This document shows, in pieces, positions 1-64,000 of a stretch of DNA of 64,000 bases. The stretch's first letter is position 1. Each line of letters begins with the position of its first letter. The DNA lies in contig OZ176053.1 of the NCBI GenBank assembly GCA_964247055.1, forward strand, positions 8,990,001 to 9,054,000, written 5' to 3'. This DNA comes from Paragordius varius. Lineage: Eukaryota; Animalia; Nematomorpha. The notes beneath the pieces were generated by a model. The model was not told the origin of the DNA, searched no databases, and worked only from the letters and a program-made list of their open reading frames with translations. The position numbers and the translations under genes were made by a program.

Positions 1-173
1 TATAAAAACATGTTAAATTTTTTTGGTACTTTACAGTCTTATGTTTGAAATCTAAATTATTGATTAATGTTCATATATATTTGAAACGCGGCCGGCGAAG
101 CCATTTGTATTGGACATCGCTGCTCTTAAAGATAATTTTAAAAACAGCTTTTAATTGTTTCCTCTTTTAAAAG

Positions 174-3100
174 GTTAAAGAATTGTATTATGACCCAATA
201 ACCAAGATGTCAAGATTAAAAACGTTTTGGGTCAGCAAAGCTGGAGCCGAACAGAGAAAGGGTCGAGCCGGTCGAACCGGTCCTGGCGTATGTTTTCGCC
301 TTTATGATATGCAAAAACATATGAATGGTAAAATTTTAAATATTATGTCTAAAATTAATTTATTGTATATTGTTTATGCTAAAATTTCGTTGTATTTATT
401 CAAAAAATCTAAAAGACGGCAGCAATTTTATATTAAAGTTAGGTTGGTTATATTTTGATTTGGGTAATAGATTTAATTATTCATAATTTATGTCTGATTA
501 GGGATCTTCAAAGATTTTTCAGCCAGCGAAATAGTTAAATCTCCCTTGCACAGTATTATATTACAAATATTATTAACGGTGCCATACATTGGTTTACAAT
601 CAAACGATGGGTGGATTGATATACGAAAGTATTTAGATTTTTTAATTGATGAGACTTAACCAAAAAAATATGTAGTTTATTATCATATTTTTTAATATAA
701 TTATAATTAATGGGTTAATCGTTTTATTGATAATTAAATTTTCATTTTTTTACTATTTTTCATTATAAAGTAGTTTTACTTGCCTTATGATATCGATAAA
801 ATCTATATATTTATAAAAATGGAAAATGCTGGCTTTGTGAGTTACCGGCCAACCGGTAGACCAATTCAAATCCAAATGAAAAATATGACCCCGACAATAG
901 CTTCGCCCTTTTTTAGGCCCCCAGTTTAGACCCACCCCGTGTAAAAACGAGTTAAATCGTGTCTTTGAGACAATTTTCCAGAAAACGTGTTGAATCATTT
1001 GATTTCAAATATGATTTTTTTTTACTTATTTTTGATTCCACACATAGTCGGCTCGCTTTTTTAATTTAGGCTCTCTTTTTACCCTCTCCCCCCGTAAAAT
1101 GCCAAAATAATTTTTTGAATCTATTATTCGCCAAAAATATGAGACCGTAAAAATTCAATAAGGATTCCACGTATTCCTCGTTAAAAGGCAAAAATTTTAA
1201 TCAAACGTTTTGATGATAGCTGCTGGGTAAGGAGCTACCTGCTAAAAACTGATCCGTCATATGGAAAGTGGTGGCTTTGTGATCTGTTTCCGAAAAACCG
1301 GTAGACCCATTCAAATCCAAATGTCGAAAAAATATAATCATTAATGAAAGCCTCGACAATAGCTTCGCCCTTTTTTTGAAATAGGCCCCCAGTTCGGGCC
1401 CACCCCGTGTGAAAAATGGTTTTTGAAAACAAGTCCACAAAAATCGTTTCTTTAAGACAATTTTCCAGAGAACGTGTTGGACCATTCAATTTCAAATATG
1501 ATTTTTGTTTAGTTATTTTCGATTGCGCCGAACATAGTCGTCTCGCTTTTTTAATTTAGGCCCTCCTATTACCCGCTTTCCCCGTAAAATGCCATTTTTT
1601 AAAAAAAATAATTTTTTGATTTCGCCCAAAGTATGAGACCGTAAAATTCAATAAGGATTTCACGTATTTCCTGTTAAGAGGCAAAAATTTTAGTCACGCG
1701 TTTCTTTGATGATAGCTGCTGGGTAAGGAGCTACCCGCGAAAAACTGACCCGTCATATCGAAATAGCGTGTTTTTGGGGCCAAATTTCAGAAAACCTAAC
1801 AGGCCATACGAGTTCAATAGTTCCTTAAAGTATTACCCGTAAAAATATTGTTTTATTATTTATTTATCTATCATATGTATTGGATATTAAAAAATATATG
1901 GATAATAAAACATTATTTATGGTCATCTATATATTTATAAAAATGGAAAATGCTGGCTTAGTGAACTGTTTCCGGAAAACCGGTAGACCCATTCAAATCC
2001 ACGAAAAATTTAATCATTAATGAATGCCCCGACAATAGCTTCGCACTTTTTTGGAATTAGGTCCCCAGTTTGGGCCCACCCCGTGTGAAAAATGGGTTAA
2101 GTCAATTTTTTGGAGAACGTGTTGGACCATTCAATTTCAAATATGATTTTTTTTTACTTATTTTCGATTGCGCCGAACATAGTCGGCTCGCTTTTTTAAT
2201 TTAGGTCCTCGTTTTACCCGCTCCCCCAGTAATCTTTTTCAAAAAAAACAAGTCCACTAAAATAACTTTTTGAATCTATTTTTCGCCCAAGTAAACAATA
2301 TATTAGTATGAATGCACCGTTTTGAAATTCCTATAAGATCATATCTATTAATTAATGTTTCGAAATAATTCACATATGTGGATCATTTATTGTCCCTTTT
2401 TTTAAATAGCCCCCCCCCCCAGAAGTCCGCTAGTAATTATATATATATACATACATATATACACTTAACGGAGAGTTGTATTGTATTATTTCTATACACG
2501 ACTGATTCTTGTGTAAAAAAAACTTTATATAAAATGTTAGAATTTATATTAAAAGCTTAATGTTATTTAAATATTTTCAATATTCATTTATTTTTTTAGG
2601 GTATAATTATTAATAAATTAAAGCAGGTTTATTTATTTTTTTATTTTCATTTTTACCACATTTTTGTAAATCTTCCTGTTCTTGTTTTTAGAATATTTAA
2701 AATTATTGTTTACTCATTTTTAACTAACAAAATCAATCGGCTAAAAATATATCACAATAAATAATTAGGAAGTTTGTTAAAATTAATTTATATATATTTT
2801 TCCGTTTTTCCAAGACTTTTTAATAACCAAGTTAGTTTAAAAATCCGGCTTGGTTATCTAAATTTTATAATATATATTTTATAATTATTGCGAAATCATA
2901 TTAAAAGGATCCTTAAACGAAAACTAAATCTCAGTTAACACAATTTAAATGCTTTAACACACAATAATTTTTGGCTTAAAAAATAGCATTGATATAATAA
3001 TTAGATTGTACTGAATATCTCAGAAGGATTCCTTTCATTACTTTTATTTGTTATCAATGACTAAACCTTAATTGGTTTAATGCTGATTTTATTAAGGACT

Positions 3101-6100
3101 TTTCAGGCATTTATAAGCAGGAGATTTGAGCAGTATATTATACATATAATACTAGGACATATTCAAAAAACTTGGAAATCAAAAATTATTTTTTAAGCGC
3201 TGTTTATTTATGAAAGCCCATTACGAAAGAAGGGAGTTACTTTATGTGTTAATAGGCAAATATTCCCGCAAATAATATTTACTCAATTTGAAATTGTCCC
3301 CCCTAATCATAATAACATTTTTTTCTAGATTTCCTTTTATTGAACCGCCTGAAGATGCCACGTTTGATTCATCGATCGCATATTTGGCCCAACATGGAGC
3401 GCTACTTATCAGAGAAAAAAGAATGGACTCAACAATATTAACTGGTCAACAACAGCTTGAAAATCAAAATGATATTTTGAAAGAAAACGCTACGGAATTG
3501 AATTCGAATCTTTTGGGTTATGAATTGAAATTAACGACGTTTGGGGAATTGCTTGCTCGTTTACCCTTAGACGTTACTATTGCCAAAATGTTGATAAATG
3601 CTTACTTTTTATCTACAGCTACTAAACGGTAATAGTTTTTTAATTATATTTTATATTTGAAAAAACCATTTTATTTAAGTGTTTTACTCTTCATTTAATA
3701 TTGACGCATTATTTATTAAGAAACATGACTTTCTCACTTATCCATGACTTTATTATATTAAATATTTAGGAATTTAGGGGTGGTAGCCTTAATTACAAAC
3801 AGAATAAATTTATAATTAAACTTGAAAATCTTTTTAATGTGCTTGATTTTAATTTATTTAAATCCACTAATTAAATGTAGGAATGAGAAAATAAGGTTCA
3901 TTAATAATCATACTTTTGTAGATTTATGATTTTTAAAAACTGTTAAATTTTCAAAATAAGTTATTCACAAATGTTTGAATCGAAAAAGTTTATTTAGTTA
4001 ATGCATATATATAAAATAATTTTTAAAATTATTCATATTCCACAGAACACAATTGATTGAAGTGACACTTACGCTTTGTGCCATATTCAGCGTGAGATCC
4101 ATTTATAATTCTAAGGCTTACAACGATATGCGAACCTATAATGTCCGCAAAGAATTTCAAGCTAATGAACACGGTGACCCTTTCACACTTTGGAATCTAT
4201 TTAACCATTGGATTAAGGTATGATTGTTTTAAATTTTTGAGAAATATAATTTAATTTGTTAGATATATCATAGTTTTATGCAATCAATCAAACCTTATAA
4301 ATATATTAATTATTTTTCATTACGATACTCAATAGTATTTTGTTATATTTTTTTCCATATTATACTGTAAAATTAAAATTAATAAATAAAACTTTAAATA
4401 AAACAATGATATTATTAAACATAAACCATATTTTTTAATCCATGTTTTCTGTAGAACTTATACAGTTTCAATCGTAAAATTAAATCTTTATGTATATAAT
4501 ATTTACTCTTTTTCTTCATAATTTCAGTTTAACTCTACTAATATGGTTAAATGTATTAAATAATTTTTCATAAGAAAACTTTCCCATTTTTATCGTGTAT
4601 TATGGGATTAAAATAGATAATTTTAAACAAATAATTTTTGATGTATTATTTAATGACACGTTATCATTATATAAAGTTGAAAATTGAAAACATGAAATCA
4701 GATGAACGATATAACCATAGCTCGGAATACAACCGCAAATCCAATGAATCTGATAAACACGGTCAAGGTAACCGCGAAAATAATGCAAAACGTTGGTGTC
4801 GCAAAGCTGGGATGGAGGAACAAAGGTTAAATATTTATATAAATTGCGCTAAAATAAGCTACGATGTGGTAAAAAATGTTTTCTCAAAATACGGATTCAT
4901 AAAATTGGTCCTTAAAAAACAATATGGTAATTCTCGTAGTTTTCTCATATCTCATAAAATGATATTGAAAATTGAATTTTTCCCTTTGTAAAATTCTTTA
5001 GGGTTTATAACGGGTTTAAAGATTATCATTTATTGTCAAACAAAAAAATTTAAACTATAAATAATTTTTTATTTCGTAAATTTATTGAATGTTTTTAATA
5101 AGCGACTCTTTCTGTTTAAAAGCGGTAATCACTTAAAAAATATTTATTAAAATTCGTGTAGGATTTTGCTATATTTATTTTACATATATATAAAATTATT
5201 GTATTTTTAGATTATACGAAGTTTTAAAGTTAAGGAAACAATTTGATTCAATTATGAAACGCGAATTTTCCGAGAAAAAAATTACCAGAGTTGCAATGAA
5301 ACCAAACAATACTGATTCTGAAGAGGACTCAGGTCAAGAGAAACCCGAAGAAAATGTGGATAATGATATCATTCGCCATCAAAATAAAACTAAACGTTAC
5401 GTTAAACGACTAAAACACGAACGTTTAGATAAAAGCGGCAAAGTCAAAGTAAATAGCATATGTTTGTTTTAAGTAACTCTTTAAATTAATTTAAAATGGT
5501 GACATTTATATTCGTAAATAGTGTTTGAAAATGACTTCGTTACACAACGTAAAAGGTTTTATAAAACTAATGCTATTTAAATCTTTGTTTTAATATAATC
5601 TCTTGTTTGGGCGTGAAATAAGTGTAAATAGGAGTCTATTATATATTTTAAATTTGTAATCAATTAGCCATATAAAAAATTAGGATTACATTTTTTATAT
5701 AAAAATAATGGATATCTTAACTGTAAATAGTTTTTGAAAGTTACTGAAAAATCTACGTTTGGAAAAAATTATTACGCGGATAGCGATGAGGAAAAGGCGG
5801 AAAGCAGTGATCAATTCGATTCTGACATTGATATTGAGGATATTGAACTTAGATTACTTAAAAATAAAGAAGAAATAAAGGTAAAAACTATGTTTGGTAC
5901 TTTTTTACAATTTTTATAGTTTAATTTGATATATATTATATTATGCAGAAACTTTATATACCGAGCCTATCTAATCATGAAATTGATTTGGTCAAATACA
6001 TTTTACTTTCTGGATTTTATCCACAATTAGCCATTCCCGATCAATTCAATACTTTCAAACAAGGATCAGATCTTATATATCACACCAAAGTTTGATATCC

Positions 6101-8016
6101 TCAATAATCAGATTATTTTTGTTATTTTTTTATACAATAAATTCTTAAACGTAAGGATAATATGTAGAGTGTCTGTTCAAAAAATGGCTCTTTCACAGTA
6201 AAAGACGCCCTTTATTATTTCTATATATAACCAATATAATTAGTGTTTTTCATACGGGTTTATGGATTTAGAATTCCTTAACCCCATACTCTAAGATTCC
6301 GAATAATACGTAAAAAGAACGTTGAGTGTATTGAAACTCCGAAAATTAAACTTAGTTTTTACCTTTTATATTGCCTTATTTGTTTTTAATTTAATTCTAA
6401 AATAAAATGAGGGTATATTAATCAAATTTTATTATAATGATTTTCGTTTGTGATATTTTCCCTTAAGTTTTAACCAGTTTTGATGTATAATTTAGGAAAA
6501 ACCATATGTACTCATGCACCCAACTTCAACTCTAACCTATGAACCAGACCTATTTTTAGCAAGATCAAAATGGTCCAACACAATACTCCTCTCATTTTCA
6601 ACCCTGTTAGAAACATCATCTACGAAACCATATTTAATTAATACATTTACTTTGGTTGATCCTTTACCACAGCTTTTATTGCAATGTGGTTGCATAACAT
6701 TAGCTATTAAACAGTAAGAATATCTCTATATATTTTAGCTCATAATTTTTAAGGAACATTAATAATATTTTTATGGCTATTCTCTTTATATCAAATTTAT
6801 TTGTTTCTTAAACCATTGTTTATGGAACTTTCTACTTTAACCTGGATGTCTAAATATGAAATATGTCAAATTATTCTATTATTTCATAATATGATTGTTA
6901 TTTCATAATATGATTGTTTAGAAACGATTCATTAGCTTATGTCATAGATATTTTGTTTGACAATTGGTTATCCTTAACTTTGACACTTAATGATTTGCAA
7001 CAAGTATTTGAAAGTATGGAAAATATAGTAAAAGCTCTGGCCATACGCTATATGGTAGATTGTATTCGCTGGAAAAAGCTCTCAAAATTAAAAAAGATTT
7101 CACTTTCCGAAGAAACCGCTCAAGGTATTATTTATTCGTAAAAATTGCTTTTATAAAATAATATGTATATTACGGGTTGAAATAATTTATATAATAATTT
7201 ATATGGGTTAACATATTTTTCAAAATATTTCAATAATGCCTAGATAATGAAACACAAATCATGAGAAAAACGATTGATGATTTGCCCATTAATATTGATA
7301 AAATTACTAAACTAATTTCAAATTTTTTGACCAGAACTGAATCTAGCGCATTGGCTTCCATTTACACTTTAAAAAAGATTGGAGGTTACACATTTCGTCC
7401 AACCAATACACGCGTATTCATTGAAGAACAATTGGAAAATTCGCATAATGTATCGTTAAATAAAGAACATAAAAAAGATTATCATCAAATGTTCACAAAA
7501 CTAATTTTACAACAAAATAGAGGAGAAAAGGACACATTGATAATGAAAAAAAATGAAATTCACCAGGGTAATATAGACAAATGTATGACTCAATTATTCC
7601 CCTATTTTACAGCTCAAGATTTGTCATTCATTAATCATTTACAAATGGAAGATTTGGATACCTTTAAACAAATGACATGTAATATATGTCACAAGACAAT
7701 TTTAAACTGTTCATTTACTGACTCATTAACAACACCTGAGCGCTTAAAAGAAAATGTAATATTGGCAAATATTTATAAACTCTTTTTGTTGCATCAAATC
7801 GGTTGTTACATAAAAAATATATGCGAATTATCAGAGATATCATTTAAACCACGCGAATCAAATTCTCCTATTCCAATTGATAAACCACTAGATCATGAAT
7901 TGGAAACTGAAGACTTGGATGAAGATATGAAATATTTTTGCCCTATTTGTTCAGCCGATATTAAAATTAAGACGAAAATGGATATTTTACGTCATAAACG
8001 ATCTCATCAACCATAA
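174..8016 (+). CDS. DHX34: DEAH-box RNA helicase DHX34 (NMD factor), 5'-partial. Exons 174-327, 502-628, 3329-3628, 4046-4217, 4677-4825, 5211-5448, 5731-5880, 5949-6089, 6496-6713, 6922-7124, 7244-8016
   Basis: Motif [22 protein letters not shown]; HA2 region FPFIEPP...[15 protein letters not shown]; [14 protein letters not shown]; [16 protein letters not shown]; [13 protein letters not shown]; C-terminal CPIC...DILRHKRSH. All 10 introns are GT-AG with consistent phases. Confidence 0.93.
802..1830 (+). mobile_element. Non-autonomous Helitron-like element with an internal tandem duplication (~460-490 bp units), in DHX34 intron 2; 3' end unclear
   Basis: Starts A|TCTATATATTTATAAAAATGG, the same 5' end as the copies at 1926 and 53126. 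Core (ccggtagacc...ccccgacaatagcttcgcc...ccaccccgtgt) occurs twice, each followed by gatgatagctgctgggtaaggagctacc. Confidence 0.7.
1926..2433 (+). mobile_element. Non-autonomous Helitron copy lacking the 3' hairpin
   Basis: A|TC 5' end and CTAG|T 3' end; collinear with the 52580-53126 copy, but the hairpin segment before CTAG is missing. Confidence 0.75.
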
Positions 8017-8076
8017 TGTAATATATCTGTGCATTATAAGGAATTATAATAGATTATATTGTATCTAAATAAATAT

Positions 8077-11046
8077 TTATATAAATAATACATTATTTGC
8101 TGCTTTTTCAATCAATGTAGAGATTATTTCCATAACATCATCTATTGGTGCGAAAATCCGTAAATCACAAATCTTGTCCTATAAAACATGTAAAATGTTA
8201 CAGACCATTTTGATTAAATATTTGAAAAAAAAATTGGTATAAAAATATGTCAATACCCATTTTTCTACTTAAATTAAATTTATTTATTAGAATTTAACGT
8301 ATGAGAAAATTCTAAAAAAACTTACGCAACGTGTTTTCTGTAAATTTATGATGACGACTTTGGCGCCATGTTTTTTTGCTATGCGAGGAAAATTTCCACA
8401 TGGAAATATTTGTAAGGAAGTTCCCAGGCAAATAAATAAATCACAATTTCTATGGTTTGTATGCAAAGTTAAAAATATTATTTGTTTAATGTTTATTTTA
8501 ATTATGCAATCTTTAAGCTTGAATAAATAATTAAACAGTTCGTCTCATGAATTAATTAAATTGGAAGATTATTAAGCCTCAAATATAAGCCTAAATGATG
8601 TTCAATTTAATAACATACATTTTAAATATACTGTTAATATAACTTTACATATAGATGCCACGTTTATTTGTGTTAAAAATTACGCATTAATTCCAAGTAG
8701 GTTGGGTTTTGGCGGTTATAGAGGCAATGACCTTGACTGTAAGCGCTTTATAAATAACTAGTCCGATTTCAAACAATTGTTTATCGTAATGGCATAAAAA
8801 TTTTAAAATTCGATTATAAATTTTTTATAAATTGTTTTTTATGTATTATGCCAATAAAACCGATTGAATAGTTAAAACTATATTTTATATAAATGAGTGA
8901 TCGGTTTAAACCACACAATCACAAGTAAAAAAAATGAAATATATAAAAATAAATATGGAATGAGCCTACTTGGTAAATTTGTATGAAAGGTCCAATTCCT
9001 TTCTCGGTAACTCATCCTCCCAATCTAATACTGTGTCTTTTAATTTACCACGACATCTGGACGAAGAGGGTTTAACTTTTGAACTCGGAGATTCTATAAT
9101 TTTGAGGTTATTTAAAATGGCCTCTTGACAAGATTTGCCAGTGAATTTAAGACCCAAGCTAGGACTTGGGCTATCAAACAGATATTTCCTATAATATATC
9201 AAACTTAATATATATTTCCGTTATAAATTTAATAAATATGTCTTTGGTTGTATAAAAGTGAAAATGAGGTTATAAAAAATTGGAATGCAAAATAATTCTT
9301 AATTATTTTATTCTTTGGGCATCGGTGTCCAACGCAAATAGCTTCTTGGACGGTATTTTTGACTGCATTCATAAAATATAGGCACTTATAAATATTAGTT
9401 TGAAACATAGGACTGTAAAAAATGAGGAAGACAATATAATTACTATTATTTCATCCATTTTCACTAGTTCGTTGCCAAATTTGGATTTTTGCATAAAATC
9501 CTTAAAATATGAATTTTACAAGTTTTTTGTATATATTTTCGCAAATTATAAAATTATTATAAAATAATAATTTGTATTCTCGTAAAATTTATTGAATTCA
9601 AACTATATCCAAAATTTTCGATACATGAGAGTATCTTTTTCAATGGATTAACTAAAATAAAAGAAAATAATAATAAGATTAATTAAAACAAAATTTTGAA
9701 AAATATAATTATAAATTATGATATTAATTCATTGAAAAAGATACTCTAATGTATCGAAAATTTTGGATATAGTTTGCAATAAATTTTACGAGAATACAAA
9801 TTATTATTTTAACATAAAATATTCGTTCTCGTTGACAATATTAATAAAATTATTATATTTAGCAATTAAATATCGCGAACGCACATACTATCTTGGAGGG
9901 CCGCATGTTAAAAACCCATTTTGGCTAATGGTATATAAATTTAAATGTATCGAGACATTTTTAAGTTCAATCGTTATATGTGATGATCAATCAGGATTTT
10001 TGTGTTTTATGATAATTATTGTGTTTAATTCTTCTCGGCAATTTAACATTCTTACCTTTTACTAAATATTTTACTTAACTACCCCAAAATAATCAGTTTA
10101 ATTACGCAATAAGTTATGAAGAGTAAATTATAAATTCTGTCAATATTTTTGTGGTTGTGAGAAGACCCTCCTTTTTTACCACTTCAAATGAATTTTTATG
10201 ACTTTTTTGCGCAATAAAACTATAAAAATCAATCTAGATTTTTCTGCCTAAAATACAATACTTTTATTAAACACATTGATATCCCCATATATAGTTACTG
10301 AAATCGGTTAATGGAATAAAATCATTATAAAATATGTTTATTAATATCATTCGCATCCTCAAAATTTTAAATATTTTAAGTGTAATCAAAACATCGATTT
10401 AAAATTTCAAAATAACACCTTTTCTGGTCAAGATGCCCCTCGCTAAATTTTATAAAAAAATTGTGCGTATTTATTGACACATAACAATATTTCAAAATTT
10501 AAAATTATTGATTTTTATTTTAAACGATCCCTTGTTAACGGAAAAAGAGTTTCTATATAAATACCTTTTGCAGGCATGACATTGCTGAACAAACACGTTT
10601 CCATGTATTTCAGCTATTTTTGATGGAGAAAATCCGGATTTTATGTGTAATCCATCGACATTTTGGCTAATTAAATAATGAATTCTATCCATTTGTTCCA
10701 TTTTGGCCAATGTGCAATGTGCGGTCGATGGGATAGCATCCGTAAAATCTATATAACTAGGGGCTTTAATTTGTTTCTCAAGCGTCCATACACCTTGAGG
10801 ACCTCTGATAATTAAATATGAGATTACCTGAAATCAGGTATTCCACAAGATGTACTAATTCCTGCACCAGTCATTACAACAATCTTTTTGGAGTTTTGAA
10901 TAAGATCAAATAATTTATGACTTTTCTCATATACTAAATCTTTTGGGTCAAAATACTATAAAAATAAATAAAAAAATTACTTCGGGTTTGCCACATTTTC
11001 CTTTGTTAGGATAGGGAGATAATTGCTGAGCATAATTTACGGACAT
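8077..11046 (-). CDS. SIRT6: Sirtuin-6 NAD-dependent deacylase, ~292 aa. Exons 11046-10981, 10955-10828, 10804-10565, 9188-8970, 8449-8326, 8178-8077
   Basis: N-terminus [22 protein letters not shown]; [22 protein letters not shown]; SQNVDGLH; EIHGN; four Zn-binding Cys; DTVLDWED; LGTSLQI; INLQKT. Requires 25-nt and 23-nt introns. Confidence 0.95.
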
Positions 11047-11099
11047 CCAATAAATTTTAATAAAAGCATCATATGTAACTTTTTAAGGCGTTAGTTCTC
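11047..11099. promoter_or_regulatory. 53-bp spacer between divergent SIRT6 and TBCK start codons; putative bidirectional promoter or overlapping 5' UTRs
   Basis: SIRT6 ATG at 11046 (-) and TBCK ATG at 11100 (+). Function is inferred from the geometry only. Confidence 0.5.
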
Positions 11100-13576
11100 A
11101 TGCTGAGTCCACTTGAGGAGGTTAATTTGGATTTATCAAATTTATACGAAGATCAGTTGCAACTATTAAATTGTATCCCATTAATAAATAAAAAAAATTT
11201 AATACTTCAAAGTTTAGGACATCCAAATCTTTTACCACATATCGATATTTATACAAAATCAATATTTTCTATATCAATTATACAACCTCTTTTTTGTAAA
11301 AAGTTATATAAAACCTTATCGGAAAAACAAAAAATCGTTCCTACCATTGTGAAATCAATTTTGAGTGCTAAATTATATTTACAACTCGCAAACATTCCTT
11401 TTTTTTATTTTTGTGAAAGCGATATATTCATAAACGAATATGATATAAAACTCAAAAATTATTCCTTATATTATTTAATGGATTGTATCGCGATGAAAAA
11501 TCCGTCTGATGATATAAGATTTATTTCTCCCGATTATTTTTTTAATCCCACTAATGCAATCATTAATCCATGCATTATCACTTGGTCCTTAGCGGTATAC
11601 TTATTTGAATTTCTTTTTGATGTAAAGATATGGTCAAAATTGTCCTATAAACAAAAACTATTTAAATTATTATCGTATGGGAAAGGTAATGCAACCGATG
11701 TTTTCCAATCATTAAAAGATGAACACAATATTGACCCTCAGTTATTTGCCAATCAGATTGATAGAAAAATTTCTGAATTCATGGAATACTGTTTCAACCC
11801 TATATCAGTGACTAAAGATTGGGATTTTATATATAATTATTTTTCTTTTCCTGAGACTAACATAAAAATTGAAAATAAGGATAGCGTTCTATTTCCATTC
11901 GAAACAAATTATTTAATAAAAATTGTGAACAAAAATCTCAAAAGTTTTTCGAAAGGAAAAATTGAAAATGATCATAGCTATTTCCCCATCTTAAATGTTC
12001 CATCACTTTTACCTAATAAAAAAATTAGTGAAGAAAATAATGGATTCGAAAAAGCACATGGCTATAAAAAAACTAATAAATTTAAGTCAAAAATTATAAA
12101 ATATACTAGACAGCCATTAGATATGTCCTATCTTACTGAAAAACTATTTAGCTGTCACATGGATGACAAAATATTTGAAGATGAAGTATATACAATAAAA
12201 TCCGAAAATTTTAAAGAAACCGAACAATATTTAGCAACTGAATCAAGATGCGGTCAAAATTCGGTTTTTTATGTCGATTCAACATTACTTAATCACAAAT
12301 ACAAAAAAACCATTCCAACAATTAATTTAGATATAAAAGAGAATGATGTATGTTATCAATATAAACGTTTAAAAACCTTTCGTACAATTTTGGATAAATG
12401 TCCATACCAATTAAGCCTGTTAAAAGAGGCGGCAATGCGTGATATATGTCCTTTTTATCGTAATGAAATTTGGGCATGTTTGTTGGATGTTGGAACATGT
12501 TCTGAACTCTATAATCGAATAGACATATCTCAATATCTTGACATTGAACGACAAGTATACTTAAGTTTTTTAGACTTTATTAAATATATAAATGTGTACA
12601 TGTTCAATACAAACTTTCAAATAATTTAAAATTTACAAATAAGACTATTATTTGTGAATATTTGTAGTAAACAAACTATTTTTTTGAAGTATCGGTTGAA
12701 TTTTAATTATCACCTCTTCTCTTATATTAGACAAAAAACTTAGAATTTTTACACTCAATTTCTAGAGTCCCAATTTCAGATAACTCCAAAACACGATTGA
12801 AACGAAGAGCTAATATTACACTATGCGGCAAAAATGGGGATCAAAAAATAAAGGATACAGTCATGTATCCTTCATTTTATCAAAAATTTAATTTTTGCCG
12901 TTAAATGGGTATAAATATTTGGCAAAGAATGGAAAAAAGAGCTCTATGGTATTAACAATATCAATTCATCAAAAAAGTATAAGAATTACCATAGAGTTTT
13001 TGTTTTTTCTATACCAAATATTTATACCCATTTAACGAAAAAAAAATTTTTTTGATAAAATAAAGGATACATGACTGTATATATCATTCGATAGTAAAAT
13101 TTCAGGATAATGAATATTGAAATGATGTATGCGGTTAAAATACTAGAAAAAAAAGTTATTTTAAATTTTCTATTATTAGCCAAAAACGAAAAATCGCATT
13201 TTTTTCGCATGTCAAATAAAATTACATACAATACACGAAAACGTGTCAACTAAATGTCATTTGTTTTAATATAGTATAAGTATGATTCTAAACGCAAAAA
13301 TTATCTACAGATTTTACATTTCGGACGGTCCCAGAAATATATTTAAGGATATTAGCTAAAAAACGCACTTATCGTCAAATTTGAATCAAAAACTTATTAA
13401 TATGCGGTAAAAAATCTTAATTTTTATTAAAACAATATATTAACTCTATATATATATATATATATAAATTACACAATATATCGTTTTCAAAAAAATTAAA
13501 CCTTATATAAAAAAATAAATTTTTCGAAAATTTCCAACAAAGCTGAAGCTGCGTATAATTTTTACAAAGCATCCAT

Positions 13577-13612
<36 letters not shown>

Positions 13613-16600
13613 CACTTTTTCCATACAATTCGATGCAGAGAAAAAGATTATCATCTCAGATTTTTGATTTAGGGAATATTTTTACCCAATAATCTTTATA
13701 TATTTTTGGCGCCATTTTGGCTTTACATACCAGCTTTAAGGCACAAAAGTTCCCCAAATTAAAAAACTAAGGCGATAAATCTTTTTTCTGCATCAAATTG
13801 TATGGAAAAGATATTCATATATTCTATGTTTTGTAAAAATTCTACGCAACTTCCTCTTTGGTGCAAATTATCGAAAAAAATTTTTTTTATACAAGGCTTA
13901 ATCTTTTGTTGAAGGCGATATATTGGGTAAACTCCATATATAGAGTTAAAATATGAATGTTTTAATAAAAATAAAAAAAAATTTACCGCATATTAACAAG
14001 TTTTTATGATTAAAATTTGGCGCTAAAGTGCGATTTTTTAGCTTATATTCTTGTAAATCTTTTAGAGACCCTCCGAAAAAGTGTAAAATCTTTGTTAATA
14101 ATATTTTTCCGTTTAGAATCATTGCTATATTTACACAAATAAAATTTAATTGACACTATATCTATTGTACAATTCTATTTGACCTTATATGCGATAAAAA
14201 TGCGATTTTTGGATTTTGGCTAATAACAGAAAAATTAAAATAACTTTTTTCTAGTATTTTAACCGCATCCATAATATACATTTATTTATGTTGTATTAAC
14301 AATTTACTATAATTCAAAGAAAATAAAATGGCGGCGAAAATGTGTTAGATAAGAATTTTTTTACAATTTAAATTTATATCAAATTTTTGTATCGTGCTCC
14401 TCAAAGATTAAAGAAAGCATTTTAATTTGGCCCACTGCTAAAAATATTTTTTAAGATATTTTAATTTTAAATGGCCCTTGGGTCTAAAACTACCCCAAAC
14501 GGTCATGAAGTGTTAAATTTGTTTCTTGATGTAGTAGAACTGTTAATTTGAGTAATTGGTCCGGATAGTAGAATAATTTGATCTCTATTTTTGCACACTA
14601 TAATCTTAACAATCCATTTTTAGACTAAAAATTAATTTATCAATTTCTTTATCTCACCCTAGATTGAAGTTGATATACCACGGTGTCATCAATACAATGA
14701 AACATTGGCAACTGACCTAGCACACGTCAAATTTAAACGTATTCTTAAGGCATGGATCATATCTCATCCACAATATGTTTATTGGCAAGGATTAGATTCA
14801 TTGTGCGCCCCGTTTTTATATCTCAATTTCCATGATGAAAGTAGGTAATTATACTCGGGATATTTATTTATTTAAAATCGAATACATTTCTTGCTTAGTT
14901 AACTGTTCCACTCTTCGTCAAATCGTTCCTATTTTTTTGTTCTAAAAATTATCTCTGAATAAATAAGTTATTTTTTAATGTTACCTTCAAAATGGTTTAC
15001 CACGGTTATATACCGGTTTAATTATATTGTAAACCAAACTTAAAAAATCGAAGTGTTCGATAAAGTTAATGAATGATTGACCTTTGATGATATGCATATT
15101 TTTACTGCAATTTAGGCATGGCTTATGGTTGTCTTTCATCCTTCATTGACAAATACCTGTACAATTTTTTTCTTAAAGAAAACTCCAATGTTATCAAAGA
15201 GTATCTCTCCATATTTACAGGCTTAATAGCTTTCTATGACCTTGAGTTATATAAACACATGGAAAAGATTGCATTTCATGCCGAACTATTTGCCATCCCA
15301 TGGTTCTTAACGGCATTTGCTCGTAATCTTTTTTAATTGTTTTGGAGAATAAACTAGAAATGTTTCTTTTATTAATTTTTGTTTGAAAAGTTTCCTTAAA
15401 ATGTAAAAAATGTGAATTTACACTTTATCTCATTTATGGTGGCGAATTCCCATTATTTTAGGCCAATTGGCAAGACAGTAGGGTATATGGGTAAAAAATA
15501 TTAAATGTTTGAAATAAACAGTTTTTTATTTTACAACATTGAATTCGTTTATTTAATTATGGACAAATTTGTTTTATCCATACGCTACTCTATATTCACA
15601 TATAATTTATGATATAATTAGATATTCTTCCATTACAAAAAATTTTTCATTTATGGGATACACTACTTTTGCAACCTGAATCATTTCCCTTGTTTATAAG
15701 TCTGGCCCTTGTTCAACATCTTCGAACAGCTATCTTATCTTCTGGATTTAATGAGGCCATATTACTTTTCTCAGATTTATCGGATTTGGATATAGGAAAA
15801 ACGTTAGATGTGGCTAAGGAATATATTGCTAAAACTCCTGAATCGTTAGTTTTTCGTTTTTACGGAAATTTGGCATCGCATTTAAATGCGGATAAAAGCC
15901 CCAAAGCGAACGAAATCAAGATATATAGTAAATCTCTTATCATTTTTTTTTTGATTAATAAGGGCGTTTTAATAAATGAATATATTAATTTGACTGTAGG
16001 AATGTTCATAATTTTATTTATATTTTGCTAATAATACTACACATATTTAAGCATATTATATATTTGATAGGAAATTCATGGAAATGGAATATAAGACAAA
16101 TACCGCACGTCTTTAAGTCTGATATATCAATCAATAACCTTAACTCTCCATTTAATCATATCACAATGTTCAATTTTTGTAAATTGAACGAAAGCATTAC
16201 GGGGTAATATAAACAATATACCGTATTTTTTGGGTATTTTTAATATATGTTGGAGTTATTCTTACCGATAAAAATTAAAGATATTTAATTCTCAAAAACA
16301 ACTAAGAAAATATTCGACTTTGTTTATAATATAAATAAAGTATTTTACTTTTCAAATTTAATATAAATTGGATCGTCTTACTAAATTTGATAATTTAAAT
16401 ATTTTCTAGCACAGAAAATTATTTTTGGACCCAACTTAATATACCACTCATAAAAAATCAATCAGATCTTATCGATGAATGGGATTGCATATTAGATAAT
16501 TTTGTTGAATCTCACTTTAACTACAATGTGTCAAGTCTCAAAATTTTATCATCACCTCATTTTTCTATTATCCAGCAAATATATGATTATATTATGGAAA

Positions 16601-16638
16601 AATATGAAATTAATTATTTAGCCATATTGATTGGTTAA
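11100..16638 (+). CDS. TBCK: TBC1-domain-containing pseudokinase TBCK, ~835 aa. Exons 11100-12554, 14663-14840, 15116-15322, 15622-15927, 16071-16203, 16410-16638
   Basis: Degenerate kinase N-terminus ([15 protein letters not shown]); TBC arginine finger [11 protein letters not shown] and glutamine finger [17 protein letters not shown]; KYLYNFFLK; FAIPWFLT; [11 protein letters not shown]; [12 protein letters not shown]; weak rhodanese-like tail (LNIPL...YLAILIG). The last two exons are less certain. Confidence 0.92.
12858..13077. mobile_element. Tc1/mariner-type MITE, family A (220 bp)
   Basis: TA|CAGTCATGTATCCTT...AAGGATACATGACTG|TA; long terminal inverted repeats; near-identical to 21940-22158. 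Confidence 0.85.
13095..14280. mobile_element. ~1.2-kb foldback (imperfect palindromic) element
   Basis: Arm pairs ~13115-13225/14175-14270, ~13355-13460/13930-14045, ~13500-13570/13820-13895 and ~13615-13680/13745-13810 are reverse complements by eye. Confidence 0.7.
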
Positions 16639-17113
16639 ACAAATTAATAATGGAAAAAGAACGATTTTATACATTATATTTAAATTTTTGCATATATAAA
16701 TAATCTTTAATTGACCAAACTAGGGTATTATTTTTCAAAATAACAGAATATTATAAACCAGATAGGTCCGATACGCGCTTAGGCTCCAATAGATTAAATG
16801 TCAAATATACACGCAAATTAATTATACAATATGATTAAATATACTTTGCTATTCCATTTATTTCTGGCAGATAGAATATTCAGCAAAGGAAAATATTATT
16901 GACGTATAGTTATTACATTATTTTCTTATTTTATCCAATAATAATGCTTTTATCTGGCAATATTCTATGAATAACTAGCAATGTATATTTTCTCTAACTG
17001 TAATCTATCCAAAAAACACTATGGCCTATCTAATTCCTATTATTCTCTCATCATATAAAATACTAAGATAAGAGCTGGCAAAAAAATTGGCTTAAAATAT
17101 TATTAGTTATATG

Positions 17114-20100
17114 TAAGGTGACCAGATTTTTTGAAGGAAAAAGCGGGACAAATCCGAGAAGGGGGGATCATTGGGGGGTACAACCAAAAATTTTTATACA
17201 AAAAATTTATTGTAATATTTATTTATTGTTAATACATTTTAAATATATAAAAATTTGTACCTTACAGGTTGTTTGTACCTTATTCAATAAATTTACATGT
17301 GCACGAACAAAGGGTGAAGTGATTGTAATATTCTAGAAAATAATAATAAAGACGAAATCATCACAAAGTGAGCTAGGTGATGCAAGAAGCGGCTAAAAAA
17401 ATATTTTTAACAATTTAGCGAATAAATTTAATCAAAACATTATTGGTAGATACACAACGCTATTCAAACAGCTACTGATTTGTTACCCCTGGATGTGGAA
17501 AATATAGATGTTAAATGCTTGGATATTGTAGAACTGTTGGTTAGCTCTTTGCCAGCGATTGAAATAATAAAAATGTGTTCTCCTAGAATCCTATTTTTTA
17601 TCACAGGACAAAGGTCAAAATTCCAAGTCAAAAAAGGTTAGAAATAAATTTACCATTACCTAATCGCAATATTATAAAGCATCCAGAAAAACAAGGCTGA
17701 ATGAATAGCCAGAATATAAAAATGTTTTATACAAAAAACGATTATTTGGAAGACAAGACGGTGCACAGTGACACTTTTTTATGAAGTCTCATTATTAAAT
17801 AAATATATTGAATAAAAACTTATATTATGGACAACAGAAAAAAATACGTAGGATATAAATGGTTAAAATAATCATTTTTTAAACAAATTATGTTCATGTA
17901 GAATGCATTATTTTTACCTGAACCACTGCTATTGAACGCGTTTTTCCACAGTAAATTCAGTAAGGACACGGAATCAAATTTAAATGTTGAATAAAAGCCA
18001 TTTTATGTGTTCAAATATAATTTTATGAAGACTTATACAATATTTTAAGTAATTTTGTTTATTTTTTAACATAAAAACTTTATAAATATAAGAAAATATT
18101 TTATTCTTTGGTATATTTTTTGTTTGAGTGAATGCGTTTTAGCAGATTGTCATATTTTTTAAAATATTGTAGAAGTCTTCAATTTGTCAAATTATATTTG
18201 ACAGATAAAACGGCCTTTTTTCAACATTTAAATTTGATTTTTCCGATGTCCACACCAGATTTACTAAAACGCGCTAAGTAGCAGCGTTAGTTCTAAGTAA
18301 AGATAGTGCGAATTCCACAATTTTTAAAATATTATTTTATGTAATATAGTTGGTGATGAAATATTTTCAACCATTTCTTTTCTTCTGTATATTTTTCTTT
18401 TGTCCATAATTTGAGTTTTTCATTATTAATATATCTTTTAACTAATGATACTTCAGAAAAAAAGATCATTTTCTGAAAGATTAATTTTTGACAATTTTTG
18501 GGAGCAGATATAATCAAATGATTTTTGAACATCGCACCAATTAACTTTCTAATGTTATCCAATGAAAATGATCAATTTCATTGAATTATGTCGTCCAGTC
18601 TTCCAAATAATCTTTGCAGTTTGTATAAAACATTTTTATATGGTACAGGATATCTTGGCGATTTATTAAGCCTTGTTTTTCTAAATTATTTATTATATTG
18701 CAGATGGTTAATGGTAAAAAATTATTTTCTAACCGTTCTTGACATTGGAATTTTAGGTAACTTCATTGGCTACTTCGATTGCCGAAATTTTGTCACCTTC
18801 TATAAATTTAATAACATTTTAAAAGAGAGAAGCTTGATAATGTAAGAATTCTAACCATATTTTTGAAGAATCACTTTCAAAAAACTTTTTTAAAGTTGTA
18901 GGACATTTGTCCTGTGATAAAAAAAAGATTTTAAAGGATCATACATTTTTAAAATTCTTTCGATAACTGTCATAAAAGCTAACCAACGAGTTTTACAATA
19001 TCCAAGCATTTTTTGATATTGAACTTCTGCATTTTCACAGAATGCTTTAAGCGTTTCAACACGTACCGTGTATATATAAAAATAGGAATATATTTTAACA
19101 ACTACATTTTCCACATCTAGGGGTAACAAATCAGCAGCTGTTTCAATAGCGTTGTGTATTATATGCGCTGCACACCCAGCGTCAATAATGCTTCGATTAA
19201 GATTATCTGCTAATTACTGAAAATTATATTTTGTTCCCCTCCTTGCTTTTCCACCGAAGTTTGTATTGGTGTTGTCAGCGCAATATGCGATAATTTTGTT
19301 CTTTTAAATTATTTTTTTCTATGCATTATTGAAGTAAATATTATTTCGGAATTTTCACCGGGTAGAGAAATTGACTCTAAAATTCTAATTTTTACTCCGG
19401 TTTCTGAATCAAAATTTAAGTGGGAAATAATTTTGTTTCATGGTGATTTGATGCATCAGAGTATAGGGATAAGAAATTAATTTTCAGCGAATCTTTTTGC
19501 ATTTCAGAAAATGCATGTGGCGAAAGGACATTGCACACAATGGGTCAGCCTTTGTACGGGCACATGTAGATTTTTTATGGAATAACGTGCGAATAACCTG
19601 TGAGGTACAGTCCATAGATCTAAAGGAATGATTGTGATTAACAGCGTGAAAAAATAACACGCCCTCAGCTAGTGCCAAATTCTTTTCTTCCTCTCCAAAA
19701 GCGGTTTTCGAAAAAATCGTTCATTTTGTAAGATGATGCCGCCATATCTAAACATTTTTTATGTTTCTGTGTTTCCATATGCTTTGTAATATCATGCTTG
19801 CCGCCATGTGCTAGGGTGAATTCCCCCTCGCATATAAGACATTTAACAGATGATTCATTTTTCGTTTTTTTGATAAAAGGAAAATCTTTCATTAATTCAT
19901 TGTTGAATTTACAACCTCTTTTTGTGCTCATATTTATAAACTACTATTAGTATAAAAAATATTATATTACCTTAATTTTCTGGAATAAACGTGTAAGGTA
20001 CCGATTTGTGGTATCAATTTGTCTTTTGAGCTACCGATTTGTGGTATTAATTTGGCTTTTTAATAATGTTGGCAAGTAATAAAACTAAAATATTAGTATA

Positions 20101-20490
20101 ATAAATATTATATTACCTTCATTTTCTGTAAACGTGTAAGGTATCGATTGTGGTATCAATTAGTCTTTTAATCTATAGATTTGTGGTATTAACTTGGCTT
20201 GATAATGATGACAGTAGTAGTAGGAAGGAAAGTGTATAATCATATGATATAAATTCGAAAAAAAAGTTTTTAATTTAAAAATAAAAAATTTTAATTTAAA
20301 ATTTATATAGATTTTAAAGATATATAATGATAAAAAATTTAAACGGATAAAAAAAATTTATTTGTATTAAAAAAAAATTTTTTTTATATAATCGTGAAAA
20401 AGCGGGACATTTTAAAAACTTAGCGGGACGCGGGACAAAGTGTGAAAAAGCGGGACTGTCCCGCCAAAAGCGGGACGTCTGGTCACCTTA
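17114..20490 (-). mobile_element. hAT DNA transposon (Blackjack-like), defective
   Basis: TIRs TAAGGTGACCAGA at 17114 and 20478-20490; perfect 8-bp TSD GTTATATG (17106-17113 and 20491-20498); subterminal GCGGGAC repeats; fragmented transposase on the minus strand. Confidence 0.92.
18200..19931 (-). pseudogene. Frameshifted hAT transposase
   Basis: BED-like finger CLIC...HMETQKH (19665-19931), TCARTK, HNAIETAADLLPLDVE, CKTRWL and a dimerisation-domain remnant near 18200-18290, separated by frameshifts and stops. Confidence 0.8.
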
Positions 20491-21737
20491 GTTATATGGT
20501 ATAAAACTAGCCTCCATGAATAAAGTTTGATAATACTACTTAAAACCAATTTTATAAATAAATCTGTAGATACTCGATCTAAAAATAGACGAATCAACTT
20601 CAAGAGAGGGAAAGAGAGAGAGAGAGATTAGTCTTGTAGATAATTTAGTGTTATTCTTTTTCTTGGTTGTAGTATTTTTCGCCTATTCTTTGCGGCTATT
20701 TACAGTAAAATTGAAATTATACGGACAAACGTAAAAATAAAGGCAAATATTTTTTTTCTAAAAGACAACCACATTTTTGAAATTTTATTTTGATATAAAT
20801 AATTGTTTATAATTGCAAAGTATGAAATAAAGATATGTGTGGTAACAATCAATTATATATATTTTTTAATTGTAATTATATGGGAAAAATTATGGTGTCA
20901 AAAAGTATGGTTATTTTTTCTAAAAAGATATTTGTCATATATTTTTAGGTGTCCATATAATTTTATTTTTTACTGTAAATTATTTATGTTGTTAAAATGA
21001 ATGGAATGGCCAAAGTAAGCAGTATTATTATAACAATGTTAATAATTTACCCAACCAATCCGCAACAAAAAATTTTAAAGCTTGCAAAGTCTTCAAATCT
21101 CTTTTTTGTAGAATCAGTTTCCACAGCTATAGCCATAGGGATTGTGTTATTTAATAATTTTACTTTCATAGTTTGGCTTGATATCTCAGTTATTTCCACA
21201 TCTTGTGAAAAGATATTTTTTGTCTATTTTGTTAATATACGTTTTAGTTATTTTAATCTTAATTTCAACTCGTAGTTAAATATAATTATCTAAAATGTTT
21301 CTAACAGATTTTACCGATTTTAACTGAAGTATTATCATCATGTTAATATCCTCATCTTATGCATTTTGTCGCGAATATTCAATAAAATTAAGTAAATGAT
21401 TGTTATTTGGCCGCAAACCTAGAAAGGATTGGATTATAGCGCTATCTATCTATACAGAATTTTAAAATTATATATTGACATAGTACACTCCAAGCATAAT
21501 TTTTATTTTTATAACATTTCAAATGTGCCATATGTGTAATAATATAGTTTAGAAAGAAATAAAATGGGATAAGGAGAATTTTAACAATCATGGGCATGTT
21601 TTAATGTTTGTCCTTTTAATTTAGTCCCCTTATGCAAACACGCTTATAATTTAAATTATTTTTCTTAAAGCTTTCAGAATATTATAATTTTAATATTATC
21701 ACACATTTTGGGTTTAAATAAGTTCGACACACTAGGC

Positions 21738-24371
21738 CAGTGGTACTCAAACCGCGGGCCGCATGCGGCCCTAAGAGTGCTATTGCCCTATGACCATATT
21801 GATACTTCAATTATTTTCTTGATTAATGAATTTTTTAATACACATAAACAAATTGTCGCTTATTTTAATACTTAAGATTTAATTTTGGTAATTTTTATTC
21901 TTTACCCAATTTAAAATGTAGAGAAATTTCCTTACATTACAGTCATGTATCCTTTATTTTATCAAAAATTTATTTTTTTGTTAAATGGATATAAATATTT
22001 GGTAAAGAATGGAAAAAACAAGAGCTCTATGGTATTAACAATATCATATTCATCAAAAGTGTAAGAATTACCATAGAGCTCTTGTTTTTTCCTACAAAAT
22101 ATTTATACCCATTTGACGAAAAAAATAACTTTTTGATAAAATAAAGGATACATGACTGTATAATGATTTCAAATTTCGGCACACGTTGTTTCTGTATTCT
22201 ATTTTTTTTCTATTCTGAAATTTTAATTGCATTTTTTATTTTAACAACCTTTCACCCAAACTTGCATATACATATTCTTTTCGTTGCTATCCTGCATCAT
22301 TTTTTATAACTCATTCCCATAAAATATTTTTCAAATTATATTTCGACCTGTTTTTTATATGAATTCAAATTATATTCCTATTTTTTAAAAAAATTTACAT
22401 AATATTTAAACATAAATTAAAAGGATGACATCTAATGCTAAAAACGTAAATTATCTGATGAAAATCGCTCTTTTTTAAAGAAATTGGGGTTTAAAATAAA
22501 AATATTGTTACCTGCCGTTATGTAAAGACAGCATAATTATAAAAAAATATAATATTGAAAGACATTTTAAAATCCATCATTCTTATAAATTACCAGAAAA
22601 CCATGAGGAAAGAAACGAAAAAAAAAATTAAGAATTATACCAGAAAGAAAAATCTATTATATCCATATCTTTAGCCAGGAAAAAGCTGTAATATTAGCTT
22701 CGTATGAAATTCGCTATATTTTAGGAAAAATAACCATTTACTAATTCCAACTAATAAAAGAATGCCTAATAAATGGTTGCACTTTTTTATTTGATAAATT
22801 CCATAATACAAATTATGAGGCAAATTAAAAAACTTCAACTTTATGATTCAACATGTGCCCGACGAGATGAAAATATGGCTTATATTTTTAACAATACATT
22901 ATTGGATCTGAAAAACTCCAAGTATTGCTATTGATTCCAGCACTGATATTAGTTCAACACCTCCACTTGCGCTCTTCGTGAGGATTTTATAACGACATAA
23001 TCAGAGATGAATATTTAAATTTTTACCAATGAATAATACCACAAAAGGAAGTGATTTTCTCGAAATAGTTATTTTTTGGATAATAATGGTATATCTATGA
23101 AAAAATTGGTTTTGATGCACTGGCTCCTCTATGATTGGAATAAACAACGGATTTATTCCTCTTTTAAAAAACAACTATAATTTGCAAAATATTTATCCTT
23201 TCACTGCTTTCATCAGCAAAGCTTGGTTTCGCGTGTAAAAGATGAATCACAGTAATTAAAACGGTTGTGGATATAGTTAACCACATCCATGGCAGAGAAT
23301 TCAATCATCATAAATTCAAAAACCATCTGAAAGATATCCACAGTGAATTTGATATTCTTTTGTACTCGACTGTGAGATGATTAAACCTTAGCAAAGTAAA
23401 TAGATTTTTTGTTTTAAGACAATAAATTCTATTATTTGTAAAAGATAACAGAAAGTTAAACGAGGAAATTAATTTTGACAAATAGTGGGTGTTATTAGCC
23501 TACCTTTGCGACATTTCTTATAAACTTAGAATTTTTGAGATAAGTCTTCAAGGGAGCAAAATAATAACCCAATTTGCTAGTAAAATATTAGCTTTTGAAG
23601 AGAAAACAATAATATATAAACATGATTTTATAATTAAAACATTCCTATATTTTCCAACACTTAAAACGATTCATGTAGAAAATGTGGTACCGCGGAGATT
23701 AATTTAATAATAGACAATCATTTAACATTTTTATCTAATGAGGTGAATTTAGATTTCAAGAATTAATAAATATTATAAATTGCTTAAAACTCGTTGAAAA
23801 TCCATGGCATATGGATATATCCAATAGTATTTCGGTTTTGATCAGGCGCATATCATTGAAGAATTCGTAGATTTTAAAAATGATTCAATTTGGAGGCTCA
23901 AGGAGATTCGTAGGGAAGAAAGATATGTAGAGTTTTGACTAGATGTGCCAAATAAATAGGAAAATATAAAAAAATATGCTCAAGTTATCCTAAATGTTTT
24001 TCCCTCAACTTACACGTGTGAGACGGCATATTCAAAAATGAAATATGTCAAGAATACACACAGAAATCGCTTAACCGATGATCAATATGGACGACGTATT
24101 AAGTGGCCTGTCATGAGGCGAAACCAAATTAGTCAAAAATTATTGGTTAATATCAAAATAAAAGTTGTTTAATATTTTGAACTAAACGGTGCAAAACGAG
24201 TTTTTAGCTGGATTTACATGTAATCAGCACAAAATTGTTTGTGCTTATTTAGAGTATATATATGTGCATGTTGTAAAATAGTATGGAGTATTTTCCATTA
24301 TAAGGTTCATGATGGTCCTCGAAAAAAATATATATTTTATTTGGCCCGTCAAATTTTTTTAGTTACCACTG
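21738..24371 (+). mobile_element. hAT (Charlie/Buster-like) transposon with a highly degenerate transposase
   Basis: CAGTGGT...ACCACTG termini; perfect TSD CACTAGGC with central TA; remnants TVRWLNLSKV, LAYLCDI...SLQG and FPSTYTCETAYSKMKYVKNTHRNRLTDD. Confidence 0.88.
21940..22158. mobile_element. Family A MITE nested in the Charlie-like hAT
   Basis: TA|CAGTCATGTATCC...GGATACATGACTG|TA. Confidence 0.85.
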
Positions 24372-24539
24372 CACTAGGCATTTATGAATGAATGAAATTT
24401 TTTTTTGAATTGTGCCTTCCCATTTCCCTAAAAATCATCTCAATATTCCTCACGGTAATCAAACCACTATGGGTTTCATGCGGCTCTAAGAGTGCTATTT
24501 ATGGTTCTGAATTAAATTTAATTTGATGATTATTTAGAA

Positions 24540-24774
24540 CAGAGGTGCCCAATTTAAATGGCTTCACGGGCCATATTACAAAAATTATGGGCATTAATTA
24601 ATATTTTATTAGATTCCAAACATAATAGAAAATATTTAGAATAAAATAATTTGGGAGGATTTATTCGGAAAGTTGATTTTTACTAAGTATGCAAATCTTT
24701 AAATTTCCTATTTTTTGGTTATTTAAATCTTTCACGGGCGCACAAAGTATTTTGGGGAATGTCCAATACCACTG
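24540..24774. mobile_element. Short non-autonomous hAT element
   Basis: CAGAGGTG...CCACTG termini with perfect 8-bp TSD ATTTAGAA. Confidence 0.75.
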
Positions 24775-25049
24775 ATTTAGAATATAAACATCTACATATA
24801 TGTCAAACAGCTTGCAATATTTGTTGATATTTTATGATGAATAGCTCTTCAGACGAAAAAAATATTTTATTCGGCTCTTATCAACTTTTTGTTGAGGACT
24901 ATTGTTGTACATATTAATCGGGCAGACCGTCTTAATGACCTCTTTTGTGGGAATAAAATACTTAGTCTTTATCCGCATCATTACCCTTTTTAAAAAAAAT
25001 ATATAAAAATTATTTTTTTATGATAAGATTCAATTAATTTAATATTATC

Positions 25050-25561
25050 ACTTCGATTCAAATTGGGGTATCTAAATACCCCAGACTAAAATTAAATTGA
25101 TATTTCTAAAAAAAACAACGGAAGGAAACAGTCCCAATTTAAAATTATGCTTGTATTTTAATAAAAATTATATAAAAAGCCAAAATATCTAAATAAAATT
25201 TAGTTTTGAAAAAAAAGTTCCATATCAAACTACTTGGACGCCATTTTTATTTTACAAAAATTTTGCAAAATATTGTGTTAATTTGATTCAAACGTTTAAA
25301 TTAAAGCTGATTACTTATTTAAATTACATCTAACATTGATAGAAATATTATTCAAGCACATATGTTACATTGGCTAATTTTTTATCTTTGGGTTTTATAT
25401 TAAAAAAAAATATCAAGTATTTTCGAATAAATTTTTTTATATATTTCGGTTTATTAATGTTATATAGGTGCAAAATTTTGCCATTGTTTCGATTCCTTGT
25501 ATATTTTTAAATTATTTAATTTTAGCCTGGGGTATCCAACTACCCCAATTTAAATCGAAGG
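25050..25561. mobile_element. MITE with ~45-bp imperfect TIRs
   Basis: cttcgattcaaattggggta...ccagactaaaatt versus aattttagcctggggta...taccccaatttaaatcgaag. Confidence 0.65.
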
Positions 25562-26447
25562 ACTGAAATGAATGTCTTGCATCCAAGTGATGTTAATATA
25601 TAATGAACAACATTATTCAGATATTTTATTAAATAATTTATTTTTTTTATTATTTTTAGCCATTATGGGGGTTTCATATTACCCAGAATAAATTTGTGGG
25701 TAGGTCTACTCAAAGAATATAATTTAAAAATTTAGTTCTTATTTAAAAATCAAATTTGCAAAATGATTAGCATGAGCTAATATGTTTTAAGGGGCTGTTC
25801 AAAAAGAACTTTTGGAGAGTAAGTCTACTCTACACAAATAAATGATAACGACTAAAATGGACATTTAAAATATGTTTCTTAGAACGATTTTCGAAAATAT
25901 TTTACTCCTTCTCGCCCAACATATGGGAGATTTAGCCAACGAATAATGGAGATTTTTTGCTAAAACAAAATTTTACAGGGATCGAGGCTAAACAAGGGTG
26001 AATTTATAAGGAATTTTATAAAAACGTAATAGATTTCCAACTGGGCGATGTTCACCAATAATTGCTTAATCGGATATTTTTGTTTTAAAGAGCATTTTAC
26101 TTCGGGTCGGGCTCTACCCAAATACTATTTTAAAAAAACACTCAGTTATCATCTTTACTTAGATAAACACATAGGACCATTAAATTGTTTTTTTATAGTC
26201 CAAAAAATAGTTCAAACCAAAATATTTTTACAGGGTGTATTTTAATAAGGGACGGGCCTCTACCCATGGCCTATTAAAAAGCCACGGACAAATTTTTTTG
26301 CCTTTATATACCTTATTTACAAATTTAGAGGAGGGGATGGCAGAGGCCGTTTGAAAATTTTTGTGATATAAGTTGACTCTCAATTATAAATTTGACTGGA
26401 TTTTAATGATTTAAACAATCACTTTACGTTCATTATATTAAAAATTA

Positions 26448-26830
26448 CAATCATGTATCCTTTTTTCAAAAATTTATTTTTTTTCGTTAATTGGGTATAA
26501 ATATTTGTTAAAGAATGGAAAAAACAAGAACTCTATGGTTTAACAATATCATTTTCAAGTAAAAAAAGTGTGGGGAAAGAGCGTCGAAAATGTTATATGG
26601 CTTTTATAACAATAGCTTTAAGATGAGATAGTTATTAGTGTATTTTCATTATACTCAAACACGTTTTTACCATGTAAGATTTTCGACGGCTTTCCCCATA
26701 CTTCTTTTACTTTTTTGATAAATATGATATTGTTGATAACATGGATCTCTTGTTTTTTCCATTCTTTAACATATATTAGTACCCATTTAACGAAAAAAAT
26801 AAATCTTTGATAAAAAAGTATACCTGACTG
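26448..26830. mobile_element. Longer family A MITE with an extra internal inverted-repeat segment
   Basis: TA|CAATCATGTATCC...CCTGACTG|TA; insert bounded by gtggggaaagagcgtcgaaaat and attttcgacggctttccccat. Confidence 0.75.
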
Positions 26831-26892
26831 TAAAATATTAATTTTATAAATAAATTTATTAAAATTATTAAATGAAAATATTTATTAACGTT

Positions 26893-27543
26893 TTATTCAC
26901 CAGGCGGTGCTAAACTTTTATCCAAAAATTTCCGTTTTGCAAAACAAATCCACCACTAAAATTATAAAAAATAGAGAATACTTTGCTTGGACCTGTGGAA
27001 TTTTCAAAAACTTTTTCAAGCAAACGAGAACCAGTCTCTTGTCGAAGCTGCAAAAAATAATTACGCATATTTTCTAACAACTTAAAGTATAGATATACCT
27101 TCTTCTAAAGAATTTTTTGGCTTCGCATATACAGGATTAAGAGGAAAATCTGAATCTCCAGGAATAGCAAATCGGGAATTAGCTAACATATGCATTTCTT
27201 GATAGGCTTGGTTTTTATTTACACACTAATATAACGATATAAATATACTTTCTGTAATCTTTTAAGACATTCTGTGATATAAAGCATTAAATAAATTAAT
27301 ACACGATCCGCATTACTCTATAAATATTAATCAAAAATAACTTGGATTTGAAAATTTTTAAAAAATATATTCGCTTTGAAGTAATAAAGTGCCTCGTCTA
27401 TAATGTCATATTTTAAATCAGCTAAAATAAAAGTAAAATAAACCATCTTTAATTGCAGGACCTTTAATTACCGTACGTAAAGGTAACAAAGCTATATTAC
27501 AAATGCTTGAATCTTCGTTAATAAATGAAGAATGATGAGCCAT
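26893..27543 (-). CDS. ARPC3: Arp2/3 complex subunit 3 (p21-Arc), 176 aa. Exons 27543-27444, 27421-27342, 27317-27249, 27225-27099, 27073-26982, 26955-26893
   Basis: Spliced product contains [90 protein letters not shown] and [18 protein letters not shown]. Five GT-AG introns of 22-26 nt. Confidence 0.95.
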
Positions 27544-28101
27544 ATGGTTTGCAATTTTAGTACGGCACAAATCAGGTATATTGACCTGGTTAAAATCGTT
27601 TCTCGATTCTTTTCCAAAAAACTCTTATTATAACCTAATTAACCATTTTAATGTACCCAAATATAGATAGCTTGCAAACTTAGTAAATGAAAAACTTTTC
27701 CAGTGTGATATGTTTTAAACCAAATTAATAGTATAAAATAGTAGCGAATCAATGTAAAAAGCTTTAATTATTAAATATAATCATATTTAATAATGTGAAA
27801 TAGGATTTATCGGATTTAATCATGTTTTTAAATGTAAAATATATTTAAAATTAAGCTGCACTACTCAGCCTCCCCACTTCCCGCATTAACGGTACGTGAC
27901 ATGCTTATATGAATGATGCAATGAACTGAAATTTATTTGGCAATTATTGAAGGAAAATTTAAGTTTTATTTTACATATTAACATGAGAAGGATTGAGCCG
28001 GCACGAGGCACAAGGGGCCCTGTAAAGACATATGTCTTAAAATAAATGGATTTTTTTAGGCGTAACCCAAAATATGGGAGGAAAATATGGATTCTAAAAG
28101 G

Positions 28102-28703
28102 CAGTATCAAACCGCGGCCTTATCTGATCCTGATCTATGCATAATATTGTACGATTTCCTAAAAATACTTATAACTGATAAATTCTATCTAATTTTGAAA
28201 ATTGTTTTTTAGTATTTAATTGGATTCTTTTTTTAATATTTTAATTAACTAATTATTCACATGCCTACCTTGTTAAGGAATTCGTTTTTGTATATGATTC
28301 TTTGGAAGCTATATTGAAAAAAATCCCAAAGAAAGGCATTTTACAAGACGTATCAAACAAATATAAAAAATATGATCAACTTAAATTGACTGTTAACTTA
28401 GACATACTATGATATTTATATATGATATGTATGTGGACGTCGTATTAAGATAATATTGGCCTGTAATGATGTCAATTAGATTTCTTAGTTAATATTGGAA
28501 TATATGTAGTAAAGTCTGTAAAAACACCAAAATATGAAACTAAATGGCTCAAGAAGCATTTTAGCTGCATTTATCCGCATATTTCGGTGTACTAATTTAG
28601 AGGTAAAATATCTGCAGCTATGACATATTTATGGTATTATATGGTGGACCGGCCTTTAATATTTATTTTTTATTCAGCCCGAAAGTTTTTTAGGTGAATA
28701 CTG
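28102..28703 (+). mobile_element. Degenerate hAT remnant
   Basis: cagtatcaaaccgcggcc-type left end and ...ggtgaatactg right end resembling Charlie-type termini; no TSD seen. Confidence 0.35.
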
Positions 28704-29885
28704 TTGTTATATATTACTGGTTTATAGAATAGGTGAGTTAGGGGTATAAAAATTTGTCCATTATGAATATTATTTTTACCCAATAATATATATAACCTTA
28801 TCAACACATCAAAACAATATGATCAGTCCGATTCAAAAATGGTATGGTTTGTCATCATACCCCAAAAAATCGGCAGTTTTAAAAATGCTGTCACAATATT
28901 ATATGTCTTATAGAAATGGGAATGCAAAAATGCCGTTTACCCTACCCCATAAAAAACCAAATGCCATGTGAATGAGTTTTGCAGGCATTCCTGGTAACGA
29001 TCCAATTCAACTGGTTAAAGTATTGAAAGGTTGAATGAGTGATATGTCATATAGCTCAAAAGTGACATGGAAAATTTTGCCAAAATTTTATCATAACTTA
29101 AAAATTAGGAGGAAAATAAGCCACTTTTATACATATACATAAGCGTTTTAGGTCTGCTTAATGGCTTATATATGTGTTAGTTTATATTTATGCCAGAAAT
29201 GAAATATTTTGAGGATTGTTAGATATATATAAATAAATACTTACACCGAACACTTAGTTTAAATTGTTAATTAAAACGGTTAAGAATTATATTCAAGATT
29301 TTTCGCTTACATAAGTCATTTCTTATCTTTGTCAATGCCACATTTAATGGAATGTATATGAAACGAAACACACTCCATACCTAAGCACTTTTAATATGTT
29401 AGCATTTATATTTAATCTATAATTTTGATAAGTTATGCATAATAAATAAATTGCTAGATTATAAAAATCAATATCAAACGCCACTCTACAGCTCTCATTA
29501 AATAGGATAGGACATTATTTTAATGACAATCCATTTTGTTTATAGTATAGAACACAGTATGTATATTTTTAAAATCAATGAAGTTTAACAAGTTCCCTCT
29601 CATTATAAAAATAACTAAATTAATAACTGTAGTGTTTTCAAAATAGTAATCATTGATTTTCGATAAGAGCCATACGCAGCAAAAATCTAATCTACACAGC
29701 ACACTGAACACACACACACACATATTATGAAAAGAGTAGACATAATAATACGGTCATTTGTTAGAATTACCTAAGTTTTTTCACTATATTACATTGGTGA
29801 CGAGCCTACTATTTTTATTATCATATCGTTTTAAAAGTGATTTCAACTTAATATCATCAATCATTTAACCATTCAACGGAGCCAT

Positions 29886-32712
29886 ATGTCTTGGATTGAA
29901 AATAAAGAACGCATTGCTACAAATTTTATGCTTTACGCAAAATTTGGAGACATAAAGTCTTTAGGTAAATTCATGAGCAGTAAAAATTTTGATAAATGGA
30001 TGAAGGAAAGTGGTGTAATCGATAACAATATTCTTAAATCCAATGATACTGATATTGCATTTACCAAAATTCTTGGGAAAAAACCAAAGTATTTTATATA
30101 AAACATTTTCTCTTTTATTTTCTCAAATAAACCTAAATGTTCTTCAGTTTTATTAAAAACACTCTGTGCATAATGAGAAAACCAATACTAGATTTGAGAA
30201 GAGTTAGCAATTCAAACTGATAATTCATATATACTATCCTCCTGTCAAAAACATTTTTTCAATCAAACGCAACATTTCGACCAAACGCAACATTTTATGC
30301 AAACGCAACATGTTTTTTAAAAAAAATACTGTGTTTGGATGAAATAAGGTTTCTTTAGTCTGAAAAATGGTATAATAACACACAATTTAAAAATTAAATT
30401 TATATGAGCTTAATTTATTATGTTTATATCTTAAAAGTAATTATGAAACTACTATTTTGTTGCCTTTCAAAATAAAAATACCCTGATTTTTTGATTCTGC
30501 GAATAAAATTTTAATTCTTTACTAAATATATTCATGAAGTAATAATTGGATTGGAAAAAGAAAAAATGTTATATTACCTATATATTTCTATTTTCTCTTA
30601 TTTTCCATTAATTGTATCCATATTTATGTTTTAGTCAATTTTATATAAGCCTAAACCGTTGAACTTATGCACTCTGTTTATAAGCACGCTTTATTACCGA
30701 CAATTGTCAAATGTTTTCAATTGGGTATTTGAGTGAGTAACGACGAGGGTTTCTAATATAAATGATTTGGAAATGTGAAAATAAAAAATTTAATGGTTCT
30801 CAAACTTTCTCCGTAGGCATCATCAGGAGAACATTTAGGAATATATATAATAAATTATATTTTATTTTCATATTTTAGGCGATTTCCACATCATTTACAT
30901 GACTTAATAAAAATATATTGTATATACATTATTTTAAAAGGCATATTGAATTTATAGAGGCTCATTTTCCCACAAAGCTATAGAATTCGGTGATTTGAAG
31001 CAAATTATTGATGATCTCTCAGCCCACATTAGCAAAGAAATTGGAAAAAAGAATCTGAATTCCACGCCCGAGGAATCACAAAAAATAAAAGATGAAGCGA
31101 TAGAAGGAATCATTAATAAATTAAGTAATTGCAAACCTCCACAATGCAATAATTTGGTATGACAATATTAATATTCTCTAACTAATTAATTGAAGTTTTA
31201 AAAAAATAATATCTCATGGCAAACGACAATCGGTCTAAAAGATATAAATAAACAACTCTGAATAGCCGTTTCTGATCCACTTTAATACTATTATTTCACT
31301 TAATCAAATAATTATTATCCATAATTAATTATAGACTAATTTGATTTAAACTATTTAAGTTTAACGGGTAATGGGGACAAAATTTTTCGATTTTTTGGAT
31401 ACAGTACTAAATGGCATCCCCTTATAATAAAAGGTTTTTCAAATAATGCCCATAAAATAATAAGCTCATTCTGATCATTATAATTTTCTTCACTTGTTTT
31501 GTCGTTAAGATTGATTTTTCCCTCAAAGTATAGTTCATTATAGTGAAGCCCTTTTAATGAACCAAAACAATATAAAAGAAAGTATTATTTTTATCATTAT
31601 TAAGGACAATTCTACTCTAATGTAATTACCTGAAACAATATGATCTTTTCACAATTATTATTGAGATTTTACTTTATAATTAAAGGGGTTTAAGCAGTTC
31701 CAAATTTTTAAATTCTGTTTATTCTTTGTAAATCAATTTCATACGTAATAATTTAAAGGTAGCTCATCTGGTTTAAATATTTTGTTTAATAGACCTTATG
31801 TAAGATGTCACATGTCAGAACCAATCAATTTAGCACAACAATACTCAAACCGCGGCCGTAAAAGTGCTTTTTATAGCCCTGAATTATTTATCAAATTTTT
31901 TAATATACTTTTTGTAGTATTAAATTTTATCGCTTATGTGGCCCTTGAGACGCGAAAAATATTTTTATAACCCTTTATTGGCGAGTAGCGATGGTTTAAA
32001 TTATATATGTGTCTTATTCCAAACTTAGAGCTACCTGCGTTTTGTAAAGCTTTATAATCAATATTAAAAATATTTAAAAAAATAGATAATTAAAAATTTT
32101 ATTTTCCCCAAATTCAAAAAACCTTGCTGGCTTTATTTGTGTTAAAATAATCAATAACAAAGGATTGGGTTTTTAGATTTGGCTTTTTTGACATTTTGTT
32201 AAATTTGAAACAATTGATATTTATTATAATCATTTCAAAAAGCATTTGCAAACAATAAACTATGATAATCGCTCTTAAAAAATATTATCCTGGCTTTATG
32301 CGACCGTTCTAAATGGTTACATCCATTGTTTCCCAACGTTTCTCTAGTTAATTAAAATATAAGTTGTCTGCCAAAACAATAAAATTAATACTCCTGATTT
32401 CTCTAAACTAGTATTTAATTGCGGCATCCCAAATTCTATCCGCTTGTGTTTTCATTATTTTTATTTCAAAAAATATGCTTCAACTTTAAATTACATTCAA
32501 AATTGAATACTTTATTAATCCTAATACCGATATTTTGTTTGTAGCACATCGTAAGAAATGATGTTGTCAGCCGATTAACTGATACATCAAAATTTACCGG
32601 AACCCAAAAAGAAAAATTTGGAAACAGAGATATGAAGAATATGTTGGGATCGAAAGGAATTCATTCACACGGACTACACATAAATGGAAAATTAAAAGGT
32701 CCAATTATTTAA
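29886..32712 (+). CDS. TPPP: Tubulin polymerization-promoting protein (p25-alpha family), 189 aa. Exons 29886-30088, 30958-31156, 32545-32712
   Basis: F..YAKFGD...MSSKNFDKWMKESGVID...DTDIAFTKI; VVSRLTDTSKFTGTQKEKF; intron phases are consistent. Confidence 0.88.
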
Positions 32713-34942
32713 TATACTTTTTTGATTACACTAAACAACAATTTATTCTGCCACTCGAGTTTTTTGCATTTTCTGATATTTACTATCATTTTAACAGATA
32801 ATCTGAAATAAAATTATAATTCTCATATAAAAATTTGTATTAATTTTTACTATCATTTTAACAGATAATCTAAAATAAAATTATAATTCCATATAAGAAT
32901 TTTTATTAAATTTTTATGGTTATGCGCTCTCCTAATCAAAATTTTACAAAATGTTTTTCTTTGTAAATATGCAATAAATGCCCATTTGTAATATATCATT
33001 CGAAAGAGTAATGGAAACTTTACTAAATGCATACCAATATTTTTCATCGATAGTTAATATTGGACATAGGAAACGACAAACGCGCAAACGAGAGCGTTTT
33101 TTTTAATTAGTATATTTTTAAAACTAATGGATGAAAATAGCTCAAACTTTGTGTAGATGACAATGAATAATCAAAAAAGATAACACAAAATGGTTATTTT
33201 GATAAACACGTATTTATTGCTTTTATATCATTCAAAACAGTCATTTTTAAGTTTTTTGTTTTTTAAGAAATTACCATCATATAAATATTAGTTAATTTTC
33301 TTTAGAAAGCTTATAATTTCAAAATTTTAAAGATTAAAAATATCGTTTAAGGTATTCTTGATCTTTTATAACATTATGTAATAAATTTAGTTATAACTAT
33401 GCATTTTAGTATCCAGTAGGTAATAAAATTTTGATATTAGTAATTTTTATCAAAAAAAAACCCAAAGTTTTTTTCAAAGATTTTCTTTAAATTTTATCAT
33501 AATGTAACCCTAATAATTATATTAAAATGATTTCTATGATTTTTAAATTAGTTTGTCTCTGAAAATTTTTCACTTATTTAATGGTTGTTTTTGACCATAT
33601 AAACCCCAATAACTGTTGAATCAGATTGTGACTAACTATCAATCGAAAGATACATTTCTTGCCCTCTTTCGAATGATATATAATACATGGCTCTATATAT
33701 AAAACTGTTAATTTTGAAAATTTCGAGTTTAATGTTAAATCGGAGCCAAAAATTTTCAATAAACCCTAGTAAAAAATTCTTAAGAGTTAGACCAATTTTT
33801 TTCAGATATACTATTTATGTCCCTTAATAAAATAAATTTTAAATTTATAAGAATGGCAGTTAAAAAAGCCAAAATTTGTTGTTTAGTGTTATTTAAATAT
33901 ATATTTACTAAAAAATTAAATTTAAAGAATGAATAACAAAATGATTGATTCACGGTGCAAAAATACGTTAATTAATCATATAACATTCGAGAGCTAAAAG
34001 CTTCAAAATTTATTAAATATCAAAGATATATATACAATTGAAACAAATATAATTTTTCTGCTATAAGCTAAAATAAAAAAATGGCATTTTATCGCATACC
34101 TTTGGTGAAAAAATAACAATAGAGACGCGTTAAAATTTCGCTTTAATTTGGTTGTATGTTGATAGATTTCATTTATTTTACAAATATTATTGAAATAGTC
34201 AAGCAAAAGATTATACACTGAAAAACAGAATTTTATGCGTCTGAAAAAAAACTTACCTGTTTTAAATAAACTCTTTTGCCACTACAATTTTTGGTATTTT
34301 CGTGGTGAAATAAGAATATTGATGAAAGAGCAAATGTAGAGAATGTACTAAATCCGACTTGATTTAGACCCAGATTTTACGTCTTTTCCCGTGAATGCAA
34401 CCACTGAAGCAGCAAATAACTTTTTATTAATAGAATTAATAAGCCTTCACGATTAAATCTTTTATAATTTCCTATTTAAATTTGGTAATTATTTATCATA
34501 TTCCCTGTATATAGACACCAAAGCCAAATGATGAATGATTTCAAGGTAGCATCAATTTCATAAATCAAATCAAATCCAATATTCATTTATTTTATAGTTG
34601 ACTTTTTTGAAAGTTAGTATCGACCATATATATAATTATCACAAAAAATAAAAAAAATGTGTTGCATTACAATATATTTATGTTATGACATACCATAATA
34701 TTTTGATTATATGATTATGTATAAATAATTATATGCTGTCATCAAATATAAAAATTTGATAATTATAAATACTTTAAAAAAATATTTGTGTGTACATGGC
34801 AGAAAAATAAGGCGAAAACCAAAAAAACATCATAACTATCTTATTGCTGCGTAATTAGTTAGACATATTTCAATAAGAGAGGTCGAAATATTTTTTACAA
34901 AGCACACCATTGAGCGACACTATTATGCATTAATTTTACGTA

Positions 34943-35845
34943 TTAACTAGTTTTTTTAAGAGAAGAAGTTGAATTATCATTTTTAACGGTAACCGATAAT
35001 GCGATTGCCTTTGTCGGTTCGTTCACTTTAACCGACGGTTGAATCAAAGGCACATGATAAGTTGTAATAGTTTCAGGTTTATCATTTTCTGCATAGGATA
35101 TGACTTGAATATCTCCATAATCTTTTAAAGGCGAATGTGATCGCGTAACCGTTTTTGTATTTAAGGATGATATATATCTATTCTTCGAATCCGACATTTC
35201 ATGTTTCATAGATATAGTCGGCATACGCATTAAATGTTGTTTAAATATTGGTATTAAATTAAAAATTTTGGAAACACCAAAGTATGAAAGCCATCCCACT
35301 TCTTTTGTATCTGTCGAAATTGACTTTATATAGCCCAAATCATTAGAGGATGCGCGAACGTCTACAGTAGTATTTGATTCCGTGTCAGGAGATAATACAC
35401 AAGTCGAGGGTGTAAATTTAGGTAGTTCGCTATATACTTGGGATAAAACTTTGGGCGCAATATCGTTAGATGATTTATTTGACAAATTTGGTGATGATGT
35501 AAAAATAACTGGGGTTGGTGTCACATCAGCAGCAGATTTTTTAGCGATAAAATTACTGTTCTCTGTTCCCTCCTCAAACTCCCTTAAATTATTATTATTC
35601 CACTCCCCAAATCCTATTTTATCCTCGCCCTTATTTTGATTACTATCTGGTTCTTGATTGAAATACAAACCCCTTTCCCTACTACCACCACCAACCAAAT
35701 TAACATTATTTTGCCCTAACCCCTTAGTAGACGCACATGATGAATGAGATTGAGCACCATTTTTCAATGAATTCATCGAATTATCATTAGAAACCAAATT
35801 GTTATTCGGAATATCGAAAGGCAAAATGGAATTTTTCTCAAACAT
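34943..35845 (-). CDS. Orphan ~300-aa Ser/Asn/Thr-rich, probably disordered ORF
   Basis: A stop-free frame of more than 900 nt in AT-rich DNA; ATG directly follows an acceptor-like ttttag|G. No family recognised. Confidence 0.55.
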   Translation of the reverse strand: MFEKNSILPFDIPNNNLVSNDNSMNSLKNGAQSHSSCASTKGLGQNNVNLVGGGSRERGLYFNQEPDSNQNKGEDKIGFGEWNNNNLREFEEGTENSNFIAKKSAADVTPTPVIFTSSPNLSNKSSNDIAPKVLSQVYSELPKFTPSTCVLSPDTESNTTVDVRASSNDLGYIKSISTDTKEVGWLSYFGVSKIFNLIPIFKQHLMRMPTISMKHEMSDSKNRYISSLNTKTVTRSHSPLKDYGDIQVISYAENDKPETITTYHVPLIQPSVKVNEPTKAIALSVTVKNDNSTSSLKKTS

Positions 35846-36737
35846 CCTAAAACGAGTGTGGGTATAAAATATTAAAACATATGGTGAAAGAAAGCTATTA
35901 TTAGGGGGCAATATTGACTCCTCTATAAAAACGGCGGCAATGCCCAAGCTGTTAAATCAAGCAGATTCTATATAATTATGATGATAGTGCCACACCAAAG
36001 CAACATTGTATTAATATACGCTAAAAATCTGTGCCACACTTATACGATCCAAGAAGCATCTAACTTGAAAAATACGCTAGCCTCTTATATCAAACACAAA
36101 TATACAAACAAACATCCAAACAAATCTGATAGAAAAAAGAGATTTACTAATAAATTAATTATTATTTTATTATCGGGGGAAACGGTATAAATAATATTGC
36201 TATTATTCATAAATTGGTGTAAAAATAAAAAATAAATATTAGTCAAAATGAAAAGCCGCACATGATTATAATCAATCTATATACGTATAAAATAATTAGT
36301 CATTTCGTGCTAAATTATGTTAATTTATAAAAAACATCATTATATATATGCCAACTTTACGCAACACAAATACATATAAATAAGGGGTATTGATCGAAAA
36401 AATTGCAGTTATCAATGGAAGGAAGAACATGATAATGGGCATATACTCAGTTTTTGAAAATTATTTTAATTAACTATATCATCTATTAATAAATAATCTT
36501 ATATAAATAAAGGAAATAATATTTGGAAATTTAAAAAAAGAAACTTGAGTTTATTAAATAGAGTTATAAAGAGAAAAAAATTTAATAATGAATATGTCGA
36601 AAAATTCTCTTATAATGATTATGAAATTCACAAAAGAGTAGTTTATTCAATGATGTTCGTTAGACAGAAAAGGGGGCATCTTTTATTACGAACGAATAAA
36701 TTAATAGTGTGAGAGAGTAGAATTTGAAAGGTGTTCC

Positions 36738-39700
36738 TTACTTATTATTCGTGATATTAATGTGATGAACTTGGGATTCAATGTGCTTTTGAATATTTTC
36801 AAAAGCATCCGCACCCAAATAATCAATTCTACCACCTTCCCAGGCATCTTTGTGTTCTTTATCACTCAATTTCCTGGGCGGTACAAAAGAGGCTGTGAAT
36901 GTTTGTGACGCAGGAAGAGTCCCCAACAGAGAATTCTAACAATAAAAAAAGCCATAAATACACATGTAACAACATAACCCATATATCTGGCAATAATATA
37001 ATAATTATATTTCTATCTGTGTGTAAAAACTTAATTAAAATTGTGGCCAAATTTCTTATGATTTTTCACATAAATTAGTGATTTAAAAGAATCGTGCATT
37101 TTTCCAAAAGTTAGTCTAGTTGAAATCATGAAGAAATAGTTCATCCAAAATTTGAGTTAAAATTATATATATATATATATATAATCAATAATTAATATGA
37201 CATGCATCATTAGAGAATGCATAATATGAAATTTCGGGTTAGCTGATAATAAAAGTTTCGTCATGCAAATTAGAACCCATAAATATATTATAAGCTATTA
37301 AATCATATTTAAAGAAGTCGTATAAATATATATATGGCATTAGAAAAGTAGCAGAGAAAATTTGTGCCAAGAGAATAATGAGTTAGCAGAATGGTAGAGA
37401 ATTTGCAGTGTACAAATACAATATTGTACACATGGATATAAAACATATAACCTGTTGAGCTAAATCGTTGGTTATTGCAAAATCTCCGAGGGAATGTGTT
37501 GAATGTTTCATTGTCGGGATATATTGTTTTATATGTTTATCAAGTGCTTTGTGCCTTTTCATATACCTTTGAATGTCGGTTAACTGTTTCTTTTTATCAG
37601 ATTGTTTTTTACGTTTTGATTTATGGTATGGAATGTTTGGATTTAATTGGTCATAGGTTGTTGTTATCTTAGTTTGGTATGTGTTTAACAAGAGGGCATT
37701 TTTATCCCTAGTACCATTATACTTTGGTTGGTTTTCATAATTTTTTTCTTTGGAAAGATGATTATCTTTTGATAAACTATCAAGAAAACTGAACACATCA
37801 TGGGGTTGTAACGTAGGAGATGCAGCAAAAAACATACGAGTATGCTCCTCACCCGTATTGTAAGGCGTTAAATCCAAAGTTCGTCCAGCAAATTTTAGCA
37901 TCAAATTAAAACTATCCCGTTTCCTTATGCATTCATCTATAATGTGATTTCTTTCAGCACGTTCACGCTGAAGTTGAAAATCTTTATCGCCATAGTTTGA
38001 ATCGATAGAAGGTAGGGTGGTTGTGGTAGTGAGGGGCTCAGAGAAAGGGGAGTTAGGGGGAGTTAGATAGGAATTTGGGAGGGAAACAGTATTAGGACAA
38101 ACAGTAAAAGGTGAAAACTTTACATCATTCGTCTGCTGTGAATGCGACACCGAAAGCCCGATTTGACTTTCGTCAAATTGTGATGGCGATTTAGTAGAGT
38201 TTGGTTTATGAGGGCGTAATGCTTTATCATTATTTTCATATATATTGTATGATTTGTTGGATGGGTAAAATAAAGCACCAGGCGAAAGCATTGAATTCCA
38301 TATTACTATTAGGGGGCTGGATGACAGTTGACTTAATAGGAACTTGGTATATAATTTTTTGAGATGAATTAAAGGCACACAATAGAAACAAAAAATAATT
38401 AGTATTTATTAGTGATAGTTTAATCGGTCAAAATAGATTCTAAAACGCTAAGAAAAAAACACACCATGCTAAAATTATTCAAAACTATTTAATCATAAAA
38501 CAGCAGTTTAAAGGAAAATCGTTTTAATGAAACACACAGATAGTTTATATTTCATATTTTTTTAAATACAAATAAAATAGCTTAATTGGGTGAATTCATT
38601 GGTAAAACCTTATATTTTAAACTATCGGCCTTGTAATATAACTTATTGAAACTATTCAAATGACCCCTTTTGCCTCTGAAGCCATTAAAATCTTCCGCGC
38701 TTGGCCAGTAATTAAAATTGTAAAAACGTTTTATATCATTAAAATATATTTTCGGTAACATAAAGAAATGAGCATACGAATTTAGGATCAAGCATTCCGT
38801 GTAAATGCTTTAAATAAATATTCCACCATTTCTGTAAATGTTCAGCACGATAGGGGTCTTGACATCCAGAGATATTTACATGACCGCTTGCAGCGTCAAA
38901 TGAACAATTCCAAGGCTTGACGGGGCCAAGAAAGTGTATTATTTTGATATCATTCATATACCTTAAGTAATGTGTGTATAAAATTATACTTTTGACAAAT
39001 TATCTTGGAGATAAAAATGTTTTGTCTTAATATCTAATAAAATATACAGGAATTTAAATAAGGGAAAAGCATTCTAAATGGTTCAAAGGTATTTTTGAAA
39101 ACAACCCATTTTTAAGCACGTATGAAAAAATACAGATTCAAAAATAATATCAATCGTTTTATTTTTTTAATACTTGCGTATACACACTCAAACTTTTAAT
39201 AATTTAGTATACTTTTTCCTTTTGTTTTTTTCTCTTCAAATAAACATATTTTTTGCTAAACATTTTTCGTTTTACTGTATATTAGAGGTAGTCAGACATT
39301 TTTGTTAAATTTGGGTATCAATAACTATATTTAGCCATACCTTCTGTAAGCTGCAAGGTATGTATAAGTAGCACTTGATGCCATATTGTAAATGAAGGAA
39401 AGATGATTTTTGATATCTTTGGTTCGCCAATCCGAAAAATAGCTATTTAATAAGCCCTGATCTCCACCTAATATACAAAATCAGGATAAAAATCATCTTT
39501 GTTAAAAGTAAATATGTATTTGATACGTTTTATTTTTACACAAAGCTTTTGTTTTCAGGTGTAAATGTTATCTTATAATACTTTTTAAGCAATAATAATA
39601 ATCTTTTTAACAATTATGCATTATTATTTATATTTTATTAATTATTTTTGTGCTAAATTACTAACTATTCGAGATCAGAACCATTTGAAACAAAAAACTA

Positions 39701-41402
39701 AAAACGGAATCAAAACCATTTAGTATAGACTCCTTTTCAAAAAATATATAAGAGGTGAACAGAAAATCCTGTAAAACCATGATTTTTTTAAAAACTTTAA
39801 AGCTTATATTCTTTTCAAAGGCTTTATATTTGTATAATTACTGATCTTATACTATTTTATTGATACAACTATGGAATTTTAATAAAAAAAATATCTTAAA
39901 AACTTAATGATAAAAAACATTGGACAAGGCAAGACTCCTCTAAAAGTACGTTTACATAATATAAATATTAAATGTTGTTTGAATGTCACTTAGTTTATCG
40001 TAAATATTATTAATGAAACAAACACTACAAAAAAACAAATTTATACACAAACTAAACCACAAAATGTAAAAAAAATATTTAATAGAGATATAGCAGTTAT
40101 ACGCTTGAAGCGGAAACAATACGTTACATACATACATATTTAGGGAACAAAAAATTATTATTAAAAATCAATATTTTTTGTAGTTATTTTTGAAACATAA
40201 TATACATAGTAGATTGCTGTAAATAATTTTTCATGCATGCGAGAGATAATAACATTAAATTTGGCTATCGTGTCTAATTTTATAAAAAAAAACAAGAATG
40301 TAAAAACAGGTTATGTATTATTTTATATTTCTCTTAGGAAATCTAGATGACGTAAAGCCTTTAAATTGATTTGATATTTTACATATTAATATACTATGGC
40401 TAAAACTTTTATAGTAAAATGTTAATAAAATGTTAAATTCCATTATATATATCTCCTTAAAAAGTTATTCGAAAACATATGAAGGCAAAAAACACCAAAT
40501 ACAATACCGTAATTTATGAGATCAGACATACAAGATTTAATGATTTATACAAATAAACTTTTAATTCACTAATGAAAAAAGGTTAAATTTTATAATACGA
40601 TTTCCCTGTGCCAAATGTTTAATACTATTATTTTTAAGTACATGTCTGTTAAAATTAATCCTTTAAAAGATGCAATAAAATCTTCTCATGTTATATATGA
40701 TTTCTCGGCCGTTTGTATTGATATGTATGAAATAATAAATTAAACTTTTTACCGTCAAAACTTCCTTGCGTCATAGCCAAATTAAGCAATTGTTTATAGG
40801 TTTTATGACTTGGAACAAAGACAAACATACCGGAATTAAAACAATCAGGCCAGCCGATGTCAGGAACGGCAGATATTTCTGCGTGTTCAAACAATTCATC
40901 ACAATTTTTAAGGACCTTAAAGATAAAAATTGTTATAAAGTTTTATTCGATTTGGATTGATTTACACCTATTTTAAATCTATATGGAAATAAATTCGAAT
41001 ACAAATAAAAACGATAAACCACAATCCTAACAAAGTCTACCGATTGTAAAATTAATTTAAAAAATTTGTCATAATTTGCATTCAAAATTTAATTAATGCA
41101 AAATTATTAAATCCATTTAGGAGCCAATTTAAAAAAAAATCCTAAAATCCTATAAATAGTGTCAAAATTTGTATTGAAATATAATTGGATTTTTAATTTA
41201 TTCGCTTTCGATAATTTGGTATTGTTGTCTTACAAATACGTTGATTACATTTATGATGTAACCCCAAATTTGCACAATCAAATATTATATAAAACATTTT
41301 GTCATCATCTTATTCCAAAAGCGAACGAATAAAATTAATTTTGTTTTACAAATTTTTTAAAACAATCATATATTTATACAAAAATCAAAAAATCTTTAAG
41401 CT

Positions 41403-41474
<72 letters not shown>

Positions 41475-42290
41475 GTCGATGATACAATTTTAACTAATTA
41501 GAATAAAAGTTGCCAATAAAAATTAAAATATTCTTAAAGTGGAATAAAAGTTTTATATATTTCTTTACTAGGCAATCTGAATCAAGATAAACACATTTGT
41601 GGTATTGAGTCAAGGTCCAACACTTAATTTTGGTGAAAGTGACACCGAGTTCAGGTCTGCGAATTAAGGCTAAATTTGCATCGTCCTGACTTTCGAGTAC
41701 GTCCACGCATGTAATGTGATCATAAACGGCATTTAAATGATTCCTAGTAATTAATCATTCGCATTATATATATGTACAGTGTAGTGTGTTGTAAATTTTG
41801 AAACGTTTTAATTCATTTATTAAATCAACATAAAAATGATGTATCGATTGCGTGTTGAAATCAAATATATAATACGCTTTTGAATATGAACGGCCAAATG
41901 CTAAAACTAACACCATCATCATAATAATGGCTATTTTTTATCATTCAAAAAATTTAGAATAGAATTAAAACATAATTAATTTAAAATATAATGCATGTTT
42001 AATAATCTAGCAATGTGGAACTTTAAATAAAAACCTCATAGATTGTGTGACCATAGGTGTTATGATTATGGCTAGTTCTCGGTTTGTGCCAGACTCTTTG
42101 AGAGAATGTCCAAGCACCAAGGCCCCAAGGGCATAACTATCGTTGGTCGCAAGTGTTACATAAGCTTGATCATGTACTAAAGTATAAACAAAATTGATAG
42201 GTAGGTCTTATTAAACAACATCAGATATTTTTTCGCTAAATAGGAAAGCCACATTTATTTTATACTAATGTTAAATATAATACCTTTCAT
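36738..42290 (-). CDS. GYG1: Glycogenin. Exons 42290-42284, 42176-42035, 41743-41569, 40915-40753, 39467-39341, 38961-38778, [38342-37452 putative cassette], 36935-36738; 331 aa without and 628 aa with the cassette
   Basis: [19 protein letters not shown]; [14 protein letters not shown]; DxD motif YLDSD; [12 protein letters not shown]; GSFDGGDQG; IYN...TYTY (autoglucosylation Tyr region); [11 protein letters not shown]; C-terminal [18 protein letters not shown]. Confidence 0.94.
41407..41469. repeat. (TA)n microsatellite. Others at ~13449, 13581, 46731-46770, 51117, 52533-52579, 55699-55735 and 56842
   Basis: Direct observation. Confidence 0.95.
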
Positions 42291-45200
42291 TTCACCTTAC
42301 AGTCATTGATATTAGAATAAACAAACGTCCTTTGATGCTATAATAAGAATGTATATACTCAGCGATACGAATTTGTTGTTAATTAAGAAAACTGTAAATT
42401 TTATATATATATAAGGTATGTTGGTAAAAATTATATACCCAATCACAGTTGCATATTTAAACAAAAAATAATTTATTTATTTATTGGATAATTTATGAAA
42501 GATTGAAACAATGACTCTTCCTCTTTAATATTGTTTCATCACTTTTTTCGTAATAAACGCGAAAAAACAGTTATATAATATTATATATTATTTATAACTA
42601 TAAATGTCTGAATATTATTGGGAAAAGTGTAAGAGTAACAATAGCGCGAATAAAATCGATTCTATTTACCGTATTGTTTGTATTTATTTTATGCATTTAA
42701 CTTTGTGGTTATATATCTTAATTGTTTACATTTTTAACATATTGAGCAAAGAAATATAAAGCGCACACTTAATTTATAATTTTGTTGAGATGCCTAATCA
42801 TACCCTCGCTTTTTTCAACCCTAAAAACCCATGAACTATAATAATAAAAATATTGATTTAATATTTATTAACAATGAATAAAAATATGACAGTTGTTTAG
42901 GTTTAAACGGGAAAATATTGCAACATTTATAAATGATAAATACAATACATTACATTACATTCCCTTTCCTACCTAATTAATAATAATTTGAGAATATGAA
43001 TAGATTTTCCAAAATTTATAATAAATAATATTCGATTCAATTGTTTCTTTGCTAAATTTGTGGGTTTAAACAAAAAAATTATTCCTGCTAAAATGGGATG
43101 TACATTTATATTGCATATTTTTGTGTGAAAATTATTGATTTTGTCCCACGCATAACCTTGCCATTGAAAATATGAATAAATATTAATCGCTTTTATTTAT
43201 AAATAGTAGTTATAAGAAATCATGGTTACTAAAAATAGATAATAATTTTTTATTTGCATAATTTAGTTTTTTTGCATGTTAAATCTGCTCAATAAACCTA
43301 ATTTATTTTGCCAAGATAATTAATAACACAATATATAACATACCCATTCCAAATAGGAATTGTTTAAAATTAAATTTGAAAAATTAAAAAATTAATATTG
43401 TCATACATATTTCTTTTAGGCACCAATCTGTATTAATTATTTCCGCTATGGTTGGTTATTGACCGTATAGTAATTGGTTTTACCCCTTTCATATGCAGCA
43501 ATCTTAATTATAAAATATATATATTTGTAATAAAAAATAAAAATAATCAATCATATTAATTTTTATAGTTTCAACAATTTATAAAAAATAGGTAATAAAT
43601 TTTGTAAAATTTTTACCGTTAATTAGAAGTTCTATAACTAGGGTTGTGCTGATCAAGTCAATGACCTGGTTAATTGATCATATCCTGATTAAGTCAATGA
43701 CCATTCCATGGTCATTTAAAAAATCAGCTGTTTTTTACAAAAATTGACTATTGATTATTTAAACCATATTTATTAATATAAATTAAACATATTGCTTATA
43801 AATATAATATTAATTTCCCTAATATTAAATATGTAAAAAAATTGTCAAACATTCATTGATAATTTGTTAATTATAATACAAAAACCGGGCCTTTTATGCT
43901 GCATTTTAAATTAGAGCCACTGAATTTTGGAAACTTGTCAGCCCTTTTTCTGCATAAAATCTATCCATCTTATGCAAACAATAATATATATATTTCTACT
44001 GCAAGAACAATGCCAAAAGAAGTTTTTCGATGTCAATATATATTTACAATCATAGGAATTAAAGGATGATTGAATAAATTGATGTCCATTATTAGAATCT
44101 ACGAAAAAGATTATATTAATCTTTCTGAATCGAATGAAGTCCATACAATTATTTAATATTATTTTTTCATAAAATCTTCATTGAATAAGATTAAATATAT
44201 AATTATATATATTTTTTAAATCATAGATAACCAAAAAATGTATATATAAAACTTTACAAAAATCATAGTATTTTTATAAAGCTTCTGGTATCGTTTAAAC
44301 ATTTATCACTTTTGCAATCTTAAAATATCGCTTGTTATATACATTAAGGGCCTTTTTGATATAATTTTTAAAGTTTTAACAAAATAAGTGCAATAATTCC
44401 ACAAGTTCTCAATATGATCTGACTAGGTCTGGCCAGTTTTTATTGCACAATTTTCTTTACAATATTTAATTCTTTTACTTTTTGATAAACATATGTAAAA
44501 ATGTTTGATTATTTTTAAAACATCAACCCTAAAATGTGCATGTTAAAGTTTAAAAAATTGCAAATAATTTTTACGCAAATCTGATTTTAATTGTCGATGA
44601 ATCTATGATCCAAAATACAATGCAGGAAAAAAAATTCCAAAACGATTTTCATTTTTTCCTTCTGAGCTGGTAGTTATATAAAATTTTTAATTCAAAATTA
44701 TCAGAAGTGGTAGCATTTTTAAGGACAACAGTTAGCATCTGGCACGATCAATAATTTATTTGGGTTATTTAAAAGCTTGTGATGAGCTAAATCTATTTAT
44801 TTATGAAATTTTAAATGCTGGCTTTGAAGCAATTTTCTTTAAGTGTAAGACCATTAAAAATAACATTGGTCCTTATAGGTTTTCGAAAAAAGTATGATTC
44901 CGAGTTTTTCTTAATGATTTGTTGAGTTAGATATACCTATTTAGTTGATAAAGGTCCGCAATATTTCCCCTAGGTAGTATAGGCGTTTTAACTTTGAGTG
45001 AAGACTAAGTTGAAAATGGAATAATGCTGCGTGATGGAAAAATAAGAATTTTTTAATCAATACAGAAATATTTTTTAAATAGCTATTATAAAAGGCAAAG
45101 AAAGAAATCTTTAACCAGAATTTTAGTCTAGGCTAATAAATTCTCACATTGATAAAAAAGTGAAATCTAAGACCTGCCAAAATAGTGATGGTAAAAATTG

Positions 45201-45814
45201 AATTCTCTTTGAGAGCGAATTTATGATATAACTGGTTTTATGGACGGCTAGTATAGTGGATACGTTCTAAAAATTTTGTGTAATTGATTTTCATAACAAG
45301 GGGGGATCTACAATTATCATATTTGAAATAAAAATTTTGGCCGGTTTGAACCACCTTTTTATTCTCTCATAGCGGGTCACTATTTACTTTGAATTCCAAA
45401 AATATCGTTCAAAACTCAATATGCAGCATATTTATTCCTTCTTACCACCCTTAATGGGTAAGGACGAAGTGAACACTAAAGAAAATCTAACGGGCTGAAA
45501 GAACAGTTGGCAATTCCTAAAACTCGGCGATGCTGAATGTTTTATCAACGTCCCGCCAGTGGGTCAAAAATCAGCATTTTTTGGGCTGAAAACTGAGGGG
45601 TAGAATGGATTTAATTCCTTTTCTATCTGATGAGAAGATTTTTTCAAAAAATTTCATCCTATACTAGTTGTATGAATTCAAACTGAGATGGTGAAAAGGG
45701 ATAGTTGAATCTCCGAAACCTCGGCTGTACATCAATGTGTTAAGGGACGGAGCGATATTTTAATCAAAATTTTTTGTTGATGGAAACGTTCAGTCAGCAT
45801 CATCGCATTACACA

Positions 45815-46725
45815 GTGTCCACAAAAAAATATCCAGAAAAAATATATTTACTCTAAAAAAATGTATATATTTGCATTAGTTTTGCCCTTACGGGTGAGGC
45901 AGTTATTTACACTTTTGTATAAGTGCCTTATATCAGAAAATGGCAAAATTTGCGGACATATTTTTTAATAAATTTATTTTGGCAGCTAAATGGTTCATTC
46001 CAAAAATATCACAATATATATCATAAAATTATACCATTTGCAGTTCAAATTCACCCTTTAACAATTCAAACCCTCGAACAATTCATATTCACCCTAAAAA
46101 TAATTTGTGTTTTCAAACTAATATAACTCATTAATTTTATCAAATATATCTTTACGGCACAGTTTATAATTTTTTGAGTAAACAAATTTTTTTAATAATA
46201 TAAAAAATAAAGGTAATTTTTAATTTTAAAAATATAAGGGTGAATTTGAATTGTTTGAGGGTAAATTTCAATTGTTCAAGGATTTATTTGAATTGTAAAT
46301 GGTATAAAGCAAAACAGAAAGTTTATGAAATTTGAATTTTTAGATGTGGACCCCGAAAGTGCCAACTTTCGCTTTTCTAAAATTATTAAATGCTCCTATA
46401 ATGAACGCAAAACTGGTGAGACTGCGCGATAAAAATTTAAATATATGCTAATTATTATATCAAATAATTCAAAAAAATGCATACTTTTTTAAAAATTTAT
46501 TTTTTATCAAATTTTATTGAAGAGTTTAAGGTATAAACACTTTTCTATATTATCACCTCAGAATTTTTATTCAAAGGTTCACTTGCTTTAAAATTTGAAT
46601 GTTTTTTGAATAAAATACAATTTATTTTGAACAATTTTAAGATTAACCAATATTTAATCAATTCTGAGGTGAAAGAAATGTTTATCAATATACACAGTAA
46701 GTGTAGGCAAAAAAAATATCATAAT

Positions 46726-46776
<51 letters not shown>

Positions 46777-47700
46777 AGAAAAATGTATCAGAAATCTAAT
46801 GGTGCTTTTGGATTTGGGACTTACAAGTGATAAAGGAAGTTATTATAATATTTTGGTAAGTGTTCCGCAGAATATGGCAAAATTTGAGTACATTTTTTGT
46901 AATATAATTGTTTTAGAAAAGCTCGGTTCATACCAAAAAATATCAGAAAATTATATAACAAACAACTTATAAAAAGCAAAGCAATATTAATATTTTAATT
47001 TTTGGATGTGGGCTCTGAAAGTCCCAAATTTTTTTTATATTCTAAAACGGGCTAGTTCTTTTAAAATAAACGCAAAATTACCGGGATTGCGCGATAAAAT
47101 TATTAAATCTATGCTAAATTTGACATAAAAATTTCAAACATGCATTTAAAAAAATTTAATTTTTAGCAAAATTTTGTTGAGGCATATTTCATCCTTTTTA
47201 AAGAAGAAAATGATATAAAAACGCTTTTAGATATTATAAAAACACCTTTTTTATATTGATGATGCTGATCATTTCGATCTCCTCAGAATCTTGATTAAAA
47301 TATATGTTTGTCTCCAAATTTATGTCATAAAGTGTATACACTCCGATTTTGTACATTGTATAATTTAACGCGCAATCTCGGCATATTTGCGTTTATTATG
47401 AGACGGAGCCCATCTCAAAAATTGTTTGTGAAAAATGGTTTTGACTTTTTCTTTAGTTTAAGTATTTTATTGATTTTTTGGAAGAAAGATTGGAGCTTTC
47501 ATCATATAATTTTTAACGTGAACATATTTACATATTTAAGAAGAAAAATTGACACAATTTTATATAGTTTTTTGAGTCATTCGTAACGGTCAAAAACTAA
47601 AGCACCCACTTATCAAAAGGACATTTCACTGTGATATTTATAGGGTATGTTTATTTTCTACTTTTTGAAATAAAGCATGCTTTTACCAAAACTTTATTTT
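45815..47700. mobile_element. Cluster of a long-TIR/foldback repeat family: + copies ~45815-46600 and ~46775-47290, - copy ~47330-47700
   Basis: Shared motif gat(g/a)tgggctc(c/t)gaaagt...attgcgcgataaaa at ~46344 and ~47006, inverted at ~47400. Boundaries are approximate. Confidence 0.6.
46034..46302. mobile_element. TA-flanked MITE, family B
   Basis: TA|CCATTTGCAGTTCAAATTCACCC...GAATTGTAAATGG|TA with ~20-nt subterminal repeats; second copy at 59754-60018. Confidence 0.8.
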
Positions 47701-47972
47701 TAATTTAATTTTGTTTTTCGATAATTATCAGAATGGCATGGCATGAATTGCTCGTAAGACCCAAAACCAAATGCAAAATGAGATTCCTGAAACATTTATC
47801 CATCTATAATAAAGGGTAATTTTTCAATTTAATACGCAGTGTAATATAAACAAAACACTATTGTAATCCAATTTTTTTTATCAAAATCAAACTGCATCAG
47901 GATTATTTTTAACGTTTACGATATTATTTTGATTAAAAGTTTCAGCAGTTTGGCTCAATTATGTAAATCCAT

Positions 47973-48752
47973 ATGTATAGCACTCGGTTTTTAAGGCCTA
48001 TTGTAATCAAGAGTATTTCTTTTTATTCCACAAAAACACCGATTAATATATCATATATTCACCATTCAAACAATTATTTTTTAGTCCCTCACAAGGCATT
48101 ATTTTATATAAGTTATGTAAATTTTTCCGATTTATCCAATAAATCCATTCCGCCCAAAAAAGATGAAGATCTTCTTAATCGAGATGAAAATGATAAGTCA
48201 CTATCCTTATGGATGCGATTTAAAATAATGATGAAAAAATACTGGTATGTTTTAGTACCAGTTCATTTTGTTACCACTGTTATATGGTTAACGTCCTTTT
48301 GGTACGCTGCTAAATGGTAAGTTTATCTTTAATTTATTTACAAAACTTTACGATTAATTTAAACTTTTTACCATTTAGCGGGCTTGATGTTGTACCTTTG
48401 TTTGAAAAGTTGGGAATGCCCGATAAGTTTATTGAACCGCTCAAAAAATCGGGAGCTACCTATTTTGCAACCGCTTATGCCCTTTACAAACTTATATCTC
48501 CCATACGATATGCCATAACTATAGGATGTATAATAAAAAAAATTTTATTTAATATTTTTTATATCCCAAATTACATTTTATTTTTATTTGTAATTAGTAA
48601 CGACATTATCGATAAGATATCTTACAAGATGGGGATATATTAAACCCGTTCCGTCCAAAGAACAAATCAAAAAATTTGTCCATAGTTTGCGAGAAGAAAG
48701 ACTAAGAAAACGAAATACTAATTCTATAGTCAAAAATAAAAAACGTAGCTGA
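47973..48752 (+). CDS. FAM210A: FAM210A-like mitochondrial protein (DUF1279), 215 aa. Exons 47973-48316, 48379-48527, 48598-48752
   Basis: Presequence-like N-terminus; RFKIMMKKYWYVLVPVHFVT; GLDVVPLFEKLG; AYALYKLISPIRY; RYLTRWGYIKP. Confidence 0.88.
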
Positions 48753-48963
48753 TAATTTTTTAAATTTTATGGATTATAATTTATTGTTAGCAAACTTTAG
48801 CGCACCAAACATTACAAAATAATAATGTGAATAAATTATTACTATTTACGAATATTTTGGAAAGCCTTCCTTTAAAACATCTTTTATGCTCCAATAAACA
48901 TTTTAGCATTAAGAGTTTTTTATTTTTGAGATAAACTTTGATATTCTTTAAAATCGTTTATAA

Positions 48964-49492
48964 CACTTCATGACCCTTTCAATTTTTAATCCGCGATAAC
49001 ATATTTGGGTAATTTTATTTCCCAGAGTTTAATATTGTACATTAACTAGTGTGTTAAAAGTCATTTGAGTTAAATTTAAATTATCAAACATTGTTATTTA
49101 TTAGATAAAAAGCTTATAGTTTTTAAAATTTTGTGACTTCTAGAGAAAATTGGGGCAACTTCAAAACTTGACTAAATAGAACAACTGATTTTAATATCTG
49201 TATAAATCAAGTATTTGCCTTTAAAATGCAATCTAAAAGCCAAATTTAGTAAATTATTTATATTTTCTATCCATAATATAATTAATTGTCTATTGTATCG
49301 ATTAAAAAAATTTAAAAAAAATGGCAGATAAAAAGGTAGAACGGATTTTTTTACTATATTTTTCAAAAAAATGTATACCCCTCAAATATTAAGAGATAAT
49401 ATTTTTTGATTTAATACCTAAAGTACTTTTTTAGATATTCGAACATCGAATCATTCTAGGTTAATAAACCACCCCAAAAGGTCATGGAATGT
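48964..49492. mobile_element. TTAA-flanked (piggyBac-like) MITE
   Basis: CACTTCATGACC...GGTCATGGAATG|TTAA; left flank is ATAA; homologous to 54457-54984. Confidence 0.6.
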
Positions 49493-50124
49493 TAAATCCA
49501 AATTGGAAATGATAAAGTAAAAACATAAAAAAATTAAATTAAAACATTATTGTATTATAAAAATAAATGTTATCAAAATTTAATAAATGAAAAATAATAT
49601 AGCTTCTAGTACTAGATCTCTAGAGGTACTTTAAATATGCACATACGGTATTATTAACCACAACAATAGGTTGGAACATATTAGATATATATTTTATCCC
49701 TTATATTTTTATGCTAAAGTATAAAAATGATATGAAAGTAAACAACATTGTGTATGGTAAAAATTTGGCCCCATGTAATTCAATTTCGAATATTAATACT
49801 TCATTAGTTTTTTAAAGACGGAGAGGTTTTTATTGTCCCCGATAAACTTATAAAAAAAACATAAAGTTGTTTTCGATAAATCATTAGATTCTGGATAAAA
49901 GGGTTGTTTTTTATAACTTCTGGAGTGTAGAATTTAAAATGTAAATTCAATAAAAACCAACAGTTGATATTAATGATAATCATTTTAAATATTTAATAAA
50001 TTGTTTATTTGCCAGCTATATTACCATTATAAAGAAATATAAAAAATATTTTACGCCAAAAATTTCGTGAATTTGTATGCCTAAAAGACCATAAAATTCC
50101 ATTATTTCAATTTAAATTAATATA

Positions 50125-51007
50125 CCATATCCCAGTCAAAAAACCTTTTCCCAGTCATCGAAACGAATTTCCAATCAATAAAAACATTTTCCCAGTCAAT
50201 AAAAACGGTTTTATTTTTGAAGATAATATCAAAACAACATATAAAAATAACTTTTAACCATTATCAGCGTAATATTAGGATATTATTTTTTATTAAAAAT
50301 AACAATTTTTCCTATATATTCCAATACACAATCACTAATGACTTACTTTTTAAAAGCCATACCTTATTCACTGGATGGTATTTTATGGTTTTTGAGATAT
50401 TATAAGAAAATATTTATTAATTTTTTTATTTCATCGATGGTTCGCATAAATAATCCGGGCCAAAACTAAAAATATATAGTTTCGCATGAAATTATAAAAT
50501 TTAAAAATATACCATTTTCAAAACAATTCTTGTTTTTAAACATGACAAATTTGATTCTCGAAATACTATAGGAAAAAAAATTTTTAAACAAAAAAATATT
50601 TAATAAAAAAGATAATATAGGGTAAAGGTACAAATGGTTAAAATCCAATTTGAAGTATTAAATTCGAGATTAAAATGGTGTATTTGTTGTAAATTTTATC
50701 ATTTCTTAAACTATAGATTTAATAATTTAACCTGCATTATTAATGCGAACCATCGATAAAAAAAATATTAAATATTTCCTTAAAAATATCTCAAAAACCA
50801 TAAATACTGATCCAGTTAATAAATATAATTTTTTAAGAATAAGTTTTAATGATGGTGTATTGGATTACATAGAAAAAATTGTCATTCAATAATTGTGTTT
50901 CTAAAAATAATATCCTTATTAGTGTGCTCTTAATGATTAAAAGTTATTTTTATATTATTTTGATGTTTATTATCAAAAATAAAACCGTTTTATTGACTGG
51001 GAAATGG
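50125..51007. mobile_element. TA-flanked foldback MITE with ~280-bp inverted arms
   Basis: TA|CCATATCCCAGTCA...TGACTGGGAAATGG|TA; ~50185-50470 is the reverse complement of ~50720-51005. Confidence 0.75.
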
Positions 51008-51886
51008 TATATCATAAATACTTTCCACTGTATTTTTATTGTAGGTTTTGGAATAAAAATAACTACACCAAAAGGTAGTGAAGTGTAAATACCAGCACAA
51101 ATTAAATAGTACGAGTATATATATATATATATATATATATATACAAGTCTCCCGTTTAATCCTCAATCATACCAACTTATTAAAATTTAAAACACACTCT
51201 TAAGTCTTACGAAAGCTTTTTAGCCGAAAAAATACAACAACGGATTAAATCATGGTTTTCAGATAATAGTAATTTCATTTATAATCGAAGTTCTATAATT
51301 CTGCAATCACACGTGACCTTCCGACGAATTTGGGCACGAAACCAGCTCCCAATATAAATATCCTGGTTACATCATTTCAGCCAGCGATGGATAGCGATAG
51401 ATAAAAATTTGCATATACGGAAAAGTTACCATTCATTCACTAAACAACAGACACTTAATCTTATTAAGGGGAAAACATTTTTACCAATAAATTAGTTCTG
51501 ACAAATGTGCTGGCCCATGACTGTAACTAATGCCAAAAACATATAATTGCGAGAAAAAATATCAAAAACAATCCTTGCACCTAATCCCATCCTTTAAAAT
51601 TGTGCAACATATTAAATAGGCCCAAGATCGAATATGTTTTGTTAATAAACCGTTTACGATTCACTTACGTATACCGACGTTTTTAGGAACATCGCCCATA
51701 GTGCATGCTTAGCTCACTTCTACAACCATAAAAAATAAGGAGATTAAAAAGTTTGATAAAATTAAAATCTTAATTATGCGCTCGATCGCACTCTCTGGCT
51801 ATATGGATAACCTTCAAAACTGGATAACCTTCAAAACTGGAGAGTAAATAACTCATTGAGAATAATTTTTAGTCTATATTTATATA

Positions 51887-52530
51887 TCACAAACAATCAG
51901 TAATTAGATGAAAATTTGTGTGCGCTTTAGCATTATTGAGTTTAAGTAGTGAGCCAAGAACAGCATTTGAGCCCAATTCATAGGTGTGGGGAAATGACAT
52001 TCCTTGTTTCCTTTCATACATAACATGATGGACCTGTTCCCAACGAATGGGTTTAATTAATTGTTGACACAAAAGGCGTTTAGTATGGCTTGGTGAGGCG
52101 TGTTTATGCCCCGTCACAGATGAATACACTGGAATTATGGTAGGCTATTAAAAACATTATTATTATTATTATAATGATAATTATATAAATACAAAATAAA
52201 ATGAAAATCCAGTAAACAACATATAAAAGATTTAAATTTGAAAAAATTAATTCACACAAACAATTTTTTTATTGTAAAATTTGCTTATGCAAGTATATTA
52301 AATATAAATGTATATATGACCAAAGTCCTATTGCCAGCTCCCCGCGGTGTTGGCTGAGGCATGAAAATGCGCTAACGGCAAAGGCCAATTTCTAATGATA
52401 TGTAAATCATTAGTAGTAGACAAGGGCATGGTTACGTAAAAAATCTCCTCAGATTATTATGAAATATAAATATTATGAATATGATTTACTTCGTGGTACG
52501 AAAAGTCTGAATTTGGTGTCCTACCCTTTA

Positions 52531-52580
<50 letters not shown>

Positions 52581-54063
52581 TAGCGTAAATCTCGTGCTGC
52601 TAGGCAGCCCGAGGAAGTCCTTCGCACTTATGGGGGGGGGGGGGGGGAACTATTTGAAAAAAAGGAAAAATTTCGAAATATTATTTAATAGCTATGATCT
52701 CATAGGAATTTCAAAACGGTGCATTCATACTAATATATTGTTTACTTGGGCGAAAAATAAATTCAAAAAATTATTTTTGTGGATTTTGTTTTTTGATAAA
52801 AATGGCATTTTACGGGGGGAGCGGTAAAAAGAGGGCCTAAATTAAAAATGCGAGCCGACTATGTTCGGGAAAATAAGTAAACAAAAATCATATTTGAAAT
52901 TAAATGGTCCAACACTCCGGAAAATTGTCTCAAAGACACGATTTTTGTGGACTTCTGTTTAAACCCGTTTTTTGCACGGGGTGGGTCCGAACTGGGGGCC
53001 TAATTCAAAAGAAGGGCAAAGCTATTGTCGGGGCATTCATTAATAATTATAATTTTTCAATGGGTCTACCGGTTTTCTGGAAACAGATCACAAAGCCAGC
53101 ATTTTCCATTTTTATAAATATATAGATAATAAATAATTTGGAATAATAACCTTAATGTTGATTTTTTCAAGTTCTTTTTGAAATGCGCTAACCAGAGGCT
53201 TAAGAAACACTGAATTGTTGGCATAATTAATAGGGACACAGGTACAAGATCGTATGTTATAGTTGCGAAAATTATTTTGAATATATTCAAGCGCCTAATT
53301 AATTAACACAAAATTTTTACTTTATTATGACCAGATAATAATTTAGCCTCGGGATATAGATAGGATGAAATTGAACAAAAAGCGTTTTCAATCCCTTGTT
53401 GCATAGCAAATTTTTTTGCGTCGCTAATCATTTCACCTAATCTAAAAAGATTAAGTTTGTCCAAAGCATGTTATAAGTTGTGAATAATAATATTTAAATA
53501 TAGTTTACTTTGTACTTGGGTGTGTGCGGATTGACAACATACTTGTATTCGGATTTTCGTTAATAAGATCCTGAATAAATTTTCCCCGTAACAACAAGAG
53601 ATTAACTGTATCCTCCAAAGATATTGATTCGGTAAAAACTAGAGCGGCATACTCACCCACATTAATGCCGGAACATCCCACGCAATTTTCGACAATCTAA
53701 ATTTATGTCATAACTTACAGAAGGACAATGTAATGAGATTTCCTCAATGTAAAATAATTGTTGAATCAAATGGTTTATATGTTCTGATGCCAATGATTTG
53801 GTTTTGAATATATCATATCCCAAATGAGAATTTATGCGATTATAAAGAGAATATTTAGAATTTTTTGAATTGACAAAATTTGGGTTAGGTGACGTAAAAT
53901 CAGGAAACAAAAGAAGTGTCGTTTGTTCTGGATCAACATTTGGTCTAAAACAATGGGAATACTGATACTGACTTGTTGGTTTTTCGTTTCGAGGAATACA
54001 TGTTTGTAATTGTTCTGGTAATGAGGCATATTTGCGGTGCAATATTTTTAAATACCTGTGCAT
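51887..54063 (-). CDS. MCAT: Mitochondrial malonyl-CoA:ACP transacylase homologue lacking the catalytic Ser and His, ~351 aa. Exons 54063-53719, 53696-53509, 53441-53321, 53294-53151, 52144-51887 (alternative upstream ATGs at 54090 and 54114)
   Basis: LLLFP, HLGYDIF, IVENCVGCSGINVGEYAALVF, GIENAFCSISSYLYPEAKLLSGHNKALEYIQ and QQLIKPIRWEQVHHVMYERKQGMSFPHTYELG are collinear with metazoan MCAT. The N-terminus MHRYLKILHRKYAS resembles a mitochondrial presequence. Confidence 0.9.
52580..53126 (-). mobile_element. Complete 547-bp non-autonomous Helitron in MCAT intron 4
   Basis: Minus strand: A|TCTATATATTTATAAAAATGG 5' end; GC-rich hairpin CTCGGGCTGC-CTA-GCAGCACGAG 7 nt before the terminal CTAG|T; inserted between A and T with no TSD. 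Confidence 0.85.
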
Positions 54064-54456
54064 GATCCAAAGAGAAAAATGTGACATATGATTTTTTTCC
54101 ACATAAAATATCATATAATACAGTGTCAGAAAAAAATATATCGTGATAAAAAAATATATTTTTATAGATAAATGTCAAATTCTGGATGGCTCCCCACCTC
54201 TGATATATAAACTTCCTACCACTTTTATTGCTATTGTTCCATATCAGAAAATTGGAAAAATGACGAAAATATCGTTTACCTTTGGGTACAACACATTGAT
54301 TTCAATCCTTCGTTTTAAATTAAGGTAACTAGTAACCCCAGGCCCAAAAATATAAATATATCAATATGAAATTAATTGATATTATGGCAAAAGTTTGCAC
54401 ATTATATTACATTGATGCATAGTAATATAAAAAAATAAATTCAAAATATTTGGTAC

Positions 54457-54984
54457 CACTTCATTGCCTTTCACTTTTTTCTCCTTTGCATATTGGGGTA
54501 GTTATGTATCCCAGATAATTTTGTAAATAAAAACAGTTTTGAAAGTTATTATAATTAAAATTTAATTAACAAACTTTGTTCTCATGTTTTATATATAAAA
54601 AGCTTATAGTTTTGTGACTTCGAGAGTCTAAAATTGTGACAGCTCCAAAACACGATTTAAACTAACAGCTGATATGAATTAAATTATAATATGTTTTTGC
54701 TGATAAAATGTAGCCTAAATGTTTTTTGTAGTTAATTTTACATTTTCCCATATTATACATTTATTTTCTGTTGCATTAGCGTTTCAAAAATATGGGAAAA
54801 CAAAGGGGGTAAAAAAGTTTTAGATGGGGATATTTTTACAATTTTACATTTTTTAAAATATTTTTTGTATAATGCGCCTAAAAGGCTAAAGAAGGCATAT
54901 TTTTATATTCGGCTTAATACCTTAAAAATTTCTTTTTAATAAATTGTTCTGGGATATAAAACTACCCCAAAAGGCAATGGACTG
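54457..54984. mobile_element. TTAA-type MITE, same family as 48964-49492
   Basis: CACTTCATTGCCTTT...AAAGGCAATGGACTG|TTAA. Confidence 0.6.
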
Positions 54985-55695
54985 TTAAAGCAAAAAATAT
55001 TTTATAAAATATATAGATATACGCTCCCACAGTCTCTAAATTTTGAAGCCGTTTAAATCGGCAAGTTTTCTTTAACAAGGTGCAGGAATGAGATTGGGCG
55101 ATAAAAATTTTAAATATATGCTAAATTGTAATCTCACAAAATATTTTTGTAAACAAGGACGAAACGCGGCTCACACTATGACACGTGGTAAACACTATCC
55201 TCTTTAAATTTTCGTTTCATAAAGCCACCTATTGCTTGATAGGAAGTACTACATTCTAATTATAAAGGTAGGCTAAGAAAACAATCTCCACAACATGTTT
55301 TATTTTAAGATGGATATTTTCCCTAAAAATTGAATTTCTGGCATTGGTGAAGCGAGTTTATGGTATTTTGAATCTGAAGGAAACGGGATAAAACACTTAA
55401 AGATAATATATAAACTTTTTCTGGATTCGGTTTTAATGGATTCGTTTGCGTTCACATTTGGGTGTTTTGCAATACAAACAATTTGTTATCACAAAAAATT
55501 GGAGAATTTTTTGATCAAAATTTATGGGTGATAGAAATCTTCAGTATCATCGAAATTTTAAAATAGTAATTTTTTGTAGCCTATTGTACCGTTTAAATCA
55601 TGCCTCAAAATAGTATGATGCGCATGAAATTTTGCTAAAAAATAATTTTTCAAATTATGCTTTTTTAAAAATGTTTTTTTTGATGTTATAATCTA

Positions 55696-55738
<43 letters not shown>

Positions 55739-55884
55739 CCCCTCGGCATTCTTTATTATATTTCATGACCTTTTCACTTTTTTGTCGGCGATATAATCTT
55801 GGGTTGATTCTATATCATAGAGCTCCATATTGTAAATAAACTACTGTTTTGAAAGTTATTTAAGTTAAAATTTAATTTATCAAA

Positions 55885-56838
55885 CATTTACCTCTACACT
55901 GCGTCCAAAATGGGGGGGGGGGGGGGGGGGGGTTTCAAAAAATAAACTGATGAAATATATCCATAATCTGATAGGAAAATTTATCTTATCACGGTGCCTT
56001 TGTTTTTGGCCCTTACGAGTGACAGAAAGATAATATCATTGTAATAACTCCTCCATATCAGATGGCAATTCCGCACATTTTCTTATTTAAAATTTTTTAA
56101 AGCTAAATACTTCATTTATATATATATATATATATCTTATGCTAGACAGAGAAAAAGCAAAACAATATTTGGAAAATTTTATCTTCAGATGTAAGCTCCG
56201 AAAGTCCAAAGTTTTTTCACTCTTCTAAAATGGTCTGATTCTCTTAAAATAAATGCAAAAATGCTGCGAATTCGCAATAAAAATTTTTAGATAAGGTGAA
56301 TTGTAGTATCAACTAAATTTTTTTCATAAAGATGCATATTTAATTTTTAATAAATTTTATTGCGGTCTACTTCATACTATTTGGGTGCCCTAAACTATCA
56401 TAAAAACACTTTACTATATAATTTTATAGCGCTGAAATCTTCTATCACCCTGTCTGATAACTTATCATCTTCGTTTATACCGGTTAAACCAGTTAAAATA
56501 CCAGCTAGGTTTTAATTAAATTATTTGTATTGGTTTCAGTTCCACCTTATTCAGCTTAATGTAAAATTTTTGAAGTAAAATAAATTTTAGTGTAAATTCG
56601 ACCCCTATGAATTTAAAAAATATTAAATTTAGATTCTGGTTATGCATCATTAAACTTTATATACATATATGTACAATATTCTTTTTTCTCATCTTTCTGT
56701 ATTTTCTGCCTTTAAAAACCCGCTGAATTTATTCTTTTCAAAATATTCTTAAATCAGAATTTATGCACTTAAAGGTAATTAATCTTTTAGGAGATATCGT
56801 AAACAATATACTTATAGAGGTTAAAAAACTATCACAAT

Positions 56839-56875
<37 letters not shown>

Positions 56876-58210
56876 TCTGATAGGAAAATACATCAGGGTC
56901 ATTATGGTGCTTTTGGTTTTCACGGGTGACAAGAAAAGTTATTATCACTTTAGTAGTAACTGCTTCCTATCCAAAAATGAATTTGCGCACATTTTGTTAA
57001 ACAGAATTTTTTGGTGGAATGTACAGTCATGTATGTTTAGAATTGTCAAACATACGCTTTTAATTGATTTTACTTTGTTTTTAATTGTTTACAATAGGCT
57101 ATTATTATTTTAAGGCTTAAAAATGCGTATGTTGAAAGTTGACATATCAAACATCATGACAATTAAAAACAAAGTAAAATCAATTAAAAACATATTTTTG
57201 ACAATTCTAAACATACATGACTGTAAATGCTCTATCCCAAAAAATTCACTAAATATAGCATAAACTATAATAAAAAGTCAAACAACATTTTCATATAATT
57301 TTAATTAACAGATATGGGCTCCGAAAGTCCCAATTTTTTTTTCTCTTCTAAAATTGGCTAGCCTTTTAAAATAAACGCCAAACGGGATTGCGCGATAAAA
57401 ATATATAGTATATGCTAAACTTCATATCAACCTAAAATATTTTTTAAAAAATGCAGACTTTTTTGAGAATTTAAATTTTAGAAAAATTCTCTCGAAGTTC
57501 CTTCATATTATTTTGAGTGTGATGGAAACGGTAAATAACGCTTTAAGTTATAAAAATAACTTTTCTATACAATTCAATACTACTAAACTTTTCTATCGCT
57601 TTAGAATTTCAGTTTAAATGTTCGTATATTTGTTGATTTTAAAATATTTTATATATAGCATAAATTTAAAAAAATGAACAAATATTTTAATCAAAGTTTT
57701 GAGGTGATATATTCAAGAATTGTCGATTTATATGGAAGTGTTTTTATAATATCAGGCATTTTTATACGTTTTCCATGATTAAAATAATATGAAGTATGCT
57801 TCAACAAATTTTCCTAAAAATTATTTTTTTTGGAAAGGTATGCATTTTTTAAAAAGTATTTTTAGTGCATATAATTATTAAGTATTGTGAATATTAATCG
57901 CGCGATCTTGGGATTTTTGCGCTAAGCCCATTTCAGAGGAGCATTAAAATTTGGTACTTTCGGAGCCCATATCTAAAAATTTAAATTTTTAATGAATTAT
58001 TGTTTTCCTTTTTATATGTAGTTAATGATATATTTTAGGTATATTTTTTGAAATAAAGCTAGCTTTCACCAAAAAAATATTTGGAAATGTGCGCAAATTG
58101 CCATTCGCTATGAAGCAGTTACCACAAAAGTGTAAATAACTCTCTAATATCAGTCATAAGGGCCAAAAAGCACTTTGATAATTTTGATACATTCTTCTAT
58201 CAGATTATAT
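55885..58210. mobile_element. Further copies of the long-TIR repeat family: + ~55885-56460, + ~56870-57610, - ~57750-58210
   Basis: Motif at ~56188 and ~57311, inverted at ~57954 (ggtactttcggagcccatatc). Confidence 0.6.
57024..57223. mobile_element. 200-bp palindromic MITE sharing the CAGTCATGTAT terminus with family A
   Basis: TA|CAGTCATGTATGTTTAGAATTGTC...GACAATTCTAAACATACATGACTG|TA. Confidence 0.85.
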
Positions 58211-58874
58211 ATATTTCATCCGGATATATATTCGTGGTCACTGTTTATAGTGGTGAGTGAAGATCTAAAATTCCCAATTTCTAAATATTCATTTAGATTA
58301 TACGGTTGGAAGCTCAAGTATGCATCTTAATCAAACTTTTATGATTTTGAAACTATTACGAATTAATCTAGTATAAATTCCGCAAAAAGATATAACTAAA
58401 ATGCTAAAAGAATCTAATTATTTGTAAAGCTGGAAGCAGACGCAATTTATACCAACAAAAAAATCTAACCATTTTCAAAATATACAATGGTTTTTTATAA
58501 AAACGGCAGAAAAGGGCTGATTTTTATAAAACTAACGGCATCGATACCTTTACTTAACTAATTCGACGTATTCTTTAGAATTTTACTTAATGTTAAAAAT
58601 ATAAATTTTACGCAATACTAATTTTAAAAATGTTAATCATGCGGGCATCCCACAAATATAAATCATATCATGTAAATAATATATTAATCCATTAACCGAT
58701 AATTTTTTTATCCAGGGTGGTTTTTAACTAAAAAACGCATTCGATATGTATTATGAAGTAAATTCTGGAGAATTTTATTAATTGAAAGGTAATGTGCATA
58801 GTATATTTCTCTCAAACTTTTAAGATCACCTTACATAGACAATTAGCTTAGAAATAGCTAGGGGTGTCAGCCCT

Positions 58875-59124
58875 TAGGGGTGTCCAAAAATGGCATTGCC
58901 GGCCGCATTTTCGACTCAAAATAATCGGCAGACGAATTCAAAATTATGAGCCACCGAACATAGTAAAATATACACATTATAACAATAATTAGTTTGTTAC
59001 CAATTTTGATCTATAAAGAACATTCCTTTAAGAAATATCAACTAATTAAGATTTTTGCAAAAAATGAATTTTTAATAATTTTACGTGCTGCACATGAAGT
59101 CTTAGAGAGCCGTGGACACCCCTG
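58875..59124. mobile_element. Short hAT-like element
   Basis: TAGGGGTGTCCA...TGGACACCCCTG termini and a ggccgca subterminal motif; no TSD seen. Confidence 0.5.
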
Positions 59125-59753
59125 TTTTAAATTGCCATCTCCCATTTTTAATCTAAAAATCAGTTAACGAGCCATTGTCTTACAATGCTTTGTAATTCAA
59201 AGTTAATATACATTCAATAGAATTTATGAAAAGATCCTTAAGTCCTTAGTTAAAGAATAATTCAACCTCTTGTTACGCTTCAAGAATGTTTTTAAGCGCA
59301 CAATCACCTTTTGTTAATTTATGGTTGGCGTTTTTTTTATTTTTAACAAGTATATTGAGCCTTATTTCGTTAATATTACAGTAATTTTACCATTCAAAAA
59401 CATATAACATTCTTATCTTAAGATTTTGATCTATTAATCCCTTATTTCGCAAATAGGTGTTTTTCACACACTGTTAGAACCAAAATAAGAAAATTAAAAT
59501 TTTATTGGCATAACATAATTGTTGTTATAATTAACCTATCTGACATAGTTTATTCCCGAGAGAATCGTAATGATTTATCATATAAAATGACCATATTTTT
59601 GTGCGTAAATAATTTAATTACCATAAATCGTATATATTGAACAAATAAATATATTTTTTAACTGTATTTTAATTTATAAAATCATAAAAATTATATTATT
59701 TATATGTTAACATTTTGTAGTGATAAACCGAGTATATATTTTTATAGTTAATA

Positions 59754-60018
59754 CCATTTACAGTTCAAATTCACCCTCGAACAATTCACATTCACCCTAA
59801 AGTAAATTGTCTGTTTTTTAAGATTAAAAATTACTTTTATTTTATAATATTTTTAAAATATGAAATTCTGGTTAAAATTAATATAATTCTGAAAAAATAA
59901 TAAAATATGTCGTAAAAATATATTTTATATTAATGATGAATTATATTATCCCGAAAACACATAATTTATTTTTAGGGTGATTTTGAATTGTTCAAGGGTG
60001 AATTTGAATTGTAAATGG
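59754..60018. mobile_element. TA-flanked MITE, family B
   Basis: TA|CCATTTACAGTTCAAATTCACCC...GGGTGAATTTGAATTGTAAATGG|TA. Confidence 0.8.
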
Positions 60019-61396
60019 TATATATCATGGGTGCTACTAGTGTTAGTACTGGCATGGTTTGGGGCGATATAGCTAAATCAACTAAACTAAGCCGCGGCGT
60101 ATGATGTAAACAATCTGAATTTTTGATTAAAAACTATTTTAATATAAAATAAATTAATTCTTGAATAATAAACCGCAGCAGTATTAAAACCGATTATACC
60201 AACCAAAATATATGATGAAGATGACATTTGTAAAACATTTATATTAAATACATAAACAATGAATGATATAATCAAATGTTTTAAAACTACTTTCATATAT
60301 GGAAGTTTGTAAAAATTTTGTCATCTTCAATTAAAAAACATTTACATGTGGGTCTACTTCTAATGGCCTAGGAATGCTAAATTTTAACTCAAAATACTGA
60401 ATATTGCTAAGAAAAATAAAAAATTAATGGCCTCTATAGCATATTTTTTTTGTTTAATAATAATTAAAACTGCTTATTGCTCCAGAGGTTTATTGTTAGT
60501 AAAGTTGTAATTTTAAAAATTATTTAGAAACTTTCTACCTATCTACTGATTAATACAGTAGAGCCAATTGATGCATTATAAGCCCAGAAGCCCATGGTTA
60601 AAATATATACTGACCAAATCAAAAATAACAAATTGATTTTGGCATATATTCTATTAAATTAAAAAATTCTCAAAATTTAGACAAGTCGATTAAAACTTAT
60701 CCAATTAAGCCCTACTTCTAACCATTAAAAAACGACTTGTGATTCCAAATTATTAACAATACGTCAAAAAACATGGAATAAGCATACTATATAGAGGATA
60801 CATATTTAAAGCAATTTTTATTAATTGAAATAATTCATGGAATATATTTTTGTCAACTATTATGGGTGGGAACATTAGTTTGTTTTTAAAAGAACATTTG
60901 TTTGTCTTTGACTTACGACCCAAAAATATTGGACGAGTAAGAAATAATCTCAGGGGATGACCACTCTGGTATGACAACATTAGTTGACAGAAAACAAAAT
61001 GCACTTTGGCGTTTGGCTTCCAAATTTTCACATGAATTGTTTTATTTTCATGAGTAGAATTTTTAGGCAAACAGGAAGAAAAAATAAGTATTAGACTATA
61101 ATTTGGTGGTTGTTTATAAAAAATGTACATCAATAATGGCTATTCTCTATACTTATAGTGTCACATAGATGCTTACTGTGACAGGGAAAGAATTTAACAT
61201 TTTGAGAACGAATGAAAAGACAATAATTTATTAATTAGGTAAATCAATTTAAAAAGGTAAATTTGTATATTTTATGTTAAAAGGAAATAAGAAATGAATT
61301 ACACTAATTGCAATTTTTGCGAATTGTTTAAATTATTTTGATTATACATTCCAGCAGGAAGTGAACATTTGTTTCTGGTAACTTTTTCCAGAAAAT

Positions 61397-62323
61397 CTAA
61401 AAGCATAGTTGATTTTTTGGTCTTGGGGATGCTAGCAGGCTATTTTTTTTGATCGGAGAATCATCCGAACTAACATACTGATAACAAATTTTATTAGGGT
61501 TCCATATACTTTCACACTTATCCTCATTAACATTATAAATTAATGTTTTATTATTATGAACGGTAGAATTTTGTTGGTGATTTAATTCTTGAATCACTTT
61601 ATTAAGATTTTCTGATGCATTTTCTTGCCCTTCCAATCTTATGCCTGTTGAATCGTTTGGATGAGATTGGGATGATTGGCGTTTAAGTCCATTCTCATCT
61701 ATACTGTAGTAACAGTAATAGGCCGTAGAAGTATTTGTTAGAGACGAATCAACATTCGTTGCTGAATATTCTGTAGCGGATGAAATTGAAGTGTTTATAT
61801 ATGTATTTGGTTCGTATGGTGCTTGAAATTTAACGAAATCTGTCATGTTGTTATAGGTTAACTGTGGATTTGGATTATTTGAGATGACGGAAGAACTTTT
61901 GCCGTGGCCCAAAAAGGATAAAGGCGTTACCCTAGAATTAAGGAAAGGATTAAATGGATAATAAGACGCTATATCATTTTGTGTTGTACTGTTTTGTGGG
62001 ATAGATTCGCGTCTAGTATCGTTTAACTGCCCACAATCTCTGTTGATGTCATTTTCAACATTTAGATCGTAAGCGCTATTAACATTTCGTTCATTTTCAC
62101 CATCGTTAACGGGCACATTATCTTTCATCATATCGTCCAGAGGTAACGTGTCTGAATTCTGATTATACAAATTAGTAAAAGGATCCTCCAATTCATCGGC
62201 CGAAGAAACTGTGGAAAAATAATTATTGCCTTCCTGGAAAGTGATATCTTTTGACATAACACCTGAAGTTTTGCGATTTCGTGTTTGTATCCCATCCTTT
62301 TTCATAGTTAATGGGCGATTTAT
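61397..62323 (-). CDS. GATA: Last coding exon of a GATA1/2/3-class transcription factor; the zinc-finger exons lie upstream, apparently beyond the window
   Basis: Acceptor ctttag| followed by INRPLTMKKDGIQTRNRK, the basic tail after the C-terminal finger. QTRNRK is the GATA1/2/3 signature, versus QTRKRK in GATA4/5/6. Confidence 0.85.
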   Translation of the reverse strand: MNRPLTMKKDGIQTRNRKTSGVMSKDITFQEGNNYFSTVSSADELEDPFTNLYNQNSDTLPLDDMMKDNVPVNDGENERNVNSAYDLNVENDINRDCGQLNDTRRESIPQNSTTQNDIASYYPFNPFLNSRVTPLSFLGHGKSSSVISNNPNPQLTYNNMTDFVKFQAPYEPNTYINTSISSATEYSATNVDSSLTNTSTAYYCYYSIDENGLKRQSSQSHPNDSTGIRLEGQENASENLNKVIQELNHQQNSTVHNNKTLIYNVNEDKCESIWNPNKICYQYVSSDDSPIKKNSLLASPRPKNQLCF

Positions 62324-64000
62324 CTAAAGTGACAGAAAAGAATATAATAAAGCACAAAGCGTAAACGTAATATTTATTATTTTTTTGTGATTTTTCTTAA
62401 CCTTACTACTCGTCATTTAATAAATAAATTTTCTTTTAATCCACTAACCCTATTTAAACCCTAAATTCGTATTTTGTATACCTGTGATTTTATTATTTTT
62501 CTTAAGTCCCTCACATTTCTGTTTTGGGAATGTTAAGAAAAAATTATTTGCAAATAGATAAGGTAACATCCTCAAAAATTCAGATTATGCTAACTAAACA
62601 TTAATTTTCTTTGTCAAAAATATTAGAATTTAAAAAGGAGTCTATATTTTCCGTGCTTTCTTCGAGAATGATTTTCACAATATGTATATTCGTATTAATA
62701 TTGTAAAATTTACTGATATAGGAATAGGGCGCGCCTTTTTGATTACTAAATAGTTTTAGTATAATTCTTTAAAATTATTTTTATAATATAAATATACCAT
62801 TATATAAATAGCTGTTTTTCTTAAATAAATAGCGCCTAAATTAATGTATCTTTCACCTTTGTAAAACAGTAATCTATATATATCATTTCTGCAAGAAATT
62901 TATAAGATCTTCTTTTATTAATTACTAGATTCCTTCGTGTTCAACAATTATTACCTATCTATTGTTTTATTTTCCGTGTATTTCTCATTAAATATTTGTT
63001 AATAAAACGGTTAAAAATGATATATATTATGTATATATATATATATATATTCATTATATAATCTTAGAAAATATTTATGTTAAAATAAATAAATCAGAAA
63101 TAAATCACGCATTTACACTGAGAAAATTTACTAATTTTGACAATCATATTGTAGAAAACCATGTTTTTAACCGTTAAATCAACACATAATCTTAATTTTA
63201 AGGTGTAACATATATTTTTGAGTGTTCCAAATCAACGGCACACATCTTCAAATACTTAAAATTGGTTTGATATGATGAGTCTTTTAATTTGCTAAAATTT
63301 TCAAATTAATTTGTGTGTTCACTGAGTATCTTTATGTCTGTTAAGCGTATTGTATAATGCGACAAATCACATACGAATCTGTCTCGTAAATGCTTATACA
63401 CATCTCCTATCCTATATATGATAGAATAAAATGTAGATCTGTTAGATTTTTAAAGTTGATAAAGCAACATAACAGAACAGAACAGAGATCCTTTTGGAGA
63501 GATAACAAACAAAAAATTATCATTTATTTCTAACAGTTATCCCTTGCCACAGAAAAAAGTTTGAATGTTCTAATTTAACACATCTTACACAACAGAAATA
63601 ATATCACACACACACACAATGTTTATATGTATTTTGACTAAATCTTTACATGTATAAAACAAAAATGTATCCAAAAAACCTCATCAATCGTAAAAAGATC
63701 ATTATCAGTTTTGTCGATAAAAATGGTTTTTAATTGTTATAGTAATGACATTCTTTTAATATACTTAAAATATACAAATTTATTCAAATTTTAATTAAAA
63801 ATAATGTATTTAATCAGATATTAATTAATTTTTTTGGTAAATTTGAAAGATATTTTGACAATCTTTAAAATCTTTTTGAAAACAAAATAAACGATAACAA
63901 AAGCAAGCTTGCTAAATTATTGATACATTGGTGTAAATATACTTATAAATCAAAAAAAACTTATTTCCAAGTGCCTTCCATAGTTTGTGTTCGTTATCAA

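Follow-up and report, generated by a model that had tools for sequence, protein, structure and literature searches.

Seeing a homologue of the malonyl-CoA:ACP transacylases (EC 2.3.1.39) FabD and mitochondrial MCAT in the hairworm Paragordius varius whose catalytic motifs read as something else, we asked whether such a gene still encodes an enzyme, is a decaying copy of one, or has been kept for another job. The window evaluated here is a stretch of 64,000 nucleotides of contig OZ176053.1 (assembly GCA_964247055.1, positions 8,990,001 to 9,054,000), and all coordinates below are counted from its first letter.

Gene structure and orthology

The gene lies on the minus strand (54063-51887) and comprises five exons and four introns, all of the latter GT..AG. 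Its spliced frame of 1056 nt (351 codons plus TGA) holds no internal stop, and the gene model holds no frameshift or broken splice site. An initial annotation, made from the letters of the sequence, had described an intact spliced frame with canonical introns and a conserved C-terminus, and this description stands; the codon coordinates it gave for the two replaced catalytic residues were exact (Asn127 and Asn245 in the list).

Exon 1, 53719..54063, minus strand: residues 1-115, a basic N-terminus followed by a degenerate GQGSQ motif (PDFTSP, residues 54-59, 53904-53887)
Intron 1, 53697..53718, minus strand: 22 nt, GTAAGT..TTTAG
Exon 2, 53509..53696, minus strand: residues 116-178, the GINVG elbow with Asn127 (AAT 53663-53661) and Arg152 (CGG 53588-53586, in LLLRG)
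Intron 2, 53442..53508, minus strand: 67 nt, GTAAAC..TTTAG, phase 2
Exon 3, 53321..53441, minus strand: residues 178-218, a small-subdomain segment that matches human MCAT residues 210-242
Intron 3, 53295..53320, minus strand: 26 nt, GTAAAA..ATTAG, phase 0
Exon 4, 53151..53294, minus strand: residues 219-266 (48 residues), with the His loop as PINYANN and Asn245 (AAT 53216-53214)
Intron 4, 52145..53150, minus strand: 1006 nt, GTTATT..AATAG, phase 0
Exon 5, 51887..52144, minus strand: residues 267-351 and the TGA stop (51889-51887), the best conserved part

Conservation is uneven along the protein. Exon 1 is its most diverged part and has lost about nine residues from the conserved 'CL.GP...L' loop, while exon 5 keeps the animal-MCAT motifs WEQ, Y.R, FP.TYE.G and L..N..A, including the equivalent of human Glu347. 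Were intron 1 left unspliced, the frame would end 19 codons further on. Additional in-frame ATGs upstream, at 54087 and 54114, leave the start uncertain by up to 17 codons; with this ambiguity of the start codon, the first 15 residues hold four K/R and no D/E, and a basic N-terminus of this kind does no more than suggest mitochondrial import. Intron 4 carries a very high-copy dispersed repeat (~52290-53130) whose summed contig depth runs into the thousands in four sequencing runs, together with an (AT)n tract (52533-52579) and a poly-C run.

The MCAT/FabD homology was confirmed at several levels. A profile built from 32 canonical animal MCATs aligns with the spliced protein at 250 bits over residues 26-347, the span over which this protein is also collinear with human MCAT (PDB 2C2N; chain 8 of 8CSP/8CSQ/8CSR/8CSS; 9H52), and blastp against arthropod and vertebrate MCATs gives about 1e-59. 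Exons 5, 2 and 3 each match human MCAT alone (2c2n / 8csp chain 8; E = 4e-20, 5e-5 and 1e-4, respectively), whereas exons 1 and 4, searched singly against the PDB, gave no match; a word search with exon 5, its candidates limited to proteins of 47-149 residues, likewise returned none. Scanned against PF00698 (gathering cut-off 32.7 bits), single window exons reached at most 14.8 bits, isoform X1 of the protein from another hairworm, Gordionus, reached 29.1 bits, and 66-70 bits were reached by the canonical Trichuris protein and by P0019. In the tree the window protein and its Gordionus counterpart form a clade within the animal MCATs (SH-aLRT 100), joined to the rest by a long stem, and the window tip, at 1.8, has four times the length of the Gordionus tip, at 0.42. 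Judged by profile match and tree position, the window gene is a true MCAT orthologue.

Active-site residues in two hairworms

Each motif reading of the initial annotation was upheld on alignment. The GxSxG motif reads GINVG, and Asn127 takes the place of the nucleophilic serine (human Ser153, FabD Ser92), on which it falls directly in the exon 2 match to human MCAT; PVSGAFH reads PINYANN, gapless collinearity and multiple alignment both placing Asn245 on the catalytic histidine (human His270, FabD His201); and PGQGSQ reads PDFTSP, with DFTSP on GQGSQ and Phe56 at the position of Gln11, the glutamine that serves the oxyanion hole and contacts the substrate, in multiple alignments. The malonyl-carboxylate-binding arginine of LLLRG was said to be kept, and it is: Arg152 lies on human Arg178 (FabD Arg117), also in the exon 2 match, and Gordionus keeps it too.

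Errors of assembly were considered as a source of the two Asn codons and are excluded, because other runs agree with the window and another species carries both replacements. Specifically, the Asn127 codon falls in a contig of run X6 (53627-53777) that is identical to the window, and for run X3, ~99% identical across the exons, no difference is listed at the Asn127 or the Asn245 codon.

That other species is Gordionus, whose RefSeq MCAT-like protein (XP_065316437.1, isoform X2; isoform X1 is P0112) was the only close relative found, at 39% identity; RefSeq labels it as an ordinary MCAT-like protein. The two hairworms have four replacements in common (S92N, H201N, Q63H and M121I in FabD numbering, the latter two being substrate-pocket residues), and the whole His loop is replaced in both by a similar PIN[FY]A.N sequence; their elbow sequences are CSGINVG (window) and TTGLNLG (Gordionus). 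Kept in both are the glycines of the nucleophile elbow, Arg117/178, Gln250 and the C-terminal motifs specific to animals. Gene structure agrees as well: intron positions on both sides of the 48-residue exon 4 are common to the two genes, and this exon matches exactly the 48 residues absent from Gordionus isoform X2, the gap starting at the position of intron 3. The first 60-70 residues are missing from the Gordionus RefSeq model, and the GQGSQ comparison accordingly covers the window protein alone.

Set against human MCAT, the window protein retains Arg178, the Glu347 equivalent and the C-terminal WEQ, Y.R and FP.T.E.G motifs, but differs in both catalytic residues, in Arg212 (Lys), in GQGSQ, in the His and Ile at the FabD Gln63 and Met121 equivalents, in the rebuilt His loop and in the nine-residue loop deletion. 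E. coli FabD (b1092) belongs to the same fold family and aligns with the window protein at Arg117, Gln250 and the G-x-x-x-G-E scaffold of the elbow, whereas Ser92, His201 and Gln11 are replaced and the C-terminal animal motifs that the hairworms keep are absent from FabD. The fold of the Gordionus orthologue is predicted to be intact as a two-subdomain acyltransferase, its structural model (pLDDT 95.6) superposing on 2c2n and 8csp chain 8 with TM 0.97 and rmsd 1.2-1.3 Å at 45% identity.

Because Gordionus shares the replacements and the MCATs of Trichuris, tardigrades and arthropods are canonical, as are those of molluscs and vertebrates, the dead site is, by this comparison, old and confined to hairworms among the taxa examined. 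Other MCAT-like proteins without the nucleophile were P0019, P0037, P0039, P0047 and P0073.

Proposed non-catalytic retention and its alternatives

What might a protein so altered be kept for? It was not until 2022 that human MCAT was seen on immature mitochondrial small subunits (PMC9892005), and it is now a structurally defined assembly factor of the small subunit (mtSSU, human states A-D; PMC9892005, also PMC13294482), as the initial annotation had stated. Together with METTL17 it sits on the head of the immature mtSSU, holds rRNA helix h31, blocks h42 and then leaves, upon which the head compacts (PMC9892005); whether MCAT disease mutations act via fatty-acid synthesis or via ribosome assembly is still debated (PMC9892005). 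The annotation had also named a trypanosome homologue, mt-SAF8. That name did not turn up in the literature examined, where the MCAT homologue on immature mitochondrial small subunits of Trypanosoma brucei is called mt-SAF36 (PMC8784144). Although it belongs to a different lineage and assembly pathway, mt-SAF36 sets, by analogy, a precedent outside mammals for the MCAT fold in ribosome assembly. A further parallel is yeast Rsm22, a METTL17 homologue that has lost SAM binding (PMC9892005) and so is an assembly factor keeping an enzyme fold without its cofactor site, as proposed here for MCAT, albeit in an unrelated (methyltransferase) fold.

We interpret the hairworm protein as probably retained for a non-enzymatic job such as building the mitochondrial ribosome, and the full account towards which we lean, with modest confidence, is that its chemistry was lost before the split from Gordionus, that selection has kept it as a folded, non-catalytic protein, and that its likeliest job is in mtSSU assembly. 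Loss of acyl-transfer chemistry would have preceded the divergence of the two species; with no nucleophile a malonyl-enzyme intermediate would be impossible, and malonate would therefore not be loaded onto ACP. Selection would then maintain the folded MCAT without catalysis. By analogy with human MCAT, assembly of the mtSSU would be the most likely retained job: the hairworm protein would bind the mtSSU head with METTL17, hold h31 and block h42, and depart to allow the head to compact. Charge and pI, evaluated as a hint of RNA binding, placed both hairworm proteins inside the canonical MCAT range.

A non-catalytic MCAT could also have been retained for something else: it might bind or sense malonyl-CoA, acyl-ACP or ACP, or it might scaffold the machinery of mitochondrial fatty-acid synthesis and lipoylation. 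The kept Arg117/178 and Gln250 would, on this reading, still hold a carboxylate ligand, and their retention in both hairworms despite a rebuilt pocket speaks for it, as does the predicted intact fold of the Gordionus model. Against it, the lining of the pocket has changed throughout (Gln11, Gln63, Met121, the 'GP..L..T..QP' segment and the His loop), retention of the Arg and Gln may be structural, and the literature examined documents no such role for any MCAT; we regard both the ligand-holding pocket and the wider reading as unlikely, if the strongest of the alternatives.

Somewhat less likely still is that an active, canonical MCAT resides elsewhere in the genome and that the copy in the window is a duplicate that has diverged and may either specialise or drift. 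Our reading of the genome spans 64 kb, which leaves room for a second MCAT, but among 49 MCAT matches from many animals the Gordionus query returned no second canonical Gordionus MCAT, only the two isoforms of one gene, and the hairworm clade sits among single-copy animal MCATs. A second copy would in any case be compatible with non-catalytic retention of the copy in the window.

We also weighed the possibility that the window gene is a pseudogene that has yet to acquire a stop, with function persisting only in Gordionus. The very long tip branch, the deletion in exon 1 and the loss of 11 more highly conserved residues than in Gordionus all speak for it, as does a lack of RNA support: words of the gene were absent from every listed run recorded as possibly RNA, and a library of 1.8 billion proteins contained no transcript-derived protein of this species. 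Because of that tip branch and those 11 extra losses, constraint on this lineage is best described as weak.

Weak constraint differs from none, and several tests argue against decay. At the stop-codon density of the window, 351 codons would stay open by chance with a probability of about 4e-12; under random substitution the frame is lost after ~5% change, being retained in 4% of cases at 5% change and in 0.25% at 9%, and all four introns keep their GT..AG boundaries. At columns in which Gordionus has the canonical consensus residue, the window protein agrees in 36% of the weakly conserved but 66% of the strongly conserved ones, so that retention tracks conservation (Fisher p = 0.003; trend p = 0.002). 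Among the 62 columns conserved at 90% or more, 20 are changed in both hairworms, clustered at FabD positions 44-72, 92, 121 and 195-207, and 29 are kept in both, mostly towards the C-terminus.

Comparison between two samples points the same way. The window and run X3 differ at 4 of 1030 nt in the gene and at 5 of 145 nt upstream, making the gene about nine times less diverged than its upstream flank, and the single indel is a 3-nt gap in frame. The species behind runs X3, X6, X7 and X8 is the window's own or one nearly identical to it; X3 covers the exons and the others offer pieces only, X6-X8 having been recruited mainly via the high-copy repeat of intron 4. A 509-residue ORF at 11100-12626, sought as a calibrator of species divergence, found no match. 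The pseudogene alternative that the initial annotation had raised thus fails on both the open frame and the rejected neutral model, and by these sequence comparisons the window MCAT is not a decaying pseudogene; we consider decay masked by a still-open frame improbable.

Least credible of all is that the protein remains an enzyme, relying on another nucleophile or catalysing an altered reaction, as nothing direct favours it beyond the kept fold and Arg, no Ser, Cys or Thr common to both elbows (CSGINVG vs TTGLNLG) replaces the nucleophile, and the general base and oxyanion-hole Gln are gone as well.

Implications of a retained MCAT without its dyad

Our literature search for a naturally nucleophile-less MCAT found no description of one. 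Long retention of such a protein in an animal lineage would constitute natural evidence for a selected, non-catalytic function of MCAT, and it would expose which residues such a function needs, here the animal-specific C-terminal motifs, which are kept when the pocket is not.

A bolder proposal, which we offer tentatively and consider possible though doubtful, is that the only MCAT of hairworms is now a dedicated mtSSU assembly factor, in a role that would be independent of catalysis and older than the split between ecdysozoans and vertebrates, with malonyl-ACP lost or rerouted. Hairworm adults are non-feeding, and lipoyl synthesis by LIAS needs octanoyl-ACP and with it some source of malonyl-ACP. 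If the proposal is true, hairworms would provide a natural separation-of-function mutant of MCAT, and the malonyl-ACP on which mitochondrial fatty-acid and lipoate synthesis draw would either have been lost, the cofactors then coming from the host, or be made by an unrecognised route. Should the only MCAT indeed be dead, the sources of malonyl-ACP, octanoyl-ACP and lipoate, and the acylation of ACP for LYRM proteins, would all come into question in these animals.

An MCAT gene with an altered active site

Once spliced, the five exons of the MCAT gene give an open frame of 1056 nt (351 codons and a TGA stop), in a window with a G+C content of 27%. The initial annotation had described an intact spliced frame with canonical introns, and this description stands: its coordinates are all exact, and each of the four introns has GT..AG ends.

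Exons of the MCAT gene, each part of the spliced open frame
54063-53719, minus strand, exon 1
53696-53509, minus strand, exon 2
53441-53321, minus strand, exon 3
53294-53151, minus strand, exon 4
52144-51887, minus strand, exon 5

The introns measure 22, 67, 26 and 1006 nt, such that two (22 and 26 nt) are micro-introns, and reading through unspliced intron 1 meets a stop after 19 codons. With stop codons at the density seen in this window, a run of 351 open codons would arise by chance with a probability of ~4e-12. Upstream in-frame ATGs at 54087 and 54114 leave the start uncertain by up to 17 codons, and a protein beginning at 54063 or at 54087 has a basic N-terminus, with at least 16 positions free of acidic residues, a composition predicted to be presequence-like. 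Intron 4 carries a dispersed repeat (52290-53130) with a poly-C run and an (AT)n tract (52533-52579) at its flanks. The repeat occurs once within the 64-kb window and reaches summed contig depths in the thousands in all four sequencing runs compared; this high-copy repeat is mainly why runs X6-X8 matched the MCAT region. Other open frames on the plus strand include one at 7261-8016 ending in a DHX34-like C2H2 zinc finger (PF24485, 32 bits) and a 509-aa frame at 11100-12629 with no Pfam match and no relative in a 5.8-billion-protein word search, whose end resembles the start of a TBC/Rab-GAP domain, suggesting that the frame may belong to a TBCK-like gene as one large exon. A third, at 47973-48320, holds the start of a FAM210A/B domain (PF06916, 30 bits), and may mark a mitochondrial FAM210-like gene ~4 kb away from MCAT.

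Searched singly against the PDB, exons 5, 2 and 3 each retrieved human MCAT (E = 4e-20, 5e-5 and 1e-4, respectively), as crystal structure 2C2N and as chain 8 of the small-subunit assembly intermediates 8CSP-8CSS and 9H52, with no match for exons 1 and 4. The spliced protein scored 250 bits (residues 26-347) against a profile of 32 canonical animal MCATs and matched spider, insect and reptile MCATs by blastp (E near 1e-59, 28-34% identity); with its branching inside animal MCATs, this upholds the proposed MCAT/FabD homology.

Active-site positions (human MCAT/FabD numbering) in the window protein and in isoform X1 of the Gordionus MCAT-like protein
Nucleophile Ser153/Ser92: window Asn127 (AAT 53663-53661), GINVG; Gordionus Asn, GLNLG
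Catalytic His270/His201: window Asn245 (AAT 53216-53214), PINYANN; Gordionus Asn, PINFALN
Arg178/Arg117: window Arg152, kept; Gordionus kept
GQGSQ with Gln11: window DFTSP, Phe56 at the Gln position; Gordionus N-terminus missing from the model
FabD Gln63: His in both
FabD Met121: Ile in both
FabD Gln250: kept in both

Alignment to human MCAT and FabD bears out that both members of the Ser-His dyad are replaced, by Asn in each case and likewise in Gordionus. Asn245 of the window protein is placed on His270 by exon 4, which covers human residues 244-291 gap-free. The reported loss of GQGSQ and retention of the malonyl-binding Arg, aligned with human Arg178, were also recovered. Gln11, Gln63 and Gln250 are residues with known roles in FabD. 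Human Arg212 is Lys in the window protein, and the equivalent of Glu347, mutated in an LHON-like neuropathy (PMC9892005), is kept.

Five more MCAT-like proteins from public libraries lack the nucleophilic Ser (P0019, P0037 with members P0158 and P0159, P0039, P0047 and P0073; reference loci L002-L006), with elbows reading GYNVG, GYGVG, GYGLG, GYDVG and GYDVG. All five keep His201 and Arg117, and two have also lost GQGSQ. Three derive from transcript-sized Logan contigs (one found in 14 contigs of the ERR3510663-81 run series), a fourth lies on a JGI contig, and the fifth is encoded by a gene lacking introns, on an ENA contig of 22 kb; P0019 sits weakly beside tardigrade MCAT in our tree. Nucleophile loss in MCAT may be recurrent in eukaryotes.

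The same changes in a second hairworm

When 1.8 billion representative proteins were searched exhaustively with exon 5 as query, a single match stood out, from Gordionus (58% identity), and a word search with the Gordionus query returned isoform X1 (P0112, 283 aa) among 49 MCAT matches, which held no Gordionus protein besides its isoforms and no second Gordionus MCAT. Only 39% identical overall, the window protein and Gordionus X1 have in common the changes Ser-to-Asn, His-to-Asn, Gln63-to-His and Met121-to-Ile. Gordionus RefSeq isoform X2 lacks 48 residues that correspond exactly to window exon 4, the former catalytic-His exon, so both flanking intron positions are common to the two genes. 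Gordionus annotated models start ~60-70 residues downstream of the canonical MCAT and window-protein starts, and their N-terminus is probably under-annotated.

A maximum-likelihood tree paired the two proteins inside animal MCATs (SH-aLRT 100, stem 1.02 changes/site), with long branches and odd composition flagged for both, and the pairing follows also from their shared derived residues and introns. Canonical residues occupy these positions in MCATs of Trichuris (the one cleanly readable nematode sequence, in which the hairworm loss is absent), the tardigrade Paramacrobiotus, insects, spider, millipede, mollusc, flatworm, amphioxus, crinoid and vertebrates. On this sampling, the dead site arose in the stem lineage of hairworms or, at the latest, before Paragordius and Gordionus diverged. 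Trichinella murrelli P0065 (KRX43616.1) has a hydrophobic insertion directly after the nucleophile elbow that displaces the Arg117 column; this resembles intron sequence kept in the annotated model more than a genuine Arg loss.

Judged from an AlphaFold2 model of Gordionus X1 built with 54 homologues (mean pLDDT 95.6), the MCAT fold is predicted to be intact, as the top Foldseek matches were 2C2N and 8CSP chain 8 (TM 0.97, rmsd 1.2-1.3 A, 45% identity), ahead of bacterial FabDs. Against Pfam PF00698 the same protein scored 29.1 bits, short of the 32.7-bit cut-off and of the 66-70 bits reached by canonical proteins, such that the family signature appears eroded while the modelled fold persists.

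Selection, decay and assembly error

Pseudogene decay is rejected on frame survival in simulations and on retention that tracks conservation. Under simulated AT-biased substitution the frame survived in 4% of runs after 50 changes (5% of sites) and in 0.25% after 100, and window-Gordionus divergence far exceeds the simulated 5%. Among columns where Gordionus matches the canonical consensus, the window protein retains the residue at 17 of 47 positions of weak conservation (36%) and at 39 of 59 of strong conservation (66%; Fisher p = 0.003, trend p = 0.002), and neutral drift is disfavoured because a drifting copy would lack this dependence. Among 62 columns at least 90% conserved in canonical MCATs, 20 are changed in both hairworms, clustering at FabD 44-72, 92, 121 and 195-207, the positions of the substrate gorge and His loop. 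Both hairworms keep 29 of the 62, including Glu and the glycines of the elbow, Arg117, Gln250 and almost all of the C-terminal third, in keeping with the conserved C-terminus first noted, and there the kept residues include animal-conserved ones absent from FabD (WEQ, Y.R, P.T, L..N).

Run X3, from a separate study under a separate organism label, differs from the window at 4 positions over ~1030 nt of the gene versus 5 in the 145 nt just upstream (p = 0.002, on small numbers), with the lone exon 1 gap being 3 nt, and may give a weak indication of recent constraint. Against strong constraint stand the window protein's tip branch (1.8 versus 0.42 for Gordionus) and its loss, alone, of 11 further conserved residues and a 9-aa loop, mostly in exon 1. 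The MCAT gene was not found in any RNA-type run listed, nor was any transcript-derived P. varius protein among the 1.8 billion representative proteins. We read the gene as probably kept by selection rather than decaying.

Assembly error, for which the initial annotation had named reads with Ser or His codons as the sign, is rejected: run X3 (~99% identical over the exons, where its two listed differences are a synonymous change and a Ser-to-Gly change in exon 2) lists no difference at either Asn codon, a run X6 contig over 53627-53777 is identical to the window, and, more decisively, Ser-to-Asn and His-to-Asn also occur in Gordionus.

Possible role of a catalytically altered MCAT

The window protein is without nucleophile, general base and Gln11, and from these missing residues would be unable to load malonate onto ACP; an MCAT without the dyad is preserved in two deeply diverged hairworms. 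The hairworm protein is probably a pseudoenzyme, derived from MCAT. Human MCAT is, as first suggested, a bona fide mitochondrial small-subunit assembly factor (PMC9892005; confirmed in PMC13294482 and PMC12003892), located on the small-subunit head with METTL17, where it sequesters h31 and blocks h42 (PMC9892005). The proposed trypanosome counterpart holds as mt-SAF36, an MCAT-fold factor on T. brucei assembly intermediates (PMC8784144), whereas the name originally given, mt-SAF8, was not found in the literature searched. Yeast Rsm22 is a close functional parallel, having kept its fold after losing SAM binding (PMC9892005), where hairworm MCAT has lost catalytic residues. By this analogy a hairworm role in small-subunit assembly would fit the residues kept, and we put it forward tentatively as a reading with nearly as much for it as against it.

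In the literature searched, no naturally occurring MCAT without its nucleophile is described, and the hairworm genome papers held nothing on MCAT. The main importance of the hairworm protein would be as a natural separation-of-function case for MCAT in mitoribosome assembly, and it would also point to a rewiring of fatty-acid and lipoate metabolism in hairworm mitochondria.
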